NCBI GenBank assembly: GCA_016919625.1
Contig: JACXTP010000121.1
Span: 1-32,170, forward strand
From: Methanomassiliicoccaceae archaeon
GTDB lineage: Archaea; Thermoplasmatota; Thermoplasmata; Methanomassiliicoccales; UBA472
DNA length: 32,170 nt
Reading direction: 5' to 3'
Position numbers and translations under genes: made by a program. This document shows, piece after piece, positions 1 through 32,170 of this stretch; within the stretch, counting starts at the first letter, position 1; every line of letters begins with the position of its first letter. The notes under the pieces were generated by a model, which was not told the origin of the DNA, made no database searches, and saw nothing but the letters and a program-made list of their open reading frames with translations.

Positions 1-971
1 ACCAGCTCTTCGGGAATCAGTTTGGTCGGGTCCAGATGATCGAACGGAAACTTATCCGCCTCCTCTTGCGTGAAAAGCTGGACAGCAAATTCCCACTCGG
101 GATAGTTGCCCGATTCGATCGCCTGGAACATGTCGCGGCGATGATAGTCCTGGTCGGCACCGCAAATCTTGACTGTCTCGTCCCAGATCGTGGACTGCAA
201 ACCTAGCTTGGGGCGCCAATGGAATTTGACGAAGGTCGATTCCCCTGAAGCGTTGATCAGCCGGAAGGTATGGACGCCAAAACCTTCCATCATGCGCAGT
301 GAACGCGGTAATGTGCGATCAGACATGATCCACATCACCATGTGCATGGATTCTGGTGTAAGGGAAATATAATCCCAGAATGTATCGTGTGCTGTTGCAG
401 ATTGGGGGAAGCCGCGGTCCGGCTCCATCTTCACAGCATGAATGAGGTCAGGGAACTTGATGGCGTCCTGAATGAAGAACACCGGTACATTATTTCCCAC
501 CAGGTCCCAGTTGCCTTCCTTCGTGTAGAACTTGACGGCAAATCCGCGAACGTCACGCGGTGTGTCCACTGAACCCGCGCCTCCAGCGACGGTAGAGAAA
601 CGTGCGAACAGGGGCGTTTTCTCACCCAATTCAGTTAGTATCTTGGCCGTGGTATACTTCTTTAAAGAGTCTGTCAGCTCGAAGAATCCGTGGATGCCTG
701 TCCCTCGCGCATGCACGATGCGTTCGGGGATGCGCTCATGATCGAAATGCATGATCTTTTCTCGAAGGACAAAATCCTCCAAGAGGGTGGGGCCGCGAGG
801 ATTGGCCCGGAGCGAGTTCTGGTTATCGGAGATCGGGACGCCCTGGTTCGTGGTGAGCTGGGAGTGTTCCCCTTGGGCGATCTGGTGAAGTTCACCACCC
901 TGGCGTGGTTGTAAATCGGCTTTCACCTTTGAACTCTTTTCCTGTTTGTTTCTCTTGGAGCGGACTTGCAT
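1..971 (-). CDS. katE: Monofunctional haem catalase, N-terminal ~323 codons; the 3' end runs off the left edge. By eye closest to the large-subunit KatE/HPII type
   Basis: Absent from the ORF track because its stop lies outside the window. Hand translation of the minus strand puts the ATG at the complement of 969-971. I checked every triplet down to position 1 and found no stop. The translation includes [122 protein letters not shown] and [11 protein letters not shown], all classic catalase core motifs. Confidence 0.9.
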
Positions 972-1245
972 ACCTTTTACTTCTAATTCATCTGTAATTA
1001 ATCTTTCCCATCTTCTTAACAAATAAACCTCAGGCCTTAGCGTGAGTGGCCTCACCCTGCCAAGGCCAACCAGGATTGGGTCAAGATGCATGCATCCATT
1101 GAAAGGGAGTCTTCTAAATCCTGTGCTTCCATCTGAACGAGTAATTTGCATGGTGGCCTAATGTTAGGGAAGGTGTGAAATCACATGCCCTCGAATGTCG
1201 AACCAAATATGAGCCTGGCTGATTCAGCTTACTACGGAAACGCGA

Positions 1246-1266
1246 ACATTGAAACGACATTGAAAC
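1246..1266. repeat. Short tandem direct repeat ACATTGAAAC-g-ACATTGAAAC in the AT-rich spacer
   Basis: Read directly: acattgaaac (1246-1255), g, acattgaaac (1257-1266). Confidence 0.6.
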
Positions 1267-1660
1267 ACTGAGCCTGCCGCTTCACAGGATCAACAAAAAC
1301 GCCGTTTCTCGGCGCACCCGATAAAACTAAACGCATGGTCAATTTCATCTTCAACTTCCCTAGAATCTATCAGCCATTATACGGCAATCGCACTCATGCT
1401 GTAGCGACCTTCAGCATGCTCGATAACCGTTTCAATTACCGACTCCGATCTCGTTCAACGATCGTTCGAAAGAACAAGGTCCAATGTAAAGTGGTTTGTC
1501 ACACTATTCGGATGCTAGCTTGGAACTCTCTCAAAATTTCAAATCGAGTTTAGCGTCAAAGCCATTAATCCATGATCTCTTCCAGAAAATTCATAATGCT
1601 TCATGCAGGGTCTTTTGATTTTGAATTGAAAGATGGAGTCCATAAAAAAAGATTCTTCCA

Positions 1661-3010
1661 TCAGAGATTGGCGACCAGGTCGTCCACCGCTTCGTTGACC
1701 ACGTCCCTGACCATGGATACGGGGGGACAATAAGCATTCTCGAACCCCGCCTGGAATTCCTCTGCGGTCACCCCTTTGACAATTGCCGCGCCGATCCAAT
1801 TGATCCTGCCGGTGACCTCCTCTCCCCCCACGATCTGCGCCCCGATCAGTTTATGGGTGGAGGCGTCCGCTAGCACCTTAACGGTCAGTGGCTTGCCGCC
1901 GGGATAGTAACGGGCCCGGGTCATGCCGTGGGCCTTGCCCTCCACGACCTTGACGCCATAATAGTCGGCCAGGCCACGAGACATGCCCACACCCCCCACT
2001 TGGACCTCGCCTATGACGCTGACAAAGGGACTGGCCACCCCTGGGTATTGGGCATAGCCCCCCGCGGCGTTGATGCCGGCCACCCGCCCTTGGCGGACTG
2101 CCGAGGAACCCAGCTGGCTCAGGGTCGGACCGGGAAGGATGGCGCTCTCACACGAAACCACGTCCCCCGCGAGATATAGGTCTTTGACCAACCTGCCTTT
2201 GCGATAGGGCTGCATGGAGGCAGAAACACGGACCGCCCCCAATGGACCAATTTCCAGACCAATATGGTTGGCGAGCTCCAGATTGGGCCGTACGCCGGTG
2301 GCCAATATGACCATCTGACAGGGCACCTCCTTTGCTGCGACCTTGATACCTTCCACCATGCCATTGCCGATGATGGCTCCCAAAGGCGAGCCCATAATGA
2401 ACTTGATGCCCAGGCTTTCACAGTGCGCCTGGACCAACCGCGCCATATCCTCATCGAAAAGTCGTGGTATGGCCTGGTCGAACATCTCCACCACCGTGAC
2501 CTGCTTGCCCCGGTGGCGCAACGCTATGGCCATCTCCAATCCGATGACGCCTGCCCCGGCGACCACCACGGACTGGACCTCGTCCAATGCCGACAATATC
2601 TTCTCCCCATCCTTGAGCCAGCGCACAGGATATACGCCGGGCAGCTTGACCCCTTCCACCGGCGGGACGAAGACCGTTCCCCCTGGCGCCAGGATCAGCG
2701 AGTCGAAGTTGATGTTGGTACCATCATGTAATGTCAGGAGCTTAGCCTCGAGGTCCACACGTATGACCTTGGTCCTCACATGCACCTCGATCCTCCGTTC
2801 TTTGCGATACCATTCCGGGGTGTGCATGACTATGGATCGGAAGTCCTTGATCCGCCCTTCGATGACAAATGGTATGGCGCAAGGCGAGTAGGCGACGTGC
2901 TCGTCCTCGGTGAAGAGCGTGATCTCTGCCTCTGAGTCCTTCTCCCGGGCGGAGGAAGCAGCGGTCATCCCTGCCGCTCCCGAGCCTATCACTGCAATGC
3001 GCTTGGCCAT
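1661..3010 (-). CDS. FAD-dependent pyridine nucleotide-disulfide oxidoreductase of the NADH oxidase / NADH peroxidase / CoA-disulfide reductase subfamily
   Basis: 449-aa track ORF. It has an N-terminal FAD fold (IAVIGSGAAGMTAA), a single redox-Cys motif (YSPCAIP) and a second dinucleotide fold (VVVAGAGVIGLEMA). The substrate cannot be assigned by eye. Confidence 0.85.
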   Translation of the reverse strand: MAKRIAVIGSGAAGMTAASSAREKDSEAEITLFTEDEHVAYSPCAIPFVIEGRIKDFRSIVMHTPEWYRKERRIEVHVRTKVIRVDLEAKLLTLHDGTNINFDSLILAPGGTVFVPPVEGVKLPGVYPVRWLKDGEKILSALDEVQSVVVAGAGVIGLEMAIALRHRGKQVTVVEMFDQAIPRLFDEDMARLVQAHCESLGIKFIMGSPLGAIIGNGMVEGIKVAAKEVPCQMVILATGVRPNLELANHIGLEIGPLGAVRVSASMQPYRKGRLVKDLYLAGDVVSCESAILPGPTLSQLGSSAVRQGRVAGINAAGGYAQYPGVASPFVSVIGEVQVGGVGMSRGLADYYGVKVVEGKAHGMTRARYYPGGKPLTVKVLADASTHKLIGAQIVGGEEVTGRINWIGAAIVKGVTAEEFQAGFENAYCPPVSMVRDVVNEAVDDLVANL

Positions 3011-3044
3011 CTCAAAGACCTCTCCAGTTGATTCTTGACCCTTG

Positions 3045-3092
3045 ATATAAATTGTTCCACGTTGTGATGCCGCGCCACAATATGGTTTATAT
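3045..3092. promoter_or_regulatory. Divergent promoter region with two TATA-like boxes (atataaat ~3045-3052; tttatat 3086-3092)
   Basis: These are AT-rich boxes in the 120-bp gap between the divergent genes. One lies ~40 nt from the minus-strand ATG (3010) and the other ~39 nt from the plus-strand ATG (3131). No transcription-start data are available. Confidence 0.4.
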
Positions 3093-3130
3093 CGGAGGGG
3101 GCAATGACCGCATCATCAGGTTGATGTGAC

Positions 3131-4126
3131 ATGAGGAGCACTAGGACTATCGACCGCACGTCGCCAGTGGCGATCTGGAAGGAGGAGGACATGATCGGAG
3201 GGGAGCGTGTCAAGGCCATGGTGGCCATCCTCCGCACCAAGGGCTGTTGGTGGTCCAAGAGCGGAGGCTGCTCCATGTGCGGTTACAACGTGGAGAGCAC
3301 CGATGTCTCCGTCGATGACCTCAAGGCTCAGTTGGCCAAGCTGCTCGATCGATACGATGGAGAGCCGATGCTCAAGGTCTACACCTCGGGTAGCTTCCTT
3401 GACGAGAACGAGGTCCCTTCGACAATAAAGGGGGAACTATTCGATTCCTTCCCGAGGGTCAGGCGTTTTCTGATTGAGTCCCGGCCGGAGTTCGTCGTAG
3501 AGTCGACCATCGATTCCCTGCCGAAGGGAAGGTCGGCGATCGCGTTGGGTTTAGAGAGCGCAGACGACGATGTGCTGGACCGGTCTGTGCGCAAGGGCTT
3601 CCACCTCAATGATTATCAGAGGGCTGCCGATGTTCTCGCATCAGGCTCCGTCCCGTTGCGTACCTACCTATTGCTCAAGCCGCCATACCTGACCGAGGCC
3701 CGGGCCATCAAGGACACGACCGCATCGATCGAAGTGGCACGGAGGACCTCGGAAACGATTTCCATCAACCCGCTCAATGTGCAATCCCACACTTTGGTCG
3801 AGGCCTTGTGGCGCCGGGGCGACTACCGCCCCCCTTGGTTGTGGTCCTTGGTCGAGGTTTTGCGCTGCACCGCGGGCAAGGGCGGCCCAAGGATATTGTC
3901 CACCCCCAGTGGCGGAGGCACTCCCCGAGGGGTGCACAATTGTGGCAAGTGCGACAGAAAGATACTTGATGCGGTCGAGCGTTTCTCCTATACCCAGGAC
4001 GTCCGGGAACTAGACGGGCTGGAATGTGGGTGTCGCCATGAATGGGAGGGGCTGCTGCTCTACCAGGACCGGATGCGAACGGCGGTGGACCTGGACCGAC
4101 ATCTAGGGAGCGATCAAGAACGTTGA
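3131..4126 (+). CDS. Radical-SAM protein of the archaeosine-biosynthesis RaSEA family (COG1244/TIGR01210-like)
   Basis: 331-aa ORF with ILRTKGCWWSKSGGCSMCGY (the unusual Cys cluster of this family), followed by KVYTSGSFLDENEV, ESRPEF and a C-terminal NCGKCD. An alternative start at 3191 follows ggaggagga. I kept 3131 because PVAIWKEED looks like part of the family N-terminus. Confidence 0.7.
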   Translation: MRSTRTIDRTSPVAIWKEEDMIGGERVKAMVAILRTKGCWWSKSGGCSMCGYNVESTDVSVDDLKAQLAKLLDRYDGEPMLKVYTSGSFLDENEVPSTIKGELFDSFPRVRRFLIESRPEFVVESTIDSLPKGRSAIALGLESADDDVLDRSVRKGFHLNDYQRAADVLASGSVPLRTYLLLKPPYLTEARAIKDTTASIEVARRTSETISINPLNVQSHTLVEALWRRGDYRPPWLWSLVEVLRCTAGKGGPRILSTPSGGGTPRGVHNCGKCDRKILDAVERFSYTQDVRELDGLECGCRHEWEGLLLYQDRMRTAVDLDRHLGSDQER

Positions 4127-4135
4127 CATGGAGGG

Positions 4136-4462
4136 ATGGCTATGGACTACGATATCAAGAAGGGGAAGTACTCGGACTTGGAAGGCGAAGGGCTGAAGAA
4201 GATCGTGGCGGAGACCATAGGGAACGCCACGATGGAAGGGGACCTGGTGGTCGCCTCCTTCGGAGCGCTTGATCGAATGGAGACCAAGGTGATCAGCAAG
4301 ACCGCATTGTCCGTGTGCACCAAGATGAAGAAGGATGTCAGCGAGGAAGTGGCCACCGAGACCATAAAGCGCTACAATCAGTTCCTTGAGGCCGCCACCG
4401 GGTTCAACGCCAAGGAAAGGGGCAAGCGGGCGCAGAAGAAGGCGAAGGAAGACAAAGCTTGA
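4136..4462 (+). CDS. Hypothetical small protein (108 aa) with a Lys-rich C-terminal tail
   Basis: Track ORF 9 nt after the preceding stop, preceded by ggaggg. Codon usage resembles its neighbours, and a strong hairpin plus T-tract follows it. I recognised no family by eye. Confidence 0.6.
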   Translation: MAMDYDIKKGKYSDLEGEGLKKIVAETIGNATMEGDLVVASFGALDRMETKVISKTALSVCTKMKKDVSEEVATETIKRYNQFLEAATGFNAKERGKRAQKKAKEDKA

Positions 4463-4481
4463 TAGTGGCCAGATTTGGCCT

Positions 4482-4510
4482 GCCGAGGCTTCCCTCGGCC
4501 TGTTTTTATT
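4482..4510 (+). terminator. Hairpin plus T-tract terminator after the 108-aa ORF
   Basis: The 7-bp stem gccgagg (4482-4488) pairs with cctcggc (4493-4499) around the loop cttc, followed by c-tgttttt-att. A second palindrome, ggcc-agattt-ggcc, lies just upstream (4467-4480). Confidence 0.6.
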
Positions 4511-4540
4511 TATATACCCCTACCACACAGTATAAATATA
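4505..4540 (+). promoter_or_regulatory. Two TATA-like boxes upstream of the ribosomal-protein cluster (tttatttatata 4505-4516; tataaatata 4531-4540)
   Basis: These are the only strongly AT-rich boxes between the terminator and rpl3. They would give a leader of roughly 185-210 nt before the ATG at 4748. Confidence 0.45.
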
Positions 4541-4747
4541 AGTATCCTTATGCGAGGTTGCTCAACGCGATAAGGACGTTCGACCAGACTCCTTGGGCAA
4601 TGCGCGAGCAACCCTTAACCGCCAACCGATTAAGTTCTGGGGGGCGACATCAGAGTCACGGTCGAAGGTGCGGATCTCAACACTCGTGAGAATGGGCGTT
4701 AGCAAGAACAGAGAGTTTGCTCTCTCGGCAAGCAGAGAGGGAGACAT

Positions 4748-5749
4748 ATGCCGAACAAAAGACGTCCGCGACAGGGCTCCATGGCGTTTTCGCCAAGAAA
4801 GAGAGCTTCGAGACAAACACCTAAAATGGACCACTGGCCCGAGATCAGCGAAGGCCCGAAGGTCCAGGGATTTGCCGGCTACAAGGCCGGCATGACGCAC
4901 GCTATGATGGTCGATTACCGCAAGTCCAGCACCACTGCTGGCCAGGAGATCAAGATCCCGGTCACAGTGCTGGAGGTCCCGCCTATGAAGGTGGCCGCGG
5001 TGCGACTGTACGAGAACACCCGCTACGGCCTGAGGACCGCTGGAGAGGTCTGGGCCGCTAGCATCGACGAGACGCTGTCCCGCCGCCTGCCCATACCCAA
5101 GAACTACGACCAGGGCAAGGCTTGGGAGAAAGTGAAGGAGGTCGATGTGGAGGATATCCGCATCCTCGCCTACACCCAGCCCAAGATGGTGAAGGGCGTC
5201 CCGAAGAAGGTCCCCGAGCTCATGGAGCTCCGCATTGGGGGCGGCACCATGGATGCGCGCATGGAGTATGCGAAGGGCATCCTGGGCAAGGACATTGGCA
5301 TCGCCGACTTCGCCAAAGAGGGCGCGTTGATCGATGTGTCCGCTGTCACCAACGGAAAAGGCTTCCAGGGCGCCGTGAAACGCTGGGGCCTGAAGCTTCT
5401 ACACCACAAGAACAGCAAGCATCGCCGCATGGTCGGTACCTTGGCCCCGAAGAGGCCTGGTTACGTCCGTGAGACCGTGCCCCAGGCCGGTCAGATGGGC
5501 TACCACCAGAGGACCGAGGTCAACAAGCGCATACTCAAGATCGGTGAGAAGGGTGAGGAGATCAACCCGAAAGGCGGCTTCGTCCTGTATGGACTGGTCA
5601 ACAACCCATATGTTCTGCTGCACGGCTCCGTGCCCGGCCCGACCAAGAGACTGGTCCGGCTGAGGGACCCGGTACGTAAGCAGGGCGTGGACCTGAAGGA
5701 GGCGCCAAGTATGACGTACGTCTCCGTGGAATCTAAGCAGGGGGCGTAA
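4748..5749 (+). CDS. rpl3: 50S ribosomal protein uL3
   Basis: 333-aa ORF starting MPNKRRPRQGSMAFSPRKRA, with FAGYKAGMTH and GKGFQGAVKRWG. It is the first gene of the conserved archaeal cluster. Confidence 0.97.
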   Translation: MPNKRRPRQGSMAFSPRKRASRQTPKMDHWPEISEGPKVQGFAGYKAGMTHAMMVDYRKSSTTAGQEIKIPVTVLEVPPMKVAAVRLYENTRYGLRTAGEVWAASIDETLSRRLPIPKNYDQGKAWEKVKEVDVEDIRILAYTQPKMVKGVPKKVPELMELRIGGGTMDARMEYAKGILGKDIGIADFAKEGALIDVSAVTNGKGFQGAVKRWGLKLLHHKNSKHRRMVGTLAPKRPGYVRETVPQAGQMGYHQRTEVNKRILKIGEKGEEINPKGGFVLYGLVNNPYVLLHGSVPGPTKRLVRLRDPVRKQGVDLKEAPSMTYVSVESKQGA

Positions 5750-5752
5750 GCA

Positions 5753-6532
5753 ATGGCTGTTAAGAAAGGTAACATCAACGTTTATTCCGTAAAGGGCGAC
5801 GTGGTCAAGACCATGGACCTGCCCGAGGTGTTCGCCACCGAGTTCCGTCCGGACGTCATCCGGAAGGCCGTTGTGGCAGAGGAGGCCAACCGCCGCCAGC
5901 CCTACGGTTCCAAGCCCGGGGCCGGTATCAGGCACGCGGTGTCCACCTGGGGCAAGGGAAGGGGCGTCGCCCGTGTGCAGCGCCTCACCCAGGGAGCGAA
6001 GGCCGCAGAGTCCCCTAACAACGTGGGCGGACGCCGGGCCTTCCCACCCAAGGCGGAGAAGGACTGGTCCAAGAAGGTCAACCGTAAGGAGAGGGCATTG
6101 GCCCGCTCCTCCGCTTTGGCCGCCGCCTCCGATGTGGAGACGGTCAAGAAAAGGGGGCACAAGTTCGACGAGAAGGTCACGCTCCCGGTCGTCATCGAGG
6201 ACGACGTGGAGGGACTGAAGAGCACCTCTGACGTCATGGAGACCCTGCGCAGCATCGGGCTGGAGCAGGACATAGTGCGCAGCAAGGAGGGCAAGCACGT
6301 ACGGGCTGGCCGCGGAAAGATGCGGTCCAGGCGGTACAAGTCGCCCCGCTCAATGCTCATAGTCGTCTCCAACGAGAAGGCAGACCTGTTCACCGGGGCC
6401 AAGAACATCCCCGGAGTGGAGATCGCTTACGCAGACAAGTTGAACGCGGGCATCCTGGCCCCGGGCGGAATGCCTGGGCGCCTGACCGTTTTCTCCGAGT
6501 CCGCCATCAAGAAGGTAGGAGAGTGGTGCTGA
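5753..6532 (+). CDS. rpl4: 50S ribosomal protein uL4
   Basis: 259-aa ORF with PYGSKPGAGIRHAVSTWGKGRGVARVQR and the conserved position after uL3. Confidence 0.96.
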   Translation: MAVKKGNINVYSVKGDVVKTMDLPEVFATEFRPDVIRKAVVAEEANRRQPYGSKPGAGIRHAVSTWGKGRGVARVQRLTQGAKAAESPNNVGGRRAFPPKAEKDWSKKVNRKERALARSSALAAASDVETVKKRGHKFDEKVTLPVVIEDDVEGLKSTSDVMETLRSIGLEQDIVRSKEGKHVRAGRGKMRSRRYKSPRSMLIVVSNEKADLFTGAKNIPGVEIAYADKLNAGILAPGGMPGRLTVFSESAIKKVGEWC

Positions 6533-6810
6533 TGCCAAAGAAGGTCCTATTGCACCCGTTCGTCACAGAGAAGACCATGAACCAGATGACTGGCTCCCCG
6601 GCCTTGGATTACAAGGACGGGAACAAGCTCGAGTTCATCGTGATGCGCACCGCCACCAAAGCGGATATCAAGGCCGCCTTCGAGGAGCAGTTCCAATGCA
6701 AGGTCGAGAAGGTTTGGACCAAGACCGCCCGGGACGGCAAGCACGCCGTCGTGAAGTTGGCTGAAGGCTACTCTGCCGAGGACATCGGCATGAGGATCGG
6801 AGTGTTCTGA
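6532..6810 (+). CDS. rpl23: 50S ribosomal protein uL23
   Basis: The track ORF starts at a GTG (6523). The first ATG (6532) overlaps the uL4 stop as tgATG and gives MPKKVLLHPFVTEKTMN. Confidence 0.93.
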   Translation: MPKKVLLHPFVTEKTMNQMTGSPALDYKDGNKLEFIVMRTATKADIKAAFEEQFQCKVEKVWTKTARDGKHAVVKLAEGYSAEDIGMRIGVF

Positions 6811-6820
6811 GGGGATTGAC

Positions 6821-7525
6821 ATGGGAAAGAACCTTAGACAGCAGAGGCGCGGGCACGGCGGTATGACCTACCGTTCCCCGAGCCACAGGCATGTGGGCGA
6901 CATTCGCCTCCCGCTTCCTTCCATGAAGGACGGGAAGATCGTGGACATAATGCACGCCCCCGGGCGCCTATGCCCGGTGGTCAAGGTCAACTTCGCCGGC
7001 GAGAACAACATCATGTTGGCGGCCGAGGGAGTGATGGTGGGCCAGGAGGTCTCCGTCGATGGGGATGGCTCAATAGCGGCCGGTAACGTCATGCCTCTGG
7101 CCAACATCCCTGAGGGTACCCTCGTATTCAATATAGAGGGACGCCCCGGCGACGGCGGCAAGTACGTTAAGGCAGCCGGTAGCTCGGCCACGATCGTGAC
7201 CAAGGGCGAGCGTGTGGTCATGCTCATGCCCTCTGGAGATTTCAAGAACTTTGACTCGCGCTGCCGCGCCACCGTTGGCATCGTAGCTGGCGGAGGCCAC
7301 GGGGAGAAGCCCTTCGGTAAGTCGGGTAACAAGTTCCATGCCTACAGAAGCAGGAGCAAGGCGTATTTCAAGGTCAAGGGTATCGCCATGAACCCGGTGG
7401 ACCACCCCCATGGAGGTGGCGGTCACCCGCACGTCGGCAAACCCAGCACTGTGTCGAGGAACGCCCCACCAGGACGTAAGGTAGGTAGGCTCTCACCACA
7501 GAAGAAAAAGAAAGGGAAGAGGTGA
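6821..7525 (+). CDS. rpl2: 50S ribosomal protein uL2
   Basis: 234-aa ORF with GIAMNPVDHPHGGGGHPHVGKPSTVSRNAPPGRKVG. Confidence 0.97.
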   Translation: MGKNLRQQRRGHGGMTYRSPSHRHVGDIRLPLPSMKDGKIVDIMHAPGRLCPVVKVNFAGENNIMLAAEGVMVGQEVSVDGDGSIAAGNVMPLANIPEGTLVFNIEGRPGDGGKYVKAAGSSATIVTKGERVVMLMPSGDFKNFDSRCRATVGIVAGGGHGEKPFGKSGNKFHAYRSRSKAYFKVKGIAMNPVDHPHGGGGHPHVGKPSTVSRNAPPGRKVGRLSPQKKKKGKR

Positions 7526-7531
7526 CCATAA

Positions 7532-7993
7532 ATGGCTGAAGATAAGCTCACCGGAACGAAGTCCTCCCGCAGGAAGCAGCGCAAGAAGAAGACGCTGATC
7601 ACTGGTCGCAGGAAGAAGGAGTTCACCTACCGCGGTTTCACCATGGAGCAGTTGCAGGAGATGCCCTTCGAGGAGGTCCTGGAGCTGATGCCCAGCCGCA
7701 TCAGGAGGACATTCGTTCGCGGGTTCAATGAGGAACAGAAGACCGCCTTCGACAAGATCAAGTCCGGGGAACATGACGTGGTGCGCACGCACCGCAGGGA
7801 CATACCCATCATCCCGGAGTTCGTCGGAAGGAAGGTCGCGGTGTACAACGGCAAGGAGTTCAAGGAGATCGAGATCAGGCCTGAGATGATCGGGCACTAT
7901 CTGGGCGAGTTCAGCATGACCAGGAAATCCGTCAAGCACTCGGGTCCAGGTGTCGGTGCCACACGTTCGTCCAAGTTCCTGCCGCTCAAGTGA
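7532..7993 (+). CDS. rps19: 30S ribosomal protein uS19 (with a ~25-aa Lys/Arg-rich N-terminal extension)
   Basis: 153-aa ORF with KKEFTYRGFTMEQLQEM and GRKVAVYNGKEFKEIEIRPEMIGHYLGEFSMTRK. Confidence 0.95.
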   Translation: MAEDKLTGTKSSRRKQRKKKTLITGRRKKEFTYRGFTMEQLQEMPFEEVLELMPSRIRRTFVRGFNEEQKTAFDKIKSGEHDVVRTHRRDIPIIPEFVGRKVAVYNGKEFKEIEIRPEMIGHYLGEFSMTRKSVKHSGPGVGATRSSKFLPLK

Positions 7994-8004
7994 GGTGTGT
8001 TGCA

Positions 8005-8451
8005 ATGGTTGGATACACAATGGAAGCTGATGCGGACACGACCTCTAGGGCGATAGGGAAGGAGATGCAAATCTCCCCCAAGTTCTCCCGTGAGATCTGT
8101 CGCATGTTGAAGGGCAAGCCCGTCAACGACGCCCTGAAGATGCTGGAGGAAGTGGTCGAGCTTACCCGCCCGGTCCCCATCCGCCGCTACAACATCGGCG
8201 TGGCGCACAAGCAGGGAGTGGGGCCGGGTCGCTACCCGGTGAAGGCCGCCAAGGCCATTCACAAGGTGATCGAGAGCGCTAAGTCCAACGCCGAGTACAA
8301 AGGCTTGGACGCGGACAACATGCGCGTCAAGGTCGTCGCCGCACACCTAGGCCGGACCATAGCTGGCTATATGCCCAGGGCGCACGGACGCAGCACCCCC
8401 TGGAATCAGCAGACCGTGAACATTGAGGTAATCTTGGAGGAGATGAGCTAA
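8005..8451 (+). CDS. rpl22: 50S ribosomal protein uL22
   Basis: The track ORF begins at GTG 7990. The ATG at 8005 lies 8 nt after tgaggtg and gives MVGYTMEADADTTSRAIGKEMQISPKFS. Confidence 0.92.
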   Translation: MVGYTMEADADTTSRAIGKEMQISPKFSREICRMLKGKPVNDALKMLEEVVELTRPVPIRRYNIGVAHKQGVGPGRYPVKAAKAIHKVIESAKSNAEYKGLDADNMRVKVVAAHLGRTIAGYMPRAHGRSTPWNQQTVNIEVILEEMS

Positions 8452-9180
8452 ATGGCAAGCGAGAGAAAGTTCATCGCTGAGAACATCCGGAGGGTGCTCC
8501 TCAAAGAGTACCTTATGCACACCGTCGACCGCGCTGGCTTCGGAGGAGTGGACGTGCAGCGCACCCCAATGGGTACGCGCGTCACGCTCACCACAGAGAG
8601 GCCAGGCATCGTCATAGGGCGGAAAGGCTCCGCCATCAAGATGCTCACCACTGAGATCGAGAGGCGGTTCAAGTACGACAACCCCCAGATCGAGGTGCAA
8701 GAGGTAGAGGACCCCAACCTGAACGCCCAGATCATGGCAGACAAGCTCGCCTTCGCGCTGGAGCGCGGCTGGCACTTCCGCCGGGCCGGGCACAGCACCG
8801 TGCGCCGCATCATGGACTCCGGGGCCAGAGGATGTCTCATCATCATATCCGGCAAGCTGACTGGGGAGAGGCACCGCACTGAGAAGTTCAAAGAGGGCTA
8901 CATTAAGTACTGCGGCGAGACCCGCCTGCAGTTCGTCAAGACCGGGTTCGCCGTAGCTAAGCTCAAACCTGGCGTAATCGGCGTCAAGGTCGAGATCATG
9001 GACCCGGACGCTAGGTTGCCCGCCGAGATCGATGTCCTGAACCTGGAACAGGCCAAGACGGCCCTCCCGGACATGGTGGAGCAGTTGACACCGAAGGACA
9101 CCTTGATCGACGCCACCGTACCTTTGGACCAATCCCGAACGGAATCCGACTTGGATGACGAGAAGGAGGTGTCCAGCTGA
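8452..9180 (+). CDS. rps3: 30S ribosomal protein uS3
   Basis: 242-aa ORF with a KH domain (VTLTTERPGIVIGRKGSAIK) and the conserved position. Confidence 0.96.
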   Translation: MASERKFIAENIRRVLLKEYLMHTVDRAGFGGVDVQRTPMGTRVTLTTERPGIVIGRKGSAIKMLTTEIERRFKYDNPQIEVQEVEDPNLNAQIMADKLAFALERGWHFRRAGHSTVRRIMDSGARGCLIIISGKLTGERHRTEKFKEGYIKYCGETRLQFVKTGFAVAKLKPGVIGVKVEIMDPDARLPAEIDVLNLEQAKTALPDMVEQLTPKDTLIDATVPLDQSRTESDLDDEKEVSS

Positions 9181-9380
9181 TGGCGCTGATAAGGACATCC
9201 GAGATCCGTGCATTAAGCCCGCAGGAGCGCTCCTCCAAGTTGAAGGAGCTGCAGGATGAGCTTATGCACGAGAAGGGTGCAGCGGCGATGGGCGGTGCCC
9301 CCGCCAGCCCAGGCAAGATCCGCGCGATCAGGACCAACATAGCCAGAATCCTCACCATCCAGAAGGAGGAAGGTAAGTAA
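9180..9380 (+). CDS. rpl29: 50S ribosomal protein uL29
   Basis: 66-aa ORF with SEIRALSPQERSSKLKELQDELM. Its start overlaps the uS3 stop (tgATG). Confidence 0.93.
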   Translation: MALIRTSEIRALSPQERSSKLKELQDELMHEKGAAAMGGAPASPGKIRAIRTNIARILTIQKEEGK

Positions 9381-9679
9381 TGGCCGAGATTTGCTCCGTG
9401 TGTGGACTACCAAAAGAGCTGTGCATGTGCGAGGAGATCGCGCGTGAGCACACATCGGTCCGGATTTACACGGACAGCCGCCGCTATGGGAAGGTCGTCA
9501 CCGTCGTTGAGGGAATCGACGACAACGACATCGACCTGGATGACCTGGCGAAGAAGCTGAAGAACAAGTGCGCCGCCGGCGGGACGGCCAAAGAAGGCAA
9601 GATCGAGCTCCAGGGAGACCACAAGAAAAAGGTCAAAGAATTCCTGGAAGAGATGGGCTTCAAGACTGAGGTCAGATGA
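9380..9679 (+). CDS. Translation initiation factor aIF1 (SUI1 family)
   Basis: 99-aa ORF with an N-terminal Cys knuckle (CSVCGLPKELCMC) and the SUI1 core (RRYGKVVTVVEGI...LKNKCAAGGTAKEGKIELQGDHKKKV). Confidence 0.9.
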   Translation: MAEICSVCGLPKELCMCEEIAREHTSVRIYTDSRRYGKVVTVVEGIDDNDIDLDDLAKKLKNKCAAGGTAKEGKIELQGDHKKKVKEFLEEMGFKTEVR

Positions 9680-9686
9680 TCCATCT

Positions 9687-9947
9687 ATGGATAAGAGGGA
9701 TTTCATGAGGCAAGAGTTCATCGGTCTGGAGGTTGAGGTGGTGGCATCGGGCCACCCAGGTTACTTCATGCACGGCATCGTGATGGACGAGACCAAGAAC
9801 ACCATCACCATCTCAGACGGTGCTCGAGAGCGCATGGTCCCCAAACGCGGCAACGAGTTCGAGTTCACATTCGAGAGCAAAAGGTTCAGGGTGCTCGGGT
9901 CGGAGATCCAGCATCGACCAGAGGACCGTATCAAGAAGATTAGGTGA
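9687..9947 (+). CDS. rnp1: RNase P protein component 1 (Rpp29/Pop4 homolog)
   Basis: 86-aa ORF with FIGLEVEVVASGHPGYFMHGIVMDETKNTITI, in the conserved slot before uS17. Confidence 0.88.
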   Translation: MDKRDFMRQEFIGLEVEVVASGHPGYFMHGIVMDETKNTITISDGARERMVPKRGNEFEFTFESKRFRVLGSEIQHRPEDRIKKIR

Positions 9948-9953
9948 TCTTAT

Positions 9954-10283
9954 ATGAATGGTGAGGTCAGGGACATTGGCATTGATGTAAAGGCCCCAAA
10001 GAACGTGTGCGATGACAAGCACTGCCCCTTCCACGGCAATCTGCCGGTGAGGGGTCAGGTCATCGACGGGGTCGTCGTATCCATCAAGATGAACCGCACA
10101 GCGGTGGTGGAGCGCAACTACTTGAAATATGATCAGAAGTACGAAAGGTACGAGAAGCGGACCAGCCGGTATTCCGTGCACAACCCGCCCTGTCTTGAGA
10201 TCAAGACTGGGGACGAGGTCAAGATCATGGAGTGCCGGTCGCTCAGCAAGACCGTCTCGTTCGTCATCGTCGAGAAGAGGTGA
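9954..10283 (+). CDS. rps17: 30S ribosomal protein uS17
   Basis: 109-aa ORF with CDDKHCPFHGNLPVRGQV and GDEVKIMECRSLSKTVSFVIVE. Confidence 0.95.
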   Translation: MNGEVRDIGIDVKAPKNVCDDKHCPFHGNLPVRGQVIDGVVVSIKMNRTAVVERNYLKYDQKYERYEKRTSRYSVHNPPCLEIKTGDEVKIMECRSLSKTVSFVIVEKR

Positions 10284-10288
10284 AGTGC

Positions 10289-10687
10289 ATGAAAGGATTG
10301 GCCGGAAAGCAGACCAAGGGAGTCATCACTGGCACCAACCTCGACGTCATCGATAACACCGGAGCGAAGATCATAAGGGTCATCGCCGTGCCGGGATATC
10401 ATGGCGTGAACCGCCGCTGCCCCAGCGCATCGGTGGGGGACATTGTCGTGGCTAGCGTGAAGAAGGGCACCCCAGAGATGAGACGTCAGATCGTCTATGC
10501 AGTGATCGTCCGTCAAAGGCGGCCGTTCCGACGCGCTGACGGTACAATGGTGCACTTCGAAGACAACGCCGCCGTGATCACGACCGAGGAGGGCGAGACG
10601 AAGGGCAGCGATATCAAGGGACCTGTAGCGAGAGAGGCCGCCGAGCGGTGGCCGCGTATCGCCGCGACCGCGTCCACCATCATCTGA
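10289..10687 (+). CDS. rpl14: 50S ribosomal protein uL14
   Basis: The track ORF (10232) starts inside uS17. The ATG at 10289 follows gaggtga and gives MKGLAGKQTKGVITGTNLDVIDNTGAK. Confidence 0.94.
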   Translation: MKGLAGKQTKGVITGTNLDVIDNTGAKIIRVIAVPGYHGVNRRCPSASVGDIVVASVKKGTPEMRRQIVYAVIVRQRRPFRRADGTMVHFEDNAAVITTEEGETKGSDIKGPVAREAAERWPRIAATASTII

Positions 10688-10697
10688 GGTGAGGGAA

Positions 10698-11072
10698 ATG
10701 AACAAGAGCGTTCAAGCGAGGAAGCAGAGGAAGAGGCTATACAACGCCCCCACTCACGTGAAGAGCCGGATGGTGGCCTCTCATCTCAGCCCTGAGCTGA
10801 GAAAGGAGTTCGACCGTCGCTCCGCCCGCGTGGTAGCCGGCGACACCGTAAAGGTGCTGCGCGGGGACGCCGAGATCGTCGGCGTTGAAGGGAAGGTCAC
10901 CAAGGTTGACACCCAGACCGGAAGGATCATGGTCGAAGGCATGACCATGCCGAAGGCCGACGGTACCATGGAGGGGCGCGCTGTGCATGCCTCCAACGTC
11001 GAGATAATAAAATTGGACCTTAAGGACGCCTGGAGGAAGGCAAGGCTCCAGAAGAAGGAGGTATCCTCATGA
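10698..11072 (+). CDS. rpl24: 50S ribosomal protein uL24
   Basis: The track start 10689 is a GTG. The ATG at 10698 follows gaggtgaggg and gives MNKSVQARKQRKRLYNAP. A KOW motif is present (GDTVKVLRGDAEIVGVEGKV). Confidence 0.93.
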   Translation: MNKSVQARKQRKRLYNAPTHVKSRMVASHLSPELRKEFDRRSARVVAGDTVKVLRGDAEIVGVEGKVTKVDTQTGRIMVEGMTMPKADGTMEGRAVHASNVEIIKLDLKDAWRKARLQKKEVSS

Positions 11073-11773
11073 GCAACGATATGAAGAGAGTGACGGCCCC
11101 TAGAAGCTGGCCGATTCCGCGCAAGACCACGGTCTGGATCACCAGCACCGCGCCAGGCGCCCACCAGAAGGAGTGGAGCATGCCGATCATGATCGTCATC
11201 CGCGACATGCTCGGCCTATGCGACAATGCCTCCGAAGGCGTCAAGATATTGTCAGGACGGGACGTCCTAGTGGACGGCAGGGTCGTGACCGACCCCAAGT
11301 TCCCGGTCGGCTTAATGGACGTCGTCTCCATCCCCAAGATCAACCAGCATTATCGCATGCTTCTGGACCGCAATGGCAAGTTGCGCCTGGTCTCGGTAAC
11401 CGAGGGCAGGGAAAAGTGGAAGCTGTGCCGCATCGACGGAAAGACCACGGTGAAGGGTGGTAAGACCCAGCTCAACCTGCATGATGGACGGTGCGTACTA
11501 GTGGAGAAGGACCACTTCCACTGCGGCGACGTGGTGAAGCTGGAGGTCCCATCCCAAAAGATCCTTGAGACCTACAAGTTCGGCAAGGGCAACGTGGCGC
11601 TCATCGTGAGCGGCGTGCACGCCGGCGAGATCGGGGTCATCGAGGAGTACGTCATTACCCGCAGCTCCGCCCCTAACCTGGTAAGGATGAAGGACGGGAA
11701 CCTCACCATCCGCGACAATGCATTCGTCATCGGCACCAAGGTGCCGGAGATCACCCTGCCGGAGGCGAACTGA
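11069..11773 (+). CDS. rps4e: 30S ribosomal protein eS4
   Basis: 234-aa ORF with MKRVTAPRSWPIPRKT. It overlaps uL24 by ATGA. Confidence 0.95.
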   Translation: MSNDMKRVTAPRSWPIPRKTTVWITSTAPGAHQKEWSMPIMIVIRDMLGLCDNASEGVKILSGRDVLVDGRVVTDPKFPVGLMDVVSIPKINQHYRMLLDRNGKLRLVSVTEGREKWKLCRIDGKTTVKGGKTQLNLHDGRCVLVEKDHFHCGDVVKLEVPSQKILETYKFGKGNVALIVSGVHAGEIGVIEEYVITRSSAPNLVRMKDGNLTIRDNAFVIGTKVPEITLPEAN

Positions 11774-11774
11774 G

Positions 11775-12287
11775 ATGTCAGACGTGATGAGGCAGCCCCG
11801 AGTGGAGAAGGTCTCGGTCAACATAGGCGTGGGCGAGGCCGGCGAGCGCCTGGTGAAGGCACAGAAGGTGTTGGAGATGGTCACCGGGCAGAAGCCCCGC
11901 GTCACCATAGCTAAGGTCACCAACCGCGACCTCGGCGTGAGGGAAGGCATGCCCATCGGGTGCAAGGTCACCCTGAGGGGAGAGAGGGCCGAGACGTTCC
12001 TGAAGAAGGCCCTATGGGTGCGCGAGAACCGCGTGGCCATGTGGTCCTTCGACCCGGAGGGCAACCTGTCCTTCGGCATATCCGACTACACTGACTTCGA
12101 AGGCATGAAGTACGATCCCGAGATCGGCATCTTTGGCATGGACGTGAACGTCGTCATCTGCCGGCCCGGGAGGCGTGTGGCCAGGCGCAGGGTCATGAAG
12201 CGCACGATCCCGCACAGCCACCGCATGACCCGCCAAGAGGCGGCCGTTTTCATGAAGGAGAAGTACAACATCGAGGTGATGGAATGA
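11775..12287 (+). CDS. rpl5: 50S ribosomal protein uL5
   Basis: The track ORF (11718) starts inside eS4. The ATG at 11775, one nt after the eS4 stop, gives [26 protein letters not shown]. Confidence 0.94.
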
Positions 12288-12430
12288 AGCCCAAGAAGAA
12301 GTTCGGGCGGACCGAAGGCTGCACGCGCTGTGGTAGGAAGAGGGGCATGATCAGGAGGTACGGCATGCACCTTTGCAGACAGTGCTTCCGCGAGATCGCT
12401 CCGCAGATCGGATTCAAGAAGTATTCATGA
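12284..12430 (+). CDS. rps14: 30S ribosomal protein uS14 (zinc-type, 48 aa)
   Basis: Too short for the track; translated by hand as [48 protein letters not shown]. It has CxxC...CxxC, overlaps the uL5 stop by ATGA, and sits in the expected slot. Confidence 0.93.
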
Positions 12431-12439
12431 GGTGAGCAC

Positions 12440-12829
12440 ATGCAGAACGACCCATTGAACGATGCTATGTCGACCATCAAGAATGCGTCGATGGTAGGCA
12501 AGAACGAATGCATCATCAGGCCGTCCTCCAAACTGATCGGGCGCGTGCTCAAGGTCATGCAGGAGAACGGTTACATCAACCAGTTCGAGTTCGTAGAAGA
12601 TGGAAAGGCCGGCGTCTTCAAAGTGAAGATCGAAGGCAGGATCAACAACTGCGGCGTCATCAAGCCCAGGTACTCCATCAAGAAGGTGGACCTGGAACAG
12701 TGGGAGTCCCGTTATCTCCCCGCCCAGGACTTCGGCGTGCTGATACTCTCCACCACGGAGGGCGTCATAAGCCACGTCCAAGCCCGGGAGCTCGGTGTGG
12801 GCGGCAAGCTGTTGGCGTTCGTGTACTGA
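12440..12829 (+). CDS. rps8: 30S ribosomal protein uS8
   Basis: 129-aa ORF starting [16 protein letters not shown], preceded by ggtga. Confidence 0.95.
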
Positions 12830-12839
12830 GGTGATTTGG

Positions 12840-13388
12840 ATGGTAGTGACAGGGCATATCGAAGAGAAGATCGAGGTACCCAAGGGCGTCCAGGTCACCA
12901 TGGCCGGTCAAAAGCTGACCGTCAAGGGACCCAACGGCACCCTGACCAGGGACTTCGCCCATGAAAAGGTGAAGATGAAGGTGGACGGCGGCCACGTGGA
13001 AGTGAGCTGCGAGATGCCGCGCACCGCGGAAAAGGCGCTGGTAGGCACATACGGATCGCACGTGCGCAACATGTTCGGCGGAGTGACCCATGGCTGGGAG
13101 TACGAGATGAAGATCGTCTACTCGCACTTCCCCATCAAGGCGGCCACCAAGGGGAACAAGTTCATCATAGAGAACTTCCTCGGGGAGAAGGCGCCAAGGC
13201 AGGCCAACATCATCGGGGACACGAAGGTCCAGGTCAAAGGGAACGAGGTCATCGCCACCGGGGCGGACCTGGAATCAGTCTCACAGACCGCGGCCAACAT
13301 CGAAAGGGCCACCCGCATCAAGGGATTCGACCCCAGGGTGTTCCAGGACGGAATATACATCACTGAGAAGGCCAGGAGGGCGAAGTAA
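12840..13388 (+). CDS. rpl6: 50S ribosomal protein uL6
   Basis: The track ORF (12795) starts inside uS8. The ATG at 12840 follows gaggtga and gives MVVTGHIEEKIEVPKGVQVTMAGQKLTVKGPNG. Confidence 0.94.
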   Translation: MVVTGHIEEKIEVPKGVQVTMAGQKLTVKGPNGTLTRDFAHEKVKMKVDGGHVEVSCEMPRTAEKALVGTYGSHVRNMFGGVTHGWEYEMKIVYSHFPIKAATKGNKFIIENFLGEKAPRQANIIGDTKVQVKGNEVIATGADLESVSQTAANIERATRIKGFDPRVFQDGIYITEKARRAK

Positions 13389-14077
13389 TGGCTAAGAAGA
13401 AGAAGTTGGAACAGCTTTCCGACCTTCCATACTACAGGGAGGGGTACACCGAGCAGCTGGAGAAGATGGGCATAACCAATCTCCAGGAGCTCTTGGACGC
13501 GCTCCTCGTCGATGACAAGAAGAAGCAGATCGTGGACGAGCTCGACGGAGTCGGCAAGAAAGTGGCAGACCACTGGGCCGAGGTAATCGAGGAGTCCGGC
13601 GTCACCCCCACCGAGGCCAAGGAAGACAAGGCAGAGGTCGTAGAGACGGAGGCCGCCGTGGTCGAGGAGGGCGAATACGTCACAAAGCGCAAGCCCGAGC
13701 TCGACGACCAGACGAAGGCATTGCTGCTCAAGCGCAAGGAGATCGACTCCCGCCGCCCCCAGTTCCTTCGCCAGGAGTGGTTCCGATACCAGAAGCTCGA
13801 GGGCAAGTGGAGGAAGCCGCGCGGCATGCACAGCAAGATGCGCCGCCACTATGGCTACCGCCCGCCCATCGTGTCCATCGGGTACCGTGGCCCGGCAGAG
13901 GTCAGGGGCCTGCATCCCTCTGGATTCAAAGAGGTAATGGTCTTCAACGTCAGCCAATTGAACGGTATCGACCCCAAGGTCCAAGCCGTCCGCATCGGCG
14001 GAACCGTGGGGGCGAGGAAGAGGGGCGACATAATCGCCAAGGCGGACCAGGAAGGGATCCGCGTACTCAACAGATGA
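13388..14077 (+). CDS. rpl32e: 50S ribosomal protein eL32 with a ~100-aa N-terminal extension
   Basis: 229-aa ORF. The C-terminal part (RPQFLRQEWFRYQKLEGKWRKPRGMHSKMR...VRIGGTVGARKR) is the eL32 core. The N-terminal part carries HhH-like segments and an acidic linker. Confidence 0.92.
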   Translation: MAKKKKLEQLSDLPYYREGYTEQLEKMGITNLQELLDALLVDDKKKQIVDELDGVGKKVADHWAEVIEESGVTPTEAKEDKAEVVETEAAVVEEGEYVTKRKPELDDQTKALLLKRKEIDSRRPQFLRQEWFRYQKLEGKWRKPRGMHSKMRRHYGYRPPIVSIGYRGPAEVRGLHPSGFKEVMVFNVSQLNGIDPKVQAVRIGGTVGARKRGDIIAKADQEGIRVLNR

Positions 14078-14098
14078 ATTTGAACAGGAAGTGAAATA

Positions 14099-14554
14099 AT
14101 GGATCTGAAGAACCAGAAGCGCATGGCGGCTGACATCCTCGGCTGTGGTCATTCCAGGGTTTGGATCGACCCGAACCAGATCGAGGACGTCGCGGACGCC
14201 ATTACCCGTGCCGACATCAGGAAGGCGATCGAAGCCGGGTCCATCCGCGCCCTCCCCAAGACGGGGGTTTCCCGCGGCCGGGCGAGATACAGGCTCGCCC
14301 AGAAGAGCAAGGGCCGCCGGCGTGGACAGGGCAGCAGAAAGGGTACCGCCGGAGCGCGTACACCGAGGAAGCAGAGGTGGATACGCACCATTCGCCCCAT
14401 TCGGGAAATGTTGCGCGAGATGCGCGACACCGGAAAGATAACGCGGAGCGTCTACCGCCAGTTCTACCGGAAGTCGAAGGGCGGTATGTTCAGGAGCAAG
14501 CGTCAGCTGATGCTGCACCTCAAGACCGAGGGACACCTTAAGGAGGTTAACTGA
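14099..14554 (+). CDS. rpl19e: 50S ribosomal protein eL19
   Basis: 151-aa ORF starting MDLKNQKRMAADILGCGHSRVWIDPN. Confidence 0.95.
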   Translation: MDLKNQKRMAADILGCGHSRVWIDPNQIEDVADAITRADIRKAIEAGSIRALPKTGVSRGRARYRLAQKSKGRRRGQGSRKGTAGARTPRKQRWIRTIRPIREMLREMRDTGKITRSVYRQFYRKSKGGMFRSKRQLMLHLKTEGHLKEVN

Positions 14555-15054
14555 TGGCCCATGGACCGCGATATAAGGTCCCGTTCCGGCGCCGCCGGGA
14601 GGGACGCACCGACTACAGACAGAGGGCCAGGTTGCTTCGGGGCCACGTGCCTCGGGCGGTGGTCCGTGTCACGCTGCGCAACGTCAGCGTACAGTTGATC
14701 GATTATGACCCCAAGGGCGACCGCGTGGTCGTCGTTGCCCACTCCCGTGAACTGGTGGAGATGGGTTGGGACCAGGCCACCGGGAACATCCCGGCCGCCT
14801 ACCTGACCGGCTACCTGGCCGGCAGGAGGGCAAAGCAGAAGGGCTTGAGCAATGCCGTGCTGGACATCGGCCTTAAGGAGCCCACCAAGGGCTCTGGCGT
14901 CTTCGCCGCCCTGAAGGGCCTGGTGGACGCCGGCCTGGAGATCCCCCATGGCAAGGACGTGCTGCCCTCAAAGGAGAGGTTGATGGGGAAGCACATCGGC
15001 GATGATGTGGAAAAGATGGTTCAGAACGTAAAGACCCGCATGGAGGCGAACTGA
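14554..15054 (+). CDS. rpl18: 50S ribosomal protein uL18
   Basis: 166-aa ORF starting [24 protein letters not shown]. Its start overlaps the eL19 stop. Confidence 0.95.
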
Positions 15055-15055
15055 T

Positions 15056-15742
15056 ATGGATTGGGTTCCGAAGACAAGGTTGGGCCGAATGGTGCTCAAC
15101 GGAGAGATCACAACCATGAGCCAGGCCCTTGCCACGAAGCTCCCGCTTCGCGAGGCCGAGATCGTGGACATCCTTCTCCCAGACCTCAAGGACGAGGTCA
15201 TAGACGTCAACATCGTGCAGAGGATGACCGACTCAGGCCGAAGGGTCAAGTTCCGTATCACAGTGGTGGTCGGTAATGGCGATGGCTTCGTCGGCATCGG
15301 TCGGTGCAAGGGAAAGGAGGTCGGGCCTTCCATACGAAAGGCCATCGACAACGCCAAACTGCACATGATCGAGATCAAGCGCGGTTGCGGCTCCTGGGAA
15401 TGTGGTTGCGGCACGCCCCACTCGTTGCCTTTCGAGGTCACGGGCAAGTCGGGCAGCGTCGAGGTCACCCTCAAGCCCGCCCCGCGCGGCATCACCCTGG
15501 CGGTCGGCGACGTGGCCAAGAGCATTTGCTCCCTGGCCGGCGTCAAGGACTCCTGGGGCTTCGTGGGCGGACACACTAAGACCACCGTCAACTACGCCTA
15601 CGCCACCTACAACGCATTGAAGAAGACCTCCGAGTTCCGCGTCACCGAGGAGCAGTCCCAGAAGCTGAAGATCGTCTCTGGGCCGGTCATGGTGCACATG
15701 GCGGAGCAACAGCTCGACGTCCCGCCCGCCCAGGAGGACTGA
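15056..15742 (+). CDS. rps5: 30S ribosomal protein uS5
   Basis: 228-aa ORF with [27 protein letters not shown]. Confidence 0.95.
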
Positions 15743-15747
15743 GCCCC

Positions 15748-16212
15748 ATGGCCTATGCAGTTGTTAGGGTCAGGGGACACTCCAAGGTGAACCACGACAT
15801 CGAGGACACCATGCTCATGATGAAGCTGAACCGGGTAAACCACTGCGTCATACTGCCCGAGAACGACACCGTCAAGGGCATGCTACAGAAGACCAAGGAC
15901 TATGTCACCTTTGGCGAGGTCTCCGAGCAGACCTTGGCCCGCATGGTGAAGTTCCGTGGCCGCCTGGTGGGCGACAAGGCCATCGACGACGAAGTGGTCA
16001 AGGAGAGGACGGAGTACAGCTCCATCCTCGCCCTGTCCAGGGCCGTCTGCGCCAACGAATATACATATGCCAAGATGAAGGACGTCAAACCCCTATTCCG
16101 CCTTACGCCTCCGCGCAAGGGGTATGAGGGAGTGAAGCGGTCCTTCCAGAACGGTGGTGCCCTGGGTTACCGTGGCGCCAAGATCAACGACCTCATCCAA
16201 AGGATGATGTGA
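15748..16212 (+). CDS. rpl30: 50S ribosomal protein uL30
   Basis: 154-aa ORF starting MAYAVVRVRGHSKVNHDIEDTMLMMKLNRVNHCV. Confidence 0.94.
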   Translation: MAYAVVRVRGHSKVNHDIEDTMLMMKLNRVNHCVILPENDTVKGMLQKTKDYVTFGEVSEQTLARMVKFRGRLVGDKAIDDEVVKERTEYSSILALSRAVCANEYTYAKMKDVKPLFRLTPPRKGYEGVKRSFQNGGALGYRGAKINDLIQRMM

Positions 16213-16228
16213 TAGGGAGGTTGAGATA

Positions 16229-16654
16229 ATGGTTAGCAGGACCGATAAGTTCAGAGGATCCAGGACCCACGGACGCGGCAAAAAGTCCGGCAGGGGCGCA
16301 GGCAAGCACGGCGGTACGGGAAACGCCGGTCTTCACAAGCACAAGGTCATGCACATGCTGAAGTACATGCCTGACCACTTCGGTCGGCATGGCTTCAAGA
16401 GGCCGCAGAAGGTCGTCTGCGCCAAGGTCACCATGAACGTCAGCGAGCTGGAGGAGAGACTGGAAGGACTGATGAAGGACGGTTACGCTGTCAAGGAAGG
16501 GAAGGCCCTCAAGGTCGACCTTAACAAGATGGGCGTGGACAAGCTTCTCGGGTCCGGCCAGATCTCCACCGCCGTCGATGTGATGGTGTCCGAGTGCACC
16601 GAGACGGCGAAGGCGAAGGTTGAAGAAGCTGGTGGGCATATCCTCACGCCATAA
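16229..16654 (+). CDS. rpl15: 50S ribosomal protein uL15
   Basis: 141-aa ORF with KFRGSRTHGRGKKSGRGAGKHGGTGNAG. Confidence 0.94.
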   Translation: MVSRTDKFRGSRTHGRGKKSGRGAGKHGGTGNAGLHKHKVMHMLKYMPDHFGRHGFKRPQKVVCAKVTMNVSELEERLEGLMKDGYAVKEGKALKVDLNKMGVDKLLGSGQISTAVDVMVSECTETAKAKVEEAGGHILTP

Positions 16655-16665
16655 CCTAGCAGGGG

Positions 16666-18252
16666 ATGGAGATGGCGGAGGAGACGAAGAGCCGGCTTTA
16701 TCGCTTTAAGCCGTACACCGACAGATTACCGGCAGTCAAGAAGCCGGAGGGCCACGTCCACTTCAGGACGAAGATGCTTTGGGTCGTTCTGATCCTGGTC
16801 CTCTATTTCTTCATGACGAACGTGTACATCTACGGTTTGGACCAGGAACAGACGGTAGACCTTTTTGCCCAGTACCGTGCCATTCTGGCCGGTGCCTCGG
16901 GATCACTGATGCAGCTCGGCATAGGGCCGATAGTGACTGCGTCCATCATCATGCAGCTCTTCGTCGGCGCCCAGATCATCAAGCTGGACCTGACCAACAA
17001 GGAAGACAAGGCGGTGTACCAGAGCTTCCAGAAGTTCCTGGTCATCATCATGATCGTCGTAGAGGCCGTGCCCCAGGTGTTCGGTTACCTGGTGCCATCG
17101 GCCACTTTCGTCGATACTTTGAACGGCGTGGTCGGTTCTGGAGAATACATCAACGGACTGAACCTGGCCCGTCTGATAATCGTCCTCCAGCTCTTCGCCG
17201 GTTCGTACATCGTGTTCCTAATGGACGAAGTGGTGTCCAAATGGGGCATAGGGAGCGGTATTTCGCTGTTCATCGCCGCGGGCGTAGCGCAGGCCTTGGT
17301 CACAGGTACCATCAACTGGGAGCCGGTAACGGCGGGCGACCCGCTGAGCATCCAGAACCCTCCGGCCGGAACCATCCCAAAAACGTTCTATATCATCCAA
17401 CATACGTCGGCCAGTGGGCTCATTAACGGAGGTTATGAACAGATAATGTTCGCGCCACCCAATCCTATGATCGCCCTCATCGGCACGATAATCATATTCA
17501 TGTTCGTCGCGTACATCGAATCGGTGCGTATCGAGCTCCCATTGGCCCATGGCACGGCCAGAGGGGCTCGCGGCCGATACCCGATCAAGCTGTTGTACGC
17601 GTCCAACATCCCGGTCATCTTGATGGCGGCCCTCTTGGCCAACTTCCAGATGATAACGCTGCTGCTGTACACCAATCCCACTTTGAGCCAGATACCGCTC
17701 ATCGGTGGCAACCCGTCATTGGGTTACTTCGTACCACCTTCCACCTTCCCGCAGGGCGGTCTCGCTTGGTACGTATCCTCCCCACAGGGGGTGAGCAGTT
17801 GGTTGATGCCGATACTGGATCCAGCTACCTACGGGTATCTTGCTTACGACCATACCAACTTCGAGATCATGGTGCACGTCACCGTGTTCTTCTCGATCAT
17901 GGTCATCGGTTCGATCCTGTTCGCCAAATTCTGGATCATGACCACTAATATGGGCCCAGAGGCGGTGGCAAGACAGATAGAGTCCAGCGGACTGCAGATA
18001 CCAGGCTTCCGTCGTGACCCACGCGTGCTCAAACGGGTGCTGGAGAGGTATATCCCTGTGGTCACGGTCATCAGCGGTGCCACCGTTGGTGCTCTGGCGG
18101 CAGGTGCCGACCTGATAGGTACGGTGGGCAATGCCAGCGGTACCGGTGTGCTGCTGACCGTGGGCATCATGATCCAGTTCTACGAGGCCATAGGCCGGGA
18201 GCAGATGATGGAGATGCACCCAGTGCTGAGGGGCTTCTTCGGAGGCGAGTGA
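16666..18252 (+). CDS. secY: Preprotein translocase subunit SecY
   Basis: 528-aa polytopic membrane ORF with LPAVKKPEGHVHFRTKMLWVVLILVLYFFMTN and GIGPIVTASIIMQL, in the conserved position after uL15. Confidence 0.95.
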   Translation: MEMAEETKSRLYRFKPYTDRLPAVKKPEGHVHFRTKMLWVVLILVLYFFMTNVYIYGLDQEQTVDLFAQYRAILAGASGSLMQLGIGPIVTASIIMQLFVGAQIIKLDLTNKEDKAVYQSFQKFLVIIMIVVEAVPQVFGYLVPSATFVDTLNGVVGSGEYINGLNLARLIIVLQLFAGSYIVFLMDEVVSKWGIGSGISLFIAAGVAQALVTGTINWEPVTAGDPLSIQNPPAGTIPKTFYIIQHTSASGLINGGYEQIMFAPPNPMIALIGTIIIFMFVAYIESVRIELPLAHGTARGARGRYPIKLLYASNIPVILMAALLANFQMITLLLYTNPTLSQIPLIGGNPSLGYFVPPSTFPQGGLAWYVSSPQGVSSWLMPILDPATYGYLAYDHTNFEIMVHVTVFFSIMVIGSILFAKFWIMTTNMGPEAVARQIESSGLQIPGFRRDPRVLKRVLERYIPVVTVISGATVGALAAGADLIGTVGNASGTGVLLTVGIMIQFYEAIGREQMMEMHPVLRGFFGGE

Positions 18253-18255
18253 TAG

Positions 18256-18951
18256 ATGGCTGAGAAGGTAGCAGCCCCGGTCAAGGCCGCCCCCTCAAAG
18301 GGCGCCACCACTCCCTCCGCTCCCCCGATGAACTGGAGCAATTTCCTCACCATCTTCATCTTCGGTATCGCACTGATAGTCTTGTTCGATCAGGGTACAA
18401 GGGAAGCGTTAGGGACGGCTGTCGGCTATGCGCTTATGCCGCTCATCGGTTTCAATAACCAGTGGCCCATCCTCACGCTGCTAATATGTGGTCTGATCAT
18501 GACCAGCCTCACCATACTGGTGCGGCACTTCTTCACCGATTATGTCAAGCAGGCGGAGAACCAGAAGATCGTTGGTGCCTTCAACAAGGAGCTGCGCGAC
18601 GCGCGCAAGAACAATAACACCTTCAAGATGAAGAAGCTCCTGGAGATGCAACCTCAGATCATGACAAAGTCCCTGGACCAGACCAAGACCCAGTTCAAGC
18701 TGCTCCCTGCGACCATGCTCGTGGTCATCCCTATATTCGCCTGGCTGTCGGTGTTCGTCAACGACCTTCCATCCACCGTGTTCTCCACGCCCTGGAACTT
18801 CAACGCCGAGCTGACCGCCGTCTACATCTTCCCTGTGTGGATATTCGTCTACACCACTGTGACCATCCCGTTCGGCCAGATATTGGCCCGCATGTTGCGT
18901 TACTACTCGTTCAAGAAGCGCTTGGACAAGCTGGCGGCGCCGGTGGTATGA
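18256..18951 (+). CDS. DUF106 / EMC3-TMCO1-like membrane protein (archaeal YidC/Oxa1-superfamily insertase candidate)
   Basis: 231-aa ORF. It has three hydrophobic segments with a basic coiled-coil loop (QKIVGAFNKELRDARKNNNTFKMKKLLEMQPQIM) between TM1 and TM2, and the typical location after secY. Confidence 0.75.
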   Translation: MAEKVAAPVKAAPSKGATTPSAPPMNWSNFLTIFIFGIALIVLFDQGTREALGTAVGYALMPLIGFNNQWPILTLLICGLIMTSLTILVRHFFTDYVKQAENQKIVGAFNKELRDARKNNNTFKMKKLLEMQPQIMTKSLDQTKTQFKLLPATMLVVIPIFAWLSVFVNDLPSTVFSTPWNFNAELTAVYIFPVWIFVYTTVTIPFGQILARMLRYYSFKKRLDKLAAPVV

Positions 18952-19475
18952 GGATCACCATCAGCGGACCCATCGGGTCCGGCAAGACCACGGTGTGCAA
19001 TCTCCTGTCCGAGCGGACGGGCATGCCTTACGTGGTCTCGGGTCAAATATTCAGGCAGATGGCGAAGGAGCGCGGCCTCAGCTTGGCCGACTTCGGTCGT
19101 TTGGCAGAGAAAGAGCCTCGCTTCGACATCGAGCTCGATCAACGCATGGTCCGTTTGGCCGAGGAGAAGGAGGACATAATTCTAGAGGGCCGCCTGGTGG
19201 CGCAGATGCTCACCCGGCACCACATTGCTGCCCTGCGCGTGTATCTGGACGCCTCGCTCGATGTTCGGGTGGACCGAGTGGTCGAACGTGAGGGAAAGGA
19301 CAGGGAGCAGGCCCGCACCGAGCTCATGGAAAGGGAGATGTCTGAGACCACTCGCTATCGGCGCTACTACGGCATCGATATTAGGGACCGAGGCGTATAC
19401 GACCTCATCATCGACACCGGCGAGCTCCGTCCCGAGGAGATCGTGGACAGGATAGTTGCCGCTGCGGGGCTGTGA
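18948..19475 (+). CDS. cmk: Cytidylate (CMP) kinase, archaeal type
   Basis: The track ORF (18837) starts inside the previous gene. The ATG at 18948 overlaps its stop (ATGA) and gives MRITISGPIGSGKTTVCNLL (P-loop). Confidence 0.88.
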   Translation: MRITISGPIGSGKTTVCNLLSERTGMPYVVSGQIFRQMAKERGLSLADFGRLAEKEPRFDIELDQRMVRLAEEKEDIILEGRLVAQMLTRHHIAALRVYLDASLDVRVDRVVEREGKDREQARTELMEREMSETTRYRRYYGIDIRDRGVYDLIIDTGELRPEEIVDRIVAAAGL

Positions 19476-19476
19476 G

Positions 19477-20448
19477 ATGCCAATGCTCATCAGGGATAAG
19501 GCCCCCCGGACCTCCGGGAGGGGAAAGGCACCGGAGGAACGCTCCATCGAAGAGCTGCTCCAGGCTGGTGTATTGGTCCTGGACAAGATGCAGGGGCCGA
19601 CGTCGCATCAGGCCACCGCTTGGGTGCGGGATGTCCTGAAGGTGGACCGGATCGGTCACGGCGGCACCCTCGACCCGAACGTGAGCGGCGTACTGCCTAT
19701 CGCGCTCGGCCGCGCCACCCGACTGACGGACCTGGTGCTCCGTTCCGACAAGCAATACGTCTGTCATATGAAGCTGCACCGCGACCGTCCCGAGGCCAAG
19801 GTGCGCGAGGTCTTAGGCACGTTCGTGGGCGACATCTATCAAGTGCCACCGGTGCGTGCCGCCGTGAAGAGGCAGATGCGTGTCCGTAGGGTCCGCTCCA
19901 TTGATATCCTTGAGATGGGGGGGCGAGAAGTGCTCTTCCGTGTCGATTGCGACGCTGGGACCTACATCCGTACCCTCTGTGTCGACGTCGGCGAGGCTTT
20001 GGGCGTGGGGGCCAACATGGCAGCTCTGCGCCGTACCCGCTCCGGCTCCATGGTGGAGGACCAGGCGATCACATTGCAAGACCTCACCGACGCGGTGGTG
20101 CGATGGAAGGAAGGTGACCCGACCTGGCTTCGCTCCATGCTCATTCCGATGGAAGTATTGCTGGAACCTCTTCCCCACATCATATTGAAGGACAGCGCCG
20201 TGGACGCGGTGTGCCACGGGGCGGACCTGGCCTGCCCCGGGGTGGTGGAGCTCGACGAAAGCATCGCCAAGGGAGCCACCGTGGCCATGATGACGCTCAA
20301 GGGGGAGGCGATCGGTCTGGGCATAGCGGCGGCAGCTGCGGTGGACTTATTGAAGGCCACCGATGGGCTGGCAGTACGCACCCAGCGGGTATTGATGCCC
20401 CCAGGGACCTATGCCAAGGGCTGGACCCTCAGGCAGAGGCCGGCCTGA
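19477..20448 (+). CDS. cbf5: tRNA/rRNA pseudouridine synthase Cbf5 (TruB family, H/ACA RNP catalytic subunit) with a C-terminal PUA domain
   Basis: ATG at 19477, one nt after the cmk stop. It has GPTSHQATAWVRDVLKVDRIGHGGTLDPNVSGVLPIALG (the catalytic Asp motif) and a PUA-like C-terminus. Confidence 0.92.
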   Translation: MPMLIRDKAPRTSGRGKAPEERSIEELLQAGVLVLDKMQGPTSHQATAWVRDVLKVDRIGHGGTLDPNVSGVLPIALGRATRLTDLVLRSDKQYVCHMKLHRDRPEAKVREVLGTFVGDIYQVPPVRAAVKRQMRVRRVRSIDILEMGGREVLFRVDCDAGTYIRTLCVDVGEALGVGANMAALRRTRSGSMVEDQAITLQDLTDAVVRWKEGDPTWLRSMLIPMEVLLEPLPHIILKDSAVDAVCHGADLACPGVVELDESIAKGATVAMMTLKGEAIGLGIAAAAAVDLLKATDGLAVRTQRVLMPPGTYAKGWTLRQRPA

Positions 20449-20866
20449 GATCGTTGTACGTTGCAGCTAGCGGGATGAAGGCCAGGACCAGAACTGCGAT
20501 GTTGACCAGCACGTTGATGGTCACGCCATGATACGCAGAGAACCCGGTGTCGATGGCGAACCAGGCCAGAACGCCGAACGCGATCGCCCGCCAGGACCAC
20601 GGCTCTTTTTTAGCAAAGGGCCCACGGACCACGAAGTACAGCACGATGCCCCATCCCACCATGGTCGCCCCCCAAACTCCGTACGCCCAGGCCTGGAAGT
20701 CCTTCTCCGCCTCGGTAAGGCCATCTTCGAAGAAGGCGTCGTCGATAGGGCCAGAGAGCGCAGAGAAAACATCCATGCCGATGAGGAATGCCATGAACAG
20801 GCCGAGGGCGATGACGAGTACGCATACCCCTTTCAGCCACCTTTGCCAGAATTGGAATGAGGGCAT
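20429..20866 (-). CDS. Hypothetical integral membrane protein (about 4 TM segments)
   Basis: 145-aa ORF with clear hydrophobic helices (VCVLVIALGLFMAFLIGM, WGATMVGWGIVLYFVV, AIAFGVLAWFAI, INVLVNIAVLVLAFIPLA). It lies 37 nt downstream of the MBL gene on the same strand and overlaps the cbf5 3' end by 20 nt (convergent). Confidence 0.65.
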   Translation of the reverse strand: MPSFQFWQRWLKGVCVLVIALGLFMAFLIGMDVFSALSGPIDDAFFEDGLTEAEKDFQAWAYGVWGATMVGWGIVLYFVVRGPFAKKEPWSWRAIAFGVLAWFAIDTGFSAYHGVTINVLVNIAVLVLAFIPLAATYNDLRPASA

Positions 20867-20903
20867 GGTTGATGGAGCACGTTCCCTGCTTAAGAGAATT
20901 TTC

Positions 20904-21947
20904 TCAATAGTTCAGGAGGCATTGCTGCCCAGCGCTGGGGACCGGACAGGCATCGATGCCCAGCTTCTGGCGTATCTCCCCTGCCAGTTCCGAGGCGTAC
21001 CCATGCCCCACATACACCATTCGGGGCGAGCATGCCTTCACAAAGGCCAACAGCTCGTCGTGGTCCGCATGGTCAGAGATGGCGAACTGCTCGTCCACAT
21101 ATCCCCGCTTGTTCCCGTTCGCCGCCCAGCCGCTCACGCTCGCCTTGCGGAATCGTCGCCCCTTACGGTTCGCCGACATGATCTCCTGCGTCATGCTCTG
21201 ACCATGGGCGCCGATGAGCACTCCCGGCGTGCTGACGTCCCCTGGCTCGTGCTCCTTGATCTCCAGGTCCAGACCGCAACGTTGCAGCAGCCGGCTGCTC
21301 TCGGAGATGGTCCCATGCACCCGGGGCTCAAGGTCGCGCAGGGCATGGATCAGCTCGTGCGTCTTGCCCAGGTTTGAAGAGGTGAAGAGAGCGACGGAGA
21401 ATCCCTGGGACAGCGAATCCTCGATCCAGTCCGTCATGACCTTGAAGATGCGCTCGGTGGGAGGGAAGACGTACTGGGGCTTGCCGAAGGTGGCCTCGGT
21501 CAGCAGCACGTCCACCTTGACCGGGCGAGCGCCCTGGATGCGGAACCGGTCCCTCGGGGAGAAGTCACCGGTGTAAAGCACCCTCTGCCCCTCGACGTCC
21601 ATCTCGAACATCACCGATCCGGTCACATGGCCAGCGTCGTGTAGTCGCACCTTGTCACAATGCTCTGCTTCGATGGCCCGGCCCTTGATCTCGGAGATGA
21701 AGCGCCTAGTGAACTCGGATGACACGATCCGATTAGGCCCCTTGCGCTCGAAGGTGCTGGGGATGTGGTCGGAATGGGCGTGGGAGGTGCAACAGACCGT
21801 CCCCTGCGGGACCTTCTTGGTGGATAGGCTGCGCGGGTCGAGATGGAAGCTGATGCCAGCGCCGCTCACCTCGATGCCGTTGCCGCACCTGACGCTGAGC
21901 GCACCCCCTTCCATGTCCGAACCTATACGAGGGCGAATATAGAACAT
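20904..21947 (-). CDS. Short metallo-beta-lactamase-fold / beta-CASP nuclease with no KH or other N-terminal RNA-binding domains
   Basis: 347-aa ORF with the motifs SHAHSDH (HxHxDH), DAGHVTGS, YTGDFS, LLTEATFG, ISDHADHDELLAFV and VYVGHGY. The C-terminal ASGW...ISDHADxxEL...HG layout resembles bacterial ligase-associated DNA-damage-response exonucleases. M12 (21914) is an alternative start. Confidence 0.75.
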   Translation of the reverse strand: MFYIRPRIGSDMEGGALSVRCGNGIEVSGAGISFHLDPRSLSTKKVPQGTVCCTSHAHSDHIPSTFERKGPNRIVSSEFTRRFISEIKGRAIEAEHCDKVRLHDAGHVTGSVMFEMDVEGQRVLYTGDFSPRDRFRIQGARPVKVDVLLTEATFGKPQYVFPPTERIFKVMTDWIEDSLSQGFSVALFTSSNLGKTHELIHALRDLEPRVHGTISESSRLLQRCGLDLEIKEHEPGDVSTPGVLIGAHGQSMTQEIMSANRKGRRFRKASVSGWAANGNKRGYVDEQFAISDHADHDELLAFVKACSPRMVYVGHGYASELAGEIRQKLGIDACPVPSAGQQCLLNY

Positions 21948-22012
21948 TTATCCTGGCATCATCGCAACTTTTAGATGCTGGCTCACTTTCGGGAAACCCC
22001 CACCTACACCCC

Positions 22013-22020
22013 TTTATACC
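22013..22020 (+). promoter_or_regulatory. TATA-like box TTTATACC upstream of the RadB-like gene
   Basis: It lies ~31 nt before the ATG at 22051. The same 8-mer recurs at 23070-23077 before the 92-aa ORF. Confidence 0.4.
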
Positions 22021-22050
22021 CTCAAGACAAGGCATATCCGGTGAGGGCCG

Positions 22051-22782
22051 ATGGAATACACATACCTAGAGACGGAGGAGCACTCCCGCATCGGACTGGG
22101 CGCCAGTGCCGCCCGGTACCGGTCCCTGGTCACGTCCATACCGCCAGTGGACGCATTGCTGCGCGGATTGGAGCCGGGGACAATCACGTTCATCGATAGC
22201 TCCGACCGGCTGGTCTTCGAGCTGGTCAACCTGTTCTGCTTCAACGCGGTGAACGAGCTGCACGAGGAGGTGCTGTGGATCGACGGAGGGAACTCGGTGA
22301 ACCCGTACGAGCTGAGCGCCATCTGCAAACGCTACCGCGTGCCGCCGGAGGAGGTGCTGCACAACATCACGGTGTCGCGGGCGTTCACCGCCTACCAGAT
22401 GTCCACCCTCATCGAGGACATGCTGGACCCCGAGGTGGACCGCATCCGCACCGGCCTGGTGGTAGTATCCTGCTTCCCTGACCTTTTCCAGGACGCGGAC
22501 ATGAACTGGACCGAGTCGCTGCAGCTGATGCGCCGCGCCATGGAGAAGCTGCGCGCCCTGACCGAGGAGCGGTCGCTCATCACCATCATCACCAACTATG
22601 GCCAGGCCAAGCCCATGTCCCGCAAAGGCCTGCGCTCCCTTTTGTATGACAGTGCGGACCGCGTGGTCCGCATCGACGGCAAGGGGGTGTCGGTACGCAT
22701 CACCCTGCCCAAGGAGGGGGAGGGCATGCTCTACCGGCCAGTGGTGCGCAACCAGACCACCCTGGACGAGTTCCGGGCATGA
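22051..22782 (+). CDS. RadB/RadA-core (RecA-superfamily) paralog lacking Walker A and Walker B motifs
   Basis: 243-aa ORF preceded by ggtgaggg. It is collinear by eye with RadB: IPPVDALLRGLEPGTITFI (compare LD.LLGGGI..G.ITEI), LWIDGGNSVNPYEL (compare VYIDTEGTFRPERL), EVLHNITVSRAFTAYQ (compare EVLDNI.VARAYN..HQ), GLVVVSCFPDLF (compare LIVVDSLTALYR) and SLITIITNYG (compare .VVVTNQV). Where GxxGxGKT should sit it reads DSSDRLVFE, and no GK[ST] occurs anywhere in the protein. Confidence 0.7.
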   Translation: MEYTYLETEEHSRIGLGASAARYRSLVTSIPPVDALLRGLEPGTITFIDSSDRLVFELVNLFCFNAVNELHEEVLWIDGGNSVNPYELSAICKRYRVPPEEVLHNITVSRAFTAYQMSTLIEDMLDPEVDRIRTGLVVVSCFPDLFQDADMNWTESLQLMRRAMEKLRALTEERSLITIITNYGQAKPMSRKGLRSLLYDSADRVVRIDGKGVSVRITLPKEGEGMLYRPVVRNQTTLDEFRA

Positions 22783-22829
22783 TGGTGGGCCTTGCTTCCC
22801 CCCATTAGGTAGAGTCTAGGCATTGCCAT

Positions 22830-22878
22830 CGTTCTGTTGTGGAACGTTATTATTCATAAATTGTTCTGTCATAGAACG
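22830..22878. repeat. Two copies of a palindromic motif GTTCTGT-N4-GAACG with centres 32 bp apart
   Basis: cGTTCtgttgtgGAACg occupies 22830-22846 and tGTTCtgtcataGAACg occupies 22862-22878. AT-rich sequence (ttattattcataaatt) lies between them. Confidence 0.6.
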
Positions 22879-23068
22879 ATTTTAGACCGTTTTCATTTTT
22901 TGATCGTCATATGTTTACACCCTGGGTGCAAAGGTCCGACAATTTTTTTAAAAAGGGTTCCGGGTCACAGTCCCTTGGGACCCTCAGAACAATATGTGGT
23001 CTCGGCTGAGCCCACACCGTCCTCTTTCGATAGGTGACCTCACTTTCGGCCGACCCTCCCGGTTCGGG

Positions 23069-23077
23069 TTTTATACC
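23069..23077 (+). promoter_or_regulatory. TATA-like box (ttTTTATACC) upstream of the 92-aa ORF / polymerase pair
   Basis: The box lies 15-23 nt before the ATG at 23092 and ~30-38 nt before the ATG at 23107. This would fit a leaderless or very short-leader mRNA. Confidence 0.4.
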
Positions 23078-23091
23078 GTCCTACAGGTCGA

Positions 23092-23370
23092 ATGAACGGT
23101 GAGAGAATGGGACGGACCGTACCCACCTATCGCATGACGGCGGAGATGATGATCGACAGCTGGAAGGACTACCGACGGGCGCTGCCCCAGGAGGACCGTG
23201 AGGTCTTCGACCGTATGGTGAACCGCATACGCATGCACGCCTCCGCCTCCACCTACGCCATATTCAACGACCCCTTTGAAGGGGCGGTCCTCTCCATGCT
23301 CCTGGAGCAGGAGAAGGAGCTCGACAAGCTGAGACGGGAGGCGGCCGGCCATGCGGGGCTGGATCGTTGA
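23092..23370 (+). CDS. Hypothetical 92-aa protein (predicted helical); its 3' end overlaps the polymerase start by 20 nt
   Basis: Track ORF. An alternative start at 23107 is preceded by ggtgag, the SD-like motif used elsewhere in the window. I recognised no family by eye. Confidence 0.55.
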   Translation: MNGERMGRTVPTYRMTAEMMIDSWKDYRRALPQEDREVFDRMVNRIRMHASASTYAIFNDPFEGAVLSMLLEQEKELDKLRREAAGHAGLDR

Positions 23371-25513
23371 TTGCTATGCCGACCCCGCCCAGGACGCCAT
23401 GGTCACCTGGCTGCGGACCAACTCCGGGGTGGAGCGCCTGGAGGACCGGCGCTTCCGCCCCGCCTTCTACGTCTGGGCGCCGCAACACCGCCTCGCCGAG
23501 CTGAAGACCTCCATGCGCATGCTCGGCACCGCCGAGGTCTCCGAGGAGCGGCGGCGCATCTGGCTGGGGGAGAGGGAGCGCGAGGTGCTGCGGGTGGTGC
23601 CGTCCTCCTACGACCAGCTCACCCCCTTGGCCCGCACCGTGGACCGCTGGGGGCTGTACCGCGACTACAAGCTCTTCAACGTGGACTTCCGCATGGAGCA
23701 CCGCTACTTCATGGCCCACGACATCTTCCCCATGGGGCTGCTGGAGTACGACGGGCGCTTCCATCATCTTGACACCCCCTACCGCCTGGACTACGCCCTC
23801 CCCGACCTGCGCGTGTGCCGCCTCGGCCTCAAGGTGGAGGCCAGGCAGCGCATACCCACGATGGAGGACCGGTTGCTCTCCGCGCACCTAAACGATACGG
23901 TACTGGAGGGCGAGGAGGCGGCGGTGCTGGAGGACCTGGACCGCACCCTGCGCCGGATGGACCCGGACGTGGTGGTGACCGACGGCGGCGACGCGTTCTA
24001 TCTGGACTACCTGCAGGCTCGGGCCGACCTTCATAGCATCCCGGTGGAGCTGGGGCGGGACCAGGGCATGCGCCAGGCCAAGGGCAAGAGCTACTTCACC
24101 TACGGCCGCATCGTGTACAAGGCCCCGGCGCACAAGTTGCGCGGGCGCATCCACATCGACTCCGCCGGCTCATTCATGTTCGACGAGTCCGGGCTGCATG
24201 GCGTCATCGACCTGTCGCGGCTGTCCCGCATCCCGGTGCAGGAGATGTCCCGCCTGTCGCCGGGCACCGCCATCAGCTCCATGCAGGTGAACGAGGCCCT
24301 GCGCATGGGCACCCTGGTGCTGTGGAAGAAGAACCTGCCCGAGGACTTCAAGACCGCGGGGGACCTGCTCGTCTCTGACCGGGGCGGCTTCATCTACGAG
24401 CCCAAGGTGGGGCTGCACGAGAACGTCTCCGAGGTGGACTTCGCGTCGCTCTACCCGAGCATCATGGTGGTGCACAACATCTCCCCGGAGACGCTGCGCT
24501 GCGGCTGCTGTCCTGATTCCCGCCGCATCGTGCCGGAGATCGGCTACCCCATCTGCGAGAAGCGGGAGGGGCTGCTGCCGCGCGTGCTGCGCCCCATCAT
24601 CAAACGCCGCCTGGCGTTGAAGCGGTTGGCCAAGGAGGGCGGCCGCCACGCCGATGCCTACAAGGCCCGGGCCAAGGCCCTCAAGTGGGTCCTCGTCACG
24701 TGCTTCGGCTATACCGGCTACCGCAACGCCCGCTTCGGCCGCATCGAGTGCCACGAGGCCATCAACGCCTACGGTCGGGAGATCATGCTGCAGACCGCGG
24801 AGATGGCGGAGGCGCGCGGCTTCCGCATCCTGCACGGCATAGTGGACTCGCTGTGGCTGGAAGGTGACGGCGACGGCGCGGCCTTCTGCTCCGATGTCAC
24901 CAGGAGGATAGGCATACCGCTGCAGCTGGAGGGCGTGTACCGCTGGATAGTCTTCCTGCCCAACGTCAGCACCGGCGTGGGCGCCCTGAACCGTTACTAT
25001 GGCCTCTTCTCGGACGGGGAGATGAAGCTGCGCGGCATCGCCGTGAGGCGGGGCGACACCACCGGTCTGGTGAAACGCCTGCAGGGTGAGCTGCTGGAAG
25101 GCATGGCACGCTGCGTCGACGGCAGGGCGTTCCTGGAGAACGTCCCCGTGGCGCTGGCGACGACACGCCGCTTCGTGGAGGAGGTGCGTTCGGGCGCGGT
25201 CCCGCTGGACCAAATGATCATAACCAAGCGCGTATCGCGAGAGGTGGAGGAGTACAGCGACCGCAAGAACGAGTCGCTGGACGCGCTCAAGCAGCTCAAG
25301 GCGGCCGGTTTCCGTGTCCCGCCGGGGGAGATGATCGAGTACGTGGTCCTGGCCAAGGACCGCCGCACCAAACCGGCACAGTTCCTCGATGGCGACGAGG
25401 CCTACGATGAGGGCAAGTACGTGGACCTGGTGCTGCGGGCCACGAGCGAACTGCTCGCCCCCTTCGGCTACGACCTGGAGCGGATGCGGGCCGAGGTGGC
25501 TAGGCCAGGATGA
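23351..25513 (+). CDS. Family-B DNA polymerase homolog (PolB2-like) with degenerate 3'-5' exonuclease motifs and non-canonical motifs B and C
   Basis: 720-aa ORF. It has an archaeal PolB-type N-terminus (RFRPAFYVWAP) and an intact motif A (VDFASLYPSIM, aa 362-372). The motif B position reads KWVLVTCFGY, the motif C position reads HGIVDS, and the KxY-region analogue reads NRYYGLFSDGEMKLRGIAVRRGDT. Confidence 0.85.
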   Translation: MRGWIVDCYADPAQDAMVTWLRTNSGVERLEDRRFRPAFYVWAPQHRLAELKTSMRMLGTAEVSEERRRIWLGEREREVLRVVPSSYDQLTPLARTVDRWGLYRDYKLFNVDFRMEHRYFMAHDIFPMGLLEYDGRFHHLDTPYRLDYALPDLRVCRLGLKVEARQRIPTMEDRLLSAHLNDTVLEGEEAAVLEDLDRTLRRMDPDVVVTDGGDAFYLDYLQARADLHSIPVELGRDQGMRQAKGKSYFTYGRIVYKAPAHKLRGRIHIDSAGSFMFDESGLHGVIDLSRLSRIPVQEMSRLSPGTAISSMQVNEALRMGTLVLWKKNLPEDFKTAGDLLVSDRGGFIYEPKVGLHENVSEVDFASLYPSIMVVHNISPETLRCGCCPDSRRIVPEIGYPICEKREGLLPRVLRPIIKRRLALKRLAKEGGRHADAYKARAKALKWVLVTCFGYTGYRNARFGRIECHEAINAYGREIMLQTAEMAEARGFRILHGIVDSLWLEGDGDGAAFCSDVTRRIGIPLQLEGVYRWIVFLPNVSTGVGALNRYYGLFSDGEMKLRGIAVRRGDTTGLVKRLQGELLEGMARCVDGRAFLENVPVALATTRRFVEEVRSGAVPLDQMIITKRVSREVEEYSDRKNESLDALKQLKAAGFRVPPGEMIEYVVLAKDRRTKPAQFLDGDEAYDEGKYVDLVLRATSELLAPFGYDLERMRAEVARPG

Positions 25514-25850
25514 GGAGGGCGCATACCGGCAGGCTGATATGCCCCATCGCATGGGCCGCTCTCGGGCGTTCGAGCTTGGCCAGGTTCAGCTTCCTCAGTA
25601 AAGGGTCGCGGGGGTGCATGGGCTCGCCCCGAAGGAGGTCGAGGGCCAGGTGGGAAAGGCAGGCGGCGAGGGCCATCGTCGGGAAGTGGCCGAGAAAGGG
25701 GACGAATGCCGAGGCGGCCACGAGGGGCAGCAGCGCTAGGGGGAGGTAGCTGGAGTGGAGCATCCTCTCGTGGGCCTGGTCGGGGGAGAGGAGTGAGTCC
25801 AGGTCGAGCAGTAGAGAGACGAAGGCTGAGGTCAAGGCCATCGGCCCCAT
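25500..25850 (-). CDS. DUF457/YdjM-like membrane-bound metal-dependent hydrolase homolog; start codon unresolved
   Basis: Coordinates run from the first in-frame ATG. The family-like N-terminal segment VTPYHASVAFALGGS lies upstream of that ATG (25851-25916). Together with LLLDLDSLL...HERMLHSS it matches the H...PDxD...HR..HS pattern. This is the only ORF here that ends in TAG. Confidence 0.4.
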   Translation of the reverse strand: MGPMALTSAFVSLLLDLDSLLSPDQAHERMLHSSYLPLALLPLVAASAFVPFLGHFPTMALAACLSHLALDLLRGEPMHPRDPLLRKLNLAKLERPRAAHAMGHISLPVCALLILA

Positions 25851-25918
25851 GGACCCGTCCAGAAGGAGTAGGGAGCCGCCTAGCGCGAAAGCTACCGAGG
25901 CGTGGTAGGGGGTGACGC

Positions 25919-27517
25919 TCAGGGCATCAGCCCCAGGACGGTCTCGATCACGGGGCGCCAGCCATTGGTGGACAGGATTATGGGGAGGAGGAGGCAACCC
26001 GTGAGACAGACCCGGCTCACGCCGAGAGCAGGTGGCAAGGACCCGACCAGGGTGGCCACCGTCAGGACGATAAGTCCTGCGGGACCGCACAGGATGGCGC
26101 AAAGCGCGATGGTAAGGACCAGAATGGCCCGGGAGAGCCGTCCCCCGGAACTTCCGGATGACCTCCTGGCCACGATGGCCCCGACCTTGACCGTGAGGAC
26201 GAAAGCTAACAGAGAGGATATCAGCACGGACAGCAGCAACAGGGTGAGGTGGGCCGAGGTTGGTCGGGCCATGGCCTCGAGGGCGTCGTTACCGAGCATG
26301 CTCTCCACCACCATCAGGGCCCCGGTGCCTCCTTGCCCCGTGGAAGCCAATGCGAGAACGCCGAAGACCATGGAGGCTGTGCCGACGGCGGCGCTCAGGA
26401 CGATGAAACGTTCCGCGCTGGCCTCATCGTCCCGCTCGGTATCGCCGCAGATCATGGAGGCAGGGACGGTGGCGGATGTGGAGGTGATGCCAGGCACCAG
26501 GCCGGCCAGTAGGCCGGACAGGGAACCGCTCAGCACCACGTGGGACTCCATGCGGACCGGCCCTGGGTCCTGCTGCTCCGGGACCGGGCGGCCATCTTGG
26601 GAGGCCAGGAGCGAAGGCACCCCGAAGAGACCGGTGAGGAGGGGGAACATCATGTTGCCGTCGACCCCCGACCATGCGAGGTCAGGTAGATGCCCCCAGA
26701 GCACCGAGACCCCCAACAGACCGGAGAGGGCGACCACCCCGCAGGCCATGGCCATTGGGGCCCAGCGCTTACGGGTCAGTACCCATTGACCTTGCAGGGC
26801 GATATGCCCTCTAGGCAACCGACCCTTGAACTTGGCAGCGTATGTGCCTTGGGCGGTCTCGATCCGGTACCTTGACCAATGGCGCCGGGCCCGACCATGC
26901 AGGATGGCCTCCGCCCCCTTCATGGGCCGCGCCGGCAATATGGATGTCCTGGCCTCCTGGGAAAAGGACTTGCCCAAGAAAAGGGCCCTGACCTCGCGGT
27001 CCTGTCTCTGGCTTAGAACCAAAAGGAGCAGGACGAGCAAAAGGAGCCCTGGAATGTAAGCGTCAAGCCGGTCCAATGGCCCGGAGCCGCTCTGGAAGAA
27101 CAGGAGGAGCGGGACCGAGAGCAAAAGGGCTACCACGGCCCCGCAGAGGGAGCCACCGGCAGCTAGTCGCACGGCGAGAAGGCCCTTGCCTGCCATAAGG
27201 AGACGGTGCCCCGGCAGCACCGAGAGGCAGTCCTCCTCATCGGGCACGCCGATGAACACAGAAGGGATGAAGTCCAAAAAGCTGTGTGTCACCGCAGCGG
27301 ACACGATGACGCAGGAGAGAATCAGGGGGACGACCAAGGGATCCAGTTCGAGCTCCTCACATATGGGCTCAAGCAGTGATGACAGGCTAGGATAGCTGAT
27401 AAGGATCAGTAAGGCCATGGTGTTGACGTGGATGCCTGGGACCAGACCAGTGAAAGTACCGAGGGCGGTCCCGGCGAGCATTCCGCAAATGGCAATGAGG
27501 ACGACCACACCATCCAT
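25919..27517 (-). CDS. TctA/DUF112-family polytopic membrane protein (COG1784-like) with a ~80-aa basic central insert
   Basis: 532-aa ORF. It shows an internally duplicated signature (GLVPGIHVN at aa 24-32, GLVPGITST at aa 339-347) and many TM helices. A soluble Arg/Lys-rich segment spans aa ~170-252. Confidence 0.7.
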   Translation of the reverse strand: MDGVVVLIAICGMLAGTALGTFTGLVPGIHVNTMALLILISYPSLSSLLEPICEELELDPLVVPLILSCVIVSAAVTHSFLDFIPSVFIGVPDEEDCLSVLPGHRLLMAGKGLLAVRLAAGGSLCGAVVALLLSVPLLLFFQSGSGPLDRLDAYIPGLLLLVLLLLVLSQRQDREVRALFLGKSFSQEARTSILPARPMKGAEAILHGRARRHWSRYRIETAQGTYAAKFKGRLPRGHIALQGQWVLTRKRWAPMAMACGVVALSGLLGVSVLWGHLPDLAWSGVDGNMMFPLLTGLFGVPSLLASQDGRPVPEQQDPGPVRMESHVVLSGSLSGLLAGLVPGITSTSATVPASMICGDTERDDEASAERFIVLSAAVGTASMVFGVLALASTGQGGTGALMVVESMLGNDALEAMARPTSAHLTLLLLSVLISSLLAFVLTVKVGAIVARRSSGSSGGRLSRAILVLTIALCAILCGPAGLIVLTVATLVGSLPPALGVSRVCLTGCLLLPIILSTNGWRPVIETVLGLMP

Positions 27518-27612
27518 GGCACTGCCATCGATAGCCTTCCATGAAGGGTGCGACCATTACTATCAGACTGCGCCGCGAAGGATTAAATCTCTGAGCTGGG
27601 TTCACTTTCGTA

Positions 27613-28524
27613 ATGGGCGATGTGGTGGTGGCGGAGAAGCTCGTAAAGAACTACGATGAGTTCCGCGCGGTGGACTCCATAGGCTTCAGCATCCATCAGG
27701 GCGAATGTTTCGGATTCCTTGGTCCTAACGGCGCGGGCAAGAGCACCACCATGCGCATGATCCATTGCGCCTCGCCATTAACGTCAGGCAGGCTCACGGT
27801 CCTCGATATGGACGTCCAGGTGGACCCGAGGCGCATCAAGGCGCTGATCGGCGTGGCTCCACAAGAGAACAACCTCGACCCAGACTTCTCGGTCATCAAG
27901 AATCTCACGTCGTATGCCCGCTATTTCAACATGGAAAAGGCACTGGCCCTGAAGCGGTCCGAGGAGCTGTTGAAGTTCATGCAGCTGACGGAGAAGCGTG
28001 ATGAAATGGTGGAGAGCCTCTCTGGGGGAATGAAACGCCGCCTCATCATCGCCAGGGCGCTGATCAACGAGCCCAGGATCCTCATCCTGGACGAGCCGAC
28101 CACCGGCCTCGACCCTCAGGCCAGGCACCTGATTTGGGAGCGGATACGCGAGCTGAAGCGCAAGGGTGTGACGGTGATCCTGACCACTCATTACATGGAC
28201 GAGGCGGAAAAGCTCTGCGACCGCCTGGTGATCATGGACAAGGGCAAGATCGTGGTGGAGGGGACGCCCCGCAAGCTCATCGAGGAGCGCATCGGAGCGG
28301 AGGTGTTGGAGATAGATGAGCCCAGCCCAGAGATGGAGGTCTTCGTCCAGGCGAAGGGATGGGATTTCGAGAGGACGGCGGACCGCTTGCTCATATACTC
28401 CCGCTGCTGCGAGGACCTGTTGGGCGAGCTGCGCACCAAGTTCCAGCTGGAATCGGTCATCATCCGCCGCGCCAGCTTGGAGGACGTCTTCCTCCGCCTG
28501 ACAGGGAGGAGGTTGGTCGAATGA
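27613..28524 (+). CDS. ABC transporter ATP-binding protein (ABC-2 / DrrA-NodI-like exporter type)
   Basis: 303-aa ORF with Walker A (GPNGAGKSTT), signature (LSGGMKRRL) and Walker B (ILILDEPTTGLD). Confidence 0.92.
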   Translation: MGDVVVAEKLVKNYDEFRAVDSIGFSIHQGECFGFLGPNGAGKSTTMRMIHCASPLTSGRLTVLDMDVQVDPRRIKALIGVAPQENNLDPDFSVIKNLTSYARYFNMEKALALKRSEELLKFMQLTEKRDEMVESLSGGMKRRLIIARALINEPRILILDEPTTGLDPQARHLIWERIRELKRKGVTVILTTHYMDEAEKLCDRLVIMDKGKIVVEGTPRKLIEERIGAEVLEIDEPSPEMEVFVQAKGWDFERTADRLLIYSRCCEDLLGELRTKFQLESVIIRRASLEDVFLRLTGRRLVE

Positions 28525-29306
28525 GCCTGGTGAAGAACATCAGCTGGCGCAGCTGGTCGGTCTGGAAGCGCAACCGGGATGTGTTCCTCACCACCTGGAA
28601 GACCAACTTCCTGCCGCCCTTCCTGGAGCCGATCCTATACCTGGTGGCAATGGGATTGGGCTTCGGGGTATTGATAAATGACCTGGTCTTCAGGGGGGAG
28701 ACCATCGAATACATCCAATTCCTGGCGCCTGGGCTCCTCGCCATCTCCATCATGTATGGCGCCTTCTTCGAGTGCAGCTTCGGCTCGTTCGTACGCATGC
28801 ATTACCAAAAGACCTTCGATGCCATGGTGGCCACTCCCCTGACGATAGAGGACGTCATCACTGGGGAGATCCTCTGGGGGGCGACGAAGAGCCTCATCAA
28901 CACCACCATAGTCCTGGTCGTGGTCACGGCCTTCGGGCTGGCAGATTTCCCAGGACTGATCTTCGTACCGGTGATCGCCTTCCTAGGCGGCATGATGTTC
29001 GCCAGCCTGGCCATGCTCTTCACCGCCCTGGTGCCGAACATTGACTCCTTCAACTACCCGTTCTTCCTGCTGGTAACGCCTATGTTCCTGTTCAGCGGGA
29101 CTTTCTTCCCCTTGGACGTTCTGCCTAATTGGGCTCAGACCCTGGCCTACGCCTTGCCTCTCACCCATGTCAGCATCGTGGTCCGCGACCTGTGCTTCAA
29201 CTATTTCGTGCTGATCGACCTAGCCAGCATAGCATACATGATCGTGTTCACGATCATCTTCTTCTTCGCATCCCTCTACCTCATGAAAAGACGCCTGATC
29301 AAGTGA
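28521..29306 (+). CDS. ABC-2 type transporter permease
   Basis: The track ORF (28359) begins inside the ATPase gene. The ATG at 28521 overlaps its stop (ATGA) and gives MSLVKNISWRSWSVWKRNRDVFLTTWKTNFLPP, with about six TM segments. Confidence 0.88.
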   Translation: MSLVKNISWRSWSVWKRNRDVFLTTWKTNFLPPFLEPILYLVAMGLGFGVLINDLVFRGETIEYIQFLAPGLLAISIMYGAFFECSFGSFVRMHYQKTFDAMVATPLTIEDVITGEILWGATKSLINTTIVLVVVTAFGLADFPGLIFVPVIAFLGGMMFASLAMLFTALVPNIDSFNYPFFLLVTPMFLFSGTFFPLDVLPNWAQTLAYALPLTHVSIVVRDLCFNYFVLIDLASIAYMIVFTIIFFFASLYLMKRRLIK

Positions 29307-29856
29307 TGACCCTGGTCCGACCCTGACGCACCTCGACCTTCACCAAGGTCTTGATGGTCACTCCCAGTTCCCTCTCCAAGGCTGGTCTCCGATCACCTTT
29401 CTCCACCACCACGATGATGTCGACGATGTGCACACCCATGCCCTGTAACGCCTTGACCATGGCCGCGATGGTCCCTCCGGTGCTGATGACATCATCTACG
29501 ATCACCACCCGGTCACCTTCCGAGATGCCGTTGATGAACATGTCAGTGCGGGAATATCCAGTGGTCTGTTGCAGGCTGACCTCGCCCGGAAGCCCGTATC
29601 GGCGCTTCCGCACCACGTTGTAGGGTATGCCGGTACTGAGCGAAAGGGGAACGGCGAGGGGGATGCCCATGGCCTCCGGGGCGACGATGAGGTCGCAATC
29701 GAAGTCGCCTATCTCTAGGATGCGGTCCACCACATCCTGTAACACTTTAGGATCCATCCGCGGGATACCATCGGTGATAGGATTTACGAAGTACTCGTAA
29801 TCGCCGATGACCACGATGGGGCTTTCCTCCAAGCTCCTTTTCAATCGTTCCAACAT
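29299..29856 (-). CDS. hpt: Hypoxanthine/guanine phosphoribosyltransferase, archaeal Hpt type
   Basis: MLERLKRSLEESPIVVIGDYEYFVNPITDGIP matches the family N-terminus as I remember it, so I start at M14 of the track ORF (the track start 29895 is possible). The PRPP loop is VVIVDDVISTGGT. Confidence 0.8.
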   Translation of the reverse strand: MLERLKRSLEESPIVVIGDYEYFVNPITDGIPRMDPKVLQDVVDRILEIGDFDCDLIVAPEAMGIPLAVPLSLSTGIPYNVVRKRRYGLPGEVSLQQTTGYSRTDMFINGISEGDRVVIVDDVISTGGTIAAMVKALQGMGVHIVDIIVVVEKGDRRPALERELGVTIKTLVKVEVRQGRTRVIT

Positions 29857-29941
29857 CGCCCCGCCATCCCTTTGGACGGTAATAAGGCTCACCATGGCGC
29901 GCCCAGAGCAGGTCGTTGGTAAGTCCTTCGACGTTGAGGGC

Positions 29942-30604
29942 TCAGTCCGCCAAGCCCCAGGTCCGTCCCCGGCGGCGCACCTTGCCTTCCGCCTCCAGGT
30001 CCTTCAGGGTGCCACGCACCAGATCGTGGGAGACGTCGATCTGGAACTGTTCCCGGAAGGCCTTCTGAACCTCATCCTCCGCTTTTCTTTCGATCAACGT
30101 CTTGGGGAGCAATGTGCGCAGGTCCTCATGCAAGTTCCAAGGGAAGATGAACCAGGTCCATTGGTCCTCTGGGACCTTGACCGAGTAGAAATCTGGTTCC
30201 ATTCGGGAGTGTGTGATGTGGAGCAGGGCGGCGGTGCGCACCTCTCTGGGGCGGAGGGCGTCGACATGGTTCCTGGCCAGTTTCAGGCTCTCCCCGGTGT
30301 CGGTGATGTCGTCGACGATGAGCACGTTCTCGTCCTCGATGTTGGCGTTCAGTTCCTGGGTCAGCAGGGCCTTCCCATCCTGGTTGGCGGTGATGCCCCA
30401 ATGCTCGGTCTTGATGGCATAGAGCTTCTTGACGTGTAGATGGTCGCACAGCAGGCGGGCCGGCACCCATCCCCCCCGGGTGAGCCCTATGATGACGGTC
30501 GGCTGGCATTCGCTGTCTCGGATCTGACGGGAAACGTCCAATGTCCATTTCGAAATCTCGTCATATGTGACCAGTTTGCACCGGAAGCTCTCGACCTTGT
30601 TCAT
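29942..30604 (-). CDS. Purine phosphoribosyltransferase (COG2236 / Gpt-like type I PRTase) with a ~60-aa C-terminal extension
   Basis: The track ORF (30736) overlaps the upstream gene. The ATG at 30604 gives MNKVESFRCKLVTYDEI. It has TRGGWVPARLL, a PRPP loop (VLIVDDITDTGES) and FPWN, followed by an extra helical/basic tail. Confidence 0.8.
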   Translation of the reverse strand: MNKVESFRCKLVTYDEISKWTLDVSRQIRDSECQPTVIIGLTRGGWVPARLLCDHLHVKKLYAIKTEHWGITANQDGKALLTQELNANIEDENVLIVDDITDTGESLKLARNHVDALRPREVRTAALLHITHSRMEPDFYSVKVPEDQWTWFIFPWNLHEDLRTLLPKTLIERKAEDEVQKAFREQFQIDVSHDLVRGTLKDLEAEGKVRRRGRTWGLAD

Positions 30605-30675
30605 CGTCTCATATCCCCTGGGCCGACCCAGAGCAATTGCATGAAGGTTTCCAGGGTGATATTTTTTCCGGGACC

Positions 30676-32170
30676 TCAGTTGATGACGACCGGGACGAAC
30701 TCCTGCCTCTTGGTATCGAACAGGCCTTTGTCGCAAAGCTTGAGCTCAGGGACCACCAGCAGGCTCTGGAAAGAGAGCGTCATCATTGGCGCTGAGAGAT
30801 CGCATCCCATGCGAGCGAGCATCTCGAAGACACGGGCCTCATCCTCGGCCACGGCATGACAGGGTGCGGTGCTCATCAGGCCGGCCACGTCCAGTACGAG
30901 GGACTCGTGACGGTCATTGTCGGTGACATAGTACCCCCCGCCCTGTTCCGTTACCTTGTTCACCGCCTGGGCCAGGCATACCGGGTCAGGACCGATGGCG
31001 ATGATGTTGTGGGAATCGTGGGCCACTGTGGACGCCACTGCTCCCCTCTTTACCTTGAAACCTGAGACGAATCCCAGAGCCACCGGTGCCTGGTGGTATC
31101 GGTTCACGACCGCCATGGTGATGACGTCCTTTGTTAGATCGGACTGGATCACGCCGTCTTTGACCTCCAGTTCGGCCACCTCGGCCTTGCTGTTGATGTG
31201 ATTCGGCACCACGCGGATGACCCGGACCTTAGCCCTAGGGCCCTTGTGCGGAAGCGTGAACTCATCGGGCCTGCGGTGCTGTGCTGCCATGCGATCGCCC
31301 AGATGCACCGGTTTCGGGGTGAAGAGAGCCTTTCCGCTTTTCGCAACCAGATCTCCCGCCACATAAACCTCCTGGACGTTGAAGTCCTTCAGATCGTCCA
31401 CGATAACGATGTCGGCCACCTTGCCCTTGGCCAACGAACCGCCGGGAAGGAAGTAATGCCACGAAGGCCAAGCGGTGACCGCCCTGATAGCATGGATGGG
31501 GTCCATGCCCAGTGCCACCGCTTTTCTCAAAAGGTGGTCGAGATGACCCCTCATGAGGTCTGTCGCCTGGAGGTCGTCCGATACCAGGAAGCACTCGTTC
31601 GCCTTGGCGAAGGGGAGCAGGGCGCCGAGGTTTCGGTTGGCCGACCCCTCCTGGACCATGATCCACATCCCTAGATGGAACTTCTCCTCCGCCTCGTCCG
31701 CGGTCAAGGACTCGTGGTCTGAGGATATCCCAGCATTGATGTACTTCACCAGATCGCCCCCGATCAGACCGGGGCAGTGACCATCTACAGGCTTCCAATA
31801 CTCCCTGGCCACCTTGATCTTCTCTTTTATTCCTTTATCGTCCCGAAGAACTGCTTGGAAGTCCATCACCTCTCCCAATGCCACGAACTCTTTCATGCGC
31901 AGGAGCAGGTCTATCTCCTCCTTGCCGAAGACCGCACCAGAGGTATCATGCTTGGTGGAAGGGACACAGGATGGGGCGGTGAAATAGATGCGCAACGGAA
32001 CTCCGTTGGCGTCCTCGAGCATGTAACGCACACCGGTCATGCCAAGCACGTTGGATATCTCATGAGGGTCATTGATGACCGAGGTGGTGCCATGTGGTAC
32101 GGCGGCCTCGGCGAATCTAGAGGGGCAAAGTTGTGAGGACTCGATGTGTATATGGGCTTCTACGAACCCG
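30676..32170 (-). CDS. ade: Adenine deaminase (amidohydrolase superfamily); the 5' end is outside the window
   Basis: The track ORF starts at an internal GTG (32049), and the frame stays open to the window edge. Hand translation of 32050-32169 gives GFVEAHIHIESSQLCPSRFAEAAVPHGTTSVINDPHEISN (the metal-binding HxH motif). Downstream motifs include HCPGL, SDHES and VAHDSHNIIAIG. Confidence 0.9.
   Translation of the reverse strand, partial: GFVEAHIHIESSQLCPSRFAEAAVPHGTTSVINDPHEISNVLGMTGVRYMLEDANGVPLRIYFTAPSCVPSTKHDTSGAVFGKEEIDLLLRMKEFVALGEVMDFQAVLRDDKGIKEKIKVAREYWKPVDGHCPGLIGGDLVKYINAGISSDHESLTADEAEEKFHLGMWIMVQEGSANRNLGALLPFAKANECFLVSDDLQATDLMRGHLDHLLRKAVALGMDPIHAIRAVTAWPSWHYFLPGGSLAKGKVADIVIVDDLKDFNVQEVYVAGDLVAKSGKALFTPKPVHLGDRMAAQHRRPDEFTLPHKGPRAKVRVIRVVPNHINSKAEVAELEVKDGVIQSDLTKDVITMAVVNRYHQAPVALGFVSGFKVKRGAVASTVAHDSHNIIAIGPDPVCLAQAVNKVTEQGGGYYVTDNDRHESLVLDVAGLMSTAPCHAVAEDEARVFEMLARMGCDLSAPMMTLSFQSLLVVPELKLCDKGLFDTKRQEFVPVVIN

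Follow-up and report, generated by a model that had tools for sequence, protein, structure and literature searches.

A probable type-1a PolB2 operon with a DDRE-like promoter box in an uncultured Methanomassiliicoccaceae archaeon

Do four neighbouring genes with unusual DNA-transaction folds form a damage-tolerance module of their own kind? An initial annotation raised this question for a 32,170-nt stretch of Methanomassiliicoccaceae DNA (hereafter the window), proposing that a beta-CASP nuclease, a RadB-like protein, a 92-aa ORF and an exonuclease-dead family-B polymerase act together. All four ORFs were found where it had placed them, with the start of the smallest one revised below (Table 1). 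We find that three of the four constitute an already known system, the iRadA-PPB2-PolB2 operon of a DNA-damage-tolerance polymerase. As judged from sequence, the stretch from 22051 to 25513 most probably represents a canonical archaeal PolB2 operon of type 1a, running iRadA-PPB2-PolB2, a reading that we hold at a probability of about 0.88. The original interpretation is thus partly supported as a whole.

Table 1. Features of the locus, in window coordinates
Feature	Position	Strand	Remarks
beta-CASP nuclease, catalytic motif set intact	20904..21947	-	347 aa; neighbour of the module; from family matches and genomic context
DDRE-like box 1, ACTTTCGGGAAACCC	21985..21999	+	14 nt before the TATA box of iRadA
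TATA-like box TTTATACC of iRadA	22013..22020	+	read from sequence
SD-like hexamer GGTGAG of iRadA	22040-22045	+	
iRadA, RadA/Rad51 fold without Walker A or B and without N-terminal HhH domain	22051..22782	+	243 aa; Pfam Rad51
PIP-like motif QTTLDEF, iRadA C-terminus	22753..22773	+	Q-x-x-L-x-x-F/Y pattern
Variable spacer between iRadA and PPB2	22783..23038	.	AT-rich core (GC 0.42), T-runs
DDRE-like box 2, ACTTTCGGCCGACCC, upstream of PPB2-PolB2	23042..23056	+	copy of the promoter architecture
TATA-like box TTTATACC of PPB2-PolB2	23070..23077	+	same spacing to the box as at iRadA
SD-like hexamer GGTGAG of PPB2	23098-23103	+	3 nt upstream of ATG 23107
PPB2 (arCOG07300 / Pfam DUF8156)	23107..23370	+	87 aa; precomputed Pfam match PF26485; MGRTVPTYR arm, three helices
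PolB2, Dpo2-type family-B DNA polymerase, decayed exonuclease site	23351..25513	+	720 aa; NCBIfam NF004416, 492.8 bits
FKTA (residues 333-336; FxxA, Rad51-oligomerisation-like), then DRGG (343-346; D(K/R) motif)	24347..24388	+	
Polymerase motif A, DFASLYPSIM, intact	24437..24466	+	comparison with Pyrococcus PolB
Polymerase motif B, KWVLVTCFGY, canonical NS to VT	24683..24712	+	comparison with Pyrococcus PolB
Polymerase motif C, LHGIVDSL, first Asp to Ile; near-invariant His495; Asp499 kept	24830..24853	+	alignment

The operon and the neighbouring nuclease

Makarova et al. 2014 described the type-1a PolB2 operon, for which Timinskas et al. 2025 proposed a "PolB2 mutasome" model; in the operon literature (Makarova, Krupovic & Koonin 2014; Timinskas et al. 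2025; Feng et al. 2020, 2022), the components are called iRadA, PPB2 or arCOG07300, and PolB2 (also Dpo2). The published PolB2 data set contains Methanomassiliicoccus operons of type 1a with the gene order of the window. Thus, the statement that no system of such composition had been described was mistaken, and the accompanying functional guess (an exonuclease-dead specialised PolB that works in damage tolerance with a small accessory subunit and a pseudo-RadA as scaffold) comes close to the published operon model (PMC4104785; PMC11791011). Profile searches upheld the Rad51 (RadA-like) and PolB2 (NCBIfam) affiliations, and a precomputed annotation places the small ORF in a known family, PF26485.

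How stable is this gene arrangement? Across 65 loci of other species, iRadA, PPB2 and PolB2 keep a colinear arrangement in 55 (Methanomassiliicoccales 11/11, other archaeal loci 36/45, bacterial loci 8/9). The proposed co-occurrence therefore stood for these three genes and failed for the nuclease, which accompanies the operon in 0/45 loci outside Methanomassiliicoccales: among 36 other archaeal and 9 bacterial loci with at least 3 kb of upstream flank, none carries a beta-CASP gene within 8 kb of PolB2 (E<=1e-3).

The nuclease itself was correctly recognised as a short MBL/beta-CASP protein, matching Pfam RMMBL and no KH domain. The motifs HAHSDH, AGH, YTGDF, TEATFG, SDHAD and VGHG were read from its sequence and an alignment to CPSF-73 spans MBL motifs 3-4 and beta-CASP motifs A-C, so that, at the level of motifs, all of MBL 1-4 and beta-CASP A, B and C are present. 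Two family assignments were rejected: aCPSF1/FttA, with N-terminal KH domains and ~630 aa (TIGR03675 gave 40 bits, the cutoff being 580), and TIGR04122, the ligase-associated DNA damage response exonuclease, for which the score was 126 bits and the cutoff is 325.

Could this nuclease work with iRadA, PPB2 and PolB2, co-regulated from the shared divergent intergenic region? Among the 12 Methanomassiliicoccales loci of the scan, 9 have it upstream of iRadA in divergent orientation, as do loci L001-L004, its best curated family match is the damage-response exonuclease family just mentioned, and in the window a DDRE-like box stands just 35-45 nt from its start codon. However, that match falls well below the family cutoff, the distance between the nuclease and iRadA varies between 26 bp and 4.9 kb, other genes having been inserted, and a nuclease standing ~1 kb apart lacks its own box. 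Furthermore, because synteny within the order extends over the entire stretch between the ribosomal cluster and TctA, mere adjacency of nuclease and operon is hardly informative; in other Thermoplasmata, the nuclease orthologs remain convergent with cbf5 and lack a neighbouring PolB2 operon. The context data thus largely refute a four-gene module, which we regard as very unlikely. In the window, the nuclease is flanked by cbf5, a 145-aa membrane ORF and iRadA; it is a separate gene, a neighbour by position only, whose place beside cbf5, on the edge of the ribosomal-protein cluster, predates an adjacency to PolB2 confined to Methanomassiliicoccales.

Polymerase, RadA-like protein and PPB2

We compared the polymerase with Pyrococcus PolB, whose sequence was validated as a reference; the two align over the polymerase domain alone, with just 165 bits. 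Where Pyrococcus PolB has KLLANSFYGY (motif B) and YIDTDG (motif C), the window enzyme reads KWVLVTCFGY and HGIVDS, and the Exo II Asp aligns with Tyr217. The Exo I region was not alignable by program, and manual alignment pairs FDIE with LGLK (D to G, E to K). These results agree with the initial annotation, which had noted an intact motif A, altered motifs B and C and substituted Exo carboxylates (for Exo I by manual alignment alone), and by these substitutions the exonuclease active site is lost. The KxY position reads LNRY (Lys to Asn) and the YxGG position reads DRGG.

Are these departures peculiar to the window? A signature of motif B (KWxLVT), motif C, His and D[KR]GG characterises the top 106 full-length representatives (31-52% identity): the His before motif C is found in 103/106, IVD in 62/106, D[KR]GG in 101/106, and an aromatic residue or L/M followed by x-x-Ala at the FKTA columns in 51/106. 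The first motif-C Asp is absent in all 106 of these nearest representatives, and the traits once read as "off-canonical" are PolB2-family hallmarks. The motif B-to-C segment of a published Thermoplasmata PolB2 is near-identical to that of the window. Thus, the window polymerase appears to group with PolB2 rather than PolB1 or PolB3, a grouping by similarity and motifs rather than by formal tree, within the 106 nearest PolB representatives at 50%-identity clustering.

Losing the first motif-C Asp, the NS of motif B (to VT) and the KxY Lys (to Asn) could also mean a catalytically dead PolB2 whose complex acts structurally or as a regulator in replication or origin control, and this original "inactivated PolB" idea was raised together with an arORC2 gene association (PMC4104785). 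Yet Sulfolobus Dpo2, with a similar motif C (IID), has an activity equal to the replicase (PMC8764526) and is needed for damage-induced mutagenesis (PMC11791011). Motif A, Asp499 and His495 are conserved family-wide, a pattern unexpected in a dead enzyme. We therefore consider a dead polymerase unlikely and favour an active PolB2 of the Dpo2 type, Sulfolobus Dpo2 being an active extender polymerase without exonuclease (PMC8764526). PolB2 biochemistry to date comes from Sulfolobales alone, and motif B (VT for NS) and KxY (LNRY) of the window enzyme are unlike those of canonical polymerases, so that its own activity is one that we infer.

iRadA matches Pfam Rad51 with 37.4 bits (cutoff 22 bits) and RAD51/RadA entries of the PDB with E-values down to 2.5e-6. 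When aligned to RAD51, Walker A (GEFRTGKT) corresponds to DSSDRL-V and the Walker B Asp to a Ser in VVVSCF, which bears out the description of a RadB-like protein devoid of both motifs. The core alignment begins at residue 28, leaving no N-terminal HhH domain. Two residues short of the C-terminus, QTTLDEF is a predicted PCNA-binding motif; the pattern recurs in the iRadA tail of 14/15 Methanomassiliicoccales loci and of many Thermoplasmatota loci. PIP boxes in iRadA have been described (PMC11791011), and a C-terminal PCNA-binding motif is frequent among iRadA proteins without being universal.

For the small gene, the ORF at 23092-23370 and the overlap of its last 20 nt with polB, also seen in locus L001, were confirmed; its start was not. 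The second ATG, at 23107, is the true start because it yields the MGRTVPTYR N-terminus, the MGRT position at which all orthologs begin, and the product has 87 aa instead of 92. Only the 87-aa form is present in the public protein collection, where the exact window protein carries a precomputed match to PF26485 (DUF8156). Our local libraries gave no significant Pfam/NCBIfam match for PPB2, the local Pfam copy being without PF26485, and its membership is based on the precomputed annotation, motif and gene context. Across 26 homologs, G2, R3 and T4 of the N-terminal arm are nearly invariant and R9 is invariant. The AF2 monomer model (pLDDT 80) has helices at 8-25, 28-50 and 56-85 and a free N-terminal arm. 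[quoted passage not shown]

Two promoters and a DDRE-like box

The initial annotation had noticed that both TATA-like boxes share the 8-mer TTTATACC. This holds, and the 8-mer belongs to a longer shared architecture, CTCACTTTCGG-N20-TTTATACC, which occurs twice where chance would predict none. Both promoters consist of ACTTTCGG-N5-CCC, then ~14-20 nt, then the TATA box. Within the 32 kb of the window, the pattern ANTTTCR-N5-CYC is confined to these two promoters, each having one copy. In orthologous loci, the DDRE-like box is conserved upstream of iRadA, and in L003 and L011 it is found upstream of PPB2; it is strand-specific, and PolB2 operons of several archaeal phyla have it in their upstream regions.

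In Sulfolobus, the DDRE (5'-ANTTTC-3'; consensus AATAGTTTCRGWDTACTCWS) is bound by Orc1-2 (Sun et al. 2018), through which damage induces dpo2 (PMC6061795). Directly ahead of the core promoter, the window has an ANTTTC element that fits AATAGTTTCRGWDTACTCWS, and its boxes thus resemble the Orc1-2 damage-response element in sequence. This conserved promoter box is the sole possibly new point of the locus.

The T-runs of the spacer between iRadA and PPB2 are likely archaeal terminators, and iRadA may thus be expressed apart from PPB2-PolB2. The spacer core has no homolog in any fetched locus, and relatives differ at this junction: the genes overlap in L001, a DUF1059 gene intervenes in L003, and L011 has 1.7 kb there. 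Such a variable, AT-rich spacer, together with the resolvase or TnpB gene that adjoins some PolB2 loci elsewhere, might evoke an integrated mobile element or provirus with its own family-B polymerase. This origin is extremely improbable, as chromosomal synteny is stable across the order from the ribosomal cluster to the TctA/ABC genes, the window showed neither an integrase nor terminal repeats nor a tRNA target, and the GC content of the locus is not below that of its flanks.

A predicted assembly and its known counterparts

How might a resident PolB2 operon function? The mechanism outlined here draws entirely on Sulfolobus experiments and published AlphaFold models. By analogy, PolB2 would be an active polymerase without proofreading, whose task in translesion synthesis is to elongate primer ends that lie opposite a lesion or mismatch. 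A PPB2 trimer is predicted to dock onto PolB2, with one MGRT N-terminal arm inserted between PolB2 and iRadA. iRadA, its ATPase lost, would serve as a scaffold bound by PolB2 through an FxxA-type motif mimicking Rad51 oligomerisation, and its QTTLDEF box may bring the complex to PCNA. The published models give a PolB2:iRadA:PPB2 heteropentamer at 1:1:3 and assign iRadA binding to the FxxA-type motif and binding of the PPB2 arm to the D(K/R) motif (PMC11791011). Split by the spacer, the genes would form two transcription units, iRadA alone and PPB2-PolB2. The identical promoter on each would keep the units co-regulated, and we infer that this control is probably exerted by DNA damage.

The nuclease, like bacterial TIGR04122 members, is an MBL/beta-CASP protein of ~330 aa without extra domains, and this family is its best curated match (1.4e-36), but no ligase, Lhr or MPE gene lies near it and the gene with which it is consistently paired is cbf5, where the ribosomal-protein cluster ends. 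The promoter boxes share with the Sulfolobus DDRE (i) the bipartite spacing, the window core ACTTTCG/A being followed by five bases and then C-Y-C; and (ii) a position on the sense strand just upstream of PolB2-gene promoters, Sulfolobus dpo2 itself belonging to the Orc1-2 regulon. They differ in starting 28 nt before TATA and ~65 nt ahead of the ATG, a distance that is 23-55 nt in Sulfolobus, and no Orc1/Cdc6 gene was found within the window. With the published PolB2 operon, the locus shares the three families and type-1a order, a motif C without the first Asp and preceded by His, the D(K/R)GG and FxxA-like motifs in PolB2, the PPB2 MGRT arm, and the P-loop-less RadA core with a C-terminal PIP box. 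In contrast, the window operon has a 324-bp non-coding spacer and a duplicated promoter, and its organism is an uncultured Methanomassiliicoccaceae MAG. The E. coli Pol V mutasome (UmuD'2C-RecA) relies on a Y-family polymerase using active RecA from a filament, unlike PolB2; by analogy rather than homology, both combine a translesion polymerase, small accessory subunits and a RecA-family protein under damage-inducible control.

Identity of the operon and its three proteins

All four open reading frames that the initial annotation placed in this region are present, and their positions are collected in the table. It had read them as a new damage-tolerance module. That interpretation was right in spirit, but the system is not new: PolB2, a Dpo2-type family-B polymerase, was described as sharing a predicted operon with genes for inactivated RadA-family proteins and with arCOG07300, which encodes an alpha-helical product of roughly 90 aa, and the linkage extends across archaea and some bacteria (Makarova, Krupovic and Koonin 2014, PMC4104785). 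The names iRadA and PPB2 for the partners come from Timinskas et al. 2025, who also sorted the gene orders into types (iRadA-PPB2-PolB2 being type 1a) and modelled the PolB2:iRadA:PPB2 complex at 1:1:3; type 1a operons from Methanomassiliicoccus are in their supplementary tables, and the motif B-to-C segment of one Thermoplasmata PolB2 published there is almost identical to that of the window protein (PMC11791011). The same study gives four diagnostic features: the N-terminal MGRT arm of PPB2 with Arg3 and Arg9, the D(K/R) motif of PolB2, a Rad51-oligomerisation-like motif by which PolB2 binds iRadA, and PIP boxes, mostly within iRadA (PMC11791011). As a member of this known operon family, the locus is ordinary.

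Coordinates of features in the window and in loci from other genomes (L001, L003, L011 and L026, Methanomassiliicoccales; L005 and L010, other Thermoplasmata)
Feature	Sequence	Coordinates	Strand
PolB2 operon	window	22051-25513	+
iRadA	window	22051-22782	+
PPB2	window	23107-23370	+
PPB2 reading frame giving the sub-threshold DUF6809 match	window	23107-23367	+
PolB2	window	23351-25513	+
beta-CASP nuclease	window	20904-21947	-
Membrane ORF beside beta-CASP	window	20429-20866	-
Membrane ORF beside beta-CASP	L003	9018-9452	
PolB2-TctA interval gene	window	25500-26102	-
PolB2-TctA interval gene	L001	4318-4737	
PolB2-TctA interval gene	L003	3912-4325	
Bipartite box, iRadA copy	window	21985-21999	+
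Bipartite box, PPB2 copy	window	23042-23056	+
Variable spacer at the iRadA-PPB2 junction	window	22783-23038	
iRadA-PPB2 junction with a DUF1059 gene	L003	6717-7094	
iRadA-PPB2 junction	L011	6080-7643	
beta-CASP with frameshift	L011	4200-5241	
PPB2 with frameshift	L011	7756-8020	
KaiC-like ATPase	L005	489-3347	
KaiC-like ATPase	L010	5076-7943	
2,102-aa ORF ahead of the PolB2 operon	L026	30-6338	

Compared with Pyrococcus PolB, the window PolB2 retains motif A (DFASLYPSIM), has KWVLVTCFGY for the KLLANSFYGY of Pfu in motif B and HGIVDS for YIDTDG in motif C, and carries Tyr for the Exo II Asp, which bears out the motif changes first proposed; the Pfu reference was validated end-to-end against 3a2f_A (1749.5 bits). 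An exhaustive HMMER search provided the top 150 representatives, 106 of them full-length and compared here. The first motif-C Asp is absent from all 106, the commonest triplet being IVD (62/106), and KW[VIL]LVT[CS]FGY is their common motif B. His precedes motif C in 103 of the 106 and D[KR]GG is found in 101; ten residues upstream of its DRGG, the window protein has FKTA, an FxxA pattern. Eight homologs (P0256, P0261, P0300, P0305, P0310, P0318, P0323 and P0331) have lengths of about 1250-1300 aa, and their alignment with the window PolB2 is interrupted at residue ~453, within motif B; this length and the position of the break suggest inteins at the insertion site that is classic for PolB.

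The Pfam Rad51 match of iRadA is above threshold over residues 73-189 only. GEFRTGKT, the Walker A of RAD51, aligns to DSSDRL-V and the Walker B Asp to Ser, confirming the proposed loss of both motifs. The protein had been called a RadB paralog; RadA, Rad51 and Dmc1 models outscore RadB, and we rejected RadB orthology. Its C-terminus is NQTTLDEFRA, and Q-x-x-L-x-x-F/Y recurs in the tail in 14/15 Methanomassiliicoccales loci and many Thermoplasmatota loci.

The small gene is real, but its 92-aa reading from 23092 is not: the true start is the second ATG, at 23107, giving 87 aa (MGRTVPTYR...), and the annotation should be corrected to this MGRT codon. All PPB2 orthologs begin at the MGRT position, the public protein collection holds the 87-aa form and lacks the 92-aa form, and a Shine-Dalgarno-like hexamer, GGTGAG, precedes the ATG by 3 nt. 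Precomputed Pfam PF26485 (DUF8156) covers the 87-aa protein and all 120 homologs listed; across 26 aligned PPB2 homologs, R9 is invariant and G2, R3 and T4 nearly so. The AF2 model (pLDDT 80) has three helices and a free N-terminal arm. Foldseek with this monomer found no significant match in the PDB and did not reproduce the published sigma-factor-domain similarity, and a local Pfam scan (library without PF26485) returned only sub-threshold matches, to DUF6809, DUF922 and DUF6694. The DUF6809 match recurs in the orthologs of L001, L003 and L004, another Methanomassiliicoccales locus (E 1e-4 to 0.08 over the window protein and these three), and the two families may be distantly related.

Since the membership tests of PPB2, PolB2 and iRadA find the same features in relatives (106 PolB2 and 26 PPB2 homologs compared), the supposed departures from family norms are hallmarks of these families. 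As filed, the finding changes little because it is one more instance of a described operon.

How might the complex work? Sulfolobus Dpo2, with motif C IID, equals the replicase in activity and shows no exonuclease activity; it inserts poorly opposite lesions and efficiently extends mismatched or lesion-opposed termini (PMC8764526). In the published model, three PPB2 subunits form a trimer that sits on PolB2, and one of their MGRT arms reaches between the polymerase and iRadA. The model also has the Rad51-like motif of PolB2 bound to iRadA and PCNA recruited by a PIP box (PMC11791011). The window PolB2, PPB2 and iRadA would be expected to act as in the Sulfolobus data and these models, because every sequence determinant is present.

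Gene neighbourhood and the beta-CASP nuclease

A PolB2-alignment scan with one genome per species returned 80 loci, from Methanomassiliicoccales, other Thermoplasmatota, Methanoperedens, Hadarchaeota, Bathyarchaeia and several bacterial phyla, the closest being a Methanomassiliicoccaceae MAG (96% identity). Gene order was scored with locally built HMMs on six-frame translations, counting only loci with enough upstream flank. The claimed adjacency of the RadA-like, small and polB genes is conserved: same-strand iRadA > PPB2 > PolB2 was found in 11/11 Methanomassiliicoccales, 36/45 other archaeal and 8/9 bacterial loci.

The divergent nuclease had been proposed as a fourth member. Its description as a short protein without KH domain was accurate: it is a 347-aa beta-CASP metallo-beta-lactamase with a Pfam RMMBL match and a complete catalytic motif set (HAHSDH, AGH, YTGDF, TEATFG, SDHAD and VGHG) that aligns to CPSF-73. 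Within Methanomassiliicoccales it lies upstream of iRadA, in divergent orientation, in a block syntenic throughout, with ribosomal proteins, SecY, Cmk and Cbf5 on one side and TctA and an ABC transporter on the other; the distance to iRadA is between 26 bp and 4.9 kb and can include inserted genes. When separated from iRadA, the nuclease gene lacks its own promoter box, and DPANN homologs have neither cbf5 nor PolB2 context. Outside the order, the loci with upstream flanks of 3 kb or more (36 archaeal, 9 bacterial) contained no beta-CASP gene within 8 kb of PolB2, even at a threshold of E<=1e-3, and orthologs in other Thermoplasmata (37-39% identity) remain convergent with cbf5, their other neighbour being a KaiC-like ATPase of ~950 aa, not the PolB2 operon. 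Thus, the beta-CASP gene stands on its own, tied to the cbf5 end of the ribosomal cluster, and should be left out when the module is annotated. Its product may be an RNA or DNA 5'-3' nuclease; the best curated match, a bacterial ligase-associated damage-response exonuclease, reaches 126 bits where the cutoff is 325 bits, and no ligase lies near the gene.

Several further observations concern these neighbours. In L005 and L010, the KaiC-like ATPase (PF06745 + DUF7504) and beta-CASP are co-directional, the ATPase first and 30-60 nt between them; the two may form an operon that includes this RecA-superfamily ATPase. In the window and L003, beta-CASP is directly followed on its own strand by a predicted membrane ORF of ~145 aa without family match. 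In L026, a divergent Methanomassiliicoccales genome, the PolB2 operon sits behind a 2,102-aa ORF instead of the beta-CASP/cbf5 block; therefore this linkage breaks even inside the order. The beta-CASP and PPB2 genes of L011, the closest relative, carry frameshifts that are probably assembly errors rather than pseudogenization. On the far side, a small gene between PolB2 and TctA, oriented as TctA and convergent with PolB2, encodes 137-139 aa in relatives, and its 3' end shares 4 nt with that of PolB2 in L001 and L003; it matches only the YdjM membrane-protein family, weakly, and may encode a small transporter subunit.

A split operon and a DDRE-like promoter box

In the window, a 324-bp spacer between iRadA and PPB2 splits the operon into two units. 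Its core is AT-rich (GC 0.42) and contains T-runs; no homolog of this core was found in the fetched loci. At this junction the genes overlap in L001, a DUF1059 gene intervenes in L003, and L011 has 1.7 kb; tblastn found no remnant of the DUF1059 gene in the window spacer. The junction is a variation hotspot at which only the PPB2-proximal promoter copy is conserved. Rfam gave no match in the whole window, and a bacterial-type promoter/terminator scan stayed at chance level.

What, then, may be new? Possibly only a promoter box resembling the DDRE, the Sulfolobus DNA-damage-responsive element bound by Orc1-2, and its duplication in the split operon. The 8-mer TTTATACC noticed in the initial annotation does occur upstream of both iRadA and PPB2, and the two units share the architecture CTCACTTTCGG, 20 nt, TTTATACC, then 29-30 nt to the ATG (2 matches, none expected). 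ANTTTCR-N5-CYC occurs in the 32-kb window only at these two sites, and a sense-strand ACTTTC[AG]-N5-C[CT]C box is conserved upstream of iRadA in the window, L001, L003, L011-L037 and other loci. In the 220-nt stretch that precedes the start of the iRadA HMM match, sense-strand ANTTTCR was present in 14/15 Methanomassiliicoccales, 12/19 other Thermoplasmatota, 3/3 Methanoperedens, 2/2 Hadarchaeota, 1/1 Halobacteriota, 5/17 Bathyarchaeia and 0/9 bacterial loci (antisense control, 6/69 over all loci), usually followed by a TATA-like box ~20-24 nt after the 7-mer.

The density of the bipartite pattern, 3.15 per kb in the target region vs 0.019 per kb in the rest of the loci, is biased upward as a ratio because the pattern derives partly from the same sequences. 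As an unbiased test, we scored the published S. islandicus consensus AATAGTTTCRGWDTACTCWS at every position of every locus; in Sulfolobus, the dpo2 genes are NQO-induced via Orc1-2 (PMC6061795). In 6/59 archaeal loci (~0.4 expected), the 145-nt target region contained the best match of the entire locus, and in 15/59 it contained one of the top ten, as exemplified by AATACTTTCGATATTCTCTT (locus L028) and TTTACTTTCACTGTACTCTC (locus L073). In bacterial loci, neither the best nor a top-ten match was ever in the target region. No Orc1/Cdc6 gene was found in the window. Nor was one found immediately upstream of ten other PolB2 operons, where the neighbours are DUF72, XPD-type helicase, PHP, resolvase, TnpB, TetR and others.

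These patterns point, at a probability we put near 45%, to an Orc1-2 box that is not specific to Sulfolobales: a strand- and position-specific copy would lie just upstream of the PolB2-operon TATA in Methanomassiliicoccales, other Thermoplasmatota, Methanoperedens, Hadarchaeota and some Bathyarchaeia and be absent from bacterial operons. Here, both transcription units would have kept the box because it was duplicated when the operon split, and the locus displays a natural split-operon variant with a duplicated promoter. If real, the box would be the archaeal equivalent of the SOS box and mark an ancient damage regulon that spans archaeal phyla and has the PolB2 operon among its core members.

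To our knowledge, archaeal damage-response regulation is understood only in Sulfolobales, and no report of a DDRE outside them was found in the literature available for searching. A conserved Orc1-2-type box before PolB2 operons of several other phyla could matter more than the operon itself, as it would make a shared archaeal damage regulon directly testable. The PolB2-operon box matches the Orc1-2 box of Sulfolobus, ANTTTCRG-N4-CTC.

Follow-up and report, generated by a model that had tools for sequence, protein, structure and literature searches.

The window analysed here is a stretch of 32,170 nucleotides from a Methanomassiliicoccaceae archaeon, and its ORF at 23351-25513 raises the question of what to make of a family-B DNA polymerase that has lost its exonuclease motifs and carries two non-canonical polymerase motifs. 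It could be a dead paralog, a divergent replicative enzyme, a recent acquisition or a specialised polymerase. We conclude, at a probability of about 90%, that this ORF encodes an archaeal PolB2 (Dpo2-type), the catalytic member of the iRadA-PPB2-PolB2 'mutasome' known from the literature. Earlier work has covered PolB2 with its unusual motifs and both partners, and an operon from Methanomassiliicoccus as well, and what the result offers is the right name for the gene, PolB2 in place of 'inactivated' PolB.

The polymerase and its motifs

The following features were located in the polymerase gene.

23351-25513, forward strand: PolB2 (Dpo2-type family-B DNA polymerase), 720 aa, from the ORF, Pfam, NCBIfam and PDB matches, AlphaFold2, Foldseek and a tree
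23807-23845, forward strand: degenerate Exo I position (LRVCRLGLKVEAR)
23969-24013, forward strand: degenerate Exo II position (VVVTDGGDAFYLDYL)
24344-24391, forward strand: FKTA (FxxA-type, aa 333-336) and a short helix, then the D343-R344-GG 'D(K/R)' motif, from conservation and AlphaFold2
24437-24460, forward strand: motif A, DFASLYPS, with catalytic Asp363
24500-24556, forward strand: CxCC-x14-C cluster (C384, C386, C387, C402), conserved in its own PolB2 clade
24683-24709, forward strand: motif B, K445-WVLVT-C451-FG
24833-24850, forward strand: motif C, H495-G-I497-V-D499-S, an HxxxD signature
24986-25003, forward strand: KKRY motif position, reading LNRYYG, with the Tyr kept and both Lys lost (hhalign)

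A preliminary description, made by eye, had taken the ORF for a PolB homolog, and the database matches place this far beyond chance: the 720 aa protein matches the Pfam families DNA_pol_B (E=1.2e-29) and DNA_pol_B_exo1 (E=4.4e-6), PDB PolB chains (E ~1e-47, phmmer) and, in profile-profile comparison with hhalign, the canonical PolBs (probability 100, E=8.9e-73). Its AlphaFold2 model (pLDDT 92.7, pTM 0.90) matches archaeal PolB over the whole length, the best Foldseek matches being the 9N, KOD and Tgo PolBs (E ~1e-44, TM 0.78), and in the model the family-B polymerase fold is complete.

The five motif strings of that description proved exact in both their amino acid and nucleotide positions, and hhalign and phmmer give the same placement, so the alignment by eye had not been shifted. 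Its individual readings hold as well. Against the canonical PolBs (hhalign), the Exo I DxE aligns to G159/K161 and is without its Asp, and at Exo II (phmmer and hhalign) G212 replaces the Asn while F216-Y217 stands for F-D. Motif A is intact, with D363 aligned by both methods. Motif B, K445-WVL-V449-T450-C451-F-G453 aligned to KxxxNSxYG, keeps its Lys and Gly and has V, T and C for N, S and Y, and motif C, aligned to YxDTDS, retains of its two Asp just the second, which binds metal. Three things go beyond the preliminary description: the YxxxD segment of Exo III is deleted, leaving a gap of ~39 residues after aa 280 in the hhalign alignment, the family has an established name, PolB2, and has been characterised, and its known partners are encoded by the pair of genes upstream. 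This PolB2 has a destroyed proofreading site but retains the metal-binding D363 and D499 and the motif B K445.

In the AlphaFold2 model FKTA is followed by a helix at 336-341, and the pLDDT is lower in the FKTA/D343-R344 region; in published models the loop with the D(K/R) motif, which lies ahead of the palm and follows a beta-alpha element that binds iRadA, is the contact to iRadA and PPB2 (PMC11791011). The genome's own canonical PolB has no Cys at the position of the CxCC-x14-C cluster (hhalign).

Conservation, selection and phylogeny

Across 73 PolB2 homologs of 39-75% identity, residues D343, D363, K445, H495, G496, I497, D499, C384 and C402 are invariant, and conservation reaches at least 90% at K334, A336, R344, C386 and C387; F333-K-T-A is invariant in a set of 20 sequences, and the family has C, S or A at position 451 in motif B. 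The dN/dS values are 0.09-0.14 for PolB2, 0.03-0.10 for iRadA and 0.06-0.14 for PPB2, and with a ratio of ~0.1 a pseudogene or decaying relic is ruled out for the PolB2 ORF.

These data bear on the 'inactivated polymerase' reading of 2008-2014, in which the protein would be a PolB paralog without catalysis, serving a structural or regulatory role only. Indeed, DTD has lost its first Asp and YxDTD its Tyr, the N/S/Y of motif B are replaced, and the Lys pair of KKRY and every exonuclease carboxylate are replaced or deleted. We nevertheless find a dead paralog improbable, since D363, D499 and K445, which serve two-metal catalysis and triphosphate binding, are invariant in all 73 sequences, the gene evolves at the low dN/dS given above, motif B of sister alleles still holds a mini-intein that looks able to splice, and Sulfolobus Dpo2, which has HxxxD / IID too, incorporates nucleotides as actively as Dpo1 (PMC8764526, PMC11791011). 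The earlier suggestion of a specialised polymerase in which catalysis is not excluded matches the published picture of PolB2 (PMC8764526, PMC11791011). By analogy with experiments in Sulfolobus, whose Dpo2 is much shorter, the PolB2 described here would be an active, distributive polymerase without exonuclease, and it may extend mismatched or lesion-opposed primer ends in translesion synthesis.

Replicative archaeal PolBs match the protein over its full length in structure, as a divergent replicative PolB3 would require, but this reading has next to no probability. A canonical PolB with FDIEN, NIEGYD, KILMNSFYG and YSDTDS intact (contig C76) and PolD are already present in the same genome, while in PolB2 neither the motifs at Exo I, II and III nor YxDTDS are intact and the exonuclease carboxylates are all missing. 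In a tree of PolB2 from this and related loci with six canonical PolBs of the same genomes, the PolB2 sequences are split from these replicative enzymes with an SH-aLRT of 100. Motifs and tree together refute PolB3 membership, and they also bear out the preliminary description, since the exonuclease motifs are not intact and the protein does not cluster with the replicative PolBs.

The iRadA-PPB2-PolB2 operon

Two genes precede PolB2 on the same strand.

22051-22782, forward strand: iRadA, 243 aa, Rad51-fold (Pfam Rad51), without Walker A and with a C-terminal PIP-like QTTLDEF
23107-23370, forward strand: PPB2 (arCOG07300), 87 aa from the second ATG, with the N-terminal arm MGRTVPTYR

The iRadA protein matches Pfam Rad51 at aa 73-189 (E=2.2e-9), and the Walker A pattern GxxxxGK[ST] is absent from it and from its orthologs (0/65); judged by its sequence, it has the Rad51/RadA core but neither the N-terminal domain nor the ATPase residues. 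Its tail, NQTTLDEFRA, contains a PIP-like clamp-binding motif (QxxLxxF), and a similar tail is found in 50 of the 65 orthologs. A motif of the QxxLxxF type is not evident by eye in the C-terminus of PolB2 (ending ...FGYDLERMRAEVARPG).

PPB2 overlaps the start of PolB2 by 20 nt. MGRT stands at the start of 65 of 70 orthologs, and a set of 42 sequences shows no variation at M1, G2, R3, T4 or R9; the ATG at 23092 was rejected as the start, since it is missing in the related loci L010 and L011 and the orthologs begin with MGRT. The AlphaFold2 model of PPB2 is all-helical, with three main helices (8-25, 28-43 and 56-85) and a pLDDT of 82.

The order iRadA-PPB2-PolB2, with the genes co-oriented, recurs in nearly all of the 80 closest related loci, which come from Thermoplasmatota, Methanoperedens, ANME-1, Halobacteriota and Theionarchaea, and by gene content and order the trio corresponds to the published type-1a operon. 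Here the operon is broken by a 324-bp spacer into two transcription units, iRadA and PPB2-PolB2. If the published models apply, the FKTA loop of PolB2 would bind iRadA and the N-terminal arm of PPB2 would bind the D343-R344 motif; PCNA would be reached through the QTTLDEF tail of iRadA, as Sulfolobus work and the same kind of models suggest.

Base composition and origin

The preliminary description had also remarked that the gene is GC-rich, and this is borne out: its GC content is 67.2%, where the genome averages 57.3%, and no 2-kb window in the whole assembly reaches that value. Of all assembly ORFs with 250 aa or more, PolB2 ranks first in GC and second in GC3 (0.924).

A foreign polymerase gene, recently acquired with an island or mobile element, might explain such a top-ranking large ORF, and inserted DNA is found at the iRadA/PPB2 junction in the close relatives L011 and L012. 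We consider this very improbable, because the order Cbf5-MBL-iRadA-PPB2-PolB2-TctA is kept across Methanomassiliicoccales, PolB2 is nested among Methanomassiliicoccales sequences that surround it in the gene tree, and the gene is present in all 30 of 30 sampled genomes of the same family. Moreover, in 67 of 72 loci, whose genomes span 25-72% GC, PolB2 exceeds its flanks in GC, and the GC excess is therefore a family-wide trait of PolB2. Vertical synteny, the gene tree and this family-wide excess rule out recent horizontal transfer as its cause. The excess is probably due to an Arg/Gly/Ala-rich composition (R 11.1%) together with third codon positions that track the base-composition bias of the genome.

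Promoter element

Each of the two transcription units is preceded by the same arrangement.

21982-22020, forward strand: iRadA promoter, CTCACTTTCGG (21982-21992, ANTTTC inside), 20 nt, TTTATACC (22013-22020)
23039-23077, forward strand: PPB2-PolB2 promoter, CTCACTTTCGG (23039-23049), 20 nt, TTTATACC (23070-23077)

The 11-mer CTCACTTTCGG has two copies in the 1.67-Mb assembly, both of them 20 nt 5' of the TTTATACC of these two units. The PPB2-PolB2 promoter block, in whose region GGTGAG lies at 23098-23103, is invariant in the related loci L010-L012. Of 58 loci, 36 have ANTTTC upstream of iRadA (6.6 expected), and in the split operons L024 and L043 the element is also found before PPB2.

We note that the ACTTTC-containing element before both units resembles the damage-response element of Sulfolobus, where PolB2 expression is damage-inducible (PMC8764526, PMC11791011) and the Orc1-2 element is AATAGTTTCRG. 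By the same analogy, the operon described here might be damage-inducible through this element, placed 20 nt upstream of the TATA box in both units. A relaxed motif-plus-TATA scan of the genome returned six sites, four of them besides the two operon promoters. Read by eye, the ORFs downstream of these four encode a RibD_C-like reductase, a small protein and two membrane proteins, with no DNA-repair gene evident among them, and a damage regulon in this genome thus finds no support in the scan. Of the two Orc1/Cdc6 genes one has ATTTTC upstream and the other none, which is uninformative.

Polymerase repertoire and a mini-intein in relatives

No Y-family polymerase was detected in the host genome, and one was found in just 1 of 101 sampled Methanomassiliicoccales genomes. 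As a modest lead, Methanomassiliicoccales seem reliant on PolB2 without a Y-family inserter, and as another, conservation of the promoter element may reach from Crenarchaeota to Thermoplasmatota. Tentatively, and with more doubt than confidence, these leads can be combined: the ANTTTC element that Orc1-2 binds in Sulfolobales would also control the PolB2 operons of Thermoplasmatota, Methanoperedens and Halobacteriota and be duplicated at every operon split, and the PolB2 complex would be the only translesion polymerase in Methanomassiliicoccales. If so, the shared ANTTTC control would point to a pan-archaeal damage-response circuit, and the Methanomassiliicoccales PolB2 complex would have to insert opposite lesions besides extending from them.

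A mini-intein lies directly before the motif B Cys (position 451) in 43 of the 120 best PolB2 homologs, in sister lineages; in a Thermoplasmata PolB2 the insert measures 167 aa. The assignment is based on Cys1, TxxH, the terminal HN and the +1 Cys, and the Pfam Intein_splicing match in these relatives (E=0.0018) is weak and under the Pfam cut-off. Inteins are usually inserted at sites essential for function. The PolB2 gene of this genome has none, its motif B reading uninterrupted as KWVLVT-CFGY.

Comparison with known systems

A close counterpart is the 'PolB2 mutasome' of Sulfolobus / Saccharolobus, which consists of Dpo2, PPB2 (arCOG07300) and iRadA (PMC4104785, PMC7390963, PMC8764526, PMC11791011) and is described as a heteropentamer PolB2:iRadA:PPB2 (1:1:3) with a clamp-binding motif in iRadA or PolB2, seldom in both. 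[quoted passage not shown] The protein described here shares the HxxxD with Ile for the first Asp (IVD, against IID in S. islandicus), the dead exonuclease site and the D(K/R) motif, and its locus shares the co-encoded ATPase-dead RadA paralog, the ~90-aa helical protein with an MGRT arm and the ANTTTC-type promoter element. It differs in its length of 720 aa, which includes an exonuclease domain of full size, albeit inactive and in part deleted, whereas the Sulfolobus protein is described as the smallest PolB2; in the gene order, which is 1a (iRadA-PPB2-PolB2) here and 3a (PPB2-PolB2-iRadA) in Sulfolobus; in the division of the operon by the spacer; and in the host, since Sulfolobus has the Y-family Dpo4 and none is detectable here.

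To the euryarchaeal 'inactivated PolB' clade (NCBIfam NF004416 / NF004418) belong the operons of type 1a in Timinskas et al. (2025), one of them from Methanomassiliicoccus sp. With this clade the protein shares its length class, motifs and gene order, although it scores 492.8 bits against NF004416 (cut-off 516) and 445.4 bits against NF004418 (cut-off 692), so that neither model would name it; because both scores fall under the curated cut-offs, it represents a somewhat divergent lineage of that clade. From the replicative archaeal PolBs (contig C76; 9N, KOD, Pfu, Tgo), with which it has the whole-chain fold (TM 0.78) and motif A in common, it is set apart by ~21-27% identity and by its altered exonuclease motifs, motifs B and C and KKRY.

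Two more distant systems offer parallels. Eukaryotic Pol zeta (Rev3) likewise belongs to family B, lacks proofreading and extends termini that are mismatched or lie opposite a lesion, a functional analogy drawn in PMC8764526, although it is non-orthologous, has other accessory subunits and partners with Y-family inserters, which are missing here. The E. coli Pol V mutasome (UmuD'2C-RecA) also pairs its translesion polymerase with a small oligomeric protein and one of RecA/Rad51 fold, an architectural parallel noted in PMC11791011, but its catalytic subunit belongs to the Y-family and its RecA is the active recombinase, not a dead paralog dedicated to the task.

Identification and predicted fold

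The gene at 23351–25513 (+) is an uninterrupted ORF of 720 aa and belongs to a family that is already characterized, PolB2. The ORF matches the Pfam DNA_pol_B model (E=1.2e-29), and there is a weak match to the model of the exonuclease domain (E=4.4e-6). The highest-scoring NCBIfam models are two of the short families named 'type B DNA-directed DNA polymerase', and both fall below threshold: NF004416 with 492.8 bits (the cut-off being 516) and NF004418 with 445.4 bits (the cut-off being 692). When PDB sequences were searched using phmmer, Thermococcales PolB was matched (E ~1e-47). An AlphaFold2 model computed from an alignment of 73 PolB2 homologues is confident (pLDDT 92.7, pTM 0.90) and superposes over the whole chain on the DNA-bound replicative polymerases 9N and KOD (TM 0.78), a comparison with known structures that the preliminary description had proposed. 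As modelled, the fold is kept intact and the change is confined to the chemistry.

PolB2 was described as a third group of archaeal PolB with disrupted catalytic centres, co-encoded with an inactivated RadA paralogue and a small protein, arCOG07300 (Makarova et al., 2014, PMC4104785), and its motif C is altered from YxDTD to HxxxD, with an invariant His (Feng et al., 2022, PMC8764526). It is by its motif pattern that the ORF is identified as PolB2 from the literature.

Catalytic and exonuclease motifs

Motifs were mapped with hhalign, using a profile of the 73 homologues against an alignment of five canonical PolBs. One of these is encoded on contig C76 of this same genome and has FDIEN, NIEGYD, DFKSMYPS, KILMNSFYG and YSDTDS all present. 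The match has a probability of 100 and the phmmer mapping is concordant.

Motifs of the window PolB2 (canonical form; form found here)
Exo I: DxE; G159/K161
Exo II: N...(F/Y)D; G212...F216-Y217
Exo III: YxxxD; segment within a deletion of ~39 residues
Y-GG: Y-x-GG; D343-R344-GG
Motif A: Asp; D363 kept
Motif B: KxxxNSxYG; K445-WVL-V-T-C451-F-G
Motif C: YxDTDS; H495-G-I497-V-D499-S
KKRY: KKRY; LNRY (aa 546–549, window 24986–25003)

The preliminary description, aligned by eye, had reported an Exo I lacking its Asp, an Exo II with F-Y for F-D and the Asn replaced, an intact motif A, a non-canonical motif B and a motif C retaining the second Asp alone. Since both mappings agree with each of these, that alignment was correct, and the residue and nucleotide positions of its five motif strings are exact.

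D343, D363, K445, H495, G496, I497 and D499 are invariant in all 73 sequences, which have only 39–75 % identity to the query. D343-R344 occupies the Y-GG position and is preceded by a short helix of lower pLDDT and by FKTA, an FxxA-type motif as in Rad51 oligomerization. In RB69-type enzymes the KKRY motif contacts the primer-terminal base pair; its lysines are lost in PolB2, and we speculate that this might be related to tolerance of mismatched termini. A further feature of the window's PolB2 clade is a conserved cysteine cluster, in which C384 and C402 are invariant:
24500–24556, +, CxCC-x14-C cluster (aa 384–402)
Thermococcales PolB carries a two-Cys loop at this place, and the clustered cysteines may bind a metal or form a disulfide.

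A probable intein in relatives

An insert of 165–167 aa interrupts motif B in 43 of the best 120 homologues (within P0072–P0119, for example P0078, P0113 and P0096), lying between KWLLVT and CFGY (KWLLVT|CLD...THN|CFGY). The proteins that bear it are all ~900 aa long, and three are labelled Thermoplasmata or Thermoplasmatota in their sources. The insert fits a mini-intein, weakly supported by Pfam, in having Cys1 and TxxH, HN at its end and Cys at +1. The window gene is the intein-free form, in which the insertion point would be 24698/24701, between T450 and C451; as the insert precedes the motif B Cys, C451 corresponds to the +1 nucleophile residue of the intein-bearing alleles. Across the family this position is C, S or A. 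Two PolB2 publications, one of them PMC4104785, make no mention of inteins in PolB2.

Operon partners and phylogeny

Two genes precede PolB2:
22051–22782, +, iRadA, 243 aa, Pfam Rad51 match
23107 (second ATG), +, PPB2, small ORF beginning MGRTVPTYR
The Walker A motif is absent from this iRadA and from 65/65 orthologues, and the C-terminal end, QTTLDEF, is PIP-like, with a similar motif in 50/65 orthologues; clamp-binding motifs of PolB2 operons are mostly in iRadA (Timinskas et al., 2025, PMC11791011). PPB2 starts with MGRT in 65/70 orthologues, and M1, G2, R3, T4 and R9 are invariant (n=42 sequences), in keeping with the 'MGRT' arm, containing Arg3 and Arg9, that has been published for the PPB2 N-terminus (PMC11791011); its model has a free N-terminal arm and three main helices. 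A start at the first ATG (23092) was rejected, that ATG being absent from two related loci (L010 and L011).

Among 80 related loci, which belong to Thermoplasmatota, Methanoperedens, ANME-1, Halobacteriota and Theionarchaea, almost every one has its genes arranged as iRadA-PPB2-PolB2, and a Methanomassiliicoccus sp. operon of this order (type 1a) is already in the supplementary data of PMC11791011. Clustering with replicative PolB, which would have spoken against the preliminary description, is not seen: when the tree includes canonical PolBs encoded by these same genomes, the PolB2 family is set apart from them (SH-aLRT 100) and the window protein nests among Methanomassiliicoccales sequences. 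We note that a gene for an MBL/beta-CASP-like hydrolase (20904–21947, −) lies divergently upstream of iRadA and adjoins cbf5 (19456–20448, +), an arrangement kept in many Methanomassiliicoccales loci and seen in none outside the order.

The PolB2 gene is indeed unusually G+C-rich, as had been suspected from hand counts, with 67.2 % G+C (GC3 0.92) compared with a genomic average of 57.3 %; none of the 2 kb windows across the genome is as high, and among 926 large ORFs it ranks first in G+C and second in GC3. Recent transfer would be one source of such an excess. This was rejected because the Cbf5-MBL-iRadA-PPB2-PolB2-TctA block is syntenic across Methanomassiliicoccales, the tree places the protein within the order, and PolB2 exceeds its own flanks in 67/72 loci (mean +4.1 points) in genomes of 25–72 % G+C. 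The likely cause is an Arg/Gly/Ala-rich composition together with third positions that track genomic bias.

The iRadA-PPB2 junction and putative promoters

The operon is split in the window's genus, the iRadA/PPB2 spacer being 324 bp (22783–23106) compared with ~12 bp in more distant relatives. Two close relatives have insertions at this junction, 1.7 kb long in L011 and 3.6 kb in L012, and within the genus it is a hot spot for rearrangement. By eye, the ORFs of the L012 segment (2158–5756) resemble two genes for zinc-type alcohol dehydrogenase/quinone oxidoreductase, one for a membrane protein and one for a Bat-type HTH regulator; the L011 segment (4077–5755) is without long ORFs, and the L011 PPB2 is apparently frameshifted.

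Each unit is preceded by a putative promoter:
21982–22020, +, iRadA: CTCACTTTCGG - 20 nt - TTTATACC
23039–23077, +, PPB2-PolB2: CTCACTTTCGG - 20 nt - TTTATACC
In both, GGTGAG and the ATG follow. The 11-mer occurs twice in the 1.67 Mb assembly, both times before these units, and contains ANTTTC, which is also the core of the damage-response element of Orc1-2 in Sulfolobus. On the coding strand 21–140 nt upstream of iRadA, ANTTTC is found in 36/58 other loci (the loci being related and the motif short); random windows of the same loci gave 6.6 expected, with a maximum of 18 in 1000 shuffles. The consensus extends to wwyACTTTCRs, after which come a C-rich stretch and a T/A-rich box, and in two independently split operons (L024 and L043) the element also precedes PPB2. 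The genome has two Orc1/Cdc6 genes; a relaxed genome scan for the motif found no repair regulon.

Function and comparison with known systems

This genome also encodes a canonical PolB and PolD, so its replication is independent of the PolB2 gene. Its 89 %-complete assembly yielded no Y-family polymerase. Among 101 sampled Methanomassiliicoccales genomes the Y-family domain PF00817 was detected in only one, and PolB2 in 62, including 30/30 of the window's family and only 1/30 of another (f7). Compared with close relatives, dN/dS is 0.09–0.14 for PolB2, 0.03–0.10 for iRadA and 0.06–0.14 for PPB2. Within the window's family, the PolB2 match of one genome (G048:C5:593211–594990) is split over three adjacent frames, reflecting either a pseudogene or assembly frameshifts.

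The conserved residues, dN/dS and genome context argue for the published mechanism as the best supported, in which PolB2 would be an exonuclease-free translesion and extender polymerase acting together with iRadA and the PPB2 trimer; we infer activity, complex formation and PCNA binding here. The preliminary description was thus a correct reading of a known gene family, and three leads alone are worth keeping: the promoter element, the order without a Y-family partner and the PolB2 intein.

Its suggestion of a specialized polymerase with catalysis not excluded accords with Sulfolobus Dpo2, which has robust polymerase and no exonuclease activity and extends primer ends at mismatches and opposite lesions (PMC8764526). 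For PolB2 a conserved D(K/R) motif has been described, along with a beta-alpha element before it that binds iRadA in the manner of a Rad51 oligomerization motif (PMC11791011). The candidate promoter element resembles AATAGTTTCRG, the damage-responsive element bound by Orc1-2 in Sulfolobus (PMC6061795), and in the literature searched ANTTTC is discussed for Sulfolobales only. Motif C is HGIVD in the window PolB2 and 401-IID-403 in S. islandicus (PMC11791011), with Ile at the first-Asp position in both.
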